Origin: Eledone cirrhosa
Taxonomy: Eukaryota
Assembly (NCBI GenBank): GCA_964016885.1
Contig: OZ024747.1
Location: forward strand, 92,008,001-92,072,000
DNA: 64,000 nt
Reading direction: 5' to 3'
In this document: piece by piece, positions 1 to 64,000 of the stretch
Layout: each line of letters starts with the position of its first letter
Position numbering within the stretch: position 1 is the stretch's first letter
The notes under the pieces: model-generated
The model's input: only the letters and a program-made list of their open reading frames with translations
Told to the model about the DNA's origin: nothing
Database searches by the model: none
Program-made: the position numbers and the translations under genes

Positions 1-345
1 ATGTTTTAGCTTGTTCCGCCCCAGGGATCAAGTCGTTGCCTCTTTCTTTCCCCTCAAGCTGTCCAAACAGCATCTTCTGGTTGTTGTCGAACATGCGGTT
101 CTGTTTATACTGACTGACTCTGTTCTCGTATCGCCTGATTTTGGCACTCTTTGCTACAATGCGTTGCTTCAATTCCTCTATGATAATATTTAGCTTTTTA
201 CTCCTAGTTTTGTATTTTATTTCCAGTCTATTTTTAGTGCCTATGTTTTTTAGTGTCCCATTCAGTAGTGACTCAAGCTTTCCTATGTCATTTCTCATTT
301 CCCCGATTTGCCCACTCAGTCGCTTCCTCCACCACGGCTCTGCTC
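1..345 (-). mobile_element. R4/Dong-clade non-LTR retrotransposon ORF fragment (pre-RT region), open to the window edge
   Basis: Manual minus-strand translation has no stops: EPWWRKRLSGQIGEMRNDIGKLESLL...IEELKQRIVAKSAKIRRYENRVSQYKQNRMFDNNQKMLF. This resembles the PWW..R / EELKQRI.AK..KI.RY..R..QY.QNR.F..NQK motifs of R4-clade ORFs. It is absent from the ORF track because it runs off the left edge. Confidence 0.75.
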
Positions 346-661
346 ATTTTGTTGAAAGATGGGTGAGAGAAGCAAGTATGGCCCGAATGAATGGGCCTTC
401 TCTGAGTATGTGTCTGTAAATTAAAGGTGGAAAACTGGGAGAGGGCACTTGCCCTGGTGGTCAGGGCCACTGTGGTCTTTTAATGGGCTTTCTCCACAAA
501 TGCCCTCGGAAGTCTCCCCCCTATTGGGGAATTTTTCTTTGTTATTTTATTTCAACCTCTGTTTTTTTTACACGCAGAAATGCCCATTTGTACCGTCCTG
601 CATTGTCCTGTACTGTCCTTAATGTCTACTTTATGTAAACCCTTGTGGTTAATAAAGAAAA

Positions 662-711
<50 letters not shown>
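340..711 (+). mobile_element. LINE 3' end (L1/Tx1-like ORF2 C-terminus, 3' UTR, AATAAA, (TAT)n tail)
   Basis: HFVERWVREASMARMNG...* end, AATAAA near 651 and an (ATT)n run at 663-711. A related 3' UTR segment ending ctattggggaattt recurs inverted at ~51960-52060. Confidence 0.45.
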
Positions 712-712
<1 letters not shown>

Positions 713-1807
713 GAATATAACCGAAATTTGTGACGGGAACCAACCTCTGAGCTCTTGTCATTTTTACAGTTTGTTTTAAACTGGTTTTATGCTTTCATAT
801 ATATATATATAAGATTTATTTAATTACTCAAATAATTGTATAAAACTCTAATTATAGCTGAAGCCAATATTTTGTTACATTATTACCGACTACAGTGGAT
901 TTCTGATAATTAAGATTAATTTTAGTTTCTGAGTGGAATTGAGCTTAAATGTGTCTGGTTTGAATCGCTATTCTTACATACTTGTGAACCCCCACACGTT
1001 TGTTATGTTGTCAGTTAAGTAACGGTTATATTGTTAAAAGCACTTCCGGTTGTCAGGGAGGAAGTCACAGCTGATTACTAAAAGGAAGTGTTTACAATCA
1101 CATGAAATTTCATCTGATCAGAGGAGTGTCTAGGTATATTGCACTCTTCTGTCTCCATCAATGCACCAGTTTAACTATACTTGACAGCATGACATCCATT
1201 AATTAGGCGTGTTTATGCAGACATTTCTTCCTTTTGAACCATATAAAAATACTACTACACATTAAAGGCTAGACATCATTTTTTTTTATATTAAAATTAT
1301 GAAAAAAATTAATAAAAACATTTTCTTTTTTAATTTTACAGAGAACTTTTTCTGTCTTTCTTCAGGTTCGTTCACTTCATTAAAGGCAATGGTAATATTC
1401 TAATATAGAAGCCGTTTCATTTAATCTAACGAAAACAAACATGGTGGCTAGATAACCTACTACTTTGAAGACAGGAAATATGAGAGCTGCGGTTTAGTCA
1501 ATAATTTCAGAAGGAACTAGAGTCATTATTTGCCTTTAGAAACACACTGTCATAGAGTAAACTATGTCTAGATTCATTTCGAGATCAATTCTTTCAGATT
1601 ATTTATCATGGAAAAAAATTCATAATAAACTGTATTGAAATGCTATGACATTTAAAAGGACAAAACTGGAGTTTTAAGTAAATCCTATTTTAACACACAC
1701 ATAAGATTTAATGCGTCAAGGAATGTATTTGAATCGGAAAAGAGATACATTTAATAAGTTGGATTAACTTTTCAGCGTTATCGTTTATTTATTATTATAA
1801 TGTTGTA

Positions 1808-2003
1808 AGGGCGTTAGATTGGCAGTATCGGTAGAGGGTCGGGCGTATACTATCTAGCTTAGAATTACGGCCCTTTATGATCTGAGTTCAAATCCCGTCG
1901 AGGTTAACTTTGCCTTTCATCCTTACAGGGTCGATAAAATAAAGTACCAGTAATACACTGGGATAATTGCTGGCCTTGTGCCAAAAGTAGAAAGAATTAT
2001 TAT
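1808..2003 (+). mobile_element. tRNA-derived SINE (octopus-type family, most abundant repeat in the window)
   Basis: Pol III A box TGGCAGTATCGG (1820-1831), B box GTTCAAATC (1886-1894), body ...ttgcctttcatccttac...aaagtaccagta..., short (ATT) tail; more than 20 related copies in the window. Confidence 0.85.
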
Positions 2004-3031
2004 AATGCTCTTTATACATTGAGTTAATTCTTAACTAAAATTATAAACAACATTATTCAGTGAAAAAAAAAATACTCAGTTCCATTAATGCATTTCTAAT
2101 GAAATTTTTCTAAATATTTATTAAATTTAAATAACTATTGACTCAATCATGACTGAGCAGTTGCACATTCTAGTGCTGAATTCTGACGAAAACTTTAACA
2201 TATTGCATTAATGGTTACATCATATTCGGAATTAAGGGTTTCGAATAAATTCACAAACATTTGTATTCAAATCAAAGCTTTATAGACGAGATTGTAAAAC
2301 ACTCATCAACATTATCCTTCTATTTTAAACTATAACTAACTTCAATGACAATATAAGGAATTGAATTAATATAATTAGAAGCTGTTTTACAGTCGATTAT
2401 TTCAGCGAGTTTTGAATTGTTTTACTATTCAATCCTTACCTAATGTGATTATATAACTGAATACAATACCCAGACCTATCCAACTTTTTAGTAAACTTTC
2501 ATTGCATACATAGGTTTATATTGTGAACTTTTGAATGAGTAATTAATTATGATATAAATAGAAATTAATTAATTAATTAATTAGGCGAATAATACGTATT
2601 TATAAGATAATTTTCATAACTTTTGAAATGAGATTACCTAAGTTTTGAAAATAAATTATATATTAAAAACTAGGAAAATATATGGTATTATAATGAGAAT
2701 GCATAATGTACTTACTGAATGCATCTACGATATAGAATTGGAGGATTAAATTTGAAACATTGCACACGATATGTGTATTACTGTAAAGGTAATTACATGT
2801 GTGCATAACAATACACAATAACAGAAACACACACACATACACATGCACGCACGCACACACACACATATATATATATATATCCAGATATATGAATGCATAT
2901 ATGTATATTAACAGTAGCAAGTTGTATACGCATTCTATTATGTATGTGTATATATGTATATATATATATATATAAATATTGAAGTTTCCGTTGAAAATTG
3001 AAAAAGTCATAGGAGTGAAGAGTGCTCTCTG

Positions 3032-4020
3032 ATAACAAAAAGGGAGCTAAACTCCTGCAAAAAGTTCAAAGCTATTAACAGTTTAGCAGTACCAGTGGTA
3101 ACATACTGCTTTAACATCATAAACTGGAACCTGCAACAACTATAAAGGATTAGCAGTAACACCAGAAAACTATCGACAACGGAAAAAAGTTTCCACCCTA
3201 AAGCCGATGTATATAGGCTATATGTCTCAAGGAGAGAAGGTAAATGGGAGCTCAACAACAGGAAGGTGTGTACAAAACAACGACGATTGGATTAGATAGC
3301 GACCTCCACCACACCCGAGATGAACTTCTTAAGCTGGTACTCAAGCATGAACGAATTAAGAAACTACACTCAACAACAAAAGTGGAAAGCAAATTTAGGC
3401 AAAAACTGGACATGGAAAAGTTACAAAAGATCAACTGCTGATTGATAAAACAATCCTTGAAGATTGTAAAACACAGCGCAAGAACTTAGCCATGACCTGG
3501 GTGGACTATAAGCCTACGACATCGTCCTGTTCAGTTGTGTATTAGAGTGACTGAAATTTACTCAAGTGACAGGCAATTTAATTAGGTTTATGGACAGATT
3601 GATGACCGGCTGAAAAACTGAATTAATTTCCTGTGGGGAACACTTAGACTCTGTTAATATATGAAGGGATATATTTCAAGGAGACAGTTTACCACCACAC
3701 TTATTAGTCATTTCCATGCTATTAGTCATTTCCACACTTATTAGTCATTTCCATATGTGCTAGACAGTTTTAAGATCTACCATCTGTTATTCGTGGATGA
3801 TTTAAAGATATTTGCGAAAACAGCAGAAATGTGACATCTTAACATTTAGTATAAAGCTGGTTTGTCGGGATATTGGGATGGAGTTTGGAACAAAAATAAG
3901 CGTGGTGTTGTAACACTGAAACGTGGAAAACTAACAAAGAATAGAGGGATTGAATTGGCATTAAAGTATAGTATTAAAGAAGTAGGCGGGGAATGTTTCA
4001 AGTATTTGGGAGACTCTGGC
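3032..4020 (+). pseudogene. Decayed R4/Dong-clade LINE reverse transcriptase fragments
   Basis: Frameshifted motifs: [87 protein letters not shown] (YxDD-type motif). Confidence 0.8.
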
Positions 4021-4176
4021 AATTCAACCCCCTCATCTCGCAAAACGTATTGACAGTACAAACTAACTGAGAAACAGATTTTGTGTCTTTTGTGAATAGG
4101 TAAACTGATTCTTTTATGGTTTAGCTGCTGTTTCAACTTGCCAAACAAATAGGACTCCAAAACTTTTATATATATA

Positions 4177-5498
<1,322 letters not shown>

Positions 5499-5678
5499 GG
5501 GAGCCCCTACATGGACACACTGGAAGAGGAAGACCAAGGTTAACATATGTTGATGCCCTAAGGACAGACACTGGTCTCTTGGAGACGCAGGACACGGCAG
5601 CGATAATGAGGGACAGAGACCGCTGGAGAGAACTCGTCCATGGATCTCGGGAATTTTACCCGCCTTAGATAGATAGAT

Positions 5679-5680
<2 letters not shown>
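5499..5680 (+). mobile_element. RTE/RTEX-like LINE 3' end with (TAGA)n tail
   Basis: [25 protein letters not shown]...[13 protein letters not shown]...* followed by tagatagatagatag. Confidence 0.7.
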
Positions 5681-5734
<54 letters not shown>

Positions 5735-6625
5735 GTGTGTGTGTGTGTGTGTGCGCGCGCGCGCTTGAGTATGTACATTAATTATTAATTATTGTTTTTG
5801 TTGTGTTACCTGCAGCAGTATATATATATATATGGTTTCATGCATATTATATCTGAAAGTATATTGTTATCAAGGTCTATAACACCTATTATCAATTTTC
5901 TATATACTGTCATCATATATTTCAACAATTAAATCATAAATTTCAATATATTAAAAGTTCTCTCAATCCTTTTTTACCTTAGAGTAATTTCCGATTGACT
6001 GTATTTCTGTATGTCATTAATATTAAACTGCTTCACCTTTGAAATTTGTGATGTTGTTTTTATTGACAGTCTTTGTGTTCAGTGAAACTTTAGTTGTTTA
6101 ATCTATAGTTGAAATTAATTTAACTTTCGAGTGGCATTGAGTTATTTGTGTTTAAGCTTGTCAACACATTTCTTTGTTTTCAATATAAATGTTGTTTATT
6201 GTTCAAATATAGAAACACATGTGTACAAAGTACCTGAAAGTCATATGGACAATATCTTCGCTGTTTATAGTTAATTAAGTTGATTCTATGCATTGTAATA
6301 CACTACTGTGTGCTAATTCCGAAAGCGATAAATATGCGAGAAATGAAAATCAAACTTTCATTATTCTGAAATTTAATTTATTTCCCTTGTACTCAAAATG
6401 AAACAATGCATTTTAAATATTTGAAACTTGCACGAAGAAAATATTTTCATACTAAATTTGTATTAAGTTTTATGGAAATGATTTGGTTTGTTAAATTGAT
6501 ATATCTCATCAAATGTTGGCAAAGGTGGCAGTACGGACTTCAAAATTACGATTAATGTTATTTCACAAATATCCTCTGAAATTCGCTTGAATGCAAATAT
6601 GTGCGGGAGTAAAATATATATATAT

Positions 6626-6697
6626 AGGAAAAGAGTCAGGTCCCCGACGGCTGAGCTCCGGCCGTTTGGACAGCTAGCTTCTTACCACACTTTCTTT

Positions 6698-6700
<3 letters not shown>
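6626..6700. mobile_element. PLE-like terminal stub, 'ccccgacggc' family, in (TA)n
   Basis: Shares gtccccgacggctgagctccggccgttt and cttaccacactt with the copies at 27088, 52266 and 57355; flanked by (TA)n. Confidence 0.55.
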
Positions 6701-6737
<37 letters not shown>

Positions 6738-6856
6738 GTGCTTGACGGCTGAGAAAAAGGAGTACTCAATACCGAAGAGTTTTAATATTCATTTATATTA
6801 AGACTAAAAGGTGAGCGTTGTAACAAGACTCACATTTTAGCCTTAATAAAAAACGT

Positions 6857-6904
<48 letters not shown>

Positions 6905-7919
6905 TAGATCTAAAATACAAACAGTCAGTGCATCGAACGTTAATGGATAAAATCAAGTATACTTTTCACATTTTATCTATTCGATTCGATGATGCCACCA
7001 TCGTAAAACAAATCCTCCACAGTGTTGTATTTAGTGCTGCATCTTACCGAATGAATGTTTCACATTATTCAGAATTCTGTACCTCACGTTTCAGCTTTCT
7101 AAGAAATAAGTTGCACTGACGCTTAAATGTTGAGCCATGTCTCCCTGTCAGAAATATACAACTAACATTTCATTCTGATGTTCTCAATATTATACAGATA
7201 TTATTCATTATTCATTAGCATCCTATCCCCAAAGTATTACTACAGTATTTATATATGTTATAAAACCATAGTGTTGATTCTATTGTCTTACCTGTAGAGT
7301 ACATGTAGTATTAATAATACATTTAAAGTAGTGAGAAGTAAATTGACAGCATAAAATTATGTGGCGACGAGAAAATAAATTTATCAAGTACTATTCGATC
7401 AATATTATTTCGGTATGTGTGATAGCTCTGAATATGCTTCGGTGGTATGACATCATCAGTGAAGCAACGATTTCTCTGTATGTACTCTGTATGTACCAAA
7501 GTGGTGATAGAAGTATCACTAAGTAAATGTTCAAGGTTCTATAATGAATACCATTGAAAAATATAAATTGTTTCGAGAAGCCGCCAACAGGAAACACAAT
7601 GGTTAAGTTAGTGTTAACGCATATAATGCAGCCAGGATCAAAATGCTAGCTAAAGATAAAGGTAGCCAGTTGAATGAAAACGTGCTGTTAGTTTAGAAGG
7701 CGATCGCAAAACGTATTCAATACACTTTGGTCTCAGTATACTAACATATTTTGTGTCGCTCTTCTAAAGAATAAGGTCTGCTTTTTTCTACGTCATCTAA
7801 TGGAAATAGTGAGTAGCTTATTATAATATAATGTACAGTTGAATAAACAAAATTAGAATTTCATTTTTCGTTCTGGCACAGAGGATACGTAAATGCATTC
7901 GTGAGTTAGATATCGAATA

Positions 7920-8893
7920 ATAATTGTTTCTACTATTGGCACAAGGCCAGCAATTATCTCAGTGTATTACTGGTACTTTATTTTATCGACCCCCATAAGA
8001 ATAGAAAGCAAAGTTAACCTCGGCGGGATTTGAACTCAGACCATAAAGGGCCATAACTCTTTGCAGCAATCCACATAATAATGTTTTCTTATATAGGCAC
8101 AAGGCTAGCAATTTGAAGGAGGGGAAAGTCAATTAAATCGACCCCAGTACGTGACTGCTACTTTATTTTATCGACCTCGTAAGGATGAAAGGCAAAGATA
8201 ACCTCGGCGGGATTTGAACTCAGATCATAAAGGGCCGTGACTCTATGCTACAAAGCATTGTGTCCGACCCTCTACCGATACTGGCAATCCACCGATACTA
8301 GCAATCCCCATTATAACATTCGATTCGTTTGTAAACAAACAGCCTCAATACGCTATGTTTTATAGATGGCCACGGTCATCCTTTTGTTCAAAAGGATGGT
8401 GATGACCATCTAGAGAACATAGCATATTGAGACTGCTTGTTTACAAACGAATCAAATATTATTATTGGGGTCGATAAAATAAGGTACCAGTAATGTACTG
8501 GGTAATTGCTGGCCTTGTGCCAAATGTAGAAACAATTATTATTCCCGCCGATGGTGTGGCAGTATCGGTAGAGGTTCGGACGCCATGCTTTGCAACATAG
8601 AGTTACGGCCCTTTATGGTCTGAATTCAAATCCCGTCGAGGTTAGTTTTGCCTTTCATCATTACAAGTACCAGTAACGCACTGGTTTTATTTAATCGACT
8701 TTCCTCCCCCTCCAAATTTTAGAGGGTCGTACGCCATGCATTGCTGCATGGAGTTACGGTCCTTTACGATCTAAGTTCAAATCACGTCGACGTTAACTTT
8801 GCCTTTCATCCTTACGGGGGTCAATAAAATAAAGTACCAATAATGCACTAGGATAATTGCTGGCCTTGTGCCAAAAGTAGAAACAATTATTAT
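7920..8893. mobile_element. Cluster of ~5 SINE copies (two minus, three plus) around a hairpin MITE
   Basis: SINE A/B-box bodies at ~7920-8070(-), 8076-8295(-), 8465-8542(+, partial), 8550-8720(+) and 8722-8893(+). Confidence 0.8.
8311..8463. mobile_element. ~150-bp fold-back MITE-like element
   Basis: gattcgtttgtaaacaa.cag.ctcaata.gctatgtt..tagatgg..catccttttg pairs with caaaaggatg..ccatctag..aacatagc.tattgag.ctg.ttgtttacaaacgaatc. Confidence 0.65.
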
Positions 8894-9488
8894 TCGATAT
8901 AAAACTCACAAATGGGTTTTGAAATATCCGATCTAAACAAATATGTGCTCCTTCATTTAGCTTTCTCATATTTATTTTCAATCTAAACACTAGCACTAAA
9001 CGTGGGAGGTATATTTTGATAAATACTCTGTTTTCTTTTCTCTCTATAACAGAAGATATAATTAATTATGACTGAATGTTATATTGTTTTCCCAGAATAT
9101 CATCTCATTGCTTTACATAAATTGATCTTCATTACATTATCAAGGCTTCATATTTTCAATCCCACCTCTCAACACACTTCTCTCACAAAATCTATTGACT
9201 GATTGAAGAAAAAAGTGTACATGGTATTTATTATTTGCAGGTTACTTAAAATCAGAAAAATCGATGATTGGTTTTATGCTTTCTGGTATAAATTGCAGAG
9301 AATTCATTGCTGCTATTACTTTTTCAGTTTTGGCATTTAGCTCCTGCATTAAATTCCTAATCTAATTCGTTTATGACATTATTTCCTGAAGATATCTTTC
9401 ATTTGTTTGTTGTAATTTACCAAGTGCTTTAATTCCTAAGTATTTATAGGTTTATGGTTGTTCTATATATTGCCGTTGTTTTGAATAT

Positions 9489-9555
<67 letters not shown>

Positions 9556-9557
9556 TG

Positions 9558-9604
<47 letters not shown>

Positions 9605-9633
9605 GGTGGTGGTGGTAGCAGCAGTAGTAGTAA

Positions 9634-9707
<74 letters not shown>

Positions 9708-9758
9708 ATAGTAGTAGTAGTGGTGGTGGTGGTAGCAGCAGCAGTAGTAGTAGTAGTA

Positions 9759-9833
<75 letters not shown>

Positions 9834-10043
9834 ATAGTAATAGTAGCAGCAGTTGTAGTAAGAGTAGTAGTGGTGATAGCAGCAGTAGTAGCAGCAGCAG
9901 CAGTAGTAGTAAGAGTATTAGTGGCAGTAGTAGTAACAACAGTCGTAGTAGTAATAGTAGTAGCATCAACACTAGTAGTAGAAGTTGTAGTAGTAATAGT
10001 AGTAGCAACAGGATTAGTAGTAGTAGTAGTAGTAGTAGTAGTA
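9489..10043. repeat. (AGT)n trinucleotide microsatellite with variant units
   Basis: Seen directly; explains the poly-T/V/L ORFs. Confidence 0.95.
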
Positions 10044-10662
10044 ACAGGCTGCATTAGATGTACCAGCAGCACCAGCCACACCAATAGCAGCAGCTTGTAT
10101 GTTGTTGCTTAAAGAATAAATTATTTTATTGAGGTATGGCATCAAATAGTTTGAGAGACTTCACATTTGCAATATTTTAGTTAACATGTATCATACATTA
10201 ATACTTATTTTATCATTTTTATTTATATGAGTATTATTAATTGTATTATTAACATCATGTCTGGAGAAGATTCTGTTGGTGTTGCTATTTCTGTTGTTGT
10301 TGTTGTTGTACTACTTGATACCGGCATTAATTAGTTAAGTGCAACGACTCCAGATTACTGCAGGATTTTCTTTTTTTTTTCTTTTTTTTTTTTTTTCTGC
10401 ATTGAAATATTCAATTTACGAATATTAATTTCCCTGTAATTAGGGAAAATTGAAACTTTACTATATAAATAACAACGGCGACAACAATAACAGAATACGT
10501 CGGTAACAACAAAAACAACTATACAGAGCAAAGGTCAAAACAATGGTTTTCAATGCTTTAAAAGCAACGGTAGTAATAATAGCATCTATAACAAAATCAA
10601 ACACCATTGTTAACAAAACAGCAACTAATACACTGCTAACTACAATATAGTCAAAATCTACA

Positions 10663-11010
10663 AAACCCCTCGTATGGGATGTCACTTGCAGCGACACTTT
10701 CTCCAGCCGCAACCTGGTGCAGTCTGCGACTAACCCAGGATCTGCTACACGTCGGCCTGAGGAGGCCAAACCCTCCAAATACCGGTCGCTCTCCGACAGG
10801 TTTGCGGTCGTACACTTGGCAGTGGAGACTTCTGTTGTCCTCGGCCCTAGGGCTACCTCACTGCTCACCACCATAGGCGCTGAGCTGGCTAGCCGCTGGT
10901 GTGAGCCCCGCGAATTGGAATGGCTCTTCCAGGGCGTCTCCTTTGCCATCCTCCGGGGAAACGCCTTCTCCATTCTGTCCGCCGGGGCTGTGGGGAGGCC
11001 ATCAATATGA
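10663..11010 (+). mobile_element. CRE-clade non-LTR retrotransposon 3' end (restriction-like endonuclease domain)
   Basis: In frame: KPLVWDVTCSDTFS...EEAKPSKYRSLSDRF...LAVETSVVLGP...EPRELEWLFQGVSFAILRGNAFSILSAG*. WDVT, K..KY, AVET and RGNA are typical of the CRE RLE C-terminus. Confidence 0.75.
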
Positions 11011-11564
11011 TTACTTAACCCGTTCTGTACCTTATAGTACTAACAAGAACCTACACACACACAAGTAGCGGTCGTTTACTCGTTACATATATCCTTAGCT
11101 ACAACAACAACAGCAGCAATAGAACCTCTACGTCAACAGCACCAGTAATTGCGGGAAACACAATTATGTTGATAGTATTATCAAATAGCAGCGAAATATT
11201 CGTATCACACCTTATAAATATGCACACGTGAGCTTGCTAAAAACCAATTAATAGTCAGTAACGTTTAATTATTGCTGAAATTGGATATGAAAGGTTAAAG
11301 ACTTACACCTAGATGTAATCGTCTAACCTTGCCGAAAGGGCTAGATTAAATAACGGAGTGACCAAACAGCAATCCCTTAAACTGCTCAAATAATATATCA
11401 AGTTGATACATGTTTAGCAAAAAACGAAGATATGTATATGATTTCTTCTTACTGTGTTACATTAATGAAACTAATAAACAGCATAGAGGCGAATTGAAAC
11501 TGTTCATCTCTACCTGAAATACATCCTGCAGATATATTGGATATTTCGCAAATTATTCTCAAAC

Positions 11565-12115
11565 GATCCCTCATCTGGGGCGCCACCTGCTGCGACATAT
11601 TCTCCGCCTCCAACTTAGTCGCTTAGGCCACAAACCCCTGCATCGCAGCCCACCTCGCAGAAAAACGTAAAATAAACAAATACCGGTTTTTTCTGGCAGA
11701 TTTCTCTTCGCACCGGTCGCCGTCGAAACCTCAGACGTACTTGGACTCCGTACTGCCGAGCTCCTCCGCAAGATTGGAGCGTCGGTGGCCTGTCTGTGGG
11801 GGCAGCCCTGCGAGGATGGGTGGCTGTTGCAGCGGGTATCACTGGCCATCCTCCGCGGGAATACTTTTGTTGTCTTGTCAGCAGGGCGCAACACTTCTGC
11901 CCTCATACCCTAAGCCCGAAGCCCAGTCCCTCTCCTCCTCTACCCCTCCCCTCTCTTCTGCGACACCAGATCTCTTTCAATCCCCTCCCCTTCTCGTTTT
12001 TTTCCTTCTTTCTTTCTCTCTTTTTTTTTCTATATTTCCCTATTCTTTCTTTCCTTTTGTTTCCCCCTTTTTTTTCTCTTTTTTTTTCTTACTAAATTTA
12101 TTTAAAAAATAAACA
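11565..12115 (+). mobile_element. Second, more diverged CRE-clade 3' fragment with pyrimidine-rich 3' UTR
   Basis: SLIWGATCCDIFSASNL...VAVETSDVLG...WLLQRVSLAILRGN with frameshifts; AATAAA near 12108. Confidence 0.65.
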
Positions 12116-14544
12116 TCTAAGTTTTAAAAAGACTTTGATAGACACCGAACTCAACTGAAATTAAATAATCTAAGTATAATGATTTATTTATTTGACATGA
12201 AGCCTAAGAATGTCCATACATGATCTATCACGGATTTCGGTTAGTTGAGTGAACTGAAGTAAATATATTTAAATGTCACAACTAGAAGCTCAACAATACA
12301 TGTGAGTTGACGAAGCAGTTGTTTAGATTTTCCATCACATAACCTAATGAATGTACCAAAACGTAATCGGTGCTTATTTTCAACAGTTTCTACCTAGGTT
12401 TTTGCGGTGGTTATAAAGAAAATTAGATTGCAAAGTAAAGAGAATATGACCGATAAACATTTATTCTCTTTTCTTATAATAAGATAACCTTTCAACGATT
12501 AGTCATTTATAAATAAAACATACATGAAACATTTATCTTGAAAATATGACGAGAAGTACAAGACAATGTGAAATGATTGATGTTAGTCTGATTAGAGAGA
12601 ATTTGATAGATTTATCCTGTATCGATATGTGTATAAAGACATAGCTAGCACTCGGATTATTTGATATGTGTTTCCTGTTTCATTCATCTTAATTCATCGA
12701 CCGATAATAGACAATGTTATACTAAAATTGCTTTACTAGTTTCGATGACACGTCATTGGTATAAGAAACGTGTAATGATAGAATGAAATTAACTTTTGTC
12801 TAGAAAATAGTGGAGGAAACGTAATACCTCTTGATGCATCTTTTTACTGAAGCTGCCACACTTCAACGAAAACATAGCTATCCGCAGAGTCATCCACAGG
12901 GTTATCACAATGGCCATCCATAGAAATGGTTTGCATATATAGTTAGGCTCACTTGCCCCTCATTACTCATGGCTTAATCTGTCACACGTTTTATCATCAT
13001 TCGACTTGCTTAACATTAGTGGAGTTGATCCTATTGCGGACATTTAAACGAAGTCACCGATTTGAGAATAATATATCTTCATGAACTTCTTCCTACTGAA
13101 GCAATTCATAGGACATAGTTTCTCATTCCCTTTCGTATATTGGTCTCGGAATCTCTTCTAACCCCTACTACCGTTCCTCAGGTATTAATCTACACAACCG
13201 AAGTATGGGTTTTTAACAGAGAAAATTTATGAGCATTCTTTAAGATATCTATAGAATGATGGAATCCTATGTATTCCTAACGTTACAAGTAGCTTTATTT
13301 TTTCTGAGTAGAGAAAGGAAAACTAATTGCATTATGAATTGACAATTTTCAATATCTTTGTGAAAATTACAGTTTTTACTTCCCCGTATGTTTCTATTAT
13401 TTAGATTCGCAGACTTTGTTTGAAACATTTACACCATAGTTCATAATGACTAAAGATATCTTCTCATATTTGCATTTCAATATGGATTCTTTCAAACATA
13501 TCAGAAGCCTCACTATAAAAAAAAAAAAATTTTCGGTTAGACAAATAACAGTAAAGGCAATATCACATGTGTAGTTATAGATTCCCTTCATTTGCAATTA
13601 GATTTGACAATATTTTTGATAAAGAAGTTGATCTACTATTCTATAATCATGCATTTGAGTTCATTTACACATATTATAATTCCACTTAACACTTAGCCAT
13701 TAGTTAAACTTCTCTTCTTAGCCTTTAATTAAAGCTCTCTTCTCTGCTTTGGTAATCTTCACCGAGGAGATAAACAATTAACCAACTAATAATAGCAGGA
13801 ACTGAAATGTTCAAGGAAGTCTTCTCTGAAACCTGTTCATTTTTACAATTAGTTTTAAATTTTCACCATAACTATGCAGCTATTCTCCAATAACCTGCTC
13901 ACTGATTCATTTTACATTTGCTATAACTCCTATTCGAGAATAGACGCAAGAATGACATGCCTTTTTGTCGTTTACATACATATGCCATAGTCTATTATTA
14001 TTGATTTATTTCAAGTATCAAAGTTTCCTCCATCAAAAGTTGTTCTATACAACTACAACTTATTTTCTTTTCTCTTGCATTTTCTTCTGTAATCACATTG
14101 ACTTCAAAGAGATCTCGAAGAAATAAGTTTGGACAACTTGTGCAGAGTTTTTACATTAGATTCTGACATGCGATCGGCCGATATCCGTGCCTGTTCTTCA
14201 GCATTAGCTTTGTTAGTGTCAATGTCATTGATTTTGCTATAGCAATAACTACATCGCTATAGTACTCATACATATATGTTAATATCATGGTTTCGTTTGT
14301 AAGTTAACTTTGTAACATAGTTACTATCTTGTAATAGAGTCGACTGATCATAACTCAAATACGTGACTCACTAAAAAGTAGCGTTTATTCTATCAAAGAT
14401 GCATCCTTTCAGGATATTTGATTTTATTTCATTCAATCACATTTCAGACCTATCGAATTCCTTTTAATTCCTGATGTCTCATTTATATGTAGTCTGCGGT
14501 ACTACATACTCGATCAATCGTTATTTATCACCTTTATATATTAA

Positions 14545-14740
14545 CCCTTCGCATTTAAACTGGCCGTATCCGGCAAGAATTCTCTCACCTTTTTCTGTTC
14601 AAACTGGCTATCACTAGCCGCTCATACTGACATTAAGGTATTGTTTTCAAAATAAATAATATCAAAATCTCATAGATTCGATATCATATGAGATAATTAT
14701 GTAAGATAGTATATATAGAATAATGTAAATGCTGAAGTGT
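14545..14740. mobile_element. Possible piggyBac-type MITE remnant
   Basis: TTAA|CCCTTCGCATTT left end and a degenerate AATGCTGAAGTG right end. Confidence 0.35.
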
Positions 14741-16004
14741 CCAAGAATCTGACTCGCTGTTTACTGAGATATTTATGTCATATTTTCTTCCAGCACTCTA
14801 TGCTTACATTTAACTTTGCAATTACTTATCATATTTTACTAAAATAGCTGTCAGTGTTATTATATCATCATTATAGTAAAAAAAGTTTCACACATCATTT
14901 GAATAAATTAATCAACTCGTCTAATCCTTCTTCTATTCAGGCTATAAGAAGCAACTATAGAAGCTGCAAATAGGTGAATCAAGTTATAAATTTAGCAGAG
15001 AAAGTATTAACAAAACTGAGTAAAATAATAATTAACTTGAATTAGTGTCACACGGGATTATTGCTGAAGTTTTCTTCAGATTGAGAAGCCTGAAAAGGAT
15101 GTTCTTAAGTATGAGTAATCCAACACAGCTAGGTTTTGGAAAAATATATTCAGTTTCGTCTGATGTTCCTTAAGAAACGTAGGTGTAAATGAATGCCTTG
15201 CGTAAGGTATGTAAGGAACTCCTATCAGAAAAGTTGCAGCTGTCAACGAGATCAGTGCTCGATATGCAGAATGGAAATAGATTGGACTCCATATAGTGTA
15301 CTCAATGTAACATATGTATATATATATGAGGTGTGGTGGGATTATAGTGCGTAGATTATAGAGAAGGTAGAGTGTTCACGTGTTAGAAGCATAAGCGTAA
15401 TTAGCTGTCAGTACGCCAGTGAAATATAATTTTTCCATTGCTCGGAAGTTGATAGCATCTGTTACCTAGATGGCCTAATTCGCAGTGGATGATCGTTCTT
15501 TGAAAGCATAGTAATCAGAAAACGAACAGCGTGGACAAATTACAAAGTGATATTGCCGTTTTCTTTTCAAACCAAATTAATATCTCTTCGCGCAAAAGAT
15601 AGATTATATTACGTTTGTGTACGTAATTCAGTGAGGCATAAGAAGAAGACTACAAACAAAGGAAAATATGACGATCCACTGGATGTGTTGCGTTAGTGTA
15701 TATTAACGACAAAATGAGTCAGATATTGCACTGCTCTGTACATGTAATGCGTATAGTGAAGGTGTCCCAGTATTTCAAAGTGAATTGAAGCTCCAAAGAA
15801 GACCAAGGAAGATATAATAAGAAGAGGTAAAAGCGAAATGTCGGGCTCTGATTCCAACAAAAGAAGTGACAAAAGAACAAAAAAAAAAGGAATCTGAAAT
15901 GTTCCAGAAGATCATCAAACTTATGAATCTGATCATTCTAAAAAACGGGAAAAGCTCTTTACTTCAAACTAACGATGAAAAGTATCTTCGTTTGTAATAT
16001 ATGT

Positions 16005-16590
16005 ATATTGTTATATTTAGGGAGCGCCATGTTGTCTAATGTTGCCAAAAATAATAATTGTTTCTACTTTTGGCACAAGGCCAGCAAATACCCAGTGCAT
16101 TACTGGTACTTTATTTTATCTACCCCGTAAGGATGAAAGGCAAAAATTAACCTCGCCGGGATTTGAACTCAGAATGGAAAGGGCCGTAACTCTATGCGTC
16201 AAAGCAGGGCGTCCGACCCTCTACCGATACTGCCAATAATAAAACACACTCACTGTTTGGTTTGGTTTGGTTTCACTTCTGTATGTCGTTATAATTTTAT
16301 AAATAATTTAACTGACAAGCAATGCTTTCATTAATTAACCAACAGTTAAAAATATGAATATATCTGAAAGTTCTTTCGTCACACATTTTTCTGTGACATC
16401 TTCAGTGATTTCTTCCCGTTGTGTTTCTATATAAAGATATACTGAAGCGAAACCAAACCAAACAGTGTGTATGTTTTATTATTATTAATGGCAATATTAG
16501 GGCAAATGACTCTCCCAAAATATAACAATATCTATTTCAACACGCGATTTTATATCAAAAACCTTGCAAAACAAATACACCTCCGCCAAT
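16005..16590. mobile_element. Naiad-like PLE fold-back stub (relative of the main element) interrupted by a SINE
   Basis: The plus arm encodes [25 protein letters not shown] (from 16507), homologous to the main PLE N-terminus. The minus arm has an HHR-like CTGAAGA t gtcaca..tgtgac GAAA gaac TT (16363-16410). SINE at ~16047-16236(-). Confidence 0.75.
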
Positions 16591-17445
16591 ATATATTTAT
16601 ATTTCCATATATATATATATAAATGCATTTATAGTATTGTATCTTTAATGGCCATCATTATTATAGCTGTATATAATTATATATTCCAGTATCAATATCT
16701 GTGTATATATTTATCTACATCTATAAATGATGCGTGAACATTTCAATGCGATACAAGAGATTTTCTCAGAAATTATTTTAAATCAATCATATGCATCTAT
16801 TGAATGCATGCTCTACAAGCTACAGCACAAACGCTAACTGTATATCTATGCAAGCTTCTATATCTATGATTTTATATATAGCATCGTTTATATATCTAAG
16901 CATATATGTTTCACTTAACCCCAGATAACCTCAGATACACAAATAAATACCCCCATAAAAATTAATTACTTTGAACAAGGCACAACGCCAATATTGTTTA
17001 GATGTAAATTAACCATTGAACGCTTCTGTTTTATTTTATATTTTAGGAGTATAAGTTCAAATTTCCTCCATTTTCGTTTGTTCATTATTTTTTTATTTTA
17101 TTCTTTTCATCCAGAGTTAATAAACGTTCTCTCATACATTGCTTAACAGTTTACATTCAATAAAATGTAACACCCATACCAGATAACTATATCATTACAA
17201 ACATCTATTATATATATTAAAACGCTAATAATAGACAACAAGTGGAGTAAATTGTCGACCCCTCTATTGAAAAGGGATGGTAAACGTATATGTAAGATGG
17301 AGTGTGGGCGGAAAACAGACCGGAAGTGGTGTTGGCAGCAACAAAGGCCGGCTTTTTTAATTATTTAATCTCACGTCTTCATGGATGGGATTTGATAAGA
17401 GAGCGGTGTGCGTGTGTGTCAGAGAGAGAGAGAGAAAGAGAGAGA

Positions 17446-17496
<51 letters not shown>

Positions 17497-18452
17497 GACA
17501 GGGTGCTAGTGGTATCTGTGGTGGTGCTTTTTTTTCTTTTTTTTTCTTAATCTACGTTGCAAGGAGAATGTAGTTTATCCTCAGATTTTAAATAAGTGTA
17601 TGTACATATATAAGTTATCAATAAAACATTTAAAATATTATGTTGGCCTTTAATACGTGAGGGCTCCTTATAATTACAGTATGAATTTCCACGGTGCCAG
17701 CTAATATTGTTGTACAGTGAGAAAGCTATGTAAAGCCTTATCCCAGATAAATATAGCTGTACATTATGATCTCTATAGATGCTGCCCTAACAGTAAAAAT
17801 CTGTAGTATATTCCATAATCTGATATATAGTTCTCAGTTAGATTATCACTACCTGTGGACTTTTATTTATGTTTGATAGTATTTATTTCTTCCAGTTAAT
17901 CATATTCATTTCTTTGTTTGTTGATGTTTGTCTTTGAAGATTTCTCATTCGTCTTTCGATGTTTATCAATATTGAAGTGTCTTTTGGCTTACACCTGCAG
18001 ATGTTTACTTTGTAAATCATCTTTCATATTATTTACCCTTGAGTGTATATTTTCTTCACTAGTTTCAATTACTTCTATGGTCTGCCGTTACATTTACCCA
18101 TGTCAGCTTCCAGTCTAATTCTACAAAGCAGCGTTGTTTATTTTGCTAACTGTTAGAGGTTTTCGTGTTTTTTCCCTCACCGATCATTATTTTAAACATG
18201 CCAACGTTAGAATTAGTGTTAATTTGTTGTTTAATTAGTTCATTTTAGGAAATCCCTCTTTGAGAGATGAAACTGTATAATCTGTTGTTGTTGTTGTGCT
18301 GCACATTAGCCAATAGAGTAAGTCCCCATCTTACGAACGAGTTACCTTCCAAGATGCATTCATTAGTTAATTTGTTCGTAAGCTGATCGTCTAACACCAT
18401 ACGTACCAGTAAACCTATATATGTTACATTCATACTGCAGGTTTCTATATGA

Positions 18453-18640
18453 GTGATATATATACAGTATATAGAGGTATATATTACATGTAATATAGAG
18501 GTATATATACAGTGTATAGAGACATATATAACATGTAATATAGAGGTATATATATATATACAGTATATAGAGGTATATATAACATGTGATAATGAGGTAT
18601 ATATACAGTATATAGAGGTATATATAACATGTAATAATGA
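18453..18640. repeat. AT-rich minisatellite (~43-47 bp units)
   Basis: Repeats of tatacagtatatagaggtatata..acatgtaata. Confidence 0.8.
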
Positions 18641-21600
18641 ATTTAAATACTGTAAAGCTAATGACAATAAATTATTAAAGAAAAAATGTACTTTTTCAAT
18701 TCTGCGAAAGCAGAATGGTATCCCATACTGTAGGAACGATTTTAGCTTAGTTTTATGCTGCAAAAGAAGGAACCCAGGGCCCGAAAGAACCCACAAAAAC
18801 GAACTCAACAATTCTTTTTTTCATGAGACTGTTCGTATCTGCGGAAATTCGTGAGTAGGATGTTCGTAAGACAGGGACTTACTGCATATTGAAATCATAG
18901 GAAGGACCTGCGTTGTTTTGACAATGAGTATTCCAGTTCTTCGATTATAAGGTTCACGCGTAAGAGGCTACATATTCCATAGTCACGTGTATCCTTAACG
19001 TAATTCTTGGGGATAATCAGTGTGACACAATGTGTAACAAGGCTTGTCCAATTTGAATTTCAGGTACATTCTAACTGAAGAATTTGAAACAGCTTCTGTC
19101 AACTCAATTTCACTCACAAACGTATCTTGACACGAAGCTGTGGTAAATAACACCTGTCCAAGATTCTACACCGTGGAAGCGGACCCTGAACCTAAAATTT
19201 GCAAAACGAACTCCTTAACCATTTGATCATGCTGATCCACAGTACTGTCCTACTGATTCAATTGTTAGTGTTCTTTACATCCTTTATGACAGTATCATAC
19301 GATAACAATGAATTCCTATAATAGATTATATGTGGAGTATGGAATATTTCCAGCGAAGTAACTTGATATATTACATAGTTCTTCATACCGTTAGGAGATG
19401 TATTATATGTATTTAATTGATATTCTTATAATAGTGAATTCCATACGTGAATATCACTACTTTTTGATAGAAAGCATACTTTCGTGAAAAACCTAATGAT
19501 AGAGGGTTTTAATGGTGTATTCGGTATCAAGTAACAGAGGTGAATCTCCTATTGTGGTGGTGGTAGTAATAGTTTTGATGATGACGATTAGTAAAAGCCA
19601 ATGATGAAAATGACAGCAGATGGTCATAATGATGTGATAATATTACCTCCTATATATCAATTTCCATTTCCTTTTTGTTTCACAACATACCTTTACCACT
19701 CGAAATTTAAACAGCTTTCTCAGGAACGATTTATTCTGATATCATATAAGTATTAATTTATTGATCTAAAATTACGCTATGTGTGTATCTTTGCTATCCA
19801 TAGGCACATTTCCTAGGTGTCTTTATTTGCCTAAGGAAGTTAAAAACAAAGCAATTTGTCTATAATATATCATTCTAATTCATTTACTCCATTCTTCATA
19901 ACACGAAAAGGACATTTCTTTAGCTATGTATCTTCCATTTTGATTTTATACATAATTAAATATACATGTGAAGGCGCATGTCTCAAAGGTCATGTTTCTG
20001 GACTCACCATAATAATGTAGTGCGTTGTGTTTCAAAATGCTCCTTCTGTCAGGAGATAAAACAGTAGATAGTATCAGCAATGGAAAAACCAATGGAAACA
20101 TTGTTTCCAAAGTCCGATTTGATGATAGGCTTCATTCCTTTCTTTTCCTAAATATACATATTTAATAAGTTAGTTTTTATGAGATCTTTCGAAAATAATT
20201 CTAAAATATTTTAATATTGTGACATGACTATCTCGAGTTAGTTCTTTATTGTGTATTAATAACATCCACATTTTCCCATTTAGTCTTCATATAATTTTTC
20301 TCATTATCTTTGAAAGATATTCAAGAGAATTTTTAGGCTATATTACTTATTAGAAAGGTATTGCTGACCGTCAACTCTCCCCGTCCGACGGAGAGATCTC
20401 CCACCCACTTTGGGTGGTTGGGAGATGTCTTCCCGTGAAAATGGGTATAGCTTTCATTATGTCAAATATCCCCATTTTGCCCCATTTCTCCCCGTTTTGG
20501 GGCACTTTTTTTCATGGTACTCCCTGTTTGGGTTTTTAGAGATTGGCAGGTATTGACTTTTATTCAATATTTTTCTGAAAAACAATTTATATGTGACAAG
20601 CAATCATATTAGCATTTTTACTTTGGGTTTAATGTGGCTTTCTCCTATTTGTTCTAACACTCTGTACTTTGAATTCAAATACAAACAATGTTAAATTTGA
20701 TTTTCGTCCTTTCTGGGTTGATGAATAAAGTATCAGGTGAGAGGCAGTGGATTGTTAGAATGTTTACAGCGTTGGATGGCATACTTTGCGGTATCTATTC
20801 TAGTCAGATGTGATCAAATCCGACTTCTTGTCACGAGTAAGTCAGTGACGCTTCTGCCGGATATTGCGACCGACAGACGGAATCAGCAATTGAAAGATAA
20901 ATAGAAACATAGGTTCGCTGAACTGACATAAAGACCGGCATTTGCGTTTGGTTTTTGCTATGTTTAAGGAAAATTGTTGACCTACGCAATTTATTCATTG
21001 ATGAAAGTGTCTGCAGTAGCAATATAGGATCTAGTGTTATAAACTTTATTTTCTATAGCTGCAATATTCTTTGAACTTATCAGTAGTGAAGTTTTCATCA
21101 TTAAAACTGAAACTTCTAATACTATTAGTAGTAATTATAAGCATATTTTTATATAACGTTCATGAGTTTATTTCATCAAAATGTAATTGTATCATTTGCA
21201 AACATTAATTTTATATAAAAGGCTGAGACATTGTCTAATTTCTTCAAACATTATTCATCGTGTAGGTAAACAATAAAAAAGAAAATGTCATGTTAGCGAA
21301 AGAAAGTTTTGAAACAACCTAATTAAATATTCTAAATTGCAAACAAGAGGTATTTCATTTTTTAAACAGATACTTTGCTCACTTTATTTTGGAATAAGCT
21401 GCTATTAACCATCGCATTTATATCATATCTTACTTAGCATTAATTTTCTACCAAACGCATTTTATGAACCAATCCTCCTTTAAAGATGTTACTAACATTC
21501 CCCATATTTGAATGAGAGAAAAATAGAGAAGAGTACATATGTGTGTGGCCGTTTTCTTAATATATACGTGTGTGTGTTTTGTTAATATATACGTGTGTGT

Positions 21601-21982
21601 ATGTGTCTGTCTGTTGTTGTCACTGTTAAACCTCAAGTCAAGCTTGGTTGAACGGGTCTGTAATAGAGGGTATTTCCTCCGTATCCATCCAATCTCTTTG
21701 TATACCTAGGATCACATTATCTAACATGCCCTTCCTGTCTTAGGATAGAACGATGTAAGTTGACTATTATTTCTACCTAGTCAAACAACCACATATAATA
21801 GAGACAACACAAATAAAAGAACCAGAAAAGGGCCAACATATTAGTGGCGTCCGGAACACTAAGAATCAATACCAGAGGAATACTCAAGCGTATATAAAAT
21901 TAAAATGTTATTATCGGGATAAATGTCCAACAGTGTACCAGGTCTAAAATTAATAGGATTTACATGCTTTTTTATAGTAAGA

Positions 21983-22892
21983 CTAGCAGTAAAGCGTTGC
22001 TCGGGGTCGCTCAGTAGCTGTGTTAAAGTTACAATGTTAAGTTTCTTTCTTGGCTTAAAAACTGTAGTGTCTACTGTGCAGACTTGCATGTGGTGTTTTT
22101 GATTAATATTCCCTCAACCAACAATATGCCTTATGAAGTTAAGAAAACATAACGATAACCCGAATGTTATAACAAAAGAGGATGCTGGGGATAGAAACTG
22201 CACTGGTTATTTATTAACAAAGATCGAAAATGTAAACACTGCAACGCAGAGAAAAACATTAGCGTAACCAAATTATCAGTTATGTCTGTCTGCACGCCTA
22301 TATCACCTCTCTGCACAACTGTCTGCCTGCACGCCTATATCACCTCTCTGCACGACTGTCTGTCTGCACGCCTATATCACCTCTCTGCACGACTATCTGT
22401 CTGCACGCGTATATCACCTCTCTGCACGACTGTCTGTCTGCACGACTGTCTGTCTGCACGCCTAACGACGAAATATTTGCTTGTTTTACGTAGTCTTTAA
22501 ATAGACTTGTTTTCAAGTAAAAATATTGTTTTAAAATGCTTTTAAATGGAAATGAAGCAAAACGGAAACTTAGTGTTCGAACTGATGAATTTTGCAGGTC
22601 AATATTTTGCTGGCTCGACAACTGTTAAAGCCAGCGTAATTTTTTACGTAAGACGCTCAATGTAAACAGAACAAAGGGAAATAACTGATAACTTACGCTC
22701 AAAAATCGATACATTATATTCGATTTCGTCACATAGGGTGGGTCAATTTGAAATTTTTTTTTTTTCGATGTCTTCGCTAGGGCTCAATGTACAAGTATAG
22801 CAATTTCGGTGCAATTCTGTGAGAGATTCTAAGAGGAGATGTGTGCCAAAAATCGATAGACAGACAGACAACCACAGTTTTATATATATAGA
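21983..22892 (-). mobile_element. Non-autonomous Helitron
   Basis: Minus strand starts A|TCTATATATATAAAACTG..(TGTC)n and ends cccgagcaacgctttactgCTAG|T, i.e. TC...CTAG inserted in an AT dinucleotide with no TSD. Contains a tandem array at 22284-22465. Confidence 0.75.
22284..22465. repeat. 37-bp minisatellite inside the Helitron
   Basis: About 4.5 copies of gtctgtctgcacgcctatatcacctctctgcacgact. Confidence 0.9.
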
Positions 22893-24000
22893 TAAAATAT
22901 ATACATTAGTGTCCTTCATAGTTACTATGATACGGCATGAAATTCTTGAAGACTCATATGTGTATTATTTCTATTTCAAAAGAAATAGTCCGATAACAAA
23001 TCGTGGAAAAATACACCCCCTGGTTTGAATTAAAATACGCACAAACACTGAAGATAATATATCATCAATGTCAGCAAAGTTTTTGACTATAACACCTTGT
23101 CAAATACTTTATGCAAGATATTCAACACCGCAAGAAGCAATATAGACACTTGTTATCAAACACTACCTCTCAGGTCATCAAGCCTATATAATACACAACA
23201 TAGAAAGTAAGCAAATAACTGTATCGAATCTTTCTTTCACAAATATTTTCTGTTTCGAGTTTATTCAGAACACACTTTCGAGAATCACACACTAGAGGTA
23301 TGTCTTCTGTGAGCTGTGTTCTTCAAATGATTTCGACTAGTTGTTGAAGCTTTTACACGTGTATTGAAATATCCTTAAGAAATGTGTGGACAACACAGTT
23401 CCCTAGAGTCCCTACATGAAAATTCTTTGGTTCATTGCTAAAATTGTTAAAATTCCTCTATTTATTGTTGGGTCTTGTAAGCTAATGAACTATGGGCGCA
23501 GCTCTTCCGGTTATTCCCATGGGGGAAGATGAAGTAATTATTACATGGTAAGGAAGCTCATATTAAGTTTACAGAGCTGCTGGTAATTATAGTGGTGAAT
23601 TGCGCTTACCCTAATGTAACTATTTACAGAAAATGGTAAATATTTGCGCTTAAGGGATCGGGGATACTCAATGGAACGCTGACATTCCCTCTAATTATTC
23701 AGTATTTTCTTTATTTAAAACTCTGCACCCTTCTTTAGTACATAACCGTATATATTTTCAAATATTTGTTTATTTTTATTTTAACTTAAAACATAGGTCA
23801 AGTTTCTAAGAGAAGGAAATTCATACGCTAAACATTTATGATTTTTACAAATCTCCCGATAGATTTGATTGCTCTCAGGTTTAACAAAACCGCCATTGCT
23901 GAGTATACTGTGTTGCAGGCATATAGGAAAAGTCCTGGGTTTGATTATACATATTCGCTCTCTCTACCTGCCTCTTCCTTCCCTCTCTTCTACTAGGCTT

Positions 24001-24145
24001 GGTGAAGGCGCATGGCTTAGTGGTTAGACCATTGGGCTTGCAATCGAAAGGTTGTGAGTTCAATTCTCGGACGGGGTGATGTTTTGATTCCTTGAGCAAG
24101 ACAATTTATTTCACGTTGTTCATGTTTACTCAGCTGTAGAAATGA
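24001..24145 (+). mobile_element. Second tRNA-derived SINE family
   Basis: A box TGGCTTAGTGG, B box GTTCAATTC, followed by ccttgagcaagac...tttcacgttg. Confidence 0.65.
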
Positions 24146-25654
24146 GATGATAGGGACTGGAGGTCCCTATCATTAAATCACCCCAGACAACTCCAACGAG
24201 ATATACCTTGAAGGAGGCCAGCTAAACCTGCATAGGTGTGAGCTGTCACACACATACACACACACTAGGCTTGGTTGTTTTTGAAAAGAATCATCTATAC
24301 AGCGCTTTGTCATGTGTAATCGATTAATAAAATAAAACAATAGAAATTACATATGCATTGATTCTTTGCTCTGGTATATATCTTTAAAGCTCTATATTGC
24401 CTTCTATCATAATGTTCGAGGTGGGTGTGTTAAATATTTTTCATTGACTATATTTGATTAAAATATATGTGATCTAAGAATATATCGTCTCTCTGTAGTC
24501 TGTCTATTCAATAAATACTGATAAAGTATAATCAACTATACTTACTCTGCCTCAAACCCGCTCTCACCCCCATGCAGATGATATATTTCGTAAGAAGCCT
24601 TAGAAATTCCTTTTGTGGGGGTTAGCAGACGAAACGAGTATCACAGATATCATTTCTCTCTAGAAATATTTGCGATTCTCCTTGTTATATACTTCTTCTG
24701 ATACTTAAATATTTAATCTCCAAAGAAGAGGACTTAACCTCAGCTATAAACCACACCTCAATTTTCATTTATATCGGTTCTAAACCAATGACATATTCTC
24801 TTTGCACACACTTACTTTCTAATTACCAGCATTACTGGTAGATAAGCGACTAAGAGATGTTCAATGTAAAGAGAATAACATTTTATCTACCTAGTTATTA
24901 TTACTTCGTCCGATATTTTTATTGATTTAATATTTATTATTTAAGATATATTTTTCTGGCGTTTCAGCGATTGATATTTTATCTGAAGATACAGTTGTAT
25001 CCTAATTCAGTGGATTAATTATCTATTTATTTTCAATGTATATTCAATATTGTTATGTATTTTTTTCTCTTATCATTGTAGCTACTTTTGTTGTTACATC
25101 TGTTATTGTAGTTGAAGTTGTCGTGTTTTTTTTTTGTTTTTTGGGGGGTTTTTTTTTTTAGTATTATTTCGTATAATTTTCCTTCCAAGTTTTCAGACCA
25201 AGATAACCAAGATATAACAGTTTACAGTTTATCTAAGAGAAGGAATGACATTGCTATTGTTTAAAGAGTCAGTCTTAAGAACATAATCTTTCAGATGTGA
25301 GCTCACATTTTATTTCATTTTATTTTATCTCTGCCTCTGCTGCTGCACTGAAGTTTTCATGAAAAGGAACTTGAAATAATAATAAAATATTATTGTTAAT
25401 ATTAATATTAAAAGAATATTAATCCACAATAGAACACAAAATAAAATCATGATTATAAATCAGGTAACAAGTCCATAATTACAAAAGACAAAGAAAAATA
25501 GAGAGAAAGTTAAACTAATCAAGAAGGTATGAAAAGAAGACAGGAAGAAGAAAGGAAAAATATAGATGATTCATGACCAAAATTGTTTCTTTTTTCTTGT
25601 ATGTATTTCATATCTCAAGTCATGTTCCTTTTGACATTGCACATTAAACACATG

Positions 25655-26625
25655 TACAACACACACACACACACACATACGTACACACCCACACATTCAC
25701 AAGGATTCACACAAACACACAGACACCCCGATACACACACACACACACACACATACGTACACACCCACACATTCACAAGGATTCACACAAACACACAGAC
25801 ACCCCGATACACACACACACACACACACACACACATATGCACATATACATGCAGGCACATACAAACACACACATACACGCACATACAAACACACACACAC
25901 ATACACATACACACACACATAGATAGACACACAGAAACACATTCACAAGGAATTCACACGAACACACAGACACCGCCATACATATACACACACACACGCA
26001 CACATAGATAAACACACACACACACACGCGCGCAAACACATTCACAAGGATTCACACAAACCCCACACATATACACACACATATACACACACACATAAAC
26101 ACACATATACACACACATATACACACACATATACACGCACATACATGCATATATACAGATAGACACACGTACACACAAACATATTCACAAGAAGTCACAC
26201 AAACACACAGACACCGCTATACATATATACACACAAACACACACACACAGACATACACCCCCACACACATACACTCACATATACACACACACATAAACAC
26301 ACATATACACACACATATACACACACATACACGCACGCACATACATGCATATATAGAGACAGACACACGTACACACAAACATATTCACAAGAAGTCACAC
26401 AAACACACAGACACCCGCATATATATATATACATACACAAACACACAGATACACAGATATCATCATACACATATATATATATATATATACACACACAGAA
26501 ACACGCAGACACCGCTATACATATATACACACAAACACACAGACACAGACAAACACCCCCATACACATACACTCACAGACAACCCCATATATATACACAC
26601 ACGTATACCCACACAAGCTACAGAT
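25655..26625. repeat. (CA)-rich compound repeat with recurring cacattcacaaggattcacacaaacacacagacacc units
   Basis: Seen directly. Confidence 0.85.
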
Positions 26626-26762
26626 ATATTCACTCACATCAATATTCGCTTGAGGACAACAACTATACACATTTGATGTTTATATTCACACATTGTAGTT
26701 GGGTGTCGGTGAATAAAAAAGAATAAGACGTCTTAAAGAAGAGAAATAAGGTGACATAGTGC

Positions 26763-26804
<42 letters not shown>

Positions 26805-26900
26805 GGGAGTGTGACTTGGAGTTGCTGCAGGTTCACCCGGGTGAGCACTCAATGTTTAGGTTCACTTCCGTGTTGAGGTGTAGAGCTAGACAGAGTCTAA

Positions 26901-27076
26901 TATATTGAAAGGATAACAAGGACGATTGGTTACTCCTTCATTACGTATATTGGTAGGTGACGCGCGTTTCGCCACTGATTAGCTCAACCTTGAGCTGATC
27001 AGTGGCGAAACGCGCGTCACCTACCAATAAATGTAATGAAGGAGTAACCAATCATCGTTGTTATACTTTCAATATA
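26901..27076. mobile_element. Palindromic PLE-like stub containing the 3' part of a minimal hammerhead
   Basis: 87-bp arms with a few mismatches around centre 26988-26989; tgaGCTGatcagTGGC GAAA CGCGCG TC (26991-27018); (TA)n on the right. Confidence 0.7.
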
Positions 27077-27087
27077 TATATATATAA

Positions 27088-27296
27088 GAAAAGGTATGAC
27101 CCCCGACGGCAGAGCTCAAGCCGTTTCGGCGGCTATTTCTGGTATATAAATAGCCGGTATAGAAATAGCCGTCGAAACGGCTTGAGCTCTGCCGTCGGGG
27201 GTCATACCTTTTCCTATTATCCACTCTACTACCCTAAGTATTGAGTACTCTGGTGTGTTATGGTCTATCTGGTTCCTTACCACAATTCCTTCGTTA
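27088..27296. mobile_element. PLE-like fold-back stub, 'ccccgacggc' family, in (TA)n
   Basis: Inverted arms 27088-27140 and 27161-27213; the long arm ends ccttcgtta|(TA)n as in the 52266 and 57355 copies. Confidence 0.65.
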
Positions 27297-27322
27297 TATA
27301 TATATATATTTATATATATATA

Positions 27323-27374
<52 letters not shown>

Positions 27375-27377
<3 letters not shown>

Positions 27378-29075
27378 ACAGGGGGGAAGAAAAAATGGCT
27401 TCACTTGTGCTTTCAACAAATTTATTTTCTTCACAAAATCCAAAAAGAATTTTTCTTAAAAAAAATGATTTTATAAATTAAGTTGGTTGTTGGTTAGGTC
27501 TTAGGAGTTCTTGGTTAACGTAGGAGGTATTGTTTCGTTGTTAGAAAGACCTTTCACGCTGAGGTGCGCTTGTCAAACTGATGTGTATGTGGTGTGTTGT
27601 TCTATATATAGGGATTTAACATGTCTGTGGTGTGGTAAGGGTTTCTTTTCTCCCCTTTTAATAAGTGCATGGGTGTAGGTGTGTTGAAAAAGTGTTCATA
27701 GCAGTAATGAGTTGAGACGGTGAGTAGGGTTGGGTGGGGAGAAACCTAGCAAGTGCGGCCTGCCCCGGTCATTCTCGAAAAATTCCTTTATTCAGGGGAA
27801 AAAGCTTTTAGCATCGCTTTTGTGTTGAGAATGGTCACAGGCAAATCGCACCTGTCAAGCTTGTGAATAATTATTTTTTTCTTTTTTTCCTGAAGAATCT
27901 AGGCAGAATTCTAGAAGGAAAACTCTGATATAACACCTGCAACCCTGATGGTACCCAATGATGTTGACTTGTTCTTCTTTTTGGTAAATATCATCTTGGT
28001 TAAGAGAGTGGGACTGGCTTTGTGCAGTGCCTTTGCTCACTATAAAAGCTTCACGGCACAGGCATTGCTTTATATCTGGAGATCTCTCTGCACTTGTCCT
28101 CACATGGTACAATGGGCCCAGCACAATGTGTCAATAATTGTCACAAGTGTAGTGTTTGTACCAGAGTTTTCAAGTCGCTGGCTGGACTAAAAAGTCACAC
28201 TCGTTCAGCGCTTCGGTAGGGGTTCTCCTACATGGATATAAAGTAGTGGCCGTACTCGAAAACGAGTTGGCAGCCACCATATATATATATACCCATGTGG
28301 AGGTATGTGTACATATTCGTGTGTGTACGTATGTGTATGTGTGTTTTTATATGTGTCTCTATATGTTTTTGTGTATGTATTTGTACAGGGGTGTGTGATT
28401 GATGGTGTGTGCCTATATATTCCTACATATGCCCGTGTGTGTATGTACATATATGCACACATATATATATGTGTGTGTTGAACAAAGGACTAACTTTGGG
28501 ATGGACGTAGAAAGATTCTTCAGGAAAAAAAGAAAAAATAATTATTCACAAGCTTGACAGGTGCGATTTGCCTGTGACCATTCTCAACACAAAAGCGATG
28601 CTAAAAGCTTTTTCCCCTGAATAAAGGAATTTTTCGAGAATGACCGGGGCAGGCCGCACTTGCTAGGTTTCTCCCCACCCAACCCTACTCACCGTCTCAA
28701 CTCATTACTGCTATGAACACTTTTTCAACACACCTACACCCATGCACTTATTAAAGGGGGAGAAAAGAAACCCCTACCACACCACAGACATGTTAAATCC
28801 CTATATATAGAACAACACACCACATACACATCAGTTTGACAAGCGCACCTCAGCGTGAATGGTCTTTCTAAAAACGAAACAATACCTCCTACGTTAACCA
28901 AGAACTCCTAAGACCTAACCAACAACCAACAACTTAATTTATAAAATCATTTTTTTTAAGAAAAATTCTTTTTGGATTTTGTGAAGAAAATAAATTTGTT
29001 GAAAGCACAAGTGAAGCCATTTTTTCTTCCCCCCTGTCTTAATATACCTAACTGTACCAAGGATTACACACGTTT

Positions 29076-29165
<90 letters not shown>

Positions 29166-29546
29166 GGTGGCTGCCAACTCGTTTTCGAATACGGCCACTA
29201 CTTTATATCCATGTAGGAGAACCCCTAACGATGCGCTGAACGAGTGTGACCTTTTAGTCCAGCCAGCGACTTGAAAACTCTGGTACAAACACTACACTTG
29301 TGACAATTATTGACACATAGTGCTGGGCCCATGGTACCATGTGACGACAAGTGCAGAGAGATCTCCAGATATAAAGCAATGCCTGTGCCGTGAAGCTTTT
29401 ATAGTAAGCAAAGGCACTGCACAAAGCCAGTCCCACTCTCTTAACCAAGATGATATTTACCAAAAAGAAGAACAAGTCAACATCATTGGATACCATCAGG
29501 GTTGCAGGTGTTATATCAGAGTTTTCCTTCTCCTAGAATTCTGCCT
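27375..29546. repeat. Two interleaved inverted duplications (A 27375-27900 / 28513-29040; B 27901-28280 / 29164-29546)
   Basis: Direct reverse-complement matching with scattered substitutions. Segment A encodes ..KEKIIIHKLDRCDLPVTILNTK..*, resembling a GIY-YIG C-terminal E..I..L...LN end. Confidence 0.85.
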
Positions 29547-30381
29547 TGACAAAGGCTAAGGGGTCATCTCTCCCGGTGATTTTGGATGGCCATTGACTCT
29601 TAAGAGCTCCTTTGGCCTTTGACAGGTTTTGATTTTAGTCCTGCAGGATGTCCAAAGTCACCCTCCTCACCAAGAAACCTTGGTGGGGTTGCCAGTTTAG
29701 TCGCCAACGACCCGACCATGATACAGGTTGTACTGGGATACATGTTACCAGTCACATGTATATATACATACATATATACACACATACATATATATATACA
29801 TATATATATATATATACATACATATATGTATGTGTATGTATATGTATGTATGTATATGTGTGTATATGTATATATGGGATTGTGGTGGTGCACGTTAATC
29901 TTCGGTTATAGAGGTAAGAATGGATTCAATATTCAATAAGCAGAATTATGTAAAATTCCTGTTTTTTAGCATGTTTACTTGCCTCTATATTGAATATGTA
30001 TATATTTATAAAGAGATTGGTGCAGTCTCGGTTACCCACTTTGTATGTAAACTGGAATATTGTGTACATATATGTATATATATATATATATATATATAGT
30101 AGTTCCACAAGAGTTAGTTCACTATACCGAGATCAAATGTTTCACAAAACTCGTCCCATGGACTGTGTACGCTACTACTACGGTTATAACCCTCCAGTGT
30201 TCTACTCATCTATATATATATATATATATTGGTCAGCCTTGTCACATTCTGTGTCATACGGAATCTCCCTGAGAACTACGTTAACGGTACACGTTTCTGT
30301 GGAATGCTGTACATGAACTTCATGAGCAGGATGTTCCTTTGACCGGATCAACTAGAATACTCATCGTTGTAACTGATAGAG

Positions 30382-30458
<77 letters not shown>

Positions 30459-30614
30459 TACATATACACATATAAAGAGAAAACGTTAGATAGTGAGGGA
30501 GAGATTGATATATATAGAAGGAGAGAAAGTCAATTGAATGTCTAATGGTTGCTCGGTTGAGAGAATACAGACCAACTGATACGTATAGAACAAGCGTGAC
30601 AGCCATGGTAACCA

Positions 30615-31280
30615 TAATAATTGTTTCTACTTTTGGCACAAGGCCAGCAATTACTCAGTGCATTACTGGTACTTTATTTTCTCGACGCCGTATGGATGAA
30701 AGGTAAAGTTAACCTCGGCGGGATTTGAACTCAGACCGTAAAGGGACGTAACTATACTAGAAAGCATGGCGTCCAACCCTCTATCGATACTGCCAACACC
30801 TAAATAATAATTTTTACTATAGGCACAAGGCCAACAATTTTGAGGTGAGAGGAAAGTCGATTAAATCGACTACACTGCATTATTTATCGAACCTGTAAGG
30901 ATGAAAAGCAAAGCTATCCTCGGCGGGATTTGAACTCAGAACGTAAAGGGCCGTAACTCTCTGCTGTAAAGCATGGTGTCCGACGCTCTACCGATACTGC
31001 CAATCCACCACCCTAATGATGCCAATAATAATGGTTTCTGATTTAGGCAAAAGGCCAACAATTTTAGGGGAGGTGAGGGTAAAGTCGATTAAAACGATTA
31101 CAGTGCACCACTGGTATTTTATTCTATCAAACCCCGTAAGTATGACAAGCAAATCTAACTACGGCGGGATTTGAACTAAGAACGTAAAGGGATGTAACTC
31201 TATAAAGCATACATGGAAAGACTTATAAAGGGGCGTAATTATATGTCGTAAATAATGTCCAACGCTCCACGGATACTGCA
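30615..31280 (-). mobile_element. Three head-to-tail SINE copies
   Basis: Repeated aataat..ggcacaaggcca...gggatttgaactcaga...cgatactgc units. Confidence 0.85.
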
Positions 31281-31664
31281 AAAAATAAATAGCAAAAGAA
31301 ATACGGATGATAGAAATAAACATCACCAAACATTCATCATGAATTCAATCCCCAAAGCTACAGAGAAGTAAATTATTTATAAACCTATTTCAACACTTAC
31401 ATTTCTAGTTACCACTAATCAGTATCCAACCGGTTTAGAATTAATTATTAAGCGTATACTTTATTTTACTTTGAAATGTAATTTTGAAAATAATTTTCTC
31501 TAAATAAATTACTTTATCTACGTTACTGAATCTCTGTGTTCATTTGTCCTTTCAGGTAGTTTTAGTTAAATGATTCAAGAAATATGGCTGTCTATATATT
31601 TCGCCACACACACTAACACACAGTTATATATATATTATGTATTATGTATATATATATTTGTTTC

Positions 31665-31732
<68 letters not shown>

Positions 31733-31937
31733 GTGAGTTTTTTTTTTTTTTTACAGAATGAAAAATAACCGAGGTGTCCTACACGAGTGAAAGTATAAAG
31801 AAAAAAAGATGAAATCGAAAATGCAACTGGAGTCTTATTTTTTTTTAAATATATATATTTATTTAGTTCCTTTACCGGTTTCGCAGTTCTTCTGCTTTTC
31901 AAAAGTAGAATTGAGATGGAGGATCTGTGGTTTTTCT

Positions 31938-31968
<31 letters not shown>

Positions 31969-32138
31969 TGTTATACTTTGGGAGGGTCATGTTGCCAATA
32001 AGAAACACACGCACCAGTTGCTTTCACTTCAATTTATTATATATTTATAAATTTATAAATTTACAAATTTACAAACTTATAAATTTATAAATTTCTGGTT
32101 GGTTGGTTGGTTCCACAACCAGATAGTTGTTTATATAT

Positions 32139-32183
32139 AGGCATAGTCCTTTCGTCACACACTCTGTGACCTCTTCAGTGACT
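32139..32183 (-). ncRNA. Minimal type I hammerhead ribozyme motif (3' pLTR copy, stem I mismatch)
   Basis: agtca CTGAAGA g gtcaca gagtg tgtgac GAAA ggac TA tgcct. Confidence 0.65.
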
Positions 32184-32550
32184 GGGGATTCCTTTCCTTT
32201 GTTTCTGTGCCTTTCCTTTCTTCTATCCTACGCCATTTTGTTTCTGTGTGTGTGTTGTGTGCTCAGTTTGCGCATGCGCCACATCCGGGTGTCTGTGTGT
32301 GTTTGTGTTCATTTATCTATTTGTTTATTTATTTATTTATTGTTGGTTGGTTGTTTGTTCTATGTGTGTGTGTGTTTTCATTTTGTCCTGTGTGTGTTTT
32401 CATTTTGTCCTTAATTGTAAGTTGTTTGTTCTATGTGTGTGTGTTTTCATTTTGTCCTGTGTGTGTTTTCATTTTGTCCTTAATTGTAAGTTGTTTGTTC
32501 TATGTGTGTGTGTGTTTTCATTTTGTCCTGTGTGTGTTTTCATTTTGTCC

Positions 32551-35500
32551 TTAATTGTAAGTTGTGATGTTGCTGTTCCACTCATATTTTCTATTTAATT
32601 TTGGTTTTAATTCTTTTATGCTTACTGCCTCTGTAATTTGCCTAAACATTGCGTCTTTTCTGTGTGTGGATTCTATTTTTATTTCTATGTTCTCTAGTCT
32701 ACCCCTGTGTTCTATCTTAGCATGTTGGTAGAGCACAGATGATTCTTTATTATCTTGGAGGTCTCGCCAGTGTTCATTTATTCGTTCCCCTATACTACGA
32801 GCTGTCTCACCTATGTACACTATATTTTTGTTTCTACATTGTCCTTCTGTACATCTTATGCTATACACTACATTTCTAGTTTTACAGTTAATATGGGGGC
32901 TTATTTTACAGGTTATACATTTCTTATCTATACATGAGGGTCTTTGGAACGGGTATGTCTTGCTAATAAGTGTTTTTACGGAGGTACCTGGTCTTTCTAC
33001 TATCTTAATATTGAGATTATGTTTATTTAGGGCCCTTCTAAATTTGTAGGCTAGTTCGCCTCTAGGGGTTGTATTGATGAACATTACACTCTGGTATTTA
33101 TTGCTATCATACCATGAGTTTATTCTATTGGCCTTGTTCCTAGTTCTTTCTATTCTATTCCAAAATTTGCTCCTATACAAGGGGCAGGTCCCATTTATGT
33201 CATTATTTACCATTTTTTCCCATTTGGTTCTGGCTCCTTTATACACTCTGATTCTATCTCTCTGATTGTAGCCAGAGAACTGCATACGGTGGATGAAGTG
33301 TTGTATGTGTCTCTCTAGTTCTTCGGGGTTGCACATGCGGGACACATTTCTCATCACCTGTACCAAATCCGCAATCAGTATGTTGATTTTGGTATGGTCC
33401 GAAATGGCCGAGTTTCGGTGGATCAGATGTTTGGAAGTCATGGGTTTGGCATAAAGGGAATGGAGGATTTGTTTTTGGTTGTTAATGGTATCTAACCAGA
33501 GCTCTGTGTCTAGTACAGGTAATCGATGGTTGGGGTGTCTACTTGGGTAGTCTATAGTCACTCTAATGCTCTGGTGGATGGAGTTTGCTATTTGCTGGAT
33601 GCTTTCCATTGTGTTTTTCTCTAGTTTCTGACTGTTCTTTAGTGGGGGTGTCTTAACTACGATGTTTATATCATCTACGTAGCGGGAGTACATTATCAGG
33701 GTTAAGCTGTCTTCTAATTGTTCTTTAAGTTTTTGTTTAAGTCTACTGTCCCACCATACCATGAATAAGTTAGCTATGTCGCCTGCAATGCTAACACCAA
33801 TGGCTGCTCCTTCCTCTTGGGCATATGTTTTACCATTAAATTTGAACATATGTTCCTTAAGGGTTAATTTTATGCTGGCCCCTACCGCATGTGCAATCAT
33901 TTTCTTCAGTTCATCGTGGTTTTCGGGTGTCCGTATGGCTCTGGTCCACCCGTTCCATCTATCTGTGTGGGTTTTCTTGGCCATTGAGGTAATGGTAGGT
34001 GGTCTGCCTCTTGCTGGTCTTGTAGGGCACAGGTTGCTAAGGTCATAAGTGTCTAGGTAACTATTACTATGGGTAAGCTTAAGTAGAAGTCCCAGCTCAC
34101 TGGTATCAATCCCACGGAACTCAACCTTGCTCTCGCTGATCATTTCTACGCATTTCTCCACAGCAAAATCCACGTCAATAGATGGATACAGGGACACAAC
34201 ATCCATACTGCCTATTATGCAGTTTGTTAGGTCCCCAGATCGGTTACTCGCGCCGATTCTGCTGAGGAGGTCCTCCGTGCTGTCACACACATCTGGGGAC
34301 ATCTCAATGATGGGGCGTATGATCAGGGAGAGGAAGTAGGACAGTCTGTAGTTACTAGCAATGTTAGCCCCACAGACTGGCCGTGTTGGTGGTCCCTCGA
34401 CAGGGTCCCAGCCCGTTTTATGGTCTTTTCGAAGCCCATACAACGCCGGCACGTCATTGTTCCAGGCCTGGAAGTTGTTGGCAGTCCTTTTGTTGGGCTG
34501 CATTATATTCGTCCACATCACCATATGGGCATTGAGGGCTTTTTCTCTATCCTCATGCTCCTGTGGTGTTACCTCTCTTGTGTTAGTGATGTGGGGTTGC
34601 ATTGCCTGGATGTAGTTTGGCAGGCTGTCAACCGACATTCTGCCAGACTTGTCTGTTGGAAAACATGCTATCTCTCCATTACGCGAGCGCTGCATGAGCT
34701 TACGCAAGCCATTTGCAGATTTTTCTCCCAGTTGCTGGGCCTCTATTCTATTATGCTTCTTGCTATACTGTTCTATAATATTTCAAAGTTCGGATTTAGC
34801 TATACTAAATTGTGCTTCTGTTTGTTCATCGACCTGTGACGGCAACTGCGTGCGTTTGTTAAATGGCAGAGTCGTGGCGTGGACTCGTCGTAGGTCGAAT
34901 GATTTATCGGAGGGGTTATAAAACGGAGAGTTCCAGGCTGCTGCTTTATGTGTACTAGTGCTATTATTATTGTTAGTTGTGTTGTTTCTATTTCTATTTC
35001 CACCAACAGCCTCAGCCTCATGGTTGTTTCTATGTCTCTCATAATTACTCCTGTCTCTTTCCACTGGCTCAATGTTGTTATCTACCCTATTTTGTGTGTC
35101 TGTGTGTTCGTCTTGGTTATTCTCTTTGTCCTTAGTCTCCCATCTCCTTTTCCTTTTAATCCTATTACTTTCTCTTATTTCTCTGATTTCTGTGCTACTG
35201 TCATTACTTGTTTTCTGTGTCTGTGTGTTTGTTAAGATTGTGGTGGTGGTGAGAGGCATTGAATGCGTGTGTGTTGTTGTTGTTGATGTGTGTTGTTGTT
35301 GATGTGTGTTGTTGTTGTCTCCGTGTGTGTTATCGTTGTTGTGTGTGTTGTTATTGTTGTTTGTGTCTGCGTGTCTGTTGTTGTTGTATCTGGGTATGTT
35401 GCTATTGTTGTTGTTGTTGATGTGTGTGTTGTTGTTATTGTTGTTTGTGTCTGTGTGTCTGTTGTTGTTGGGATGTGTGTTGTATATGTGTGTGCGTATA

Positions 35501-36249
35501 TTGTTGCTTTTGTTTTTGATGCTCCAGCGTAGTTTTGTAAATGATTTTTCTATTTCTGACAGACAACTAATCATATTTACCTTCTTGAATGTCGCAAATT
35601 TGGGTGGCAGACATAACACAGACATTTCATTATTATCTATTTCCGTGTTTCCATAAATGTTGGTATTTTAGTTGTTGAACTCTTCTGATAATGAGGTGTC
35701 GGCCATGTTGATACCGTCAATTTTGTCGGGATATCTATTGGTATACTCTATAGTATCCCGATTTAGCTTTGCCTGTTTAAGCCACTTTAGTTTTCTGTTA
35801 AAGTGCTTATCACATTCTTGAGTAATGTACTGTTCTTCGGGGCGTATAAGGCTTATAAATATTAGTTTCTCTCTTGGTGTGGTGATTTTAGCTATTTCTT
35901 GTATTAGGTTACGCTTTTGTTTTTCTTGATGACTTAATTCTCTATAGATCTTCTTTTTTATGTTTAGAATTAAAGTTCGTTTTAGCCTATCTGCTTGTTT
36001 TTTGGTGAGTTGTAATCTTCTAACGTCGGTATTGATGGTGTTGGTGTAGAATCTAGAAGTGGTGCACAGTTTTATGAAGTGTAGTTGTCGAGATGTTATG
36101 GTTTTTCGTAGACAACAGAACATGGTGGTTTTCAGTATCTTGTTAGCCTGGCTAAGGCTTACGATATTTCGTTTCTGAATTTGTTTAGCAAGATTCTTTA
36201 TCTGAAATCGTGTGTTGAAACCGATATTGTTATACTTTGGGAGGGTCAT
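32551..36249 (-). pseudogene. PLE polyprotein: N-terminal domain, reverse transcriptase, Cys-rich linker, GIY-YIG endonuclease (two in-frame stops)
   Basis: ORFs 35668-36273, 34783-35625 and 32551-34707 share one frame; the intervening codons are open (*NTNIYGNTEIDNNEMSVLCLPPKF; *NIIEQYSKKHNRIEAQQLGEKSANGLRKL). Motifs: TDKSG, SMDVVSLYPSI, GAAIG, NLFMVWWD, RYVDD, RMQFSGY, CxxxxCxxC, VVY..YIGET.R..GERINEH, E..I..L.P.LN. First ATG at 36249 (MTLPKY). Confidence 0.92.
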
Positions 36250-36393
36250 GTTGCCAATAAGAAACACACGCACCAGTTGCTTTCACTTCAATTTATTATA
36301 TATTTATAAATTTATAAATTTACAAATTTACAAACTTATAAATTTCTGGTTGGTTGGTTGGTTGGTTCCACAACCAGATAATTGTTTATATAT

Positions 36394-36438
36394 AGTCATA
36401 GTCCTTTCGTCACACACTCTGTGACCTCTTCAGTGACT
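36394..36438 (-). ncRNA. Minimal type I hammerhead ribozyme motif (upstream pLTR copy)
   Basis: agtca CTGAAGA g gtcaca gagtg tgtgac GAAA ggac TA tgact; 5-bp stem I, 6-bp stem II. Confidence 0.75.
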
Positions 36439-37894
36439 GGGGATTCCTTTCCTTTGTTTCTGTGCCTTTCCTTTCTTCTATCGTACGCCATTTTGTTTCT
36501 GTGTGTGTGTTGTGTGCTCAGTTTGCGCATGCGCCACATCCGGGTGTCTGTGTGTGTTTGTGTTCATTTATCTATTTGTTTATTTATTTATTTATTTATT
36601 GTTGGTTGGTTGTTTGTTCTATGTGTGTGTGTGTGTTTTCATTTTGTCCTGTGTGTGTTTTCATTTTGTCCTTAATTGTAAGTTGTTTGTTCTATGTGTG
36701 TGTGTGTTTTCATTTTGTCCTGTGTGTGTTTTCATTTTGTCCTTAATTGTAAGTTATGATGTTGCTGTTCCACTCATATTTTCTATTTAATTTTGGTTTT
36801 AATTCTTTTATGCTTACTGCCTCTGTAATTTGCCTAAACATTGCGTCTTTTCTGTGTGTGGATTCTATTTTTATTTCTATGTTCTCTAGTCTACCCTGTG
36901 TTCTATCTTAGCATGTTGGTAGAGCACAGATGATTCTTTATTATCTTGGAGGTCTCGCCAGGGTTCATTTATTCGTTCCCCTATACTACGAGCTGTCTCA
37001 CCTATGTACACTATATTTTTGTTTCTACATTGTCCTTCTGTACATCTTATGCTATACACTACATTTCTAGTTTTACAGTTAATATGGGGGCTTATTTTAC
37101 AGGTTATACATTTCTTATCTATACATGAGGGTCTTTGGAACGGGTATGTCTTGCTAATAAGTGTTTTTACGGAGGTACCTGGTCTTTCTACTATCTTAAT
37201 ATTGAGATTATGTTTATTTAGGGCCCTTCTAAATTTGTAGGCTAGTTCGCCTCTAGGGGTTGTATTGATGAACATTACACTCTGGTATTTATTGCTATCA
37301 TACCATGAGTTTATTCTATTGGCCTTGTTCCTAGTTCTTTCTATTCTATTCCAAAATTTGCTCCTATACAAGGGGCAGCTCCCATTTATGTCATAAAGAA
37401 TCATCTGTGCTCTACCAACATGCTAAGATAGAACACAGGGGTAGACTAGAGAACATAGAAATAAAAATAGAATCCACACACAGAAAAGACGCAATGTTTA
37501 GGCAAATTACAGAGGCAGTAAGCATAAAAGAATTAAAACCAAAATTAAATAGAAAATATGAGTGGAACAGCAACATCACAACTTACAATTAAGGACAAAA
37601 TGAAAACACACACAGGACAAAATGAAAACACACACACACATAGAACAAACAACTTACAATTAAGGACAAAATGAAAACACACACAGGACAAAATGAAAAC
37701 ACACACACACATAGAACAAACAACCAACCAACAATAAATAAATAAATAAATAAACAAATAGATAAATGAACACAAACACACACAGGCACCCGGATGTGGC
37801 GCATGCGCAAACTGAGCACACAACACACACACAGAAACAAAATGGCGTAGGATAGAAGACAGGAAAGGCACAGAAACAAAGGAAAGGAATCCCC

Positions 37895-37939
37895 AGTCAC
37901 TGAAGAGGTCACAGAGTGTGTGACGAAAGGACTATGACT
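37895..37939 (+). ncRNA. Minimal type I hammerhead ribozyme motif (inverted pLTR copy)
   Basis: Same sequence as 36394-36438; CTGAAGA 37900-37906, GAAA 37925-37928, TA 37933-37934. Confidence 0.75.
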
Positions 37940-38166
37940 ATATATAAACAACTATCTGGTTGTGGAACCAACCAACCAACCAGAAATTTATAAATTTATA
38001 AGTTTGTAAATTTGTAAATTTATAAATTTATAAATATATAATAAATTGAAGTGAAAGCAACTGGTGCGTGTGTTTCTTATTGGCAACATAACCCTCCCAA
38101 AGTATAACAATATCGGTTTCAACACACGATTTCAGATAAAGAATCTTGCTAAAAAAATTCAGAAAC

Positions 38167-38169
<3 letters not shown>

Positions 38170-38217
<48 letters not shown>

Positions 38218-38373
38218 TGTATATATATATATATATTTATTTATGTATGCATATATATATATATATATATATTTATTTATTTATGTATGTATATATATAT
38301 ATATATATATAAATTCATTTATGTATGTGTATATATATATATTTATGTATGTATGTATATATATATATTTATG

Positions 38374-38461
<88 letters not shown>

Positions 38462-38581
38462 AATATATATATATACATACATACATAAATATATATATAT
38501 ATTTACGTATGTATATATATATATGTGTGTTTGAGTGTGTATGTATATATTTATATCTATTTATGTATGTGTCTATATATA

Positions 38582-38614
<33 letters not shown>

Positions 38615-38668
38615 ACGTATATATTTATATCTATTTATGTAGGTATATATTATATATAGTATGTATAT

Positions 38669-38730
<62 letters not shown>
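38170..38730. repeat. (TA)n/(TG)n compound microsatellite
   Basis: Seen directly. Confidence 0.95.
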
Positions 38731-38735
<5 letters not shown>

Positions 38736-39299
38736 CTTATACCTTCATCTGGCTATCTATTTCAAATGCGTGTTAAATCTGGTGTGACATGTCTTCAATG
38801 GCTGTTCTTTTTTGGAAAGCTACATAGAGTATAAACTCCTCCATAACTGTCATAACGACCCCATTCATCACAAAAACACGAGGTCGTATTATATCGTGAC
38901 ATTCTACATGACAGTAGGTCTGTGACAGACTTAGACATGAAGTTATCTTTGTGAGTTGCGACAAGACACGAAATGTCTATATGAAATAGTCGTTATTGAA
39001 ACCCCTCTCACTATATCAACTCTTAATAACTGTAGAACTTATCGTCAGTACAAAGTGAACAGCAGACCGATAGAGCCACTACACAACCCGGATAACCATA
39101 ACCATAATCATCTTCAAAATTGTTTGGTAACTTTGGGCAACGAACTACAAATTTTGTATTAGTGATATATTAATTTAATGGACGTAAATGTATATAAATA
39201 TGTAACGTTTACATTTTAACACGGAATATGTAGCAGTAGAGGAATATAAGACAAAGAATTTAATCTTTTACTAAATATGAATTGTCATTCTATCATCTA

Positions 39300-40612
39300 A
39301 ATAATGATTTCCGCTATAGGCACAATGCTAATAATTTTGTGGGGAGGGAAAAGTTGATTAAATCAACCCCAGTGCATTACTGGTGTTTTATTTTATCGAC
39401 CCCGTAAGGGCGTTGGATTGGCAGTATCGGTAGAGTCGGACACCATGCTTTTCAGCATAGAGTTACGCCCCTTTACGGTCTGTGTTCAAATCCCACCGAG
39501 GTTAACTTTGCCTTTCATCCTTGCGGGGTTGATAAAATAAAGCACCAGTAACGTACTGGGGTCGATTTAATCGACTTTCTCCTCCTCCCAAATTACTGGC
39601 CTTGTGCCTATACTAGAAATCATGTTATCGACCCTGAAAGGATGAAAGGCAAAGCTAACCTCGCCGGGATTTTAACTCAGAACGTAAAGGGCCGTAACTT
39701 TATGCCACGAAGCATGTTGTCCGACACTCTACCGATTCTGCCAATCCACCACCATATTCTATCAACTAAATAATGATTTCTACTTTAGGCACAACTTGTT
39801 GAAAGGAGAGAGTCAAGTAAATCGACCCAGTACGTTACTGGTACTTTATTTTATGGACCCAGTAAGGATGAAAGGCAAAGTTAACCTCGGTGGGATTTGA
39901 ACTCAGAACGTAAATGGCCATAACTCTATACCGCAAAGCATGGTGTCCGACGCTCTACCGATACTCCCATTCCACCTAATAATGATTTCTACTTTAGTCA
40001 CAACTTGTTGGGAGGAGAAAGTCAAGTAAGTTGAACCCAGTGCGTTACTGGTACTTTATTCTAACGACGCCAGGATAAATGAAAGTCAAATTTGACCTCG
40101 GCGAAGTTGAACTCAGATCGTAAAGGGACGTAACTCTATACTGTAAAGTATGGCATCCGACCCTCTATCGATACTGGCAATCCATCACCCTCCACCTAAT
40201 AATTGTTTCTACTTTTGGCACAAGGCCAGCAATTATCCCAGTACATTACTGGTACTTTATTTTATCGACCCCGTAAGGATGAAAGGCAAAGTTAACCTCG
40301 GCGGGATTTGAACTCAGTCTGTAAAGGGACGTAACTATGCTAGAAAGCCTGGCGTCCGACCCTCTACCGATACTGCCAATTCACCTAATAATGGCTTCTG
40401 ATTCAGGCACAAAGCCAACAATTTGAAGGGAGTGGGAAAGCCAATTATATCGACCCCAGTGCATTGTGTGTAATATTAATAATGTGTCCTTCTACGTGTA
40501 GCACAAGGCCAGTAATTTGAAGAGACGGGGAAGTCAATTAAATAAACGCCAATGCTTTACGAGTACTTTATGTTATCAACCTTCTAAGGATGAAAGGTAA
40601 AGTTGACTTAGG
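39300..40612. mobile_element. Cluster of ~8 SINE copies, mostly minus strand and head-to-tail, one nested plus copy (~39407-39622)
   Basis: Repeated A/B-box SINE bodies joined through aataat tails. Confidence 0.85.
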
Positions 40613-42284
40613 CATCTTCCTCTTTTAACAGAAGAAGAACATTTTGATTTATATACTCTAACGTGCCGCTATATCTCTACCTTTGTATTCCGTATCTCAT
40701 TTTATGTTCCGTAACATAGTAGATCGACAAACAAGTGATCGATAAATAAAGTTACCAGGCTTGAAAAACTAAATACTAGCGTCGAAAACATCGATTACAA
40801 TCAAGTTGTTGCCCCGGAATGGCCGCAGTCTAATGGGTGAAATTCTTACTTGAATACATTGATAATATCTATTTGAATTTCTGTTGACTCAATCAAAATT
40901 TCTTTGAAATATGCAAAAACTAATATATACTAGTATAAAAAATATGCGTGGAATTCCTGATTGCTGTATTTTTTTAATGTTTAGAACGAACTATTTTTTA
41001 TAATATTAACTTGCTTATCAAATAACAAATTTTACATCATTTTTCAAATCATTTGAAATGTGTTAGTTTCAATTTTCTTTATTTTTACGATAAATTGAAA
41101 ATATGGAAGGTTATCTGGGAGACAATTGAGTTCATGTTTGTATATATTGAAAACTTGTCATTGTTTTCTAGTTACTACTTTCAGTGGCTAACAATTTGCT
41201 TGTCTGTATATTATGTTTCCATATTTGACATAAAGATTATCTCAATATACCTTTCATACGCAAATACACAAATATATACACATATACAAACACAAACACA
41301 ATTTTTATTTTATTGTATGTGCCCAACTCCTCTCTCTCTCATTCTCTCTCCCTCCCTCTTCCCTCTCTCCCTCTTTCAATCTTTGTCTTTCCATATCTTG
41401 CTCTCCAACTATGTACATCCACTCTCTCCTCTCTCTCTCTCCTCTCTTCCCCTCTCTCTCTCCTCTCTCTCTCCCCTCTCTCTCTCCCTTCTCTCTCTCC
41501 CCTCCCTCTCTCCACTCTCACCCCCTCTCTCTCTCTCTCTCTTAACCGTTCTTCAGCTGTGAACCAATACCCTTATTTTGAGTCACACTCTCACCATACA
41601 CATTCACTTTGTTATAGCTCTTCAACCTACTTTATAAGGATGCAATCCATCGTATTCTTTTTATGTTTCCATCTATACTCCATTTTAAAATGTTCCAAAA
41701 ATTACCATACAAAAGAATTACCATGATTCACATTCGACAAAGGCTCACCAATTTAGAGCATTTTTCACTTCTATTTCATAGGTCCAGTTAACTGAAAATA
41801 GATAATATTAGATACATATAAATAAATCATTCACTTTTTAAAATTCTGCATACAATGGAATTTGAAATTAGAAAAAAAGCATTCAAGATCAACCATTGTT
41901 CTCCGTGATATTGCATATCCATAATTGCAAGAGAGAGCATAATATATTATACAAACATGTATCTATATTAAACATAATATAAACGTAGTTTCTGATATAA
42001 TACATTCACACAGAAGAGCCATGATTCTCATTCGACAAACTAGCAACCAGCTTGAGATTTATTTTCTTAAGATAAGCCTTCAGTTTTAGTAGCATTGAGC
42101 CCAAAGTTCCGGGAAAAATAAATATACCTTGAAGTTGTTAGTTGGTGAGGAATACATTCGTTCCATTTTCATCCTGAAGTCATTATACTTCGTTATGTTT
42201 TCAATTTCTTTTTAGACTATGTTGTGGCGTCTGTGCATCATCAGGTGCATGACTAGTGTAAACTAGACATATAGGTCTAGCATA

Positions 42285-42355
<71 letters not shown>

Positions 42356-42457
42356 AAGGTATATATTGATTTAGGACCTCAAAATAGTCTCTTACAAGAA
42401 AATAGCTCTAAGAAAGAGATATTTCTGAGCCGTATATTATAATAGAATATATATATT

Positions 42458-42537
<80 letters not shown>

Positions 42538-42624
42538 GTAAAAGGTAAACAGAAATAACAACACAATCGGTACAGTATATGGAAGGAATATATTAGGTTA
42601 AAGCTTGAAATAGCAGGCAGAGGG

Positions 42625-42660
42625 TCTTAACGTTTCAGACGCTAGTCTTTCAGCAGAAGA
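42625..42660 (-). ncRNA. Degenerate minimal hammerhead in a PLE remnant
   Basis: tctt CTGcTGA a agac tagc gtct GAAA cg TT aaga; one core substitution (CTGATGA to CTGCTGA). Confidence 0.5.
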
Positions 42661-43376
42661 AAGAATGAGAAATAAGATAAATTGAAGGGACGGGCGGGTT
42701 GGAATTGGAGAAAATGTCTTTAGATAAAAATAACAGTTGCCATCTCGTGGAAAAAGAGAGAACAAAGTTTCAATTCAACATACATTATTCGTAATAACGA
42801 CATCACGAGTTATACTAGTTAGGTTTTGAAAAAGACCAGCTCTGAACCATAAGCTGTATGTAATAGTTCGATAATATTCAGCCCGTCACTAGGTTCGATT
42901 TGCTCGTCAGAGACAATAAAAGCTATAAACAGGAAGCATACAACTAGAGAAACACGTGTAACGTGTGATTACGAATAAACTATGTTGGATTGAAAGTTCG
43001 ATCTCTCTTTATTCATATAAAATCTCTGTAGTTTACGCCAACAAGGGGATGTTAGTATTAAATACCACATTTAGTACTATGTTTTGAGTACTTAAACTTG
43101 TATAACCTGTAGAAATTAGTATTATTAATCAGCTCATACAAAACAAAAGACTTGCTGAAGTAAAAGATTTAGTCCAGAAAGAAAATGAAACATGAAAGTG
43201 AACAGATAGTCATTGAGGAGGTCAGAGAATTGTGAAACGAAAGAACTTTAAGGAACTAACGAATGACTAGTAATAAAAATAAAGTAAAAAAGTGAAAATT
43301 ATATTCTGCATGTGTTTCGGTTTATTGGCAACAAAACCATCCCCAAATATAACATATATACATACATTCATACATA

Positions 43377-43454
<78 letters not shown>

Positions 43455-43816
43455 TAGATAAATCGATATAGAGGGAGAGAGAGAGAGAGGTTGATAGATA
43501 CATAGGTATTTCAGGAGGTCACTTAGTATTCAAGAAGTTTCGTCTTCAGTCCGGTTTGGCCAATACAGTGAGAGTAAAATATAGCAGACGGAACCAAATA
43601 TGTGTGCATGTATGTTTCTGTATGTGTGTATGTGAATGTGTGTGCTTGTGTTTGTACGTTCGTGCTTCCATTAATGTCCCATAACATACTGGTTCACCTT
43701 AAAAGAGATCGATTAAATAAGTACCTGACTTGAACAATATAAGCACTAGTGTCCCTATAATCGACACAACTCCAGTCATGCTACAGTTTAATGAATGAAA
43801 CCAGTGAAAGAGTAAA

Positions 43817-44372
43817 ATAATGATTTCTAGTATAGGCACAAGGCCATTAATTTGGGGGAGGGGAAAGTCGATTACATCGACCCCAGTACGTTACTGGTAC
43901 TTTATTTTATGGACCCAGTAAGGATGAAAGGCAAAGCTAACCTCGGTGGGATTTGAACTCAGAACGTAAATGGCCATAACTCTATACCGCAAAGCATGGT
44001 GTCCGACGCTCTATCGATACTCCCATTCCACCTAATAATGATTTCTACTTTAGTCACAACTTGTTGGGAGGAGAAAGTCAAGTAAGTTGAACCCAGTGCG
44101 TTACTCTTACTTTATTCTATCGACGCCAGGATAAATGAAAGTCAAATTTGACCTCGGCGAAGTTGAACTCAGATCGTAAAGGGACGTAACTATATGCCGC
44201 AAAGCATGGCACCCGACCCTCTATCGATACTGGCAATCCACCTAATAATTGTTTCTACTTTAGGCACAAGGCCAGCAATTATCCAATGTATTACTGGTAC
44301 TTTATTTTAGGCTGAAAGGCAAAGTTAACCTCGGCGGGATTTGAACTCACACCGTAAAGGGGCGTAACTCTA
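43817..44372 (-). mobile_element. Three head-to-tail SINEs, largely duplicating 39826-40330
   Basis: Shares unusual variants with the 39.8-40.3 kb copies (tatggacccagtaagg, gatactcccattcc, agtcacaacttgttggg, cgccaggataaatgaaagtc). Confidence 0.85.
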
Positions 44373-45475
44373 TCCATTCCACAATCACAATTTTTGCAAA
44401 ATATTTCAGTGATGGAACTGACCATGATTGCATTCGTAAATCAACGGATTCTGTGCTATTGACTAATAATTATTTGAAAACAAGCATCTCCTGCTTATAC
44501 CGAAAACCTTATCAAAGTGATTAGAAAACTACTAATACTAATTTAGTTTTACAGAAATGTTATAACCACCACCACTACTACTACTACAACAATCACATTC
44601 ACTACCATTACAGGCATTTCTGAAATATTGGCAAATGCTGCAAACTATTTCAGTACTTAAACAGTACTCTACTAAAACTGAAAATTTTAATGATTCATCG
44701 ATTAAAAAACAACACATAATTATTATAAGTTTAGCCAATTATATTGCATGATTTCATATATTACAGAAAGAAGCACTTGCTATGAACTTTGACTTCAACA
44801 TTCTTCAATCAATTGAAATCAAAGACTATTAAACTTTTAATTGACGATGTCTGTCAAAGAGATTCGGTGAACTAAACAACATACAATATTCATATTTGAG
44901 CAAATATTTTTAGTATCTTTCTAGTGTGTGTGTTTTTTTCTTTAGCGTGGTTTTTCTTTAGCTTGTATTACATTACAATTTTTATAAATGTCGAAGCAAA
45001 TATTTCGTGATGGCTGTAAGAATATACTCAACAAATATAAAACGGGTGCTTATTTTCGTTGAAACAAGCATATCGCCGAAAGTTGAATTTCAAATAATAT
45101 ACATTTTCTCTCTTTCTCCTCTCTCCCTCTCTCTCTCTCTCTCCATCACCTCTCACAATCTCCATTACCTCTCTCACTCTCTCTCTCTTCATCACCTCTC
45201 TCTCCTTCTCTTCCTCCCTTCTCTCTTTCACTCACCCCTCTCTCCCTCTCTTACCACCCTCTCCCCCCTCTCCCTCTCTTACCATTCTCTCTCCTCTCTC
45301 CTTCTCTTACCACCCTCTCCGCTCTCTCCCTTCATTTTCTCTCTCTGCTCTCTCCTTCTGCCCACTCTCCCCCTTCCTTCTCTCTCTTTGTCCACTCCCC
45401 CTCTCTTTCTCTTCTCCCTCCCTCCCTCTGTCTCTGTATAAATGAAATCTTAATGAAGGAAACATTTTCTTAATA

Positions 45476-45648
45476 CAGCGAAATTCCGTTATAACGAAAT
45501 TCTCAGAGAATAAAAAAAATTCGTTGTAACGAAAAATGCTTTATAACGAGATCGACCTAACACATCGAGCGTGTGGCCGGGGATTGAAAAAAATCTCGTT
45601 ATACTGAAAAATTCGTTATAATTGTATTCGTTATAACGGAATTTTACC
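45476..45648. mobile_element. Tc1/mariner (pogo/Tigger-like) MITE
   Basis: TA|CAGCGAAATTCCGTTATAACG ... CGTTATAACGGAATTTTACC|TA terminal inverted repeats with internal cgttataacg repeats. Confidence 0.7.
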
Positions 45649-45668
45649 TATATATATATATATATATA

Positions 45669-45808
45669 TTAATGCAATGAAATATCTATGATCGTCGGCA
45701 AATCACTGATGAGGGACTTATTTTATTACATGTTATCCACGTGCAACCTGCAGTATTCTTCTCCCCATTTTTTCACATATATTTACCTAAACTGCGATTC
45801 TGTTTTTT

Positions 45809-45845
<37 letters not shown>

Positions 45846-46312
45846 TACTGCTCCCTCGTTCTCTCTGTTTCTCCTACTTTCTTTCGCCCCCCTCTGTCAT
45901 GTCAGTTAACTCTTCCTCACACTTCCACTCACTCACTCACTGTTTCTCCTCTTCTCACTTCACCCCGTTCGCGACGAAAACATTTTCTCTCTTTCTCACA
46001 TTTGAATTCGTTCCCGAAAGGTCTTTTTTCTAAGCGCTCATATATTCACCTAGCTTATGCTAACAGAATAACTATGAAGCTTGTTCCCTTCCTTCTACGG
46101 TTAGCTCTCCTCTTTGTTGTTATCTTGTCTCACTCGCTTTACGTGTTTTAATTGTCCTAATAACTTAATTTAGTTATTATTGCACCGACGTGAGGTATAT
46201 GATTTTTAATGCAATGAAATATCTATGATCGTCGGCAAATCACTGATGAGGGACTTATTTTATTACATGTTATCCATGTGCAACCTGCAGTATTCTTCTC
46301 CCCATTTTTTCA
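45669..46312. mobile_element. Element with ~110-bp terminal direct repeats inserted in (TA)n
   Basis: 45669-45775 is nearly identical to 46206-46312; (TA)n on both sides. Confidence 0.6.
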
Positions 46313-46321
46313 TATATATAT

Positions 46322-46489
46322 ATATATAAAACGAAAAATCAGTGATGCATCTGAACTCAAAATTGATTGTGTGTTACAATTGTTTCGCCGGCGGACAGCT
46401 CGAGACACGATCATTGTGTGGATCTGTCTGATTCTGGATCTGCAGGTTCGACGGACACTGATTTTATACACTGATTTTTCGTTTTATAT
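46322..46489. mobile_element. PLE-like stub with inverted ends and a broken hammerhead
   Basis: Ends atataaaacgaaaaatcagtg / cactgatttttcgttttatat; minus strand 46371-46408 reads gtgt CTCGA gctg tccgc cggc GAAA CAATTG TA acac. Confidence 0.6.
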
Positions 46490-46567
46490 TATATCACACT
46501 CTGCTCTGTAAGAACATAGAGTGCTCAACCGGCATACCGCCTATGGAAACATCTTAGCTACCATCAG

Positions 46568-46632
<65 letters not shown>

Positions 46633-49600
46633 TGCATGTTTGTGTATAAATGTACACTGCACACACACATATGTATATATTGCCGTCACTCCCATGTTTC
46701 ACCTAAGGGATTTACGTGACTATACAGTCGTGAGCAGGCACAAGCACTCTCTAGAAATATATTATGTATGAACAGCACAACATCTATTTAAACACTTAAC
46801 ATAGATTTTACTATAGATTTTATTTTTTATTTTAGCCTCGTCTCGAAAGTGTACAGTGTCTGTGCCCCAGCATGGCCTCAGCCCCTCGGCTGGAACGCAA
46901 ATAAGTAAATATTTATTTTAGCCTCATCTGGAAAGTGTACAGTGGTGGTGCCCCAGCATGGAACACAAATAAGTAAATGAATAGTAAAAGCATTTTACTC
47001 AACGTAAGGAAACACAACTATCAGATGAAGAAATGGTGGTAATCTGCCTCACAATACGAGAGTCAGGAAGCTGTTCGATAAGTTGAAGATTTCCATGTTC
47101 GTCAATGAATTCGTTAATATTTCGCGCACAAAATGTTTTTTTCTATAAAAATATATACTGGTAATTTTAATTAATGTACCCATAACTTCATATCACTTCC
47201 TTCGTATAACCATATCAAATACTAATAATTTGATTTTTATTGCAGAGTATATTACTTTTCCAGAATATAATCCTGAATATGTAGAATAACCTTTATTAAT
47301 GGAAGAATGTCTAATTATGGAATACAAAATATATGAGATCGATAGTGATACGCATTCCTTCTCTCCGCCATCTCTTCTCTCTCATCTAGTTTCCTTGTCA
47401 TAGTACTTAATGTAATATGAATCCTCAGTGTAATAAACATATCAAGATATTTCCATCATGCAAGGTTCTATTAACGTTATTGGTATTCTGGTGATCAAGA
47501 AATTGTGGTTTGTTGTAACGCTAACTCCCCTTGGACTATCTAAAATAATATGTCGAAGTAAATTATAACTCTTTTCTTTTCTACGTCTATCGTTTATTAT
47601 ACGATTATAATAATCCATATAGAAGATAGAAGCAAGGAAAACAAAATAGTATACACACTTTTTAATATAAGTTGGGTTGTTTTTTTACATTAAATAACAT
47701 TTTTCGTTTTTTTATGTGTGTAATATTATATTTTTAACTAAATATAATTCACAACAATTCACCTAGCTATTCTTATGTATGTGATTATTAGAAATTATTC
47801 CCATTTTTATATTCTAATAATTTTTCCTGTATTGTTTATTCAGATGACTATAATTTAGGTAGTTTTATTCAACAGTAGAAAATCCATATACTTATGAGAC
47901 AAAAACTTGTTGTCATAGACGTAAAGTAAAAAGATACAGTTAAAATATTAATAGTACAAACATACACACTCTCAATATATTCTTAAAATATATGCACTTA
48001 TATTATTCTCCATAATTAGACCAAAACATTACAGTGAACTCGTTATAGTTTGCTTATATTTATAGCAATTTTACTAATTGTGTGTTCCTCTATGGCAGAA
48101 GATACCCATGATTTTTTTAAACCAGAAATATATGTATCGCGTTCTCGACACCCGTATTAAACCACCATTCTCGTTTAGTTTTGTCACTTAGAGTAATTTG
48201 TTGATTCAGCCACTTCAATCTCTATCATAGGCAACAGTTTAAATATGATAATCATATTTGTAACGCTATTAATAATCGTTGGAGTTACAGTAAGTGTCAG
48301 TATATCCATAGCTTTTTTATAATCACACTGGTTACATCCATGCTGTTTTATATACGTGTTACTATAAGAATTACAAATGCATGTATATGTGGATTTTTAG
48401 CAACATTGACGTCAATACAAAAAATGGTTCTTATAGTGATACATCATATCATTGTTTAAGTGCTAATATACACAGAAATATATGAATGAATACCTGTACA
48501 AAGATGTCAAATTTACCATTATATATCAATCTTTAGAAAATATAAATACAAAAATCACATATTAAATATGCCAAGATTGGAATATTCTGTCGCTTTTATA
48601 ATTATACTAGACATCATTTTTTAAAAATAAAATATTGATTTTGAAGCAAAAAAAATGTTTTATTATTTAAAAAGAAATGCGCGATGAAAAAATTATAAGA
48701 ACAGAATTCACAATGGATTAAATTTAATACAAAACTGTATCAATCAAAATGCAGGATTCTATGTTGTCATCAACACAAAAATATGTCCCTATAGCAATGT
48801 TTCGGTGTCTCCCGGCGATATATACGATTTAATAAACTTACAAACCGTTGATAGTTTTTATCCTCTCTTATCCACGAATGCTTACATAGATTCAACGATT
48901 CTAATCAATAAACACAATGCCCAAGAACACATGATTTATAACTCCCTGTATAATTTTTATTTTCTATTTCTATTAAAGTTTGTGACGGTTGTTTTATTTG
49001 TTGTTGACCAAAGAGCATAATGGTGATGTTGCAATGTGTTATGCATATGCCATTGACGACAATGAACATCAACAAGGTTGGAATTAATAAACTTATTTGT
49101 TATTAACCTTTAAACGATTAATAAAGTAATTTTTCCGTCTGAGAAAAATCTCATAGCATATAAGAAAGCTTAACTAAAGTGATTTTATTCTACCGTTGAA
49201 TGACCCTTTTGTTTTTCTGTATTTTTAGCCTCAGGGTTTGGAGAAGGGCAACGCGCTCCAAATGGAACACTAGAGAATAATATCAACAAAGGTGAACAAT
49301 GCCACTGGTATGACGTTAGATATTAAACATCTGTCTGGGGCTAAATATGAAAAAGAAAACACATTCTACCTTAAACTGAAAGCCTTGTCCTAGCGCCAGA
49401 GATACATAATCATCCATACAGCCCCTAATACACGACCACGTCAACTACAAACCAGTCAAACAACAACAGAGAATTTCAAAAGCTCTACAATAAGAGTATA
49501 AATTACAGCAACTATGTATACATTTCTATTTGCAAACAAAGAAAATGTTTGAATTCTTGAGATCTTTATATTATATTTTTACATGACATCTGTTAACGGA

Positions 49601-51601
49601 AACCAAATATGATCGAAATATTGACATATACTTCCAGTCTCTGATGTGTAAGAAGATAGAAGAAAGATGAATACAATACTGATATCATGAAAGCAGTTGA
49701 GATAAACTAAATGCTCAAAATTCCTAACAGATTTTGATAATCATAGATACGGATATTAAATAGTTTTATCTACCCACAGAAACTCCAGAAACTTCAAACT
49801 GAGACCAACAATTAAATCACAATCAGAAATCCCTGACAGAATACTAACAGAAGCAGTTGATATCTCAAAATATATTGAGGCAGTAATGTCATGTGAATTA
49901 CCCGCAAAATACAGTATTAATATAAATTTCCTTTTCCTTTGTATTTAATTGAATCTATATGCTTCATGTATTCCAGGCATGACCAGCACCGTAGCTTATG
50001 TAATAAATTTCCGTTTAACTGGATAATTCACTCTACGAATAATGCTGCATTCCCGCTCATAGCTAATTTGCTTACTCCATTATCACATTTCATAGATATA
50101 TAATTGTTATAACTCCCATTCAAGCTCATTCTGAAGTCAAGATTGCTGATTCCCCGTTTATGAATACCTGTGGCTAGGCGAGTAAATTTTTTCCTTCTAA
50201 TGCGATGGATAAAGACTTCACCATTGTTTTTACGCAGATTGTCAATTGTAGACTGTAAATTAAAATAGGGCACTGGAAATAACAGCAAAAATCTCACTAA
50301 GAAATAACTATTAGCAGAGCTCAGTAGAATCTTCTTCGTAGTCACTTTACGTGCTAGAAATAACAACCAATATTTCTCCAATCAGACACTTTTATTTAAA
50401 AAAGAAATAAACATACATTAAATAATGTTGTCGTAGACACCCCTAAAAAGACGAGATAGTCATAGCTTAAATGATTTGTTTTTCTTTTCTTTTCATACTC
50501 TTGCTGTCTCAGCTTTAATCTAAATTTGAACAACTTATCGAAAGGAATAGGGAGCCTCTATGCTGTCGCTAGATCTGATCAATTCACTCCCTACCTATAA
50601 AAGACAAATTTGATAAGGTAGTTCTAAATATTACTAAAATGAAAAAAAAAATGGTCACGACTCTAATGCCTTTGATCCCATCTCTAATTGGTCAGGTTTG
50701 ACTTGGAAATAAACAACAGCTATTTTTACTAACGACACTCTTTGTGAGAGAGGCCAAACTGTTGGCAAATATTCAAGCGAAAACTTTTAACTCATAATTT
50801 AGAAGGGTTATATATATGACATACACCTGTGTCTCTTTCTTCAATGATATATCCACCACCCTATGGCTCACAAAATCAGGGAAGCTGCCACTCTGATATC
50901 AGCTACGATAGATGTCTTTCATGACTGTAAAGAATAACTCTAGCATGTAAACATAAAGCTTCTATAGCAGACCATATAAAGCTTTCTGCTTTCTGCTTTC
51001 TCAACGCAATTTTGTGTATTCTATATCATATCTCCTACCGATAGCTGAGGCAAGCTATCAAGGGTGTAAATTGAAAGCCTCTGTTCTAGGTTCACAGCTT
51101 CGCCAAATATTCTGGAAATGTGTCACTGAAAATCTACAAACATCCCAGCGGAATAGAATAGATTGCGTCTGTCGTGGTCCGTCAAAACAGAATTATGTCT
51201 TAGTCTCCATGTTACACCAATCTTCTATATTAAAGTTTTTGAGGTGTAAAACGACAGTCGCACAGGAAAGGGGATGGTAAGAGTGTGTGTAAGAGAGGGG
51301 TGGTGGATGGACGACGCCAGAAAACCTGCAATCACACGTTGTAAGAAGTATCGAAAAGGGATGGCGAGAATGTGTATATGTGTTTGTGAGTGTGTATGAG
51401 AGAGAGAAAAAAGAGAGAGGGAGGGACAGAGAGAGAGGGAGTAGAAGAAGGTGGGTTGATTTTATTTCAAATTGTAGAGTAAAATTCTTGAACCATTTGG
51501 ACATGTTTTTGTATTCACTCACTCACATATCTGTAATGAATGTCGAGGTAAAACAAATATATATCTAAGAAAAAGTTACGGTATGAAATAATTCACATGC
51601 T

Positions 51602-51687
<86 letters not shown>

Positions 51688-52186
51688 CAAATACTTATGC
51701 GCATTTAGAGCTTACGCACACTCCTGTCTACACGTTGGTTAGTTGATCATTGAGTACAACTTCAAAACGCGCAACCGATTAACTAATACAAAGGAACCAA
51801 ATATATATATATATATAAGTATTGAAGTTTCCGTTGAAAATTGAAAAAGTCATAGGAGTGAAGAGTGCTCTATGTAAGTTACAGAGCTAAATTTAATGTA
51901 TAATAAACAATACATATATATACAATACATATATATATATACAATATATATATATAAAAATAAATTCCCCAATAGTGGGGGTTGGAGGACCCAGAGGTTA
52001 CTCAGGTGCCCCACCAATCCTAAACCACCCGACGCTTCTAGGGCACTCACCCCTCTCCTTCTCAAAATGATAATTATAAAGTGCGGGAACGAAGTATCAA
52101 TATATCTACGGTTCTTATATATTTGATATATATTTAGCCTTATCGATCCCTCTTTGGATTTTAGTCTTCACATTTATTATTATTAC

Positions 52187-52265
<79 letters not shown>

Positions 52266-52267
<2 letters not shown>

Positions 52268-52396
52268 CGAAGGAAATGTGGTAAGGAACCAGATGGACCA
52301 TAACACACCAGGGTACTCAATACTTAGAGTAGTAGAGTGGGTAATAGGAACGAGTGGGACCCCGACGGCCGAGCCCAAGTCGGGGTCCCACGTGTT

Positions 52397-52398
<2 letters not shown>
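52266..52398. mobile_element. PLE-like stub, 'ccccgacggc' family, in (TA)n
   Basis: aacgaaggaaatgtggtaaggaacc... plus a short fold-back gtgggaccccgac / gtcggggtcccac. Confidence 0.6.
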
Positions 52399-52448
<50 letters not shown>

Positions 52449-52622
52449 GTGTACGTGTGGGTGTGTTGTATGTCTGTCCATATATGTAGCAATTGACAAT
52501 TATCATTTATAGTAGTTGCTCTATATGTATGTATAATTCATTAACTGAGACATGTATTCAAACATGAAAAAATAAATATACACCAGAATAATTGGTATAT
52601 ATATATATATAATTGGTATATG

Positions 52623-52715
<93 letters not shown>

Positions 52716-52870
52716 CTATATACATATATATATATATTCACATATATATTTATATATAAGTATATATATGTGTGTGTGTGTGTGTGTGTAAATGTGTGTG
52801 TGTGTGTGTGCGCACATACATATGTGTGTCTATATATAAATATGTATATATGTATATAAATATATATGTG

Positions 52871-52923
<53 letters not shown>

Positions 52924-53003
52924 ACACATACATATGTGTGTCTATATATAAATATGTATATTTGTATATAAGTATATATATGTGTATATATATATATATA
53001 TAA

Positions 53004-53082
<79 letters not shown>

Positions 53083-53140
53083 CACACATACATATGTGTG
53101 TCTATATATAAATATGTATATATGTATATAAGTATATATA

Positions 53141-53169
<29 letters not shown>

Positions 53170-53173
<4 letters not shown>

Positions 53174-53465
53174 TGTTATACTTGGGGAGGGTCATATTTG
53201 AGTATATAAACTATATATATGTGTTTGTGTCTATATTGTATCTATTATTTTTGACCGTTGGCTCAGTCAATGGCAACATTGAGGACCGACTAAGTTAGAT
53301 TACCGATATAAAGGACACAGAAGCGAAAACCAACCAAACAGTGAGTGTGTTCTGTTATTAATTCTGGCAATATTACAACAATATGACCCTCCCCAAGTAT
53401 AACAATATTTGTTTCGACACACGATTTCATATCAAAAACCTCGCAAAACTAATTCATCGCCGTTA
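53170..53465. mobile_element. Naiad-like PLE fold-back stub in (TA)n
   Basis: The minus arm is only atgaccctccccaagtataacaata; the plus arm encodes [27 protein letters not shown]. Confidence 0.75.
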
Positions 53466-53603
53466 TATATATATATAGAGAGAGATATATACTTATATAC
53501 ATATATACATATTTATATATAGACACACATATGTATGTGTGCACACACACACACATATGTGTGTCTATATATACATATGTATATATGTATATAAGTATAT
53601 ATA

Positions 53604-54310
<707 letters not shown>

Positions 54311-54467
54311 ATATACGTGACATTTATGTAAATGTTTCGTCTCTTTCTAAGGTGTTTCAGTGTCTTTTAACGATCTATCTGCCTACATACCCACCTGTCT
54401 ATATCTACTTACAAGGACACACACATATGTACATACATACATACATACATACATACATACACATATG

Positions 54468-54498
<31 letters not shown>

Positions 54499-54775
54499 CA
54501 CGTGATATTAGACATTAAAGCACCAAGCTGAGATACAAGTTCAATCTATATATGTATATATATACACTATGATAGTGTATGCACACACACTCACACACGC
54601 ACACACACGCCCACACACACCCAAACACACACATATATATATGTATGTAAATGTAGTATGTACATAATATGTATGTATGTGTGTAGCTATGTATGCATGT
54701 GTGTATGCATCTAAGTATATATGTATATATGTATCTATGTGTGTATATTTATATGTATGTGTGTATGTAGTTGAG

Positions 54776-54832
<57 letters not shown>

Positions 54833-54967
54833 ATGTATGCCTCTATGTATATTTAATATATATAGGTAGGGAGGTCGGCTGTGAGCTAGGCATGTATGTA
54901 TATTTATCTGTATATATATACATTCGTATACCTGCATATCTATAAAAATATATACATATGAAGGATA

Positions 54968-55012
<45 letters not shown>

Positions 55013-55089
55013 AAGTGTGTGTGTGTGTGTCGTTATATGCATAACTCTCTCTTTCTCTCACCCTCTGCTTCTATCCATCTCTCCGTCCT

Positions 55090-55121
<32 letters not shown>

Positions 55122-55544
55122 TCTCTCCCTCTCCCTCTCTTTCTCTTTCTCTCCCCCTCTATCTCTCTCTCCCTCTCTCTCTCCCTCCCTCTTTCTCTCC
55201 CTCTCTCTCTCTCCCTCTCTCTTTCTCTCCCTCTCTCCCTCTATCAGTCGTGAAACTATATATGTATAATTGGACTATCTAATTTGTCTTAATAAAAAAA
55301 CAACAACAAACAAACAAGCCGCCGTCGTCATCATCACCATCTTTATTTATATAATTATAATTAGAATAATAATATATTTTTTTGTTGTTGATATCATTAC
55401 TGCTGTGGTTGTTTTTGTTGTTTTGCTGTTAGCATTGCCGCTGCTGCTGCTGCTTGTGTTATTTTAGTTTTCCAGTGCAAGTCAGCATTTCAAGTTGAAT
55501 GTGGAATAGTCCTAGATAATTGCTGAATGGAAATATGTCTACCG

Positions 55545-56530
55545 ACGGACACACACATGTATAGAGATACAGTCACACACACACCGGCGATACAAATATA
55601 GAAACACACATACACACACACACACGCACACACACACAAAACACACACACACACACACATACACACACACACACGCACACACACACAAAACACACACACA
55701 CACACACACACATACACGCAGACATACACACACAAAACACACACAAAACACACACAAAACGCACGCACACACAAAAAACACACACACGCACACACACACG
55801 GACGCACAGACACACACACACGTACACATAGACACACACACACACAAACAAAACACACAGACACACACACAAAACACACGCGCGCGCAAAAAACAAGCAC
55901 ACGTACACACAGACGCACACACACGCACGCACACATACGCACACACACGCACACATACGCACACACTCGCACACATACGCACACACACACGCACACATAC
56001 ACACACACACACACACGCACACACATGAACACACACATGCACGCACGCACTCACACACACACACACAGATGGACACACACATATATAGAGATACAATCTC
56101 TCAATCAGCCGTGATACAGATATAGAAACACACACACAAATAGACACAAACACACAAACACACAGGCACTCACACGTGCTCATGCACACACAGACACACA
56201 CATAGAAACACAAACACACATACATGCACACACGCACACAGACGGACATACACATAGACACACAGACATAGACACACACACATAGACGCACACACACATA
56301 GACGCGCACACACACACACGCACACAAATGTTCATGCACACACACACACACACACAGACTCACACACATATACAGATAAAATCTCTTACACACACATACA
56401 CGCTCACGCATAGATACATACACACACATACACACACACATACATACACACATACACACACATACACACACATACACACACATACAAACACACATACACA
56501 CACATACATACATACACACATATACACGCG
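55545..56530. repeat. (CA)-rich degenerate microsatellite
   Basis: Seen directly; explains the C/V-rich ORFs. Confidence 0.9.
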
Positions 56531-56731
56531 TAAAACAACAATTAGGAAAACAATGAGTGCTCATTGATGTTATTTCTGTAGATTCTGTGAAAATAAATTA
56601 TTTATCACAGACAAAGGTTCCGTATAAAATATAAAATACTACATCGATACCTTTACTGATATCAATATTTTACACGAAAATATGGATGTATTATACATAT
56701 AGACATATATGTGTGTATATATATATATATA

Positions 56732-56767
<36 letters not shown>

Positions 56768-56819
56768 GGGACTATATATATAAAATAAAATAAAATAAAT
56801 AAGTTTAGCTTCGTTTATT

Positions 56820-56874
56820 ACTGCTATATATATTTCGGTGACAGCCATCTTCGGCTGTGACCTCTTCAGGCAGT
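56820..56874 (-). ncRNA. Intact minimal type I hammerhead ribozyme (mirror copy)
   Basis: Reverse complement of 57119-57173. Confidence 0.88.
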
Positions 56875-57118
56875 CCGAATTAGTGTGGTATAGACAAGTA
56901 CATATGTTGTTGAGGTGTATAACTTTGTCAATACTCTGATATGCCCAGTTCCTGGTTGGGTTGTTATTTCACTGAGGAACTGGAATCATATCATGATTCA
57001 TATATGATTCCAGTTCCTCAGTGAAATAACAACCCAACCAGGAACTGGGCATATCAGAGTATTGACAAAGTTATACACCTCAACAACATATGTACTTGTC
57101 TATACCACACTAATTCGG

Positions 57119-57173
57119 ACTGCCTGAAGAGGTCACAGCCGAAGATGGCTGTCACCGAAATATATATAGCAGT
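57119..57173 (+). ncRNA. Intact minimal type I hammerhead ribozyme
   Basis: actgc CTGAAGA ggtcacagcc gaagat ggctgtcacc GAAA tatata TA gcagt. 5-bp stem I, 10-bp stem II with one C-C mismatch, palindromic stem III, predicted cleavage after A57168. Confidence 0.88.
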
Positions 57174-57354
57174 AATAAACGAAGCTAAATTTTAAACATT
57201 TGATTTATTTATTTTATTTTATTTTACATTACTCCGGAGTAACCAAACCAACCTGCGCACTTCGTCGAGTGCTCCAATCTGCATACTTAGGTGTTGGTAT
57301 ACAACCAACATATACTCAAAATCTCTCTCTCTCTCTCTATATATACATATATAT

Positions 57355-57497
57355 AACGAAGGAAGTGTGGTAAGGAATCAGGTGGACCATAACGCACCAG
57401 AGTACTCGATTCTGACTAGCAGATTGGGTAATAGGAAAAAGTCGGGACCCCGACGGCTGAGCTCCGGCCGTTTCGACAGCTAGGTCCTCACTCTTTT

Positions 57498-57500
<3 letters not shown>
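57355..57500 (-). mobile_element. PLE-like stub, 'ccccgacggc' family, in (TA)n
   Basis: Minus strand reads tgag gac ctagct gtc GAAA cggccg ga gctcagccgtcgggg...ccttcgtta(TA)n. Confidence 0.6.
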
Positions 57501-57534
<34 letters not shown>

Positions 57535-57749
57535 TTATATACATACACTGGGAGTGAAGGACCCCTAGCTTTTGACAGGACATTCTTCTAGGAGAAGGCA
57601 ACTCAGGAAACTGAGATAACTCCGACATAAAACCTACGGCTCAGTAGTTATATATCTATATATATATTATTATTATTAGAGTGAGAGAGAGAAAGAAATA
57701 ACAATCTGCAATAACAGGCCACTGGATCAACCTTTTTAAACTATAATAT

Positions 57750-57970
57750 TAGGGTGGTGAATTTACTGTATCGGTAGAGCGTCGGAGAACATGATTAGCG
57801 GCATATAGTTACAGCTCTTTATGTTTTCAGTTCAAATCCCGCCAGGGTTAGCTTTGTCTTTCATCCTTACGCGTTCTGTACAATAAAGTACCAGAAATGC
57901 ACTGAGGTTGATTCAATCGTCTTTCCTCGCCCCTTCAAATTGCTGGCCCTGTGACAAAATTAGAAGCAAA
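57750..57970 (+). mobile_element. Diverged SINE copy
   Basis: gtatcggtagagcgtcgg..gttcaaatcccgcc..ttcatccttac..aaagtaccag. Confidence 0.8.
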
Positions 57971-59153
57971 TACTATTAAATATAGTTCATATACTATTAA
58001 ATATAGACCCTATATATTTTCGATCAAAATCTAAAAAGGTAAACTCTTCCATTTACCGTTATGTGGTCAATGAAACATGTATTATACATAAACTGCGATC
58101 GACTTAATTAACTAAACTGTTTGTCATTAATCTTGCTTCGTACGTATGTCAGAAATCTTTAAAAGCAGTGTAGTACATTTCTAACTCTGCAAATATAAAA
58201 TAGTATTGTATGTAGAGCGAGGCAAAGTGCATATTTGAAAATGTGTGTAAATCTATGATTCCCAATATGGACGTTATCGGCGCCTGGAGTTGGGGATGCT
58301 GAGTAATGTAAGGCTGCAGTTTAAACCAATTGTATGCTATGGAGTTGTTGAATGACAAGAAGTGGTTAGAGTGAAAAGGCGTACAAATTACTGACTGCTC
58401 GTAAAACTGTCACCTTTAGTTATACAATAGATTATTTTTTAAATATTAAAATGTAATATTCAATATATAATTTTTAGTCAACTATACAGTGAATGGGGAA
58501 GGAGGAGAGCTTATGAAATATATTCTTCTAAAGAAAATTGGAAAACTCTGATGTAAATCTATATAAGTCTGTGTGTGCATGTGAATGGAGTGTTTATGTG
58601 CGTTTTAACACATTTATATGTATGAATATATAATTATAAATAACTGTAGGGTTTCATGACAATTGCCTCATAAACATTTCTTTTTTTTTTTGTCTTGTCT
58701 AAAATATAAATACAATATTTCAGAGAATTAATATGTCTGGGCTTATTTGGCCGCTTGAAAGCGATGAAGATCAACTGTCTGATCAAAAGTATCTCGGCAC
58801 CAAATAATGTCTTATAATTCCTTATCGGAAAGACGAGACAAGCAAAAGGTCTCCGTTCCTATCAAACTGTATGACAGTTGAAGAAAATGTCTGGATATGT
58901 TTGGAACCAAATGGCGAATTTGATCAGTTTGACGACCGAACATATATCATTTCTATTGATAAGGGAATTACTCTCTGTAAAACTAAAGTACACCCATACA
59001 CACACTCACACGACCATTCATATACACACACATTGAGGCACCAACAATCACACACTCACACACATATACATTCACACGTATATCTTTATTTATATGTAGG
59101 TGTGTGCGTGTGTATATATGCATTTTGTGCGGGATGTATCCGCTCATACGAAT

Positions 59154-59281
<128 letters not shown>

Positions 59282-59531
59282 ACGTCTGTCCACGTGGTTA
59301 AGAAATCCGTATCACTAACGTCGTAAGTGAAATCTGGTAGTCGGAAGCTGTGTGGAAGCTCCATGAATGAACTGTATTGTAATGCTAGGAGCCCCAAAGA
59401 TGTCATAGTCACTGATATTGAGGATTATATTAAGTGTGAATGTGTCCGCGGAATAATTAACCACTTAGACTGTACTTTATGGAGTAGGTAGATTAAAAGC
59501 CCCATATTCTTCATAAACGCCAACATTCGCT

Positions 59532-59599
<68 letters not shown>

Positions 59600-60542
59600 T
59601 ATACATACTTATATATTCATTGCAATTATATATGTAGATCTACGCTGCAAACTTTAACCTAGACTCCGTTAAGTTGTTTATAAATATAGACATGTAATCA
59701 TCTCAAATTTACGTATTTCCTGTAAATTGATTTTTTTCCTTATTTGGAATCTCATCGGCGAATAAGTACACCAAACAATCACAAGGAAATATGTAACTGA
59801 TAGCCTTACAAAGCCTTATAAATGTAGCATGTACTAACTTCCATATATGTTGTGCCTGTGTTGGTAGTTAATTTTAATATATAAATTGTGCACTATACTG
59901 CATAAATATGCATATAATTTACATATTGATTACATGGACAATAAAGATATTAAATTCACATATTTCCTTATAAATTGAAACATTGATGCATATTCTTAAT
60001 CTACTTTCCACTGCAAGTGGGGTTTCATCAGAAATAGGTACATCAACCATCCACGGGGAATTACGCGTGGGAGTAGATAACCCTATGTGTTTAAATGTTT
60101 AAGCTATATCTTTAGTTAATTGTGTTTTATGATAATCTAATACATATTTCCTGTTTTAATAAATTAATCTCCTTATTGTATAACGTCCTTGTCCCTAAAC
60201 CTTTCATATAACGTTTGACCAGTCCCACTTGCATTATAACCCCTAAATTATAGCCCCAGCGCATCTCCCTTCCCATCCTCTGGGGAAACGCCTTCTCCAT
60301 TCTGTCCGCCGGGGCCGTGGGTCAGCCAGCATAATACAGAGAGATGAGGAGGGTAAGAGAGATGGAGGCGATTACAGTGGGTGTTCGGCTCCTCTGTGTT
60401 CGGACCTGGTGTGCAGCGTCAGTTGTCCGTAGGGAGGTAGTGATTCATATATATATATATAGTAATAATAATAAATGTGAAGACTAAAATTCGAAGAGGG
60501 CTTGATAAGGATAATATATATAAAATCCGTAAAGCAAATATT

Positions 60543-60660
60543 TATTAAAATAACAGATTAAAGTTTAAGGAAAGAAGCGCTGCTTTCACCCTTAACAGAA
60601 GATCCCGTTAAGGGTGAAAGAAGTGATTCTTTGCTTAAACTTCAATCTGTTATTTTAATA
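60543..60660. repeat. Imperfect fold-back (54-bp arms) next to (TA)n; possible PLE stub
   Basis: tattaaaataacagatt..tttcacccttaac pairs with gttaagggtgaaa..aatctgttattttaata; centre gaaga t ccc gttaa ggg t gaaa is HHR-like. Confidence 0.5.
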
Positions 60661-61281
60661 TATATTTATATATATATGTATATATATGTGTGTGTGTGTG
60701 TGTGCGTATTGTATTGTTCTCTATCATTTCGCCACACATCTATAGTTATAATGCTTACTGTAGTCTTCCTGCATGATCTTGGGGCTAATAAAGGAATCTT
60801 TATCAATAAAAATTTGTTTTACATTTTATAATTAACCTTTATTTAATTTGCGAGATATAAAGCATAAATAAACATTTACATATGTATGAAATTTTTAAGA
60901 AGGCTTAAGAACTTGAACATAGACCATTGAGATGAATCAAGAAGGATTCATGTTAATTTTCTTGTTCAAAAATTGAATTCAAAAGCCGTTCAACATTTTA
61001 AAATCTAAATAGAAAACTGCAACCAGTTGAGAAAGTGCTTATTGCATCGTATAAAATTTCAAAGATTCATTGCTAAATGAAGGAAGATCCATGTTATTGT
61101 GGTAACACTTATATTACCTGCCGTTAATTATGTAACATCTTTAATTTTATTTAATTCAATCTCACCTAGAATCGATGAACTAGCAAATTACATTCAAATC
61201 AAGCATCTGATGACTTTAAAGTAAATGAATTTTGTTTTCAACTTGATGAAAACACAATATGGTATAAAACTTTATTTACTG

Positions 61282-61437
61282 GCTCACCTGTGCTATATCC
61301 TATGCTATATCCGATGCTCACCTGTGCTATATCCTATGCTATATCCGATGCTCACCTGTGCTATATCCTATGCTATATCCGATGCTCACCTGTGCTATAT
61401 CCTATGCTATATCCGATGCTCACCTGTGCTATATCCT
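61282..61437. repeat. 34-bp tandem repeat (~4.5 copies)
   Basis: gctcacctgtgctatatcctatgctatatccgat. Confidence 0.95.
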
Positions 61438-61499
61438 AATTTAAGGAATTGTTGAATATTTGCTATTTACATAGAATTTGAAAATTATATAATTGGATC

Positions 61500-63154
61500 T
61501 AAATACACTGATCCCGCTAAATACACTGATCCCGCTAAATACACTGATCCCGCTAAATACACTGTACCCCGCTAAATACACTGATCCCGCTAAATACACT
61601 GATCCCGCTAAATACACTGTACCCCGCTAAATACACTGTACCCGCTAAATACACTGTACCCCGCTAAATACACTGTACCCGCTAAATACACTGATCCCGC
61701 TAAATACACTGTACCCCGCTAAATACACTGTACCCGCTAAATACACTGATCCCGCTAAATACACTGATCCCGCTAAATACACTGTACCTCTAATTACACT
61801 GATCCCGCTAAATACACTGATCCCGCTAAATACACTGATCCCGCTAAATACACTGATCCCGCTAAATACACTGTACCTCTAATTACACTGATCCCGCTAA
61901 ATACACTGTACCTCTAATTACACTGATCCCGCTAAATACACTGATCCCGCTAAATACACTGTACCTCTAATTACACTAATCCCGCTAAATACACTGTACC
62001 TCTAATTACACTGATCGCGCTAAATACACTGTACCCGCTAAATACACTGATCCCGCTAAATACACTGATCCCGCTAAATACACTGTACCTCTAATTACAC
62101 TGATCGCGCTAAATACACTGTACCTCTAATTACACTGATCCCGCTAAATACACTGATCCCGCTAAATACACTGTACCTCTAATTACACTAATCCCGCTAA
62201 ATACACTGTACCTCTAATTACACTGATCCCGCTAAATACACTGTACCCGCTAAATACACTGATCCCGCTAAATACACTGATCCCGCTAAATACACTGTAC
62301 CTCTAATTACACTGATCCCGCTAAATACACTGTACCTCTAATTACACTGATCCCGCTAAATACACTGATCCCGCTAAATACACTGTACCTCTAATTACAC
62401 TGATCCCGCTAAATACACTGTACCTCTAATTACACTGATCCCGCTAAATACACTGATCCCGCTAAATACACTGATCCCGCTAAATACACTGTACCTCTAA
62501 TTACACTAATCCCGCTAAATACACTGTACCTCTAATTACACTGATCCCGCTAAATACACTGTACCCGCTAAATACACTGATCCCGCTAAATACACTGATC
62601 CCGCTAAATACACTGTACCTCTAATTACACTGATCCCGCTAAATACACTGTACCTCTAATTACACTGATCCCGCTAAATACACTGATCCCGCTAAATACA
62701 CTGTACCTCTAATTACACTGATCCCGCTAAATACACTGTACCTCTAATTACACTGATCCCGCTAAATACACTGATCCCGCTAAATACACTGATCCCGCTA
62801 AATACACTGATCCCGCTAAATACACTGTACCTCTAATTACACTAATCCCGCTAAATACACTGTACCTCTAATTACACTGATCCCGCTAAATACACTGTAC
62901 CCGCTAAATACACTGATCCCGCTAAATACACTGATCCCGCTAAATACACTGTACCTCTAATTACACTGATCCCGCTAAATACACTGTACCTCTAATTACA
63001 CTGATCCCGCTAAATACATGATCCCGCTAAATACACTGTACCTCTAATTACACTGATCCCGCTAAATACACTGTACCTCTAATTACACTAATCCCGCTAA
63101 ATACACTGTACCTCTAATTACACTGATCCCGCTAAATACACTGATCCCGCTAAA
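61500..63154. repeat. 17-19-bp satellite array with higher-order structure
   Basis: Units taaatacactgatcccgc, taaatacactgtaccc(c)gc, taaatacactgtacctc and taattacact(g/a)atcccgc. Confidence 0.95.
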
Positions 63155-63280
63155 CAATATATACGGATCTTTAAAAAGCAGGAAAATGTGATATTACTTA
63201 ACATTCTGATATTTATAATATATTATATGCAGTCACTCTTGTAAGGTAAAACGATGCCTCCTGTAAAGGCAAAATGATTA

Positions 63281-63382
63281 ATAATGATTTCTACTATAGA
63301 CTGAAAGCCAGCAATTTTGGAGGAGGGGAAAGTCATTTAAATCGGCCCCAGTACATGACTGGTACTTTATTTTATCGACCAC
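63281..63382 (-). mobile_element. 5'-truncated SINE inserted in the hAT remnant
   Basis: aataatgatttctactatag..aaagtc..ccccagtac..ggtactttattttatcgacc. Confidence 0.75.
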
Positions 63383-63769
63383 AAAATAATTAATAATGGC
63401 ATTTATAATCTAGAAATGAATTTACAGAAATAGTATAACATGTCAAGACTTCCATCACTTTCCAAGTCTACAAGCATTTGGGAAACCATATACTGATAAA
63501 CTATGTTTAATAGATACTGATCAAAAATCTTATCTTCAACTTCTAGCATCAAGGGAAGACTCAGAAACAAGATTTAAAGATCTTGAAGAACTAAAAATAT
63601 CCAAGTGATCTGCAAATTCATTTCAGATCAATGCAAACAACATTATTCCAGATTTGTCTGAAGAATTAAATGACTTTGAAGCTCGAATACTATTTCGACG
63701 AGATGGTTATGAAGAACTATAATTTAAGAAGCTAAATCGCCAGCTTCTGCATTCACTAATATGAAAGGC

Positions 63770-64000
63770 GGTAGGCGTAAAAGTCAAATTCACTAACTTC
63801 AATTCAGCTTTCGTGCCAACCCTTACATATGGTCATGAATCTTGCGTAATGACCGAAAGAATACGATCGCGAATACAAGCCGCCGTTATGGGATTCCTCC
63901 GAAGGGTCTTTGAAGTAGAGTTACTCGATAGAATGCGTAGCTCGGAAATCAGTGAGTCCCTCCAGGTAGAGCTGCTACTTCTCTGAATTGAGAGATCACA
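63770..64000 (+). mobile_element. RTE-clade LINE RT C-terminal fragment, running off the window
   Basis: FVPTLTYGHESCVMTERIRSRIQAAVMGFLRRV...LLDRMRSSEISESLQVELLLL*IERS. Confidence 0.8.

What the first reader, a model, noticed from the sequence alone, without database searches (positions are those of the whole stretch)
56804..57189. Long palindrome carrying an intact hammerhead ribozyme on each strand
Seen: 188-bp arms with no mismatch noticed, each with a complete minimal type I HHR (CUGAAGA / GAAA / UA, palindromic UAUAUA stem III), no ORF, beside (TA)n. Known: PLE pLTRs carry minimal HHRs that are thought to cleave as dimers, and PLE insertions often have inverted termini. Inference: a very recent insertion of a PLE family different from the main element, or a small non-autonomous fold-back retroelement. 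A read-through transcript from either strand would contain one HHR plus its full antisense copy. It could therefore either self-cleave or fold into a long dsRNA hairpin (a siRNA or ADAR substrate).
Basis: partly seen in the sequence, partly recalled or inferred. Interest (0 to 1): 0.75.

Follow-up and report, generated by a model that had tools for sequence, protein, structure and literature searches.

The report
Head-to-head Penelope stubs marking RNA start
This mirror-image repeat is one of hundreds of similar stubs of a Penelope-type jumping gene in this genome; each was likely built on landing from two short DNA copies of the element's RNA, joined at what is likely that RNA's capped start, which bears on how these elements make their long-puzzling inverted ends.

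Summary
The palindrome is real: exact 188-bp arms, a 10-nt spacer, and a hammerhead motif on each strand. It is the core of a ~540-bp insertion (56781-57321) of two pseudo-LTRs of a Hydra-clade Penelope-like element, unrelated to the window's main element.

It is not unique and not a unit that copies itself. 269 genomic matches fold back at the same centre with varied junctions. 32 of 99 arms stop within 6 bases of this point; 1 of 99 stops near the hammerhead cut. G precedes the stop 335 times against A 133, as a copied cap would give. In 65 of 69 two-armed insertions exactly one arm carries the 95-nt tail, both arms come from one source, and some arms do not overlap.

Best reading: two cDNAs primed from opposite target strands at two fixed sites run to the RNA's 5' end and join. 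Against it, 0 of 28 ORF-linked copies start there, and no RNA data were available. The architecture is published; this scan also found it in other genomes.

The parts
56781..56991 (-). Left arm: pseudo-LTR from the fixed 5' end to the 'short' 3' end (no tail); carries a 14-bp deletion between 56803 and 56804
56820..56874 (-). Minimal type I hammerhead motif of the left arm; predicted cut after A56825
   Evidence: mirror of the right motif
56992..57001 (.). 10-nt junction spacer. Its first base (C, equal to G just 5' of the left arm) is not templated by the parent; the rest resembles a short re-copied piece of the arm start
   Evidence: the reading of the letters is inference
57002..57226 (+). 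Right arm: pseudo-LTR from the fixed 5' end (57002, inferred capped RNA start) to the short-end site
57002..57054 (+). Predicted hairpin at the very 5' end of the inferred RNA
   Evidence: prediction only
57119..57173 (+). Minimal type I hammerhead motif; predicted cut after A57168; loop II carries an A>G change shared with the left arm
57227..57321 (+). 95-nt tail, equal to the 5' UTR that follows the pseudo-LTR in ORF-bearing tandem copies; ends beside a predicted stem-loop with an AUACA loop (57291-57311)
   Evidence: (L067)
57322..57355 (.). (TC)n run and (TA)n target on the right side
56692..56780 (.). (TA)n-rich target on the left side; no target-site duplication can be read

Best explanation
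The palindrome is two pseudo-LTR stubs of a Hydra-clade Penelope-like retrotransposon joined head to head, one of hundreds with the same centre, each likely made anew at insertion from two cDNAs that ran to the likely capped 5' end of the element's RNA. Shown: the parent element, the fixed inner end, two fixed outer ends about 95 nt apart, one of each per insertion, a common source for both arms, and insertion into (TA)n. Inferred steps: (1) an internal promoter in the pseudo-LTR starts a capped sense RNA at 57002; (2) the RT-endonuclease cuts both strands of (TA)n and primes one cDNA at the tail end and one at the short end; (3) both run toward the cap, and the RT often adds C opposite it; (4) the two 3' ends join by the self-complementary ATAT or a few slipped bases and copy each other. 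The hammerhead is a passenger that was uncut in these templates.
For: Parent: partial-tandem copy L067 has pLTR, tail, ORF (RT + GIY-YIG) and pLTR, unit about 4.1 kb. Hotspot: 35 of 80 loci in a 5'-anchored sample (36 flagged, L048 dropped because it runs on upstream). In a 3'-anchored sample 32 of 99 arms start within -5..0, against 25 over the next 165 bases. 269 tight fold-back matches genome-wide, reversed-pattern control 0. Cap-like G: 335 against 133 for A with the parent context excluded; expected ratio 0.5-0.7. One-tail rule: 65 of 69. Same source: 35 of 1071 diagnostic sites discordant against 39% under random pairing; 32 shared rare variants in 86 pairs against 1.15 expected. Two primings are needed where the arms do not mirror: tail arm 229-317 with short arm from +5 (L044), 259-317 with +2 (L154), and L076 and L064 with arms of very different length. 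In vitro, a PLE protein extends both strands and starts at two internal sites that bound the tail (PMC11167929, parts 1-2 of 4 read). Penelope has an internal promoter in its pseudo-LTR (PMC2377424, passages).
Against: 0 of 28 ORF-linked upstream pseudo-LTRs start at the hotspot; 10 run through it (0 of 10 against 32 of 74, p=0.011). So this is not the start of the RNA that yields full-length copies, and I cannot explain that fully. The G is ambiguous at many junctions: of 30 G loci inspected, 9 could be templated by the partner arm, 12 were unassigned, 7 were non-templated and 2 abutted (TA)n. 4 of 69 pairs break the one-tail rule. One pair (L205) mixes two subfamilies at 6 of 17 sites. Samples come mostly from one contig, and both arms of a locus were counted in the 99. 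There is no direct RNA evidence.
Confidence: 0.7

Rival explanations
1. Same two-cDNA joining, but the fixed end is an RNA cut or an RT stop at the foot of the 5' hairpin, not a capped start; the G comes from the RT's own habit of adding C.
For: A hairpin is predicted to begin exactly at 57002. ORF-linked copies do not pile up there. Many G junctions are ambiguous.
Against: RT stalls are expected where it enters a hairpin (about +52), not where it leaves (own knowledge). Long RNAs are copied straight through this site in 10 of 10 cases, which argues against a stall. The site reads as pyrimidine-A, like an initiator (sequence; motif recalled).
Confidence: 0.15
2. Self-priming or snap-back: one cDNA (or an antisense template, as proposed in PMC3846280) folds on itself at the parent's short internal palindrome and copies itself.
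For: The parent has TCATATGA at the centre; 27 of the 50 listed matches have a perfect centre. Shared rare variants fit one molecule.
Against: It cannot give non-overlapping or non-mirrored arms (L044, L154, L076, L064). Single-armed stubs also start at the same base. The extra G lies 5' of the sense strand.
Confidence: 0.08
3. The palindrome, or the solo pseudo-LTR plus tail, is a non-autonomous element that is transcribed and re-inserted in its own right (retrozyme- or SINE-like).
For: Stubs keep the inferred promoter, hammerhead and tail. The hotspot RNA does not appear to give ORF-bearing copies. (TC)n runs recur behind the tail in 25 of 108 ends.
Against: For the palindrome as a unit: junctions and arm lengths vary, and none of the 50 listed centres has this spacer. 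No stub-only lineage: all 5 subfamilies have stubs and long copies at similar divergence. No tandem arrays of the unit were seen in the loci mapped. Solo stubs as occasional donors are not excluded.
Confidence: 0.05
4. Assembly or library fold-back artefact.
For: This locus could not be confirmed in reads. Illumina libraries can make fold-back chimeras (own knowledge).
Against: The arms differ outside the core and have different family-typical ends, flanks differ, and arm pairs elsewhere have aged apart by 2-3%. The same joint appears in raw reads of other individuals.
Confidence: 0.02

Closest known systems
Endonuclease-positive PLE insertions with an inverted pseudo-LTR and an optional tail (Adineta vaga Pen2a/Pen3a, PMC3846280; overview in PMC8557442; passages seen)
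   Same: Head-to-head pseudo-LTRs, palindrome at the junction, tail on one end, solo pseudo-LTRs, AT-rich targets.
   Different: Here there is no ORF between the arms, there are hundreds of copies with one fixed centre, the tail is about 95 nt instead of 30-40, and a G excess sits 5' of the sense strand. PMC3846280 reads such palindromes as self-priming on an antisense template; the data here point to two primings on sense RNA.
Hydra clade of C-terminal-endonuclease PLEs (PMC8557442, section 11 read)
   Same: RWK, DKT, CxCx5C linker, CxxC and CxH motifs, C-terminal GIY-YIG, hammerhead, (TA)n target.
   Different: Unit about 4.1 kb against 'generally <3 kb', owing to a long insert between RT and endonuclease and a 3' UTR of about 1 kb. 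No tree was built.
Poseidon PAc of Anolis (PMC11167929, parts 1-2 of 4 read)
   Same: Two internal RT start sites that bound the tail, near an AC-rich stem-loop; both target strands extended; no sign of ends at the hammerhead cut.
   Different: That work does not address the inverted arm or the inner junction; different clade.
Minimal PLE hammerheads (PMC4209133, passages) and non-LTR retrozymes (bioRxiv 10.64898/2026.07.22.740005, part 1 of 5)
   Same: Type I motif with a short palindromic helix III, thought to need a dimer.
   Different: Retrozymes are direct tandem repeats cut into monomers. Here the two motifs are on opposite strands and copy ends avoid the cut site.
L1 twin priming
   Same: Two cDNAs primed from opposite target strands and joined by microhomology.
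   Different: In L1 the two pieces do not overlap and the second priming site varies. Here both sites are fixed and the pieces usually overlap, giving a palindrome.

Membership tests
EN+ Penelope-like element (parent) | Single ORF with RT and C-terminal GIY-YIG endonuclease | tested here: met
   GIY-YIG PF01541 at E 1.3e-4, 22.7 bits against cut-off 22.6. RT motifs read by eye in one frame with stops; Pfam gave no RT hit for the two RT pieces scanned.
EN+ Penelope-like element (parent) | Partial-tandem structure forming pseudo-LTRs, with inverted 5'-truncated copy and one-sided tail | tested here: met
   L067 and 28 of 30 ORF-start loci; 65 of 69 pairs
EN+ Penelope-like element (parent) | Hammerhead motif in the pseudo-LTR | tested here: met
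   core plus stem I intact in 138 of 189 arms; no Rfam hit
Hydra clade | RWK, DKT, CxCx5C linker, CxxC and CxH around E and N | tested here: met
   translation of L067 against the description in PMC8557442
Hydra clade | Insertion into (TA)n | tested here: met
   outer ends printed for 40 of 69 pairs, most flanked by (TA)n
Hydra clade | Length generally under 3 kb | tested here: not met
   unit about 4.1 kb; the paper gives this as a tendency
Hydra clade | Phylogenetic placement with Hydra RTs | not tested
   no reference proteins were fetched
Active hammerhead ribozyme | Self-cleavage at A17 as monomer or dimer | not testable with these tools
   Fold costs 2.7-4.7 kcal/mol in a single-arm RNA, and an 8-bp intermolecular helix III is possible. 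Indirect: 1 of 99 arms starts within 10 nt of the cut.
Non-LTR retrozyme | Direct tandem repeats of hammerhead-bearing monomers bounded by the cut site | tested here: not met
   arms are inverted and end at the fixed start, not at the cut
Self-propagating fold-back element (MITE-like unit) | Copies share one junction and length and form their own lineage | tested here: not met

The most novel reading that the evidence does not exclude
A dimeric PLE enzyme copies one capped sense RNA twice, from two fixed sites that bound the tail and from both cut target strands, the outer cDNA displacing the inner one. This single step would explain the tail, the inverted ends and the junction palindromes of PLEs in general, and would replace the antisense self-priming model. 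The stubs would mark the promoter to the base.
Probability: 0.4. Interest if true: 0.72.

Novelty: new member of a known kind. Interest (0 to 1): 0.45.

Why it matters
The shape is published, but how PLEs make inverted ends and a one-sided tail is still open: PMC3846280 proposes antisense self-priming, and PMC11167929 leaves the later steps unvalidated. This family offers thousands of arms (7,292 exact matches to a 23-mer). They give base-precise predictions for the RNA start, both RT start sites and the joining step, which CAGE and an existing in vitro assay can test directly. The individual locus has no evident function of its own.

Tried and rejected
Rfam: no hammerhead hit in the whole window or in 57090-57500. 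RNA evidence: no RNA holder listed, so expression, cleavage, editing and small RNAs were not examined. Locus-specific reads and an empty allele: flanks were not covered. Hammerhead cut as the source of copy ends: rejected, 1 of 99 arms; among 28 ORF-linked copies one start (L299) is compatible with the cut and several scatter at +137 to +195. A-to-I editing as the origin of variants shared by both arms (lead from e1-10280452): A>G was 5 of 32 shared against 28 of 227 one-arm variants, p=0.58; this locus's own shared A>G fell outside that count because the allele was over-sampled. It has 13 exact matches genome-wide, and in the 6 other two-armed loci checked it was on one arm only. Arm-to-arm homogenisation: tight pairs differ by 2.0% and spaced pairs by 3.0%; suggestive only, subfamily age not controlled. 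Kinship with the window's main PLE: none by blastn, tblastx or blastp. Paper searches listed no paper whose title or abstract start reports a cap-ended, double-primed PLE palindrome; the library lacks most subscription papers and older PLE reviews, and I saw no supplements. For one search I guessed a cephalopod host from genome size; this was not tested.

Full report
Observation. The arms 56804-56991 and 57002-57189 are exact reverse complements with a 10-nt spacer. Each strand carries a minimal type I hammerhead motif with A17 at 57168 (+) and 56825 (-). Rfam finds no hammerhead family here. The insertion is longer than reported: 56781-57321. The left arm ends at an AT-rich 'short' end and has a 14-bp deletion; the right arm continues through a 95-nt tail. 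Both sides are (TA)n. Below, positions count from 57004 = 0, so the arm start is -2, the predicted cut +165, the short end +224 and the tail end +317.

Parent. One arm has 828 candidate matches in the genome, the best at 98-99%. A 27-mer at the inner end has 1,670 exact matches and a 23-mer 3' of the hammerhead has 7,292. I fetched the loci behind the first 100 listed rows of each search. [quoted passage not shown] The protein has RWK, DKT, CxCx5C, CxxC and CxH, the marks given for the Hydra clade in PMC8557442; no tree was built. The window's main PLE is unrelated.

Fixed inner end. In the 5'-anchored sample 35 of 80 loci break at or within about 8 bases upstream of 0, mostly at -2 (one of 36 flagged loci dropped). 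In the 3'-anchored sample, which does not require the inner end, 32 of 99 arms start at -5..0, 25 start within +1..+165, 1 within +155..+175, and 42 run further upstream. A pattern for tight fold-backs at this centre has 269 matches; 27 of the 50 listed have a perfect centre with ATAT shared, and the rest have varied spacers. Some of these have only a short second arm, and at least one locus is counted twice. Raw reads of three other samples from one study show the depth step and strand-switch joints at this point. This locus itself was not covered.

Cap-like G. With the parent context excluded, the base before the start is G in 335 places and A in 133; composition predicts a ratio of 0.5-0.7. 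An untemplated 5' G is read as a possible copied cap in L1 work (PMC9341517, passages). Of 30 G junctions inspected, 7 were non-templated, 2 abutted (TA)n, 9 could come from the partner arm and 12 were unassigned; of 30 A junctions, 15 were templated and 2 were not. The window's left arm has the extra base.

Two primings from one source. In 65 of 69 two-armed insertions one arm ends at the tail and the other at the short end (two of these loci, L037 and L038, are near-duplicates). The arms agree in subfamily: 35 of 1071 diagnostic sites discordant against 39% for random pairs. They share rare variants: 32 in 86 pairs against 1.15 expected, also in arms 2-3.5 kb apart. Yet they need not mirror each other: some tail arms stop before the short arm begins, and long insertions have arms of very different length. 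Fold-back on one cDNA cannot give these. This fits the in vitro results for an Anolis PLE, which extends both strands and starts at two sites bounding the tail (PMC11167929). It disagrees with antisense self-priming, proposed for the same architecture in PMC3846280. One RNA or two cannot be decided; L205 mixes subfamilies.

Against the reading. Among 30 loci chosen by the ORF start, 28 have a direct upstream pseudo-LTR; none starts at the hotspot, 10 run through it and 18 start downstream (0 of 10 against 32 of 74, p=0.011). So the -2 RNA is not what yields full-length copies. It may be used mainly at its first priming sites, or come from 3' and solo pseudo-LTRs; this is unexplained. No RNA run was available.

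Not a self-copying unit. Junctions vary, and all 5 subfamilies have stubs and long copies at similar divergence, about 1-3%. This copy is young but not exceptional: 11 of 67 pairs have no substitutions.

Hammerhead and hairpin. In an RNA from one arm the hammerhead fold costs 2.7-4.7 kcal/mol, and its helix III could pair between two molecules, as proposed in PMC4209133. In a read-through RNA it costs 87 kcal/mol, so the hairpin would dominate. Transcripts starting at the centre would run outward, each with one sense arm and no antisense partner (inference). Copy ends give no sign of cleavage.

Verdict. A real, known kind of structure in a new, very abundant family. Its value lies in the population statistics, which favour double priming on a capped sense RNA. 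Earlier notes of this scan report the same architecture and similar readings in other genomes (nothing by sequence); my reading was fixed before I saw them, and they are not independent support. One of them (e1-9820663) saw ends at the hammerhead cut, which this family does not show. Interest 0.45.

Noticed in passing
window 57356-57500: A second, unrelated high-copy repeat (2,996 candidates) with the same design: a long arm with a tail of about 75 nt joined to a short inverted arm, in (TA)n. 16 of the 39 other scored loci have an inverted partner, all short-ended. No parent ORF was found, so its PLE identity is not shown.
   Followed up: partly
window 31965-38174: The window's main PLE (RT + GIY-YIG, 743-aa frame at 32551-34782 minus) has inverted ends and its own hammerhead motifs at 36433 (-) and 37900 (+); unrelated in sequence to the palindrome's family.
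   Followed up: partly
tail ends of family copies, e.g. window 57322-57337: (TC)n runs of 2 to 86 units follow the tail end in 25 of 108 ends, where the parent has a single TC. Possibly RT stuttering at initiation, or inheritance from stub donors.
   Followed up: partly
L205 (G000:C21:9838000-9843000): A tight fold-back whose two arms belong to different subfamilies (6 of 17 diagnostic sites): two RNA templates in one event, or later recombination.
   Followed up: partly
L296-L325: In ORF-bearing tandem copies, 18 of 28 upstream pseudo-LTRs are truncated between +38 and +292, far denser than further upstream; 8 of 30 have an open frame to the end of the fetched DNA (531 codons).
   Followed up: no
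L031, L032, L034, L085, L095, L106: ORF pieces of other Hydra-like PLE families lie near family copies, so the clade appears diverse in this genome.
   Followed up: no
window 27295-29549, 26900-27217, 60536-60667: Other inverted repeats (up to about 640 bp, 86-96% alike) in the window.
   Followed up: no
window 61499-63154: Tandem array with an 18/35-bp unit, about 1.65 kb.
   Followed up: no
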